Positions 1-32,000 of a stretch of DNA of 32,000 nucleotides are shown here, in pieces; positions within the stretch are counted from its first letter, which is position 1; each line of letters opens with the position of its first letter. The translations under genes and the position numbers were made by a program. The DNA lies in NCBI RefSeq assembly GCF_000621645.1, contig NZ_JHXR01000016.1:30001-62000 (forward strand), written 5' to 3'. The notes beneath the pieces are model-generated. The model did not search any database and had not been told where the DNA came from. It saw only the letters and a list, made by a program, of their open reading frames with translations. This DNA comes from Vibrio cholerae ATCC 14035. GTDB taxonomy: Bacteria > Pseudomonadota > Gammaproteobacteria > Enterobacterales > Vibrionaceae.

Positions 1-502
1 TCACGGGCAATAACCACTCCTCCATCAATAACTGCGCATCTCGCCGTGGATAAGGTAACGCGCCATAATCAATCGCCAGATCGTAATCACGCCGCTCACT
101 ATCGACCAACGCGCCTTCCGCGAACGTCTGAATCTGAATCTCAGGATGACGGCGATAAAAGTCCTCTAGCCGCGGAACCAACCATTTAAACGCAAATGAT
201 GGCGTCAGTTTCAGCCGGATCTCTTTTCGCTCCGTTGATGGCACTAAACTGTGAATTGTCTGCTCAATATCTTGATAGCTACGTTGCACCGTTGTCAGTA
301 AGATTCGTCCTGCCTCAGTTAAACGTACCCCGCGAGAGTGCCGTTCAAATAAGCTAAAACCCAACTGCGCTTCTAACTGCAACATTTGTTGGCTGATCGC
401 CCCCGTGGTGAGATGGAGAGCCGCAGCAGCTAAACTAAAGCTGGTGTATTGAGCTACCTGCATAAAAGTATGCAGACTGGCAACTTGCTGGCTTTTTAAC
501 AT
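1..502 (-). CDS. LysR-family transcriptional regulator; N-terminal 167 codons only, the gene runs off the left edge
   Basis: Manual reverse translation from the ATG at 502-500 gives MLKSQQVASLHTFMQVAQYTSFSLAAAALHLTTGAISQQMLQLEAQLGFSLFERHSRGVRLTEAG... This is a typical LysR winged-HTH N-terminus. The frame stays open to position 1. It is missing from the ORF track because no stop codon lies in the window. It is divergent from dadA. Confidence 0.85.
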   Translation of the reverse strand, partial: MLKSQQVASLHTFMQVAQYTSFSLAAAALHLTTGAISQQMLQLEAQLGFSLFERHSRGVRLTEAGRILLTTVQRSYQDIEQTIHSLVPSTERKEIRLKLTPSFAFKWLVPRLEDFYRRHPEIQIQTFAEGALVDSERRDYDLAIDYGALPYPRRDAQLLMEEWLLPV

Positions 503-512
503 GGACTTGCTT

Positions 513-525
513 TTAGTTTTACTAA
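513..525. promoter_or_regulatory. LysR-type T-N11-A box (TTAG-N5-CTAA dyad) in the LysR/dadA divergent promoter region
   Basis: The sequence ttagttttactaa is an interrupted dyad that fits the T-N11-A rule. It lies 11 nt upstream of the LysR ATG and about 80 nt upstream of dadA. Confidence 0.4.
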
Positions 526-602
526 AGGGTGGTGATAATTTTTATCGATTGTTAATGAAAAGTAAACCTCCGAAACTGAGCCGAAAATGAAGCAAGGAGT
601 CA

Positions 603-1868
603 ATGATGGAAGTTTTGGTTTTAGGCAGTGGTGTGGTCGGATTAACCAGCGCTTGGTATCTTGCGCAGGCAGGCCATGATGTCACCGTCGTCGATCGCCA
701 ACCACGTGGCGCCGAAGAAACCAGCTTTGCGAACGCAGGGCAAATCTCCTATGGCTACTCTTCCCCTTGGGCTGCGCCGGGCATTCCGCAAAAAGCGCTA
801 AAATGGATGCTGGAAAAACATGCACCACTCAAAATCCAACCCTCGCTTGATCCTGCATTACTGAGCTGGATGGGCAAAATGCTGCTCAACTGCCAGTTGT
901 CGCGCTACCAAGTTAACAAATCGCGGATGTTGGCGATTGCCAACTATAGCCGCGAGTGTTTAAAAGCGCTCAATCAAACCTATTCGCTCGATTACCAAGG
1001 CCGCCAACGCGGTACTTTGCAGGTATTTCGTGATGAAAAGCAGTTAACCGCGATTGAAAAAGACATGCAGCTTCTGGCGCAAAGTGGCGTACGTTTTGAG
1101 TTACTGAATGTCGCCCAGTGTCTGACTCATGAACCGGGGCTCGCCCCTGTGCAGGAAAAACTGGTGGGCGGCCTATGGCTGCCGGATGACGAAACGGGCG
1201 ATTATTACTTGTTTTGCCAACAGTTAACCGAACTGGCCAAGCAACAGGGTGTACGTTTTCATTTTGACTGCCACATTCAGCAACTGGTTTGTGAGGGCAA
1301 AAAGATCATCGGTGTCCAAACCGATTTAGGCTTGCTCAAAGCGGATGCTTATGTAGTCGCATTGGGCAGTTATTCGACCTCATTGCTTAAACCGCTGGGG
1401 ATTGAAATTCCTGTCTACCCAGTAAAAGGATACTCGTTAACCTTACCGATTATTGATGAAAAATTTGCGCCGCAATCGACCGTGATGGATGAAACCTATA
1501 AGGTTGCACTGACTCGCTTTTCCGATCGGATCCGCGTGGCGGGAACGGCTGAGTTAGCGGGTTTTGATCCAGCGATTCCAGAAGCACGTAAAGCGACGAT
1601 TGAGATGGTCGCGCGTGATTTGTTTCCGCACGGCGGCGATTTTGCAAAAGGGCAATTCTGGACCGGTTTTCGTCCCATGACTCCCGATGGCACACCAATC
1701 ATCGGTGCCACTCCCTATACCAATCTCTATACAAATACTGGGCATGGCACACTGGGATGGACCATGGCTTGCGGATCCGCCAGTATTCTGGCCGATGTGC
1801 TCACCCATGGCGAAAGCCCGCTCAGCCGTTTGGGGCTAGATCTGTTCCGTTATCCGAAAGCATCTTAA
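603..1868 (+). CDS. dadA: D-amino acid dehydrogenase small subunit (FAD-dependent)
   Basis: 421 aa. The N-terminal Rossmann motif is VLVLGSGVVGLTSAWYL, and the protein resembles E. coli DadA end to end (GQISYGYSSPWAAPG, PVYPVKGYSLT, TGHGTLGWTMACGS). The AGGAG at 595-599 favours the second ATG at 606 on spacing, so the start could be 603 or 606. Confidence 0.95.
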   Translation: MMEVLVLGSGVVGLTSAWYLAQAGHDVTVVDRQPRGAEETSFANAGQISYGYSSPWAAPGIPQKALKWMLEKHAPLKIQPSLDPALLSWMGKMLLNCQLSRYQVNKSRMLAIANYSRECLKALNQTYSLDYQGRQRGTLQVFRDEKQLTAIEKDMQLLAQSGVRFELLNVAQCLTHEPGLAPVQEKLVGGLWLPDDETGDYYLFCQQLTELAKQQGVRFHFDCHIQQLVCEGKKIIGVQTDLGLLKADAYVVALGSYSTSLLKPLGIEIPVYPVKGYSLTLPIIDEKFAPQSTVMDETYKVALTRFSDRIRVAGTAELAGFDPAIPEARKATIEMVARDLFPHGGDFAKGQFWTGFRPMTPDGTPIIGATPYTNLYTNTGHGTLGWTMACGSASILADVLTHGESPLSRLGLDLFRYPKAS

Positions 1869-1921
1869 ATGCGCGGCTTTTTGGCTCTGCCTGCAGGAGC
1901 ATGGCAGAGTCATCTCTCACA

Positions 1922-1950
1922 ATCCGCACGCCATCCGCACGCCATCCGCA
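1922..1950. repeat. Short tandem repeat: 11-nt unit atccgcacgcc, about 2.6 copies
   Basis: Read directly: atccgcacgcc atccgcacgcc atccgca, located 55 nt downstream of the dadA stop. Confidence 0.9.
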
Positions 1951-2245
1951 GTGTAAAACTCCAATAAGCTGACTAAATTATGGTCATTTCTTATTTATTT
2001 TTATCCTACTTAACCAAAGCATAAAATTTTTATCTAGCACATATCACCCACCAGATTGACCAAAAACTCACCACACCCTCCAATACTCAGCCCGTTGTAC
2101 AACGAATAAACAGTTTTTGTGTTCAGCGTCACGCATCCATTCTTTGCCAGATAAAAGAATTAACATTTGAGTTACAAAAAGATTAATATACCGAACACAC
2201 AACAGACACAATAAACACAACAACTCATTTACAGGGAAACTACTT

Positions 2246-3796
2246 ATGCAGTCATTTGTTGATTTTCTGAATGGAATCATCTGGAGTCCGGCGCTGATTT
2301 ATCTCTGCCTCGGTGCTGGCTTGTTTTATTCCGTTCTGACTCGTTTTGTACAGGTTCGTCACTTCTTCGAAATGTGGCGCCTACTTCTGAATAATAAAGA
2401 GTCCTCAAAAGGGATCTCCTCTTTCCAAGCGCTCGCCGTATCACTCTCAGGCCGTGTGGGTACCGGTAACATTGCTGGGGTTGCTGCCGCTATCGGTTTC
2501 GGTGGCCCGGGTGCGGTATTCTGGATGTGGATGGTTGCGTTTTTTGGTGCCGCCACCGCGTATGCAGAATCCACACTGGCGCAAATTTATAAAGAAGAAG
2601 ACAACGGTGAATTCCGTGGCGGCCCCGCTTACTACATCGAAAAAGCCATGGGTCAAAAATGGTACGCTTGGGTCTTCGCGATTGCGACCATCTTTGCTTG
2701 TGGGGTGTTGCTGCCTGGCGTGCAATCTAACAGTATCGGCAACGCCGTTGAGTCAGCATTTGGCTCAGGCCCAATGATTGAAACCGCACTCGGCACCTTT
2801 AGCTTTGCCAAAATTTTCACCGGTACGGTGATTTCAATCCTACTTGGCTTCATTATCTTTGGTGGCGTAAAACGTATTGCAAGCTTCACTCAGATCGTGG
2901 TGCCTTTTATGGCGCTGGCGTACATCATCACTGCGTTCGTGATCATTCTGCTCAACATCGGTGAAGTTCCACGCATTATTGCGATGATCGTCGGCGACGC
3001 ATTCTCACCGATGGCCGGCGTAGGTGCGGCGATTGGTTGGGGGGTAAAACGTGGGGTTTACTCTAACGAAGCAGGTCAAGGTACTGGTCCACACGCCGCA
3101 GCGGCAGCCAGTGTAGAACACCCTGCGCAGCAAGGTTTGGTACAGTCTTTCTCTATCTACATTGATACCTTGATGGTCTGTTCTGCCACCGCGTTCATGA
3201 TTTTGATCACCGGCGCTTACAACGTTCACGGTGCCGCTGAAGGCATGTTCCTTGTGCAAAACCTGCCAGCGGACATCATTGCCAGCAGCCCAGCCTTTAC
3301 CCAAATTGCGGTAGATAGTGCCCTCCCCGGCATTGGTAAACCGTTCGTGGCGTTTGCGTTGTTCTTCTTCGCCTTTACTACAATTTTGGCTTACTACTAC
3401 ATCGCTGAGACTAACGTGGCCTATATCCGCCGTACCTTCAAAGTCGATGGTTTGATGTTTGTGCTCAAACTTGTACTGATGGCATCGGTATTCTACGGCA
3501 CAGTGAAAACCGCGAACTTGGCATGGGCGCTGGGTGATGTCGGGGTAGGCTTAATGGCTTGGCTCAACATTGTCGGCATCATCATCATCTTCTTTATGTC
3601 TAAGCCAACCATGGCGGCTTTGAAAGATTATGAAGATCAGCAAAAACAAGGTGTGACCGAATTTACCTTCAACCCAGTGAAGCTTGGTATCAAAGGGGCG
3701 ACGTACTGGGAAGGGAAATACCTTCGCAAAACGGGCAAAGCCCCAACCGCGGAAGTGAAAGAGACCCAAAGGGTAGAGCAAACTAGCTCACTATAA
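2246..3796 (+). CDS. Sodium:alanine (amino acid) symporter, AGCS family
   Basis: 516 aa polytopic membrane protein. It carries AGCS-type motifs (GRVGTGNIAGVAAAI, SNEAGQGTGPHAAAAA). An AGGGA Shine-Dalgarno lies 8 nt upstream of the ATG. Confidence 0.9.
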   Translation: MQSFVDFLNGIIWSPALIYLCLGAGLFYSVLTRFVQVRHFFEMWRLLLNNKESSKGISSFQALAVSLSGRVGTGNIAGVAAAIGFGGPGAVFWMWMVAFFGAATAYAESTLAQIYKEEDNGEFRGGPAYYIEKAMGQKWYAWVFAIATIFACGVLLPGVQSNSIGNAVESAFGSGPMIETALGTFSFAKIFTGTVISILLGFIIFGGVKRIASFTQIVVPFMALAYIITAFVIILLNIGEVPRIIAMIVGDAFSPMAGVGAAIGWGVKRGVYSNEAGQGTGPHAAAAASVEHPAQQGLVQSFSIYIDTLMVCSATAFMILITGAYNVHGAAEGMFLVQNLPADIIASSPAFTQIAVDSALPGIGKPFVAFALFFFAFTTILAYYYIAETNVAYIRRTFKVDGLMFVLKLVLMASVFYGTVKTANLAWALGDVGVGLMAWLNIVGIIIIFFMSKPTMAALKDYEDQQKQGVTEFTFNPVKLGIKGATYWEGKYLRKTGKAPTAEVKETQRVEQTSSL

Positions 3797-3827
3797 GAAA
3801 AAGCAGTGAACACAACATAAATAAGTC

Positions 3828-3860
3828 AAAGGGTTAGCATTCGCTAACCCTTTATTTTTC
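3828..3860. terminator. Rho-independent terminator between the convergent symporter and sulfatase genes
   Basis: The sequence is aaagggttagc-attc-gctaacccttt followed by atttttc: a perfect 11-bp stem, a 4-nt loop and a T-run on the + strand. The T-run on the minus strand is weaker. Confidence 0.85.
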
Positions 3861-3875
3861 AACTCAAGGTGAAGA

Positions 3876-5858
3876 TTACTTCGTTTTCGGTTCGATAATA
3901 TTGAACCAGAATTCGAAGTTATCCAGCATACCTGCGATATCGGTCAGCGCTTGCGCGTTGCCTTCAATCTTCGCTTTGCCTTCTTTGGCCAACTGTTGAA
4001 TGGTGGTTTTACCCATCAATACTTGATTGAGCTGAGCACGATTGAGAGTCAGCGTCATATCCGGATTCTCCGATTGAATGCCTTTTAAGTTATTCAAGTG
4101 GGCATTTTCCAGTTCAACCAAGAATTTCTCATTCACATCTGGCAAGACGAAATTAATGGTGTAATCAATACCAGCGGCTTTGTCGCCATTGAGGCGAACG
4201 CCCAAATAGTCGAGGAACAGCTCAGTATCCATCGCCACAACCGTATCAGCACCCGCCGTTTTGGTTGCTGACACTTTCGGTACCCCATTACGCAACTCAT
4301 ACGCGCCCATCAAATAAGTGTTACGCTCCCCTGCCGATTCACTCTGGTAGCCCAGTTGCTCCAAGCAATCCGCCTGTAAGTAACGAGCTTGTTTATTGCT
4401 CGGCTCTGCAAACACGGCTTTATCGACAATCTCTGCACACCAACGAAACTCGCCTTTATCAAACGCTTCTTTCCCAAGCTTAATCACGTTATCCATGCCG
4501 CCCATCGCCGCGACATATTTAGGAGCCGCATCGGTTGGAGCCAATGGGCGTAACGTGGCGGGATTCATATCAAAATACCCCAGATATTTGTTGATCACCG
4601 CTTTAGCATTGCGGTGGTAACTACCGTGATAACCTCGGTTGTACCACTCGTGTGCTAACACATCCGGTACATGGAATTCGTCTTGAATTTCATTGATGGT
4701 GACACCGTGGTTGGCCAAACGTAAAGCCTGATCATGAATGTAGCCGTACATATCACGCTGTTTACGCAGGAAATGGTTGATATTGTCGTTCCCCCAACGC
4801 GGCCATGTGTGTGAAGCAAACATCACATCCGCCTCTTTCGCGTACATATGAATCGACTCATTGATGTATTTGCTCCACGCCTTGGCATCTCGCACTTCTG
4901 CACCACGTAAGGTGTAGACGTTGTGCAAACCACCAACGGTGTTTTCTGCCATCCACAAGGCTTTAAACTGTGGGAAGTAGGTGTTCATTTCCGCTGGAGA
5001 TTCGGTTCCCGGTGTATTCTGGAACTCCATGGTTACGCCATCGATCACCACAGTTTCCGTTTGCTCAGAAATGACTTTGGTTGGCGCAATCAAGCTCACT
5101 TCACCTTGCGCGACATTCTTACCAATCGCGGCATCCACCTGCCCGGTCGCCCCTTTCGGTAAAACGTTGCCATATTGATAAGTCGTACGACGCGACATGG
5201 CATTTCCTGCCAAAACATTCTCAGCCACCGCGTGATTTAAAAAGCCTTTCGGTGCGATGATCGGCACTTCACCTCGGTCGACCTGCTCTTGGCTCACAAT
5301 GCCTTTGACACCACCAAAATGGTCAGCATGCGCATGACTGTACACCACAGCTTTAACGGGACGCTCACCTAGCTCTTGGTTAACAAAATCCAGCGCCGCT
5401 TTAGCCGTAGCAGGAACGGTCAATGGATCAAACACAATCCATCCCGTATCGCCCTTTACAAAGGTGATGTTGGCCAGATCGTAGCCACGTACCTGATAAA
5501 TGCGATCCGTCACTTTATACAGGCCGTGATGCATATTCAGTTGCGCTTGACGCTGTAAACTAGGATGGATGCTGTCATAGTCGAGTCCATCCAATAAAAA
5601 GCGGTAATTACCCAATTCCCAAACCACCTTGCCATTCGCATCTTTGATTTCGAGATCTTTTTGCTGCGCGATCAGACCTTTCTCGACCAATTTGAAATCT
5701 TCCTGATCCGCAAACGGCAGCGTATTGCGTTGCTCAGCCGCAAACGCTTTTGTGGTAGGGCTCGGGGCTTTGGTATCCGCAATCAATGAATGAGCTAATA
5801 CGGGCGCAGAGGCGGCCACTAATACCGCCAACAAAGTGGGTTTAAAGACTGTTTTCAT
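3876..5858 (-). CDS. Secreted metallo-beta-lactamase-fold alkyl/aryl sulfatase (SdsA1/YjcS type)
   Basis: 660 aa. Signal peptide MKTVFKPTLLAVLVAASAPVLA-HS. MBL metal motif YSHAHADHFGG. The long C-terminal dimerisation/SCP2-like region is typical of SdsA1-type alkyl sulfatases. A GAGAG Shine-Dalgarno lies upstream. Confidence 0.85.
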   Translation of the reverse strand: MKTVFKPTLLAVLVAASAPVLAHSLIADTKAPSPTTKAFAAEQRNTLPFADQEDFKLVEKGLIAQQKDLEIKDANGKVVWELGNYRFLLDGLDYDSIHPSLQRQAQLNMHHGLYKVTDRIYQVRGYDLANITFVKGDTGWIVFDPLTVPATAKAALDFVNQELGERPVKAVVYSHAHADHFGGVKGIVSQEQVDRGEVPIIAPKGFLNHAVAENVLAGNAMSRRTTYQYGNVLPKGATGQVDAAIGKNVAQGEVSLIAPTKVISEQTETVVIDGVTMEFQNTPGTESPAEMNTYFPQFKALWMAENTVGGLHNVYTLRGAEVRDAKAWSKYINESIHMYAKEADVMFASHTWPRWGNDNINHFLRKQRDMYGYIHDQALRLANHGVTINEIQDEFHVPDVLAHEWYNRGYHGSYHRNAKAVINKYLGYFDMNPATLRPLAPTDAAPKYVAAMGGMDNVIKLGKEAFDKGEFRWCAEIVDKAVFAEPSNKQARYLQADCLEQLGYQSESAGERNTYLMGAYELRNGVPKVSATKTAGADTVVAMDTELFLDYLGVRLNGDKAAGIDYTINFVLPDVNEKFLVELENAHLNNLKGIQSENPDMTLTLNRAQLNQVLMGKTTIQQLAKEGKAKIEGNAQALTDIAGMLDNFEFWFNIIEPKTK

Positions 5859-5927
5859 TGGGAATCTCTCTTTTTAGTCATTAGGGAACAAGGACAAGGA
5901 TATGAGAGAAATTGCCGACAAACGATT

Positions 5928-5982
5928 CGCCAAACAATAATCAATAGTTAAGCATTGCTTAACTATTGATTATTGTTTGGCG
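5928..5982. repeat. Perfect 55-bp palindrome: 27-bp arms around one central nucleotide
   Basis: The left arm cgccaaacaataatcaatagttaagca (5928-5954) is the exact reverse complement of the right arm tgcttaactattgattattgtttggcg (5956-5982). It lies 70-124 nt upstream of the sulfatase ATG and 94 nt downstream of the LysR stop. Confidence 0.95.
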
Positions 5983-6075
5983 CTGCCGCGAGAGAGCACT
6001 TGAGTGAATCACCATACGCGAAGACACGCTATGGCATGGAGAGAAACAAGAACGCAGCCAATAAATTGTGTGACC

Positions 6076-6996
6076 TTAAATAGATTGAGGATTGGCGCAG
6101 AGAATCGCCTCAATTTGCTCGCGCAGCCAAATCAGCCCTTTATCTTGCTGTTTGGCTTTATGCCAGCACATAAAAGTCGGAACCGAGCGGATTTCAAACG
6201 GCAAAGGTTGGATCTGTAAACCCAATTTCTCCGCCCACATATCCGCTAAACGCTTTGGAGTAAAACAGAGCAGATCGGTGACGGATGCGGTCGCCATCAA
6301 ATTGAGCATCGACTCACTTTGATAATGCACTCGACGTGCGGGCAGCACCTGATCGACTAGGCTAGAAAAGAGATAATTACCAAAGCGACGACTGGTTAAT
6401 GCAGTGTGTTTTTCTGCAAAAAACTGCTCAAAACTGAGGGTACTTCCAAGACGCGGATGATTTTTGGCATACACCACAACCAAGGCCTCCTCCGCCACCT
6501 GTGTGGTGACGATAGAGGGATGGCTGATGGGTAATGCAGCCAAAAACAGATCCGCCTCTCGCTCACTTAATACTTGGCTTGGTGTGAAATGATCGTCCTC
6601 ATAAGACTTTAAATTCACCGTGATATGCGGGGCGATGTCGCTGATTTTTTGCAAAAGTGGCGGTAATACCACCAAATCGAAATAGCCCTGACCGCCAATA
6701 ATAAACTCACGCTTACTGGTTGCAGGATCAAAACCGGCATCGGTTTCTAAACCAAAACGAATGGCACTCAAGCCTTCCGCCACATGTTTGTGCATATTGA
6801 GCGCATACTGCGTCGGCTGTAACCCACGTCCCTGACGGATAAACAACGGATCGCCAACTTGTTCTCGTAAGCGTGATAAATTTTGACTCACCGCTGCGGA
6901 AGTCATACCTAGCTTATCCGCTGCTTTACTGACTGAGCCTAATTTCATGACAGAATCAAATACCGTCAGCAGGTTTAGATCATAATCACGCAGCAT
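6076..6996 (-). CDS. LysR-family transcriptional regulator
   Basis: The ORF-track start at 7002 is a TTG. The first ATG is at 6996 and gives MLRDYDLNLLTVFDSVMKLGSVSKAADKLGMTSAAVSQNLSRLRE..., a classic LysR HTH (306 aa). It lies directly upstream of the sulfatase on the same strand. Confidence 0.85.
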   Translation of the reverse strand: MLRDYDLNLLTVFDSVMKLGSVSKAADKLGMTSAAVSQNLSRLREQVGDPLFIRQGRGLQPTQYALNMHKHVAEGLSAIRFGLETDAGFDPATSKREFIIGGQGYFDLVVLPPLLQKISDIAPHITVNLKSYEDDHFTPSQVLSEREADLFLAALPISHPSIVTTQVAEEALVVVYAKNHPRLGSTLSFEQFFAEKHTALTSRRFGNYLFSSLVDQVLPARRVHYQSESMLNLMATASVTDLLCFTPKRLADMWAEKLGLQIQPLPFEIRSVPTFMCWHKAKQQDKGLIWLREQIEAILCANPQSI

Positions 6997-7011
6997 AATC
7001 AATAAGTTAAC

Positions 7012-7725
7012 TCAAGTAGGTAAGGTGGGGACATGATACTCGATTTTGCCTAGCATTGGTAACACGCTGACGGTCAATACTCGCTGTTGTTCAAACCAAC
7101 GAAAGTAAACCTCACAACTCTGTTGTGCGGCATTAGGTACGCGCGTCAATGTGAAACTCATTTTGTTTGGCTCCAGTGAACTGAGCTGGGCATCGCAGAA
7201 ATCAAGGTAGAGGTGTACTTGTGGGAATAGTGCTTTAAATAGACTCTCTTTTGCAGAAAACAGCAAAGTCACCGCTGAAGCGAGATCGAACTGTTGCGCC
7301 AACAGTGCCCACTCTTGGGCGGTGCCGATTATAGCTTGCACCTCACTAGCGGTTTGATGTGCGAGCCGATGTTCAATATCAATACCAAGCGAGAGGTGTT
7401 CTGCCTTAAGCACAGTGCATACTGCCCAGCCGTCACAATGGGCGATCGAGCCCGTGATCCCCGCAGGCCATAGTGGCTCACGATGGGTTCCGATAGCAAT
7501 TGGCCTATCATAACCCTGCCCGATCTGTTTGAGCGCTTGCTGCGCTAACTTACGTCCTGCGACAAATTCCGCTTGGCGCTTAACCACGGCCTTGTGCAGG
7601 CTATGGTAGGTGGGAGGGGCTAAATAGTGCTGCTGATCCTCATCAAATTGCTGAGGATCGAATTGGCAAACCTGAATTGTCAGCCCTGCCAGCTCAATCG
7701 CTGGCATTGAAATCATAAAAGCCAT
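7012..7725 (-). CDS. vibD: 4'-phosphopantetheinyl transferase (EntD/Sfp family) of the vibriobactin pathway
   Basis: PPTase motifs GIDIEH and FSAKESLFKA are present, along with the EntD-like stretch REPLWPAGITGSIAHC. The track ORF runs to 7797 but overlaps viuC. The ATG at 7725 lies 2 nt after the viuC stop (7728-7730), which suggests translational coupling. ATGs at 7716 and 7707 are alternatives. Confidence 0.85.
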   Translation of the reverse strand: MAFMISMPAIELAGLTIQVCQFDPQQFDEDQQHYLAPPTYHSLHKAVVKRQAEFVAGRKLAQQALKQIGQGYDRPIAIGTHREPLWPAGITGSIAHCDGWAVCTVLKAEHLSLGIDIEHRLAHQTASEVQAIIGTAQEWALLAQQFDLASAVTLLFSAKESLFKALFPQVHLYLDFCDAQLSSLEPNKMSFTLTRVPNAAQQSCEVYFRWFEQQRVLTVSVLPMLGKIEYHVPTLPT

Positions 7726-7727
7726 GT

Positions 7728-8567
7728 TTAACCGCGCTTTAACGAATAAGGTATAATCAAAGGCGTGCAGGAGATAGGATCGGGCATAACGACACAATCA
7801 ATCCCAAAGACTTGCTTAACCAATGCTGGAGTCACCAAAGAGTGTGGATCGCCCTGCGCGACGATTTTGCCTTCTTGCAACACAATCAGATGGTCAGCGT
7901 AACGACACGCCTGATTCAGATCGTGCAGCACGGCGACTAGAGTATGCCCTTGCTGACGATTAAGCCGCCAAAAGAGATCGAGCAGTTCGATTTGGTGAGC
8001 AATATCAAGATAAGTGGTTGGTTCATCAAGCAGTAAATACGGCGTTTGCTGCGCCAGCGCCATGGCGACCCAAACCCGCTGACGCTGACCGCCGGAAAGC
8101 TGATCCACACTATGCTGCGCAAGCTCATGGACGTGAGTGGCTCGCATCGCCTCTTCTACCGCTCGTTCATCCACCCTGCTCCATTGGCGAAATAGCCCTT
8201 GGTGAGGATAACGGCCACGAGAGACCAAATCGACCACCTTTATCCCTTCGGGTGTCAACGCGCTTTGAGGCAGTAATCCTAGCTGCTTGGCTACCACCTT
8301 GGTCGGCAATTGGTGAATATTCTGACCATCCAGTAATACTTGCCCAGCCAGCGGCTTGAGTAAACGGCACAAGCTTTTTAGCAAGGTCGATTTACCACAG
8401 CCATTAGGCCCAACTATCACCGAAAATTTCCCGTGCGGAATCGCCAAATCCAGCGCATCACACACCGATTTTCCTTCATAACCTAAACTCAGTCGCTCAG
8501 TCTTAAGCCTGTGATGTTCAGCCTTTAATGCAGCGCTCTGTAAGTCAGCATCCCAAATTGTGTCCAT
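7728..8567 (-). CDS. viuC: Ferric-catecholate ABC transporter, ATP-binding protein (FepC-like)
   Basis: 279 aa. Walker A GPNGCGKST, ABC signature LSGGQRQR, Walker B LLLDEPTTYLD. It sits in the viuPDGC gene context. Confidence 0.93.
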   Translation of the reverse strand: MDTIWDADLQSAALKAEHHRLKTERLSLGYEGKSVCDALDLAIPHGKFSVIVGPNGCGKSTLLKSLCRLLKPLAGQVLLDGQNIHQLPTKVVAKQLGLLPQSALTPEGIKVVDLVSRGRYPHQGLFRQWSRVDERAVEEAMRATHVHELAQHSVDQLSGGQRQRVWVAMALAQQTPYLLLDEPTTYLDIAHQIELLDLFWRLNRQQGHTLVAVLHDLNQACRYADHLIVLQEGKIVAQGDPHSLVTPALVKQVFGIDCVVMPDPISCTPLIIPYSLKRG

Positions 8568-8683
8568 AACGGCATTTCACTCAATCAAAATTCTCTTTAT
8601 TCCGCAAAGCGTTGAATGGCTCAAAGCACAGGCTGACGACTGCGCGCAAATAGCCTAAAAAACCTGTCGGCATGTGATGCGGC

Positions 8684-9760
8684 TTAAACCGTATTTTTTG
8701 AACGCATCAATAAGATTAATAAATACATGCCCCCAACCAATCCCGTAATTCGCCCGATGGGAAGGGTTAAGGCGAGCGGCATCCACTGAGTGAGCAAATC
8801 AGCCCCCAACAGTAAGCAAGCTCCCATTAAACCTGCACTCACCAGCGGAATATTGGCGGTTTGACGCAAGCGAGCTGCAAGTTGAGGAGCGGCCAAAGCG
8901 ATAAAGGCGATCGGTCCTGCGGCTCCTGTCGCTAATGCCGCCAAAGTCACCGCGGCGAGAATCATGAATAAGCGTATCGGCTCGACTACGACCCCAAGTT
9001 GACGGGCAATCTCATCCCCCATCTCAAGCATCTGTAATGAGCGGGCAAGACTTTTGATAAGCGGCAGCAGCACCAACACGCCACACATGACAGGAAATAC
9101 GTGGCTCCATTCTCGGGCATGCAGTGAGCCCGATAACCATAAATTGGCGGTGATGGCGCTGTCTAAACTGCCTTTGACTAGCAGCAAGCCATTGAGCGCC
9201 GTCAACACTGAACCCACGCCAATTCCGGTTAGCACTAGCCGATAGCGCCCGACCGTGCCTGACTTTACCGACAACAGATAGACTGCGATGGCCGTCATGA
9301 CTCCGCCAGCAATCGCCGAAAAAACCACGGCAACCCCACTGCCGGAAAATAAAATAATTTGCAGCAAAGCCCCGGTGGCCGCGCCAGAGGTGAAACCAAT
9401 GATGTCCGGAGAACCAAGCGGATTACGAGAGATCGACTGAAAAATCGCGCCGGAAAGGCCTAAGGCCGCACCAGCAAACAGCGCCGTAAAAATCCGTGGT
9501 AAACGGATATCGAGTAAGACTTGCCGTTTGAACCCTGAGGTAACTTCCCCCAATAAAATGGCAGTGACGTCAGAGATTGAAATCGGCAATTTGCCGACAC
9601 AGGTCGCAAGTATCATCAAAGCCAAAACAATAAGGCTTAGCACCAACGCAACCGCAATGTTGCGCCGCTCAACACGCAGCGTGTATGCCCCTTTTCGCCA
9701 TAGCCAAAAGCGAGTTTGATTCGACCGACCTTCTGGGGCTACAGATGTGATAGTTTCCAT
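8684..9760 (-). CDS. viuG: Ferric-catecholate ABC transporter permease (FepG-like, FecCD family)
   Basis: 358 aa membrane protein. It resembles FepG (RNPLGSPDIIGF, LEMGDE, GPIAFIALAAPQLA). It overlaps the viuD stop by 22 nt. Confidence 0.9.
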   Translation of the reverse strand: METITSVAPEGRSNQTRFWLWRKGAYTLRVERRNIAVALVLSLIVLALMILATCVGKLPISISDVTAILLGEVTSGFKRQVLLDIRLPRIFTALFAGAALGLSGAIFQSISRNPLGSPDIIGFTSGAATGALLQIILFSGSGVAVVFSAIAGGVMTAIAVYLLSVKSGTVGRYRLVLTGIGVGSVLTALNGLLLVKGSLDSAITANLWLSGSLHAREWSHVFPVMCGVLVLLPLIKSLARSLQMLEMGDEIARQLGVVVEPIRLFMILAAVTLAALATGAAGPIAFIALAAPQLAARLRQTANIPLVSAGLMGACLLLGADLLTQWMPLALTLPIGRITGLVGGMYLLILLMRSKNTV

Positions 9761-10791
9761 CGTCTCACCAATAGCACAAAGACTGGCCCTCCGATTAAGG
9801 CGACCATGATCCCTGCGCTGATTTCATCGTTTGAACCGATTAGCCGCCCGGCCAGATCGGCACCTAACAATAACAGCGCCCCAAGCAACATAGAGTAAGG
9901 CAGTAAACGACGATGTTCAGCGCCCACCCAAAGCCGCGCTAAATGAGGCGCGGTTAAGCCAAGAAAACTGATTGGCCCTGCCGCTGCGGTTGCGGTGCCA
10001 GCCAACAGCGTGACCACGGCGGCAGAAGCTATCCAGATCCATAACGGATTGACGCCTAATGCTTTGCCCGCGTCATGCCCGAGCACCACAGTATCCAATC
10101 CGCGGGCGAGTAAGATAGCCGCGATCAACCCGAGTAGTACGAATACACTTGTCGGCAGCAAAACTTCATATCCTCTGCCTTGCAAAGAGCCAATCGACCA
10201 ATGTCGAAACTGGTTAAACACCTCTTGGGCGCTATTGAGCATAATCAAATGAGTCATAGACAAGAGCACCACCGTCATCGCCGCACCAGCCAGCACCACT
10301 CGAACGGGATTGGGTGATTGATTGATACCTGCCAGCAGATAAACGCCCACACTGGTTGCTGCCGCGCCAAATAAGCCAAACCACAAATAGTGCAGCATAT
10401 CGGTTAGACCAAACCCAGCAATGCCAATCACCACCATCAAGATTGCGCCCGCATTGACACCCAAAATGCCCGGATCCGCCAATGGGTTACGCGTCATCGC
10501 TTGCATGATAACGCCTGCAGCCCCGAGCGCTGCGCCCACCAATATCGCTAACCCCGTGCGCGGCACACGTAGGTAATGCACTAGAAGATGCTGAGTATTC
10601 TGCTCATCAAAATGAAACAGCGCATCGAAAGTCACGGCATAAGGAATGTCGCGAGATCCGACAAACACACTGCTTATCGTCAATCCCATCAATGCCACCA
10701 GCATCAACCCCATTAGCCAGTAATCACGCCCTGCCAACGTCGGATTTTCTCGCTTTGAGGACGCAACTCTTATTCCCATCAGCTCATTCAT
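9739..10791 (-). CDS. viuD: Ferric-catecholate ABC transporter permease (FepD-like, FecCD family)
   Basis: 350 aa. FecCD motifs are present (TRNPLADPGILGVNAGA, GPISFLGLTAPHLAR). Its ATG overlaps the viuP stop as ATGA (10788-10791). Confidence 0.9.
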   Translation of the reverse strand: MNELMGIRVASSKRENPTLAGRDYWLMGLMLVALMGLTISSVFVGSRDIPYAVTFDALFHFDEQNTQHLLVHYLRVPRTGLAILVGAALGAAGVIMQAMTRNPLADPGILGVNAGAILMVVIGIAGFGLTDMLHYLWFGLFGAAATSVGVYLLAGINQSPNPVRVVLAGAAMTVVLLSMTHLIMLNSAQEVFNQFRHWSIGSLQGRGYEVLLPTSVFVLLGLIAAILLARGLDTVVLGHDAGKALGVNPLWIWIASAAVVTLLAGTATAAAGPISFLGLTAPHLARLWVGAEHRRLLPYSMLLGALLLLGADLAGRLIGSNDEISAGIMVALIGGPVFVLLVRRWKLSHL

Positions 10792-11765
10792 GGCATGACT
10801 AAAGATTGTGCTTGCTCGCCAGCAAAGCGTCGCAGCAGTGAGTTAATGATTTCTCGGGCACTGAACAGGTCAATGCGAAATGAGTTTTCACCCAATCCAT
10901 AAACTTGTTTGCGCTGGATCGAAGGCAAGTTTTTCAAAATCGGATCGTGGAGAAAAGCTTGAGCTTGCTGATCGGTCATCGTGATAAGAAACGTGGTTTC
11001 AGCCTGCAACTGAGTTAAATGCTCATAATGGATGCGCAGAAAATCTCGATGGACGATGGAACCCGCTTGCCATGCTGGATCTGGCTCCTCCAACACAACC
11101 CCGACCGATTGCAACAGTTGAGCATGAGCACTTTGCGCTTTCGCCACCGCATTGACCACACCGGGGCCGTGGTAGCTCACAATATTGGCGCGCCCTTTGG
11201 GCAGATCCAGCACATCTCGCACTTGCTTTGTCCACTGCTCAAAATTGTGTATTGTGCGCTCCGCTTGCTCTTCAAGTCCGGTAGCAAGCCCCAACTGCTG
11301 CGCCAAAGATTGCCAAGTTTGATCGCTGTAATCGACCAAGATGGTGGGAGCAATCGCTTGTAAAAGGGGAATTTGATCGCGAGCGGAATCCGCGCCTATC
11401 ATGGAAACCACGATCAAATCAGGTTGTTCGACATACACCGATTCGAGATCGACACTTCCCGCAGGCCAAAGTTTTTTCACTTGGCGCAGCTCTGCCAGCT
11501 TTCGCCACTGCTCAAAAAAGGTGCTTTGCGTGGTCGCAGCACTAGCAATAACTGGCGCATCTATCGCCAGCAGTGTTCCGGTCACCGTGACGGCCGTCGA
11601 CAAAATTCGCTTTGGCTGAGAGGGAATCGTCGTGATTGAACCGTCCGCATTCTGAAAGGTTCTTGGCCAAACATTCTGCTGCGCGCTGACAAAACCACTG
11701 AACAGGCAACCCAATATCACAGACAATAAAATAAAAATGTTTTTCATTGTAATATTGATTCTCAT
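10788..11765 (-). CDS. viuP: Periplasmic ferric-vibriobactin/enterobactin binding protein (class III SBP)
   Basis: 325 aa with the signal sequence MKNIFILLSVILGCLFSGFVSA-QQ. This could be read as a lipobox (ILGC) or as an SPase I site. It is first in the viuPDGC order. The start could be 11765 or the second ATG at 11747. Confidence 0.85.
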   Translation of the reverse strand: MRINITMKNIFILLSVILGCLFSGFVSAQQNVWPRTFQNADGSITTIPSQPKRILSTAVTVTGTLLAIDAPVIASAATTQSTFFEQWRKLAELRQVKKLWPAGSVDLESVYVEQPDLIVVSMIGADSARDQIPLLQAIAPTILVDYSDQTWQSLAQQLGLATGLEEQAERTIHNFEQWTKQVRDVLDLPKGRANIVSYHGPGVVNAVAKAQSAHAQLLQSVGVVLEEPDPAWQAGSIVHRDFLRIHYEHLTQLQAETTFLITMTDQQAQAFLHDPILKNLPSIQRKQVYGLGENSFRIDLFSAREIINSLLRRFAGEQAQSLVMP

Positions 11766-11766
11766 T
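11748..11766. promoter_or_regulatory. Fur-box-like sequence at the viuP 5' end
   Basis: tgtaatattgattctcatt matches 13 of 18 defined positions of the Fur 19-mer AATGATAATNATTATCATT, and the right half is 8 of 9. It overlaps the two candidate viuP start codons. Confidence 0.4.
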
Positions 11767-11898
11767 TCGTTAAAAGTTTACTATCGCTCATCAATCATCT
11801 TAGGGTGGACTCTAGAGACAGAGGGGTGAGTAAAAAGTGAACTCAGTATAGCCATGCCCCCTCAGGCTCGCAACCAAGCCACCGAACACCGCCTCACG

Positions 11899-11917
11899 CG
11901 AAAGAGTAATTATGATT
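11899..11917. promoter_or_regulatory. Weak Fur-box-like half-site upstream of vibH
   Basis: The right half attatgatt (11909-11917) is 8 of 9 to ATTATCATT, but the left half is poor, giving 11 of 18 overall. It lies 32 nt upstream of the vibH ATG. Confidence 0.25.
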
Positions 11918-11948
11918 CTCCAACTGGATAAGGCTTAATATCGTGTCT

Positions 11949-13259
11949 ATGTTATTGGCTCAAAAGCCTTTTTGGCAGCGCCATCTGGCTTATCCTCACA
12001 TTAATCTCGACACCGTTGCCCATTCGCTACGCCTGACAGGGCCTTTAGATACCACACTTTTGCTGCGCGCATTGCATTTAACCGTCAGTGAGATAGATCT
12101 GTTCCGTGCTCGCTTTTCTGCGCAAGGTGAGCTGTATTGGCACCCATTTTCTCCGCCTATCGACTATCAAGACCTCAGCATCCACCTTGAAGCAGAACCT
12201 TTAGCTTGGCGGCAAATAGAGCAGGATTTACAGCGCTCAAGCACACTGATTGACGCGCCAATAACGAGCCATCAAGTGTATCGTTTGTCACACAGTGAGC
12301 ACCTTATCTATACCCGTGCGCACCACATTGTGCTGGACGGTTATGGCATGATGCTGTTTGAGCAGCGCCTCAGCCAACATTACCAATCCTTGCTCAGTGG
12401 GCAGACGCCAACTGCCGCGTTTAAACCTTATCAATCCTATCTGGAAGAAGAGGCGGCTTATCTTACCAGCCATCGCTACTGGCAAGATAAGCAGTTTTGG
12501 CAAGGCTATTTACGCGAAGCTCCCGACTTAACGCTCACCTCTGCAACCTATGATCCTCAACTTAGTCATGCCGTGAGCCTCTCTTACACACTCAATAGCC
12601 AACTCAACCATTTGTTACTCAAGCTCGCTAACGCGAATCAGATTGGCTGGCCTGATGCCTTAGTCGCGCTGTGCGCGCTCTATTTGGAATCGGCTGAACC
12701 TGATGCGCCTTGGCTGTGGCTGCCCTTTATGAACCGATGGGGCAGCGTGGCCGCTAATGTGCCCGGTTTAATGGTTAACTCGCTGCCCTTGCTGCGTCTT
12801 TCTGCGCAGCAAACCTCGCTCGGCAACTACCTTAAACAGTCAGGGCAAGCGATACGCTCACTCTATTTGCATGGCCGCTATCGAATTGAACAAATCGAAC
12901 AAGATCAAGGGCTAAATGCTGAGCAAAGTTATTTTATGAGCCCATTTATCAATATTTTGCCTTTTGAATCCCCACACTTTGCTGATTGCCAGACTGAGCT
13001 CAAGGTGCTGGCTTCAGGCTCTGCAGAAGGGATTAATTTTACCTTTCGTGGCTCACCCCAGCATGAACTCTGTCTAGACATCACCGCAGATTTAGCCAGC
13101 TACCCGCAATCCCACTGGCAAAGTCATTGCGAGCGGTTTCCACGTTTTTTCGAGCAGTTACTCGCCCGTTTCCAACAGGTGGAGCAAGATGTTGCACGCC
13201 TACTCGCAGAGCCTGCGGCATTGGCAGCCACCACCTCCACACGGGCTATCGCCAGTTGA
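11949..13259 (+). CDS. vibH: Free-standing NRPS condensation-domain amide synthase (links DHB to norspermidine)
   Basis: The condensation-domain catalytic motif HHIVLDGYG (HHxxxDG) is present. No A or T domain is attached. The track start at 11943 is a GTG, and the ATG at 11949 gives MLLAQKPFWQRH... (436 aa). Confidence 0.9.
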   Translation: MLLAQKPFWQRHLAYPHINLDTVAHSLRLTGPLDTTLLLRALHLTVSEIDLFRARFSAQGELYWHPFSPPIDYQDLSIHLEAEPLAWRQIEQDLQRSSTLIDAPITSHQVYRLSHSEHLIYTRAHHIVLDGYGMMLFEQRLSQHYQSLLSGQTPTAAFKPYQSYLEEEAAYLTSHRYWQDKQFWQGYLREAPDLTLTSATYDPQLSHAVSLSYTLNSQLNHLLLKLANANQIGWPDALVALCALYLESAEPDAPWLWLPFMNRWGSVAANVPGLMVNSLPLLRLSAQQTSLGNYLKQSGQAIRSLYLHGRYRIEQIEQDQGLNAEQSYFMSPFINILPFESPHFADCQTELKVLASGSAEGINFTFRGSPQHELCLDITADLASYPQSHWQSHCERFPRFFEQLLARFQQVEQDVARLLAEPAALAATTSTRAIAS

Positions 13260-13270
13260 AAGATGAACGA

Positions 13271-14059
13271 TCAATGATCGAGCGTGGCTCCACCATCCAC
13301 TCGTAAATCATGCAGCGTGATGTGACCTGCGTTATCGGATAACAAAAACAGGACCGCTTGAGCAATATCCGCTGGCTCGGCAATTTTATTGAGCGGGATC
13401 CCCAACCGAAATTGCGCAGCATCTCCGGCAATGACTTGTGCCTCACCATACTGCTCAGTCCAAAGCTGTTGCTGCATAGCGGTGCGAGTGGAGCCGGGAC
13501 TGACCAAATTACAACGAATTCCGTAAGGGGCTAGCTCCATACCAATGCACTTAACCAGCATGTGTAATGCGGCTTTCGAAGCGCCATAAGCCCCAATCGA
13601 CATGCGCGGCGTATTGGCAGCATTAGACCCAATAATCACCATACTTCCCTGCTGACGCGCTTTCATACTTGAAGCGACACCTTGCATACAGGCCAACACA
13701 CCAAAAGCATTCACGGTAAAAATAGAACTCACTTGTTCCATTGGCATTTCATGCAATGGCGCAACATGTAGGATTCCTGCACAGCAGACCAGATGATCAA
13801 ATCCCGCCACTTGCTCAGCCCATTGATTGACTTGCTCGCGCACCGCTTCAGGCTCTGCTAAGTCGAGTTTTTTTAAAGTGAGCTGGTCCGGATAACGCCC
13901 CAATAACGACTCACTCTGCTCTAGCAACAACTGCCACTCACAATCTGCCGCCATCACTTGCGCTCCCGCTTGCAATAAATGTTCAAGCACGGAGAACCCT
14001 ATCCCACGCGCTGACCCCACTAGAAGAACCTTGCTGTTAACCAACGACATATCTTTCAT
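13271..14059 (-). CDS. vibA: 2,3-dihydro-2,3-dihydroxybenzoate dehydrogenase (SDR, EntA-like)
   Basis: SDR motifs are present: GSARGIG for the dinucleotide fold and YGASKAAL as the catalytic YxxxK. The protein aligns along its whole length with E. coli EntA. The ATG at 14050 has better spacing from the AGGGGA Shine-Dalgarno and matches the EntA N-terminal length, so the start could be 14059 or 14050. Confidence 0.9.
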   Translation of the reverse strand: MKDMSLVNSKVLLVGSARGIGFSVLEHLLQAGAQVMAADCEWQLLLEQSESLLGRYPDQLTLKKLDLAEPEAVREQVNQWAEQVAGFDHLVCCAGILHVAPLHEMPMEQVSSIFTVNAFGVLACMQGVASSMKARQQGSMVIIGSNAANTPRMSIGAYGASKAALHMLVKCIGMELAPYGIRCNLVSPGSTRTAMQQQLWTEQYGEAQVIAGDAAQFRLGIPLNKIAEPADIAQAVLFLLSDNAGHITLHDLRVDGGATLDH

Positions 14060-14091
14060 CCCCTATCACAAACGAGATCAACCTTCACAAT

Positions 14092-14110
14092 CATCACTTT
14101 GATTATCAGA
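14092..14110. promoter_or_regulatory. Weak Fur-box-like sequence on the vibA side of the divergent promoter
   Basis: catcactttgattatcaga matches 11 of 18 consensus positions, and the right half attatcaga is 7 of 9. Confidence 0.25.
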
Positions 14111-14136
14111 CCAAATGGAAATTGCTTGCATTTATT

Positions 14137-14155
14137 AATAAAAACTATTCTCATT
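14137..14155. promoter_or_regulatory. Fur box candidate in the vibA/vibC divergent promoter region
   Basis: aataaaaactattctcatt matches 14 of 18 positions of AATGATAATNATTATCATT. It lies 72 nt upstream of the vibC ATG at 14227 and shares the attctcatt half-site with the viuP candidate. Confidence 0.55.
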
Positions 14156-14226
14156 TGAATGTAAGCAAATGTAATCTGTTGCGCTTGGCAACGCAACCCA
14201 TTCACTCGCAAATATGGATAAACAAC

Positions 14227-15414
14227 ATGGTCATGAAGCGTGAAGTGGTCGGATACACCACTATGTCTGAACATCTGATCGACACCCAACTCACTCGCTC
14301 ACCGTTTTTCTTTGCCTCAGCAAACCAGTCAATGCTCGGTTGTGGGGTCGCTCATGCTTTTCAGCAAGCCATTCCTTTTGCTGAACTGGCTAACCAAGCC
14401 AAACAGCTTTTGCAGCAGGCCAAACGTGATGAGTGCGACAATCCATTACTGTTTGGCATAGTGCCGTTTGACCCTAAAACACCGACTCGATTTATGATTC
14501 CGCGCACCTTATACGTGTCGAGTAGCCCGCGCTTAAACCGTCCAGCTCACCTCACCCGCCAAGTGGCTAAACTCATCTCCTCGCCATCAGGAGAGCAATA
14601 CAAGCAAGGTGTAAGCCATCTGCTCAACATGTTTCATCACTCTGGGCTGTCTAAAGTGGTGCTGTCGCGCGCCATTGAAATTGCCACCGAGCAAGAGATA
14701 GCACTACCGACCTTGCTGCGTAGTCTGCTCGCCATTAATCATCACGGCTATACTTTTGCGGCCAGCTTGGACGAGCAGAGAAAGCTGATTGGTGCAAGCC
14801 CTGAACTCTTGGTCGCCAAACGCGGAAACTATCTCATCTCAAACCCACTGGCTGGCTCGCGCCCGAGAAGTCAAGATGCCCAAGAAAATGCGCAGCGCCG
14901 TGCCTCACTGCTCAATACCGCCAAAGATTTGCATGAGCACGGTTTAGTCGTCGAAGAAGTCGAGCGGATCATGAGCCGCTACTGTCGTAACTTGTACACC
15001 CCCATGGTGCCTTCTGTGATTGAAACCGAAACCATGCTGCACCTCTCAACCCTACTTGAAGGACAAGTCAGCGATCCTGAGGTTTGTGCTTTGCAAGTCG
15101 CCGCCGATTTACACCCCACTCCAGCCGTATGCGGTTTTCCGCGCGAATCGGCTTATCAAGCAATAAGAGAGCTGGAAGAATTTGATCGTGGCTACTTCAC
15201 TGGCATGGTCGGTTGGTGTGATGCACGTGGCAATGGTGAGTGGGTAGTCACCATTCGCTGTGCTGAAGTGGGATCTCACCAAATGAAGCTTTTTGCTGGC
15301 GCAGGGATTGTCGATGAGTCGTTACCACAAAGTGAACTGGAAGAGACGGGCGCGAAGATGAAAACCATCTTGGCTGCGGCAGGTATTGAGCTCAACGATG
15401 TGCTCACCGCTTAA
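14227..15414 (+). CDS. vibC: Isochorismate synthase (EntC-like)
   Basis: Menaquinone/siderophore isochorismate synthase motifs are present (GASPELLV, PLAGSRPR, LHPTPAVCGFP, GWCDARGNGEWVVTIRCA). The track ORF begins at a TTG (14122) inside the promoter and Fur-box region. In-frame ATGs occur at 14227, 14233 and 14263. I chose 14227 (395 aa), but the start is uncertain. Confidence 0.88.
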   Translation: MVMKREVVGYTTMSEHLIDTQLTRSPFFFASANQSMLGCGVAHAFQQAIPFAELANQAKQLLQQAKRDECDNPLLFGIVPFDPKTPTRFMIPRTLYVSSSPRLNRPAHLTRQVAKLISSPSGEQYKQGVSHLLNMFHHSGLSKVVLSRAIEIATEQEIALPTLLRSLLAINHHGYTFAASLDEQRKLIGASPELLVAKRGNYLISNPLAGSRPRSQDAQENAQRRASLLNTAKDLHEHGLVVEEVERIMSRYCRNLYTPMVPSVIETETMLHLSTLLEGQVSDPEVCALQVAADLHPTPAVCGFPRESAYQAIRELEEFDRGYFTGMVGWCDARGNGEWVVTIRCAEVGSHQMKLFAGAGIVDESLPQSELEETGAKMKTILAAAGIELNDVLTA

Positions 15415-15424
15415 GGAGATAAGA

Positions 15425-17056
15425 ATGACAACCGATTTTACCCCTTGGCCAGAGGCACTTGCCGCTCAATACCGTCAGTTAGGCTACTGGCAAGATAAAA
15501 CCTTGCTCGATTACTTACAGCAAAGTGCTGAGCGTACCCCCAATGCGCTTGCGCTGGTCGGTGATAATCAGCAGTGGCGTTACCAAGCCATGCTCGAACG
15601 TATTGAGCAGCTTGCTGCCGGATTTACCGAACTTGGGCTAGGCTGTGGCGATAACGTAGTGCTGCAATTAGGCAATGTTGCGGAATTCTATTTATGCTTT
15701 TTCGCTTTGCTGCGCCAAGGCATACGACCGATTCTGGCGCTCCCCGCTCACCGTTTAGCGGAAATTCGCTATTTTTGTCAGCACAGCCAAGCCAAAGCTT
15801 ACCTCATTGATGGCGCTCAGCGACCATTTGACTATCAAGCTTTGGCGCAAGAGCTGCTTGCTTGCTGCCCAACACTGCAGACTGTGATTGTACGCGGCCA
15901 AACTCGAGTGACAGATCCAAAATTTATTGAACTGGCGAGTTGCTACTCGGCATCATCTTGTCAAGCGAATGCCGACCCGAATCAAATCGCCTTTTTCCAA
16001 CTTTCCGGTGGCACAACGGACACGCCCAAGCTCATCCCGCGTACCCACAATGATTACGCCTACAGCGTAACCGCCAGTGTCGAAATTTGCCGTTTTGATC
16101 AGCATACTCGCTATCTGTGCGTACTGCCCGCGGCACATAACTTCCCTCTCAGCTCCCCCGGCGCACTCGGTGTTTTCTGGGCGGGTGGCTGCGTTGTCCT
16201 CAGTCAAGATGCGTCACCCCAACACGCGTTTAAATTGATAGAACAGCATAAAATTACTGTTACCGCGTTGGTGCCGCCTTTAGCACTACTCTGGATGGAT
16301 CACGCAGAAAAAAGCACCTACGATCTCTCCTCATTGCACTTTGTGCAAGTAGGCGGGGCAAAATTTAGTGAAGCGGCCGCAAGGCGTCTGCCGAAAGCGC
16401 TAGGCTGCCAATTGCAACAAGTGTTTGGAATGGCAGAAGGCTTGGTCAATTACACTCGTTTGGATGACAGTGCGGAACTGATTGCTACAACTCAAGGTCG
16501 GCCTATCTCCGCTCACGATCAATTACTGGTGGTTGATGAGCAGGGTCAACCTGTCGCCAGCGGAGAAGAAGGGTATCTGTTAACCCAAGGTCCCTATACG
16601 ATTCGCGGTTACTATCGAGCTGATCAGCACAATCAACGAGCGTTCAATGCACAAGGTTTTTACATCACCGGCGATAAAGTCAAACTCAGTAGCGAAGGTT
16701 ACGTGATTGTCACCGGAAGGGCCAAAGATCAGATCAATCGTGGAGGGGAAAAGATTGCCGCCGAAGAGGTGGAAAATCAGCTTTTACATCATCCAGCAGT
16801 GCATGATGCCGCTTTAATTGCCATCAGTGACGAATACCTAGGAGAGCGCAGTTGCGCGGTGATCGTACTCAAACCCGAGCAGTCGGTGAATACCATCCAG
16901 CTCAAACGTTTTTTACACCAAGCGGGGCTCGCCGATTACAAAATCCCAGATCAAATCCAATTTATCGATCAACTGCCCAAAACATCGGTTGGAAAAATCG
17001 ATAAGAACGCGCTTCGTCGTCGATTTGACACGCTCGGCTTAGCGTTAATGTCGTGA
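15425..17056 (+). CDS. vibE: 2,3-dihydroxybenzoate-AMP ligase (EntE-like adenylating enzyme)
   Basis: The ATG at 15425 is preceded by AAGGAG (15413-15418), which overlaps the vibC stop. The protein begins MTTDFTPWPEALAAQYRQLGYWQ, and the AMP-binding motif is LSGGTTDTPKLIPRTH. 543 aa. Confidence 0.93.
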   Translation: MTTDFTPWPEALAAQYRQLGYWQDKTLLDYLQQSAERTPNALALVGDNQQWRYQAMLERIEQLAAGFTELGLGCGDNVVLQLGNVAEFYLCFFALLRQGIRPILALPAHRLAEIRYFCQHSQAKAYLIDGAQRPFDYQALAQELLACCPTLQTVIVRGQTRVTDPKFIELASCYSASSCQANADPNQIAFFQLSGGTTDTPKLIPRTHNDYAYSVTASVEICRFDQHTRYLCVLPAAHNFPLSSPGALGVFWAGGCVVLSQDASPQHAFKLIEQHKITVTALVPPLALLWMDHAEKSTYDLSSLHFVQVGGAKFSEAAARRLPKALGCQLQQVFGMAEGLVNYTRLDDSAELIATTQGRPISAHDQLLVVDEQGQPVASGEEGYLLTQGPYTIRGYYRADQHNQRAFNAQGFYITGDKVKLSSEGYVIVTGRAKDQINRGGEKIAAEEVENQLLHHPAVHDAALIAISDEYLGERSCAVIVLKPEQSVNTIQLKRFLHQAGLADYKIPDQIQFIDQLPKTSVGKIDKNALRRRFDTLGLALMS

Positions 17057-17104
17057 AATCAATGTAAAGACAATGAGTGAGTAGAGGGAATCCTTGAATA
17101 AGCG

Positions 17105-17148
17105 GTTCCCTTCCTACTTAGAATCCGTGTGTTAAGCAGGAAGGGAAC
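17105..17148. terminator. Candidate hairpin between the convergent vibE and vibB genes
   Basis: gttcccttcct (17105-17115) pairs with aggaagggaac (17138-17148): an 11-bp stem with a 22-nt loop. An upstream agggaa segment could form an alternative pairing. There is no clear T-run on either strand. Confidence 0.35.
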
Positions 17149-17156
17149 TCGTTCAA

Positions 17157-18038
17157 TCACGCAGAGCAAGGTTGATGTAAATTGGCTTGAATGGTCTGCC
17201 ACCACTGCTGCAAAGTGACATGCTCCATCAGTTGAGCAAAGCTAATATCAGCACCTTGGGCTTTCCATTTTTCCAACAACTGAATCGCGCGAATCGAATC
17301 TAAACCGAGAAACAGAAGATTCTCCTGCACATCCACTTCATCCACACTCAGATTGAGCGCAGCGGCCACATCGTGTTGCATGGTTCGCAAGCTTAAGCCA
17401 GTAAGCTTTGAGTGTTGGGCGGCAATCTCTAAACACGCTTGTTGAGTGGATTTGACCGCACCAGTACGACCACTGATATAACGCAGACTGAATTCGTGAT
17501 CACTGAGCGAGAAATCTGCCACGCCATCCCCAATCACAAAAGGCTGAATATCGAACATAAAGGCATCCAACGCAGTCGAGAGAATGCCAATGTGCGCATA
17601 GACACCCGTAATGATTAACTGATCCCGCCCTGTTTCACGCAGCCAATCCAATAACGGCGACTTTTTAAACGCGCTATAACGCCATTTGGTGAGCTGAACA
17701 TCACCTGATTCTGGAGCAAGAGGCGCAATGATCGCCGTCTCTTCACTCAAACCGGGCCCCCAAAAATCGCTCAATAGTGCTCGCTCGGCAGGATCTTGAT
17801 TCGCGGGTTGAGCCGTATAGACCACAGGGATCCCCGCTTGCTTGGCATGAGCTTTAAGCTGTTGTATATGCTTGATTAAACTTGGGATGGGTTCTGCCTG
17901 CGAGTCAAAATAGTGTACAAAGTACTCCTGCATATCATGGATAAGCAGTACCGCCCGCGATGCATCAATGCGCCAATCGACTTTATTAGTCGGTAATGAT
18001 ACGGGTAAAGGGTAAGAAGCGATTTTAGGAATAGCCAT
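17157..18038 (-). CDS. vibB: Bifunctional isochorismatase / aryl carrier protein (EntB-like)
   Basis: 293 aa. The N-terminal isochorismatase domain includes [13 protein letters not shown]. The C-terminal ArCP carries the phosphopantetheine attachment motif [11 protein letters not shown]. Confidence 0.93.
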
Positions 18039-18185
18039 GAAAGTACATCATCCTTATTGATACTCAGCCAACTGAGCGTTGTTAGTGTTGTTATGTCATC
18101 GCACGACGCAGCAGAAGCAGCCATTCGGCCGAATCTTCTGCCGATCAATAATGCAACGATGCTAACAACATCACTCATGGATGTA

Positions 18186-18204
18186 AATAATAACAATTAT
18201 CATT
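18186..18204. promoter_or_regulatory. Strong Fur box upstream of vibB
   Basis: aataataacaattatcatt matches 16 of 18 defined positions of AATGATAATNATTATCATT. On the minus strand it overlaps a candidate promoter, TTGGAT (18212-18207) - 17 nt - TATTTA (18189-18184). Confidence 0.75.
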
Positions 18205-18297
18205 TAATCCAATTTCACTTCATGGCGGCGCTTCTCATTGCTCATAAGCACCAAACGTTGTGAGCTTCCCTCTCCTCACTCCGTTGAAAATCGCCCA

Positions 18298-18329
18298 TAA
18301 AAAAGGGCTAGCCGATGGCTAACCCTTTA
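18298..18329 (-). terminator. Rho-independent terminator of satP
   Basis: The minus-strand RNA reads aaagggttagcc-atc-ggctagcccttt followed by ttttttat. The stem is 10-11 bp with one mismatch. It lies 20 nt after the satP stop. Confidence 0.85.
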
Positions 18330-18349
18330 CATGTTCCCAAATGTTTGAC

Positions 18350-18943
18350 TTATGCAGCAAGCTCTTGCGCTTTCACTGGCTGCACACGTTTTTCGCCGAT
18401 TGGCAGAACAACACGGCCGTATTCATTATTGAGTACTTGTGCCATAGCGAAGTAGATAGCGCTCGCGCCACAGAAGATGCCTTCAAAACCTGCGATAGTA
18501 CCAATCAGCTCGCTACCAGTGAAATCACGAGCAGCCAGCAGAGCAAACAAGATGGTCAGAGAACCAAATACCACTTGTTTCGCCGTTGGGTAGCACAGAG
18601 AACCAATGAACATAAAGCCAGTGAAAATGCCCCACAGAGCCAAGTACCACCCCATGAAAGGCGCAGGGCTTGCAGGCAGTCCCATGTGTGGCATTACGAT
18701 CAAACCAACCAGCGTCAGCCAGAACAGACCGTAAGAAGTAAATGCCGTTGTACCGAAGGTGTCACCACGTTTAAAGCACATGATGCCGACGATAACTTGA
18801 CTCAGACCGCCGTAAAAAATACCCATCGCCAGAATCATTGAGTCGATTGGGAAAAAACCTGCGTTATGGATATTAAGCAGAATGGTGGTCATACCGAAAC
18901 CCATCAGACCGAGTGGTGCTGGGTTGGCTAGCTTAGTTGACAT
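18350..18943 (-). CDS. satP: Succinate-acetate/proton symporter (GPR1/FUN34/YaaH family)
   Basis: 197 aa. The family signature [14 protein letters not shown] is present, and the protein resembles E. coli SatP (YaaH) along its whole length. Confidence 0.92.
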
Positions 18944-19078
18944 GTGAACTTACCTTCAGAGTGTGAATTCAAAAATGTTTGTAAAAATTACGCGCGGATT
19001 TTAATTAACAGGCAGATAAAAGAAAAAAGATCTTATTGGAAACTTAGATTGTTGAAACAGTTAGTTACAGATGCGAGT

Positions 19079-19107
19079 AAAAAATCGCCCAACCTAAGTT
19101 GAGCGAT
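19079..19107 (-). terminator. Rho-independent terminator of the chitinase gene
   Basis: The minus-strand RNA reads atcgctcaac-ttag-gttgggcgat followed by tttttt: a 10-bp stem with one G-U pair. It lies 27 nt after the stop. Confidence 0.85.
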
Positions 19108-19133
19108 GAAATAAACACTTTTAATACAACAAC

Positions 19134-20837
19134 TTAGCAGGACACCTTATCCCAGAACCAGTTAGATTGAGTAGGTGACTCCCAAACGCCTGGACTGTTC
19201 TTAGTAATAAAGCATTGGCCGTTATAGGTCACTTTATCGCCGTTCGAGACCTTAGTGACTCCAGGTTGCCACACAATGGCATCCGTAGGGGCTGGCTCTG
19301 TCGGCGGCACTGGTGTTGGCTCCGATGGTGGTACAGGTTCAGTGGGAGGTACTGGCTCGCTTGGCGTTGGCTCAGTTGGTGGTGTTGGCTCACCAGAAAC
19401 TAACGCCCAAGGCCCGCCTTTAGAAGGTTCATCACCTTGTGTCCACCATTTAGCTTGGTAAACCGCACCTTTATAACTGACCTTGTCACCTGAGTTATAA
19501 ACCTTACCCACTTCCCACGCAGGGGCACCACCTACAGGTGGATCTGTCGGATCGGTAGGTAATGGATCAAGTTTTTCCACTACACGAACTTTTGGCCAGC
19601 TCGCATGTGAACCATACAGATTAGTCACACACTTCTCATAATCCCCTTCCACCAAAGCAGAATACGCGGTTTGGAACCCCACCAACTCACATTCAAATGA
19701 GTAGCCACCCGGACGATCTGGATAATATTTCCAGTTACCATCCCAGTTTGTGTAAAGCACATCGGTCGCACCATTGAGGTTAAGGCTGCCGTAAGGCAGT
19801 TGCTGCCAGCAGGTATTCTTCTCATCAGCTTCAATAGGGATTTGATAATGCGCCGCTAAGCCTTCCCAATAACGAATACGGTTAACCGGCTGCCCTTTAT
19901 CTTTGTTTTGCTCCCCGCACTCAATACCACCATTGATGATATTGATCGTGGTGCCGAAACCGTAACCAATCCCTGCATCAATTTCACGCTGTGAAGGCAC
20001 CCAAGTACGATCAATCACATGCAACATGGCAGGTTTTGGTGCTTGTGGCGTGAGGAAGAACCAGATTGCAGACGCAAGGTTCAACCACGAATCAGCCACT
20101 AAACCGGGGTTGTTCAACAATACTGTTGCATCACCATCAAACATAGCCTCGGAGAAAGCGCCGTAGTTAAAGTGGTAAGAAAGCTGTTTTGCTCCACGGC
20201 CAAAGTAACCTTGCCCAGTAGCACAAGGCCACTTCTTGTTCTGCCAGTCATTTTGACCACACCCCGTGGTATAACCTTCTTGACCTTCAGACCAGCCCAT
20301 TTCACGCACATGCACCAGCGCTTGTTGCCACTCTTCCAGCGCTAATGGGTTATCAGAAATGTTGTCCTTCGCGATGTGTCCACCAGTTTCCTGAGCAAAG
20401 TGAGCAAAAGCGGTCACGATCGATTTTTTACAAATCGCGTCAGAATTGCGGCCATCGGTATACTCGGCACAAAATGCCGGGAATTTGCCAATCGCACGCA
20501 AGAAACGGGTATAAGTGTATTCAGGTGCCGCCATGTGAGTGAGGAAATTCCACTCAGACTCAGGAAATACGCGTTCAACCCGTTTCACGTTATCAGGGTT
20601 TGTCGCCAGTCCCGGCTCGATCGCATCAACAATCGCATTGGCGCGGGTCGCTAAGGCATTTGACCAAATGGCATACATAGGATTGGCGGTTTTGGCTTGT
20701 TCTGCTGCGGCAATATCCGCTTTAGCCACCAAATATCCACCAGGATTTTGTGGATCAGGCTGAATATTCATCGCCGCTTGCGCAGGCAATGCACACGCCA
20801 TGGCCACCCACCATGCGGTATGTTTGAGTTTAAACAT
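19134..20837 (-). CDS. Secreted glycoside hydrolase family 19 chitinase with two C-terminal CBM5/12 chitin-binding modules
   Basis: GH19 signatures [11 protein letters not shown] and [16 protein letters not shown] are present. There are two CBM5/12-like modules ([31 protein letters not shown] and [33 protein letters not shown]), separated by a Pro/Thr/Glu linker. The signal peptide is [21 protein letters not shown]. The track start at 20858 is a TTG. The ATG at 20837 has a GAGGGA Shine-Dalgarno. Confidence 0.88.
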
Positions 20838-21023
20838 GGATAAAAGTCCCTCTCTCAACTTGGAAATCCATTTGAGAGTAGGCTTATTGATAACTAATTT
20901 AATAGTGAAAAATAAGAAAAAAGCCAGAATTGCGAGCCATTTCCAGCCGATGTAAATCGTACGCTTGCGGTCTACATCAAGACTTTGAACGGAAATACAA
21001 AAACAACAGATTCTCTTGTAAAA

Positions 21024-21054
21024 GAAAAAACCTCAGGCTATGCCTGAGGTTTTA
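21024..21054 (-). terminator. Rho-independent terminator of guaA, with a bidirectional shape
   Basis: cctcaggc-tat-gcctgagg is flanked by aaaaaaa on one side and tttta on the other. The minus-strand RNA ends in ttttttctttt. It lies 40 nt after the guaA stop. Confidence 0.9.
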
Positions 21055-21093
21055 TATGATTAATCCGGAATATTCATCCGCATTATTAAGTAG

Positions 21094-22647
21094 TTATTCC
21101 CACTCAATGGTCGCTGGTGGCTTACCTGAGATGTCATACACTACGCGAGAAATGCCATTCACTTCGTTGATAATGCGGTTGGAAACCTTACCCAAGAACT
21201 CATAAGGTAGATGTGCCCAATGTGCGGTCATAAAGTCGATGGTTTCGACTGCGCGCAATGACACAACCCAATCGTACTTACGGCCATCGCCCATGACACC
21301 AACTGAACGCACTGGCAAGAACACAGTAAAGGCTTGAGAAACTTTGTTGTACAGATCCGCTGCGTGCAGCTCTTCAATAAAGATTGCATCTGCACGACGC
21401 AATAAATCACAGTACTCTTTCTTCACTTCACCCAGTACACGCACACCAAGGCCTGGGCCTGGGAATGGGTGGCGGTAAAGCATGTTGTAAGGTAAACCAA
21501 GCTCAAGGCCAATCTTGCGCACTTCATCTTTAAACAGTTCACGCAGTGGCTCAACCAAGCCCATTTTCATGTCATCAGGTAAACCGCCCACGTTGTGGTG
21601 CGATTTGATCACATGCGCTTTACCGGTTTTTGAAGCGGCAGATTCAATCACATCTGGATAGATGGTGCCTTGCGCCAACCATTTTGCGTTGCTGAGTTTT
21701 TTCGATTCTTCATCAAATACTTCAACAAACACACGGCCGATGGTTTTGCGTTTTGCTTCAGGCTCATCAATGCCTTCTAGCGCTTTTAGGAAGCGCTCTT
21801 CTGCATCGACTTTAATGATGTTGAGGCCAAATTTATCACCAAACATCTCCATCACTTGCTCGCCTTCGTTTAAACGAAGTAGTCCGTTGTCCACGAACAC
21901 ACAAGTGAGCTTACTTCCAATCGCACGGTGAACCAGCATGGCAACCACAGAAGAATCGACACCGCCCGACAGGCCAAGGATCACTTCATCGTTACCCACT
22001 TGTTCTTTGATGCGAGCAACCGCATCTTCGATGATGGATTCAGACGTCCACAGACGCTCACAGCCACACACGCCCAGAACAAAGTTCTCCAGCATCTGTA
22101 AACCGTTTTTGGTGTGTGTCACTTCGGGGTGGAACTGCACGCCGTAGTATTTCTTCTCTTCATTGGCCATCGCAGCGTATGGGCAGGTATCGGTCTCACC
22201 GATTTTCACGAAATCCGCTGGGATTTCGACCACTTTGTCACCGTGGCTCATCCAAACGTCTTGCGTGAGATCGAGATCTTTAAATAGCGCCGATTCGCCA
22301 GAAATTTTTACCTGAGCATAACCAAATTCACGCTCATCAGAAGTCGCAACACGGCCTCCTAACTGCTCAGCCATGGTCTGCATGCCGTAGCAAACACCAA
22401 AGACAGGCACACCACTGTCAAACACATATTGCGGGGCACGTGGTGAATTAGCTTCGGTCACGCTTTCAGGTCCCCCCGAAAGAATAATGCCGTCAGGATT
22501 GAATTCGCGAATGTCCGCCTCTTCTACATCCCAGCTCCACAGCTCACAGTACACACCGATCTCGCGCACGCGACGGGCTACTAGCTGGGTATATTGAGAT
22601 CCGAAATCGAGGATCAGAATTCGTTGGTCATGAATATTTTTAGTCAT
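21094..22647 (-). CDS. guaA: GMP synthase (glutamine-hydrolysing)
   Basis: 517 aa. It has a GATase domain (GVCYGMQ), the ATP-PPase P-loop LSGGVDSS, and the conserved C-terminus PPATIEWE. Confidence 0.98.
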
Positions 22648-22753
22648 TGTTTAGCAGTCTTATCAGCCGAGAATTAATACGGGGGATTCTTCAACGGAGG
22701 CGAGTCTACTCGCCTCACATTCACTCATCAAGCATTTAAGCAAACGTTTACGC

Positions 22754-24217
22754 TTAACCCAGACGGTAGTTTGGTGCTTCTTTAGTGATCTGCACGTCAT
22801 GTACGTGAGACTCTTTCATACCCGCACCAGAAATGCGTACAAATTGAGCTTTAGTACGCAGATCTTCTACTGTGGCTGAGCCAGTCAGCCCCATACAAGA
22901 GCGTAGGCCGCCCATTTGTTGGTGGATAATCTCTTTCAGATGGCCTTTATAAGCGATACGGCCTTCGATGCCTTCTGGAACCAGCTTGTCTGCCGCGTTA
23001 TCGGTTTGGAAGTAACGATCTGATGAACCTTTTGACATCGCACCCAGTGAACCCATTCCACGGTAGGCTTTGTAAGAGCGGCCTTGGTAAAGGATCACTT
23101 CACCTGGGGCTTCTTCAGTACCAGCAAACATTGAGCCAACCATAACGCAAGAAGCCCCCGCCGCAATCGCTTTCGAAATGTCGCCAGAGAAACGAATACC
23201 GCCATCAGCAATAACAGGAATACCGTACTCGTTAGCCACACCCGCTGCATCAGCAATAGCAGTAATTTGTGGAACGCCCACGCCTGTGACAATGCGCGTG
23301 GTACAGATTGAGCCAGGACCGATACCGACTTTCACTGCGCTTACGCCCGCTTCAATAAGTGCGCGTGCACCTTCAGCTGTCGCCACGTTACCACCAATGA
23401 TTTCAAGGTGTGGATAAGCTGCGCGAGTTTCGCGAATACGCTGTAAAACCCCTTCGGAGTGGCCATGAGAAGAGTCGATCAGTAGAACGTCAACCCCGGC
23501 TTCAACCAGAGCTTTAACACGCTCTTCGTTACCCGGTGCTGCACCGACAGCGGCACCAACACGCAGACGGCCTTGCTCATCTTTACACGCATTTGGCTTG
23601 CTTTCGGCTTTGTGGAAATCTTTCGCGGTGATCATGCCTTTGAGTTGGAACTCATCATTCACCACCAGAATTTTTTCAACACGCGCTTTGTGCATTTTTT
23701 CTTGCACTTCTGCACCCGTTGCACCTTCTTTGACTGTCGCGAGGCGCTCTTTTGGCGTCATCACAGCAGCCACAGATTTGGTGAGATCAGTAACGAAGCG
23801 AACGTCACGGCCAGTGATTATACCAACCAGTTCATTGTTTTCAGTGACAACAGGGAAACCCGCAAAACCGTGGTAATGGGTAAGTTCCATAACATCAGCA
23901 ATGGTTTGTTCTGGACGGACAGTGACAGGGTGAGTCACCACACCCGCTTCAAAGATTTTCACTTGGTGAACTTGAGCCGCTTGCTGTTCAATCGACATAT
24001 TCTTGTGAATAAAGCCAATGCCGCCTTCTTGAGCCAGAGCGATCGCAAGACGTGCTTCCGTAACAGTATCCATAGACGCAGAAACCATAGGGATGTTCAG
24101 CGCAATATTTTTGGTTAACCGAGTGCGAAGATCGGCAGTGTTTGGAAGAACGGTGGAATGAGCAGGGACGAGTAAAACATCGTCAAAGGTTAGAGCTTCT
24201 TTTGCGATTCGTAGCAT
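22754..24217 (-). CDS. guaB: IMP dehydrogenase
   Basis: The protein is near-identical in pattern to E. coli GuaB, starting [18 protein letters not shown]. It has a CBS pair and the catalytic loop [11 protein letters not shown]. The track start at 24223 is a TTG, and the ATG at 24217 is the homologous start. Confidence 0.98.
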
Positions 24218-24307
24218 GTGCAATATCTCACAACAGGAGTGTTAACAACGGAAATCCACTTCATCGTTTCGCGTAACAAAGGGATTTATATTTGATATTG
24301 CGGACGG

Positions 24308-24360
24308 ATTATACGCCCGAGGCAATCGGTTGACTACACATTTTTTCATTTTTTATTTGC
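24308..24360 (-). promoter_or_regulatory. Candidate guaB promoter with an A/T-rich UP-like element and a GC-rich discriminator
   Basis: The minus strand reads aaataaaaaatgaaaaaatgtg - TAGTCA - 17 nt - TATAAT - ccgtccgc. The perfect -10 is at 24313-24308 and the -35-like hexamer at 24336-24331. An A/T tract at 24341-24360 lies upstream. Confidence 0.5.
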
Positions 24361-24424
24361 ATTTCACCCCTTGATATGTATTATATTGCGGCTAATTTCC
24401 ATACCCACGTCTGAGGAATCAGCG

Positions 24425-25765
24425 TTGTCTTCTTCTCTCGCCAATCGAAATATCTACACCGTTTCCCGTTTAAATTCTGAAGTTCGTTTATTACTGGAAA
24501 ATGAAATGGGGATCGTCTGGTTGGTGGGTGAAATTTCCAACTTCTCCGCTCCCGTCTCTGGTCACTGGTATCTCACTTTAAAAGACAGCCAAGCGCAGGT
24601 TAAATGCGCTATGTTCAAAGGCAATAACCGTCTGGTGAATTTCAAACCGCAAAATGGTCAGCAAGTATTAGTTAAAGCTCGACTTTCTCTTTACGAACCG
24701 CGCGGTGACTACCAAATTATTCTTGAAAGCATGCAACCGGAAGGGGATGGCCGTCTGCAGCAGCAGTTTGAACAACTGAAGATGCAGCTCGCCGCCGAAG
24801 GTTTGTTTGCTCAGACACGTAAAAAACCATTGCCGGAAAATCCACGCTGCGTGGGGATTATCACCTCACGGACTGGCGCGGCTTTGCACGATATTTTGCA
24901 CGTGCTTAAGCGCCGTGACCCGAATCTGCCTGTAGTGATCTACCCCACTCTCGTACAAGGTGAAGAGGCAGCTATTCAAATCGCCCAAGCGATTGGTCGT
25001 GCGAATACACGCGCCGAGTGCGATGTGTTGATAGTAGGTCGTGGTGGTGGCTCTTTGGAAGATTTGTGGTGTTTTAACCATGAAATCGTGGCACGTACTA
25101 TCGCTGCGAGTGAAATCCCAATTATCAGTGCTGTAGGCCATGAAATCGATGTGACGATCGCTGACTTTGTCGCCGATGTGCGTGCCCCTACCCCATCAGC
25201 AGCGGCGGAATTGGTCAGCCGTGATCATCGCCATAAACAGCAAGCACTCCATCAATGGCAAGCCAAACTGGCTAGCACCATGCGCCATTATTTGGCGCAG
25301 CAAGAGACGCAATTTGCCCGTTTACAGCACAAGCTTGATAAACAGCATCCTCAAGCTCGTTTAGAGCGCCAGCAGCAGCAACTTGATGAGCTCAGCCTGC
25401 GTCTTGAGCAAAAGATGCAGCAACGTCTGGCAACTCAGCAGCAACGCTGGGATCGCTTAAGCCATAAGATCGAGCTCCATTCGCCCATTCACTTGATCCG
25501 CCAGCAGCGTTTTAATCTGATCCAGCAAGAGCAGCGAATAAATCAGTCGATCCAACGCTATTTGATCCAATCACGCCATCAACTCGCTTTGTTGAGTGAA
25601 AAGTTGGATGCGGTCAGCCCTCTTGCAGCCTTAGCCCGTGGCTATTCGGTGACACGTACCACACAAGGTGAGTTAGTGCGCCAAAGCGCGCAAGTGAAAC
25701 CGGGTGACACTTTAGTCACCCAGTTAATGGATGGTGAGATTCTCTCTACTGTGAATTCCCGTTAA
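24425..25765 (+). CDS. xseA: Exodeoxyribonuclease VII large subunit
   Basis: The protein matches E. coli XseA from [20 protein letters not shown] onward. The track ORF starts at a TTG (24371) inside the promoter region. The TTG at 24425 is preceded by GAGGA (24413-24417) at 7-nt spacing, and no in-frame ATG occurs before the conserved region. This gives 446 aa. Confidence 0.9.
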
Positions 25766-25979
25766 GCGGTTGGAAGACAAAACGGATTTTGGATTTCGAT
25801 TTCAGCTCATTACACTGATTACAGAAATAATTCGCCGCACCACAAGCCTGTAGCTTTTCTAATTCACTGCCACACTCAGGGCAAAATCCGACTTTACGGT
25901 AATCTACCGTACAAGCGCTGCAGTGGTACTGACCTGTCCATTCTAATTCTTGGCCACATGTTGGACATGGGTTGTCCAT
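25746..25979 (-). CDS. yfgJ: Small zinc-ribbon protein, YfgJ (DUF1407) family
   Basis: 77 aa with four CxxC pairs (CPTCG, CSAC, CPECG, CNQC), like E. coli YfgJ. An AAGGAGAG Shine-Dalgarno lies upstream. The syntenic position next to xseA and der is conserved. The 3' end overlaps xseA by 20 nt. Confidence 0.85.
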
Positions 25980-26283
25980 AGCACTCTCCTTATCATTTTG
26001 CGTTGTATCACATAATTCATCGAGATGGGATCCGACGCCATGATCTTTATCACGCCTACTCAGATCGATGCGACTTAATTAACCAATAACTGATACTCTT
26101 TTAAGCAGGATCCTAACCGGATCTTCTGCTCAAAAGGTTTTGATCAGCGATCTGCCATGAAAAGAACTTTTATATAACCACCCACCGAAAGCATAAGTTA
26201 CATATTCTGCATTTCAATTTTAAAAAGAATAAAAATCTAAAAACAAAACCATTTAAGACTTAAGACAGAATATAGTAAAAAGA
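25980..26283. other. crtS: Non-coding GATC-dense, AT-rich interval; candidate crtS (chromosome-2 replication-triggering, RctB-binding site)
   Basis: The interval is 304 bp with no credible ORF. GATC sites start at 26029, 26042, 26063, 26109, 26120, 26142 and 26149, which is 7 in 124 bp. They include two GGATCC sites and one TGATCA. A-tract-rich DNA follows at 26160-26283. The position between the alaX-like gene and yfgJ, just beyond der, matches my recollection of where crtS was mapped on V. cholerae Chr1. Confidence 0.6.
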
Positions 26284-27168
26284 TCACTCAGATTCTGAGG
26301 GCTGCGCGCAAGTGACTGCCTCAATATGCTGTTCATCGACTTGTTTCAGTGTCACTTGGATCGACTGAAAGGCGGTTAAACCCTTGCAGTGTGTGCCTCC
26401 ACAAGGAATTCGTGCGATATTGGCTTCATGTAAGTCACATTCCCAATAACGTGAATCGGTCAAGGTTGAGCCCGTGCACTCAAGACGAATTGGGCTGGCT
26501 AAAGCTAGCCACTGCGCAAGCTGTTCATTAGTCTTTTGTTCTATAAAACTTAAATCTCTCAGCACATCATCACTATTTAAACCTCGCTTACGCAGTGTTT
26601 TCCCCAAACGATAGACATCGGTTGAACAATCAGGAGTAACATCACTTGAGATTTGGGCATAGCTGTTGAAGTCAAAATAACCCTGCGGGTCTTTACGCTC
26701 TGCATCTTTACGCCAATACCCCTGTGCTAAGACTTTATTGAGCGCTAAATAACCTAAATGCCCTGCGCTATGACCTCGGCTTAAACTTGCTTGATATTGG
26801 GTATCGACTTGCAACTGAACCTTATCGCCCACTTGGCATGCGGCTATGACTTCGCCAAGACGATGAACGACCACAAAGAGCCAGCCGCTCTCTTCACGTT
26901 TTACGGGGATATTATTTCCAACGTACAAATGACCCGAGGCTTGTTCAATCGCCCCCACGACACAGTCAGTGACGGCATACTCACTACCTTGCCAAATTAA
27001 GATTCCACGGTCAGCAGGATGATCGGGCCAAATATGACTGACAGGGTGAAAAGGCGTACTGTAGGTGACAATATCCATTCCATTTTGATGAGTCTGAAGC
27101 AACATCACTTGAGTCTCTAGTGATGTAATTCCTTGTGGAAAGGTGACTTCTGTTGCGCAATAGGTCAT
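26284..27168 (-). CDS. Stand-alone alanyl/threonyl-tRNA synthetase editing-domain (AlaX-like, COG2872-type) metal-dependent hydrolase
   Basis: The editing-domain zinc motifs HxxxH (GHSAGHLGYLAL) and CxxxH (PCGGTHCKG) are present. The N-terminal segment TPFHPVSHIWPDHPADRG is AlaX-like. The track start at 27201 is a TTG inside the der terminator. The ATG at 27168 has a GAAGGAGAG Shine-Dalgarno. 294 aa. Confidence 0.8.
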   Translation of the reverse strand: MTYCATEVTFPQGITSLETQVMLLQTHQNGMDIVTYSTPFHPVSHIWPDHPADRGILIWQGSEYAVTDCVVGAIEQASGHLYVGNNIPVKREESGWLFVVVHRLGEVIAACQVGDKVQLQVDTQYQASLSRGHSAGHLGYLALNKVLAQGYWRKDAERKDPQGYFDFNSYAQISSDVTPDCSTDVYRLGKTLRKRGLNSDDVLRDLSFIEQKTNEQLAQWLALASPIRLECTGSTLTDSRYWECDLHEANIARIPCGGTHCKGLTAFQSIQVTLKQVDEQHIEAVTCAQPSESE

Positions 27169-27189
27169 GCATCTCTCTCCTTCAGAGAC

Positions 27190-27216
27190 AAAAAAGCCCA
27201 AGTAAACTTGGGCTTT
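27190..27216 (-). terminator. Rho-independent terminator of der
   Basis: The minus-strand RNA reads aaagcccaag-uuua-cuugggcuuu followed by uuug: a perfect 10-bp stem starting 6 nt after the der stop. The alaX-like ribosome-binding site begins directly after the U-run. Confidence 0.85.
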
Positions 27217-27221
27217 ATAAA

Positions 27222-28706
27222 TTATTTTCTGCGGTTTTTCACCATGCTCATCAATCGCTTACGTTGTCGCTCTTGTGAGAGGGTCATTTTATTCGTCTTA
27301 CCTTCAAATGGGTTTTCGCTATTTTGGAACTGGATACGAATTGGTGTACCCATGATTTCTAGCGATTTACGGTAATAGTTCATCAAATAACGTTTGTATG
27401 AATCTGGCAGCTCGTTGACTTGGTTACCGTGGATAACGATGATCGGTGGGTTGTAACCACCCGCGTGTGCATATTTCAGTTTCACACGACGCCCACGCAC
27501 CATAGGCGGCTGGTGATCATCGGTGGCCATTTTCATAATACGAGTCAGTACAGACGTTCCCACACGCGTGGTTGCAGAGCGATACGCTTCTTGCACCGAT
27601 TCAAACAAGTGACCGACACCTGTGCCATGCAGTGCAGAAATAAAGTGGATGCGTGCAAAATCAACGAAACCCAGTCGACGGTCTAGCTCTTTCTTCACGT
27701 GTTCTTTGACGTCAAAACTCAGACCATCCCACTTATTCACCGCAATTACAATGGAGCGGCCAGAATTTAGGGCAAAACCAAGTAGGCTAAGATCTTGATC
27801 TGAGATGTTCTCACGCGCGTCGACCACCAACAATACCACGTTAGCATCTTCAATCGCTTGTAAGGTTTTGACTACCGAGAACTTCTCAACGGTTTCATTG
27901 ATACGCTTACGGCGACGCACGCCCGCAGTATCAATCAACACATATTCACGCTCATCACGTTTCATTGGGATGTAGATAGAGTCACGCGTGGTTCCCGGCA
28001 TATCGTAAACCACGACTCGCTCTTCACCCAGAATGCGGTTAGTCAGTGTTGATTTACCCACGTTTGGACGACCGATGATCGCGAGTTTAATCGGCAAGTC
28101 TTGCAGGCGCTTGTATTCGGCTTCCGCTTCTTCTTCGCTGTACTCTAACTGCTCTTCTTCTGGATCTTCTTCGTTGGTCAGATCTTCAAGTTGAGCTTGC
28201 TCAGATTCCATTTGCTCAGCAAACGGATTCAGCACACGGTCAATCAATGCGCCCACACCACGGCCATGCGCGGCGGCGATCTGGTACATCTGATCCATAC
28301 CGAGTTGCCAGAACTCCGCCGAAGCGGCATCCGCATCGATACCATCCACTTTGTTCACAACCAAAATTGCTGGCTTTTCAATACGGCGCAGATGCTGAGC
28401 AATCGCTTCATCTGCAACCGTCAGACCCGCGCGGCCATCCACCATAAACAGCACCACATCAGCTTCGTCAATCGCAGCGAGCGATTGCTGTGCCATTTTG
28501 GTCTCAACGCCTTCTTCAGAGCCATCGATACCGCCGGTATCGATCACGATAAATTCGTGCTCACCCAACTTAGCTTGACCGTATTTGCGATCACGCGTTA
28601 AGCCGGGAAAATCCGCGACTAATGCGTCCCGTGTGCGAGTGAGTCGATTAAACAGCGTCGATTTACCGACGTTTGGACGCCCAACAAGAGCAACAACAGG
28701 TACCAT
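27222..28706 (-). CDS. der: Ribosome-associated GTPase Der (EngA), with tandem GTP-binding domains
   Basis: 494 aa. It has two G domains ([14 protein letters not shown] and [14 protein letters not shown]), an acidic inter-domain linker and a KH-like C-terminus. It is collinear with E. coli Der. Confidence 0.98.
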
Positions 28707-28841
28707 AACAACCTCTACAAACTTTCATTTATGTAGTTATAGGTAAACACTCTGTCACAAGCGCTAAATTTTTACCTATAACCACTTTCATTATCATCAT
28801 TATGATGGTCAGTTTCTCTCCATCAATCTGATGCCACTGGC

Positions 28842-28878
28842 AATAAAACGGCTCCTAACTGTTTCCAGCCAGGAGCCG
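28842..28878 (-). terminator. Rho-independent terminator of bamB
   Basis: The minus-strand RNA reads cggcuccu - 14-nt loop - aggagccg followed by uuuuauug. It lies 20 nt after the bamB stop. Confidence 0.7.
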
Positions 28879-28898
28879 CGTGTGAATCATATCACAAT

Positions 28899-30059
28899 TT
28901 ACTGTTGAATCGTCAGCTTCTTTATCTGGCCATTACGAGTCACGATGACGTAACCGTCATTCAGCGCGAGCGGACCCACTGCAAAGCCGCTGTCATTAAC
29001 CAGTTGCTGGGCAATAAATTCCCCGCTATTGCGATCAATCCAGTGCAGATAACCTTCCGCGTCACCGACCACCAAATAATCATCAATCATTTTTGGCGCA
29101 GTGAGCAAACGATGCTCTAACTGAGTATTACTCCAAAGCTCGGTACCGCTGCGGGTATCGACCGCTACCAGATGATCTTTATCGGTAACCAGATAAAGAC
29201 GGCTACCATCCGTCGCCATGTCGGTGGCTGACGAGTAATTGCGTTTCCAGATTGGCTGGCCTGAACGTAAATCGATCGCGATCAATTGCCCGTTAAATCC
29301 AACCGTAAACAACGTGCCACCGATGACCAATGGGGAGGCATCCACATCGACAAGGCGATCAATCTCGGTTGCACCTTTTGGCTGACCGACAGGTTGCTGC
29401 CAAATCAGTTGACCACGTTCAGCAATTGCCGCAGCCAGACGACCACTTGGGGTTCCCCAGAATACACCACCCGCAACCGCTGTTGGACGGCTATCACCGC
29501 GCAGCGTCAGGTTAGGCACTTCCGTACTGATCGTCCATTTCTGCGCCCCATCTTCTTGGTTAAGCGCAATCAGAGCACCACGGCTGGTGTTCACGATAAC
29601 GATGTTGTTATCTGCCGCGGGGGCGGCTAACACTTCACCTTCAATCGCTGAAGCCCATAGCGGTTCGCCGGTCTCTGCGTCTAAAGCATTGACTACGCCA
29701 TTTTCGCTACCAATGAATAATTTACCAAACGCTGCGGTAATACCACCGGACAAGCGTGCCGAGCCTTCAATCTCAAGATCCGTGGTCCAAATCACTTTAC
29801 CGTTTTGCGGATCAAGTGCTTTTACTACCCCATCTCGACTCGCCACGAAGACTTTGTCGTAAGCATAATCAGGAGCCAGTTTTGAGAAATAGTGCCCAAC
29901 ACCATCGCCCACCGAAGCGCTCCACAGCGTTTTCGGCGTAAATTCGCTTTTGACGATAGGCAACGGCGCCATAATGACGTTTTCTTCTTCACTAGCACAA
30001 CCCGCGAGCAGAGCTAACACACCCGCAGCGACCAGCACTTGATTGAACAGCTTCTTCAT
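28899..30059 (-). CDS. bamB: Outer membrane protein assembly factor BamB (YfgL), a PQQ-like beta-propeller lipoprotein
   Basis: 386 aa. Lipobox LLAGC-AS. Repeated beta-propeller blades are visible (ALDxxxGxxxW). The syntenic position between yfgM and der is conserved. Confidence 0.95.
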   Translation of the reverse strand: MKKLFNQVLVAAGVLALLAGCASEEENVIMAPLPIVKSEFTPKTLWSASVGDGVGHYFSKLAPDYAYDKVFVASRDGVVKALDPQNGKVIWTTDLEIEGSARLSGGITAAFGKLFIGSENGVVNALDAETGEPLWASAIEGEVLAAPAADNNIVIVNTSRGALIALNQEDGAQKWTISTEVPNLTLRGDSRPTAVAGGVFWGTPSGRLAAAIAERGQLIWQQPVGQPKGATEIDRLVDVDASPLVIGGTLFTVGFNGQLIAIDLRSGQPIWKRNYSSATDMATDGSRLYLVTDKDHLVAVDTRSGTELWSNTQLEHRLLTAPKMIDDYLVVGDAEGYLHWIDRNSGEFIAQQLVNDSGFAVGPLALNDGYVIVTRNGQIKKLTIQQ

Positions 30060-30071
30060 CAGGGAGTGCCC

Positions 30072-30686
30072 TTACTTCGCGAGATCATCCAGTTTCATTT
30101 GCAGAGTTTGGCTAGCATCCTCTGCCTGTTGCGCTTCGGTATAAGCGGCATAAGCAGCTGCACTATCCCCTTTACGCATCAAGATATCACCGCGCAGCTC
30201 TGCCACTCGGCCAGCCCAAGATTTCTCTTGAATGCTGGTTAGCTGAGTTAATGCGTCATCAAATTGGCCTTGCTCAGCCTGTAAGCGAGCAACACGGAAT
30301 GTCAGCAAAGGTTTCAGTGCAGCATCCTTGGTTGCTCCTTTTGCCCACTCCAATTGCGCTAACGCTTCATCCAGTTGACCCGCGTCCACTTGAGCTTTGG
30401 CTAACTGCATTGCAGCCAAAACTGCGTATTCGGTCTCTTTATTGGCATCAATAAAAGTTTGGATAGTGCCTTCTGATTCAATGCCTTTTGCCTGCAGTGC
30501 ATCCATCGCTTTGCTGTAGCTTTGCGATGCTGCTTCTTGCGCAGCAACCACAGAGTCTTGATAGTAGCGCCAGCCAAATAGGCCACCAAGACCAATTACC
30601 GCGCCAAAGATCACCGCTTTGCCGTTCTCTTTCCACCAATCTTTGATCGCTTCAACTTGTTGTTCTTCAGTATCGTAGAGTTCCAC
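30072..30686 (-). CDS. yfgM: YfgM-family TPR-like inner-membrane protein (ancillary SecYEG-associated)
   Basis: 204 aa. The N-terminus is MELYDTEEQQVEAIKDWWKENGKAVIFGAVIGLGGLFGWRYY, with a single transmembrane segment followed by a TPR-like region. It is collinear with E. coli YfgM. Confidence 0.9.
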   Translation of the reverse strand: MELYDTEEQQVEAIKDWWKENGKAVIFGAVIGLGGLFGWRYYQDSVVAAQEAASQSYSKAMDALQAKGIESEGTIQTFIDANKETEYAVLAAMQLAKAQVDAGQLDEALAQLEWAKGATKDAALKPLLTFRVARLQAEQGQFDDALTQLTSIQEKSWAGRVAELRGDILMRKGDSAAAYAAYTEAQQAEDASQTLQMKLDDLAK

Positions 30687-30722
30687 TTCCTGTCCTCTTA
30701 TTTAAAACGTGCTGCAGGAGAA

Positions 30723-31991
30723 TTAGGCTAAATGTGCCAGTAGTTTAGCTACTTCAGCTTGGGCAACAGTATTTTGCTCGCCTCCCGCCAAATCTTTTAC
30801 CACAACGGTTTGGGCTGCAACTTCATCTTCACCCAAAACCAAGGCAATCGCTGCGCCCACTTTATCCGCGCGTTTAAATTGCTTTTTAAAATTGCCGCCA
30901 CCGAAGTGAGTCATCACACGTAGGCCGGGCACTTGCTCACGTAACTGTTCCGCAAGCTTCATTCCCGCCATCATGGTGCCTTCACCTGCAGTAACCATAT
31001 ACACATCTACGCTGCGACGGACATCCGTATTACCGAGTGTTTCCATCATCAGCACTAAACGCTCTAGGCCCATAGCGAAACCTACCGCAGGGGTTGGTTT
31101 ACCGCCCAGTTGTTCAACCAAGCCATCATAGCGGCCGCCGCCACAAACGGTACCTTGCGATCCCAGACTTTCGGTGATCCACTCAAAAACCGTGCGGTTG
31201 TAATAATCAAGGCCGCGAACTAAACGTTGATTTACCGTGTATTCGATACCCGCCGCATCCAGAAGTTCACACAAGCCCGCAAAATGTTGTTTTGATTCAG
31301 CATCGAGATAATCAGAGAGCTGAGGGGCATCACCTAAAATCGCTTGTACATCAGGATTCTTCGAATCAAGCACACGCAGCGGGTTGGTGTACATGCGGCG
31401 CTTGCAATCTTCATCCAGTACGTTTTGGTACTGCTCAAGATAGTCAATCAAGGCGGTGCGATAATTAGCGCGAGCCTCTAGAGAGCCAATCGAGTTGAGC
31501 TCTAAACGCACATGTTGTGCAATACCCAATTCGCGCCACAGACGTGCCGTCATCATGATCAGTTCAGCGTCCACATCGGGGCCATCTAAACCAAACACTT
31601 CAACACCACACTGATGGAATTGACGGTAACGACCTTTTTGCGGACGTTCGTGACGGAACATCGGTCCCATGTACCACAAACGTTGCTCTTGGTTGTACAG
31701 CAAACCATTTTCGATACCAGAGCGCACACAGCCCGCCGTACCTTCAGGTCGCAGCGTTAAGCTATCACCATTGCGATCTTCAAAGGTGTACATCTCTTTT
31801 TCCACCACATCGGTCACTTCACCGATGGCGCGGCTAAATAGATGAGTCATCTCAACGATTGGCATACGAACTTCGCTGTAACCGTAAGCGCTGATTACAT
31901 TTTTCACCACGCCTTCCACTTTTTGCCAAAGTGGAGACTGGGTTGGGAGACAATCGTTCATGCCTCGGATTGCTTGAATAGTTTTTGCCAC
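30723..31991 (-). CDS. hisS: Histidine--tRNA ligase
   Basis: 422 aa. The N-terminus is [16 protein letters not shown]. Class II aaRS motifs are present ([35 protein letters not shown]). Confidence 0.98.
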
Positions 31992-32000
31992 AATTCTTAC

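Follow-up and report, generated by a model that had tools for sequence, protein, structure and literature searches.

Introduction

The crtS site of Vibrio cholerae is the textbook case in which one bacterial chromosome determines when another one replicates. In strain N16961, it is located on Chr1 at 817947-818099, between the VC0764 and VC0765 genes (PMC6212839, PMC6139311, PMC11711613). The RctB protein binds crtS as a monomer, and this binding is aided by DnaK/J and Lrp (PMC6212839, PMC6139311). A relocated crtS works normally and shifts the timing of Chr2, while deletion of crtS leads to the loss of Chr2 (PMC6212839). Moreover, each duplication of crtS activates one ori2, probably by disrupting an RctB bridge across the inhibitory 29/39-mers (PMC11711613).

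Methylated and unmethylated crtS are bound equally by RctB (PMC6212839), and RctB binding at crtS persists in a dam deletion strain (PMC11711613). An earlier note on the DNA studied here had likewise described this binding as methylation-independent. In addition, GATC point mutants retained normal ori1/ori2 ratios, and a 62-bp crtS free of GATC was sufficient for the Chr2 copy number (PMC6212839). Licensing of Chr2 by two unreplicated copies of crtS is also possible, with hemimethylation and SeqA playing no part. De Lemos Martins et al. noted that motifs beyond the minimal site, although very conserved, were without detectable function (PMC6212839).

According to the published mechanism, Lrp positioned on crtS would assist the binding of the Chr2 initiator RctB. 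The Chr1 replication fork would then duplicate crtS, and each new copy together with RctB would destabilise the RctB bridge at the 29/39-mers of ori2. As the next step, the iterons would become exposed and ori2 would fire once. Neither Dam methylation nor any GATC site would be needed for this triggering.

A similar logic is found in the DARS and datA elements of E. coli, which modulate an initiator at a distance from the origin. Like crtS, they are non-coding, they remodel or titrate an initiator with the help of nucleoid proteins, and their effect depends on position and dosage. The helper proteins at DARS and datA are IHF and Fis, in place of Lrp at crtS. However, the initiator there is DnaA rather than RctB, crtS couples two chromosomes, and the sequences are unrelated.

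Here, we analysed a 32-kb stretch of V. cholerae DNA (the window), in which the earlier note had pointed to a GATC-dense gap at 25980-26283 as a probable crtS.

Identity of the gap

The gap at 25980-26283 almost certainly contained crtS, the Chr1 site that triggers Chr2 replication in V. cholerae. The gene order in the window was bamB-der-[294-aa gene]-gap-yfgJ-xseA-guaB-guaA, which fitted the published location between VC0764 and VC0765. Over 6.2 kb, the window was 98.1-98.7% identical to nine of ten other assemblies that had the same yfgJ protein. Kemter et al. cloned crtS of V. cholerae (N16961 coordinates 817945-818139) with primers 1439/1440. These primers matched the window at 26290..26096 with 44 of 45 bases and the published product size of 195 bp. 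The sole mismatch (T against C) was at 26277, inside the variable 5' arm of crtS. Since 8 of 10 related assemblies likewise differed from the window at this position, the mismatch was consistent with strain variation.

The coordinates of the published element were transferred to the window by a simple map, where the window coordinate equals 844235 minus the N16961 coordinate and crtS position p corresponds to window position 26289-p. The anchors of this map were the primers, the 19-nt quoted RctB-protected sequence and the motif positions. The following features of crtS and its two neighbouring genes were placed in this way or by direct motif and domain matches.

26136 to 26288, minus strand: crtS, 153 bp, N16961 Chr1 817947-818099 (anchored map)
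26197 to 26215, minus strand: RctB DNase I-protected bases GAAATGCAGAATATGTAAC (exact single match; PMC3937223)
26185 to 26209, minus strand: Vibrionaceae signature CAGnATATGTAACTnATGCTTTCGG (0 mismatches; PMC5854411)
26166 to 26235, minus strand: 70-bp minimal enhancer chrI-9, N16961 818000-818069, crtS 54-123, active in E. coli (PMC3937223, PMC6139311 and the map)
about 26185 to 26246, minus strand: 62-bp minimal functional crtS in V. cholerae, probable placement (text of PMC6212839 and the map)
26225 to 26239, minus strand: putative Lrp site TAGATTTTTATTCTT, crtS 50-64 (12/15 to YAGHAWATTWTDCTR)
26190 to 26217, minus strand: sigma-70-like promoter directed toward yfgJ, with -35 TTGAAA at 26212-26217, a 16-nt spacer and -10 TATGCT at 26190-26195
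26169 to 26177, minus strand: degenerate DnaA-box-like sequence TTATATAAA with 3 mismatches to TTATCCACA (motif match; PMC6212839)
26166 to 26184, minus strand: conserved but dispensable stretch with the degenerate DnaA box
26236 to 26288, minus strand: A/T-rich 5' arm, poorly conserved, required in V. cholerae (PMC6139311)
25746 to 25979, minus strand: yfgJ-like double zinc-ribbon gene, 77 aa, the VC0765 equivalent (PF07191, E = 1.3e-26)
26284 to 27168, minus strand: 294-aa gene at the VC0764 position ('alaX-like')

Several independently published properties of crtS were reproduced at the mapped positions. Baek and Chattoraj reported the RctB-protected bases GAAATGCAGAATATGTAAC at N16961 818020-818037 (PMC3937223). 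This sequence was found once in the window, as an exact match on the minus strand (26197-26215), and its start was exactly where the map predicted it. The signature CAGnATATGTAACTnATGCTTTCGG had been used by Kemter et al. to locate crtS in Vibrionaceae (PMC5854411). With up to 3 mismatches allowed for membership, it had one match in the 32-kb window, at 26185-26209 of the minus strand and with 0 mismatches, and none in 100 shuffles. Ciaccia et al. described an Lrp site with a 12/15 score at crtS 50-64 (PMC6139311); the Lrp SELEX consensus YAGHAWATTWTDCTR also scored 12/15 at the corresponding window positions 26225-26239. The DnaA-like box of crtS was reported to carry three mismatches and to lack DnaA binding (PMC6212839). 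Accordingly, the sole DnaA-box-like site on the mapped 153 bp was TTATATAAA, which differed from TTATCCACA at 3 positions.

With the map fixed by the published primers, the RctB-protected bases and the Lrp site, crtS was assigned to 26136-26288 of the minus strand. The element was the same as crtS of N16961 (817947-818099): the RctB-protected bases, the signature, the position of the Lrp site, the DnaA-like box, the promoter and the flanking genes all matched. Nothing substantive differed apart from the one primer base at 26277 in the variable 5' arm. The earlier note's identification of the gap as crtS, flanked by VC0764 and VC0765 and adjacent to der, was borne out by three independent anchors (the primers, the footprint and the Lrp position) and also by the signature. 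The interval 25980-26283 was wider than crtS, yet it omitted the last 5 bp of the element (26284-26288).

Because crtS and its GATC sites were already described in the literature, the gap was a correct rediscovery of a known and well-studied element. This rediscovery from raw sequence indicated that non-coding control elements missed by gene callers are detectable, and it contained no new biology. What we added were precise positions in the window for every published part, a division of the GATC cluster into four conserved and three lineage-specific sites, and numbers from 113 species for the pattern of a GATC-free core with a phased GATC flank.

Anatomy of crtS in the window

The working core of crtS was its right part, which was free of GATC and A/T-rich. 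It carried the RctB footprint, the Lrp site and both minimal sites, namely the 70-bp enhancer and the 62-bp site. The probable position of the latter was derived from its published description: it begins 11 bp further upstream than the 70-mer and lacks the pseudo-DnaA box and any GATC. The corresponding interval 26185-26246 contained 0 GATC. The earlier note had described the right half of the gap (26160-26283) as rich in A-tracts, and this half was indeed 51% A and 24% G+C. The 5' arm of crtS is needed for Lrp according to the literature (PMC6139311), and deletion of the 3' 30 bp leaves the function of crtS unaltered (PMC6139311).

The earlier note had emphasised the left half of the gap, where GATC sites were dense. 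The cluster itself was real, but the functional core was located in the GATC-free right half. Of the seven GATC sites in question, just two (26142 and 26149) were inside crtS, at its dispensable 3' end, and the other five were outside.

The sigma-70-like promoter at 26190-26217 was the only promoter-like site in 25700-26500. The -35 and -10 elements of PcrtS have been placed within the conserved centre of crtS, and Lrp represses this promoter (PMC6139311, PMC3937223). Most likely, the promoter in the window was this published PcrtS, with the identity of the hexamers inferred. No transcript from PcrtS was observed in published RNA-seq (PMC6139311).

The GATC cluster

The GATC sites of the gap were at 26029, 26042, 26063, 26109, 26120, 26142 and 26149, and an eighth site (26282-26285) straddled its right edge. 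Thus, seven sites in 124 bp were present exactly where the earlier note had listed them. Two GGATCC sequences (26028-26033 and 26108-26113) and the close GATC pair in tgatcagcgatc (26141-26152) were also there as described. The following features contained these sites.

26141 to 26152: conserved 12-mer GATCGCTGATCA, crtS 137-148, with two GATC and TGATCA (identical in 94/113 loci)
26109 to 26123: two position-conserved GATC outside the 153-bp crtS, at 26120-26123 and 26109-26112 (113 loci)
26282 to 26285: upstream flanking GATC at crtS 4-7; it overlaps the alaX-like gene's stop codon
25980 to 26108, minus strand: region upstream of yfgJ without family-wide conservation, with GATC at 26063, 26042 and 26029 and a Shine-Dalgarno sequence AAGGAG

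Val et al. counted two GATC sites in crtS, and the mapped 153 bp had three.

The whole 32-kb window contained 167 GATC sites (5.2/kb). Seven sites per 124-bp span were not seen anywhere else in it, and the runner-up was a cluster of 6 within xseA (25451-25567); the high density suggested by the earlier note was therefore unmatched in the window. The expected number for a 124-bp span was 0.41-0.65, in agreement with the earlier estimate of about 0.5, and the observed number was about 10 times higher. When the left half was shuffled 20,000 times by mononucleotide, the highest count was 5 GATC and 7 was never attained. For one span chosen in advance, the Poisson probability of 7 GATC was 5.5e-6. 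When the scan over the whole window was taken into account by placing 167 sites uniformly, at least 7 were reached in 31 of 5,000 simulations.

We also considered a 22-bp near-palindrome at 26126-26147 and several GATC-centred inverted matches as possible features of the family. They were rejected because outside V. cholerae and V. mimicus none of them was conserved.

Conservation of crtS and its flanks in Vibrionaceae

Species-representative genomes were scanned with TATGTAACTnATGCTTTCGG, which gave 120 loci. Stray matches from outside the family were removed by a similarity filter, and 113 distinct true crtS regions remained. They came from six genera: Vibrio, Aliivibrio, Photobacterium, Salinivibrio, Enterovibrio and Veronia. 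The comparative set was chosen by an exact match to the 19-base core, so that it represented crtS sites with this core and left out diverged ones. All offsets below were counted from the first base of TATGTAACT, which corresponds to window position 26204.

The conserved core that the earlier note had proposed to look for in other Vibrionaceae was found: conserved columns spanned about -38 to +95 in the 113 loci. The region from -45 to +48 was free of GATC in 112 of the 113 species. On its downstream side, GATC was present at +52 in 95%, at +59 in 91%, at +81/82 in 96% and at +92 in 64% of the 113 species, and the species without a site at +92 mostly had one at +89, +91 or +100. At least four GATC were found between +45 and +125 (about 80 bp) in 104/113 species, where 0.38 were expected. 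On the upstream side, 100/113 species had at least one GATC between -110 and -50, mostly at -81/-80 or -61. Expressed as density, GATC reached 73.6/kb at +50 to +99 and 20.7/kb at -100 to -51, fell to 0-0.4/kb in the core and was 4.8/kb overall (a local enrichment of about 15 times over background). The number of GATC per crtS locus was nearly invariant at 4-5.

The position-conserved sites of the window were 26149, 26142, 26120 and 26109, which made up a phased block at 26109-26152, plus the upstream 26282. A 2018 review draws five GATC sites, the same number as the conserved positions counted here. The distal sites 26063, 26042 and 26029 were specific to the V. cholerae clade: they were either private to V. 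cholerae or, as for the GATC at +159 and +172, had counterparts in V. mimicus and V. metoecus alone. The distal zone as a whole (+126 to +260) had 0.79 GATC per species versus 0.64 expected and thus no family-wide enrichment. Since four positions were conserved family-wide and the three distal ones were clade-specific, the '7 in 124 bp' consisted of four GATC of the conserved crtS flank and three lineage-specific GATC in ordinary spacer DNA.

These data bore directly on the possibility that the GATC density was a product of chance or composition and had no function. The distal sites 26029, 26042 and 26063 were unconserved and lay in a zone without family-wide enrichment, and the 6-GATC cluster in xseA demonstrated that local clusters do occur. 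However, the left-half shuffles never reached 7, the local density was 15 times the background, and in six genera, with flanks that varied, position conservation was 88-96% for three of the four GATC and 64% for the remaining one. As an account of the whole cluster, chance was therefore extremely improbable. For the four proximal sites it was refuted by the comparative data, and it stood only for the three distal ones.

Sequence between the conserved GATC sites varied, and the distances did not. The 17-nt spacer that follows the 12-mer GATCGCTGATCA had 96 distinct sequences in the 113 loci but a fixed length, and the +81 GATC was found in 33 different 8-nt contexts. The dominant start-to-start spacings of GATC were 7, 22 and 11 bp. 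In the window, the sites 26142, 26120 and 26109 were separated by start-to-start distances of 22, 11 and 33 bp, corresponding to 2, 1 and 3 helical turns, and the same was true in most species. This suggested that selection in the flank acts on the GATC tetranucleotides and on their helical phase, and not on the intervening DNA.

Gene context of crtS across the family

In all related loci whose stored flanks reached these genes, crtS was located between der and yfgJ and/or xseA. The earlier note had placed the gap inside a lineage-specific insertion. This was correct in part: the alaX-like gene was optional in Vibrionaceae, and the 294-aa gene was absent from about one third of the loci. On the other hand, crtS itself was always between der and yfgJ/xseA. 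In some loci (L018, L024, L091 and L022), yfgJ was 1.2-2.9 kb away, behind GAF-GGDEF or other genes, and in others (e.g., L078 and L112) a yfgJ homolog was undetected downstream of crtS. With few exceptions, the GATC block adjoined crtS both in the presence and in the absence of the alaX-like gene and regardless of whether yfgJ, a GGDEF gene or xseA was the neighbour.

The gene context was informative for another explanation, in which the GATC-rich left half would be the promoter or 5' leader of yfgJ, providing Dam-dependent control of its transcription in a manner unrelated to replication. The region indeed had the crtS promoter, which is directed toward yfgJ, on one side and the start of yfgJ, with a strong Shine-Dalgarno sequence, on the other, and the three distal GATC were lineage-specific, as in ordinary promoter DNA. 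However, a search of 25980-26135 revealed no promoter-like site, and the PcrtS transcript was absent from the published RNA-seq data mentioned above. We considered this explanation very improbable overall. For the four conserved GATC it was rejected because the block accompanied crtS regardless of whether yfgJ was adjacent, 1.2-2.9 kb away or undetected.

Possible functions of the GATC flank

These numbers sharpened a puzzle that the field has noted: five GATC, four downstream and one upstream of the core, kept their position and phase in 113 species from six genera, yet they were dispensable in every published test. Selection on GATC and phase is the pattern expected for SeqA, which favours pairs of GATC that share one face of the helix, or for another reader of Dam sites. 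Most likely, the role of the flank is an accessory one, linked to Dam, SeqA or hemimethylation and missed by laboratory assays.

Known SeqA clusters are found at oriC, ori1 and the dnaA promoter, and crtS likewise had dense Dam sites beside a replication-control element. Similarly to those clusters, the spacing at crtS put several GATC on one helical face, and at least two were within about 3 turns. By contrast, the block at crtS had only 4-5 sites versus a larger array at origins, and mutations of the crtS GATC sites had no effect on Chr2 control (PMC6212839). By analogy, the flank might be a timing module, where the phased hemimethylated GATC would bind SeqA after passage of the fork. SeqA would then sequester or hold the two new crtS copies, tuning the ori2 delay or blocking a second trigger. 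The conservation of GATC and of the 22-, 11- and 33-bp spacing, with intervening DNA free to vary, was in favor of such a module, as was the presence of GATC on both sides of an RctB/Lrp core that was itself GATC-free in 112/113 species. However, the published GATC mutants with wild-type ori1/ori2 ratios, the maintenance of Chr2 by the GATC-free 62-bp site and the licensing of Chr2 by two unreplicated crtS copies, in which neither hemimethylation nor SeqA binding takes part, were all against it. Thus, we regarded the SeqA module as possible but doubtful.

A more specific version, in which the five phased GATC that bracket the core would form a post-replication hemimethylation/SeqA latch setting either the delay or one trigger per duplication, seemed to us unlikely. 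If true, such a latch would have been overlooked since the published tests measured the steady-state copy number of Chr2 or mutated some of the sites only. Kemter's tables contain data on the Chr2 delay for 11 species.

It was also conceivable that the 12-mer GATCGCTGATCA is a methylation-dependent, iteron-like RctB site that would load RctB and lose it when hemimethylated by the fork. The RctB iterons of ori2 are 11/12-mers with TGATCA, and the 12-mer of crtS shared TGATCA and a Dam site with them in a comparison made by this hexamer only. In the Chr2 iterons, full conservation is confined to this hexamer, which is at 26141-26146 in the window (PMC3937223, PMC11711613). Moreover, the whole 12-mer, including the GCT between its two GATC, was identical in 94/113 loci and in this respect resembled a specific protein site more than generic GATC. 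In contrast to the iterons, the 12-mer was a single copy rather than an array and was dispensable: the 3' 30 bp of crtS that hold it can be removed without functional change (PMC6139311). The loss of Dam leaves the binding of RctB to crtS unaltered (PMC11711613), the published footprints fall in the core (PMC6212839, PMC3937223), and there are about 1000 TGATCA hexamers per genome (PMC3937223). This made the iteron-like role of the 12-mer improbable.

Neighbouring genes and coding content

The absence of a credible ORF from the gap, which had been stated in the earlier note, was confirmed: merely five ORFs of 21-36 aa touched the gap and none of them was credible. An Rfam scan of the gap at E <= 1 revealed no known RNA family. 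The 294-aa protein encoded next to the gap had no Pfam match and just a sub-threshold similarity to the AlaRS editing region. In the gene calls of related assemblies, the products at the VC0764 position were 291, 294 or 302 aa long. The exact yfgJ protein of the window was present in thousands of assemblies. Finally, a terminator-like hairpin was observed at 26287-26299, by the 3' end of the 294-aa gene.

Sequence variation and GATC content of crtS

Among the ten V. cholerae assemblies carrying the same yfgJ protein, base differences inside the gap between yfgJ and the neighboring 294-aa gene (25980-26283) were concentrated in the A/T-rich 5' arm of crtS, at 26236-26277, and there were none from 26136 to 26235, a stretch containing the core and the conserved 12-mer (26141-26152). 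At position 26277 the window had T and the published primer had C; eight of the ten assemblies also differed from the window at this base.

The mapped 153-bp crtS (26136-26288, minus strand) contained three GATC sites, at crtS positions 4, 137 and 144, compared with the two given by Val et al. 2016. Perhaps this small mismatch reflected a slightly different definition of the fragment. The TGATCA hexamer of the 12-mer fell within the following element:

26126-26147: 22-bp near-palindrome, CTGCTCAAAA cc TTTTGATCAG, 9 of 10 positions paired

In the comparison of 113 Vibrionaceae crtS loci, this near-palindrome was retained in V. mimicus and absent from other genera.

GATC sites across the window

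GATC was commoner than expected across the whole window (167 observed against 108.5 +/- 10 in dinucleotide-preserving shuffles), a level that was reached by no shuffle. A second cluster, with six sites in 117 bp (25451-25567), was located within the coding sequence of xseA, toward its 3' end and at a distance of about 0.5 kb from crtS. Judged by sequence comparison, this cluster looked lineage-specific because the matching zone in 112 related loci was only mildly enriched in GATC (about 7/kb vs 4.8/kb).

Genes on either side of crtS

The xseA gene, on the plus strand, and yfgJ, on the minus strand, were convergent, and their 3' ends shared 20 bp (25746-25765). In at least 15 species, e.g., V. 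harveyi, V. atlanticus and V. brasiliensis, yfgJ was more than 1.2 kb away from crtS. The individual loci of the 113-locus set with this arrangement included:

L091, L024, L018, L025, L066, L070 and others: yfgJ remote from crtS, intervening region at about +190 to +1210 relative to the crtS core

In the loci examined, a gene for a GAF-GGDEF diguanylate cyclase of about 334 aa was located between crtS and the remote yfgJ, in the same orientation as the crtS promoter. At the Photobacterium obscurum locus (L022), it was replaced by two large ORFs, one with a start resembling that of a LacI-type regulator and the other of 478 aa.

The gap was bounded on its other side by the gene that the earlier note had described as alaX-like:

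26284-27168, minus strand: 'alaX-like' gene, 294 aa

A Pfam search with its product returned no matches, and the similarity to the AlaRS editing region (TIGR00344) was sub-threshold (E = 2e-8, 33 bits; cut-off 457). The gene was absent at about one third of Vibrionaceae crtS loci, and it was called as 291, 294 or 302 aa depending on the V. cholerae assembly.
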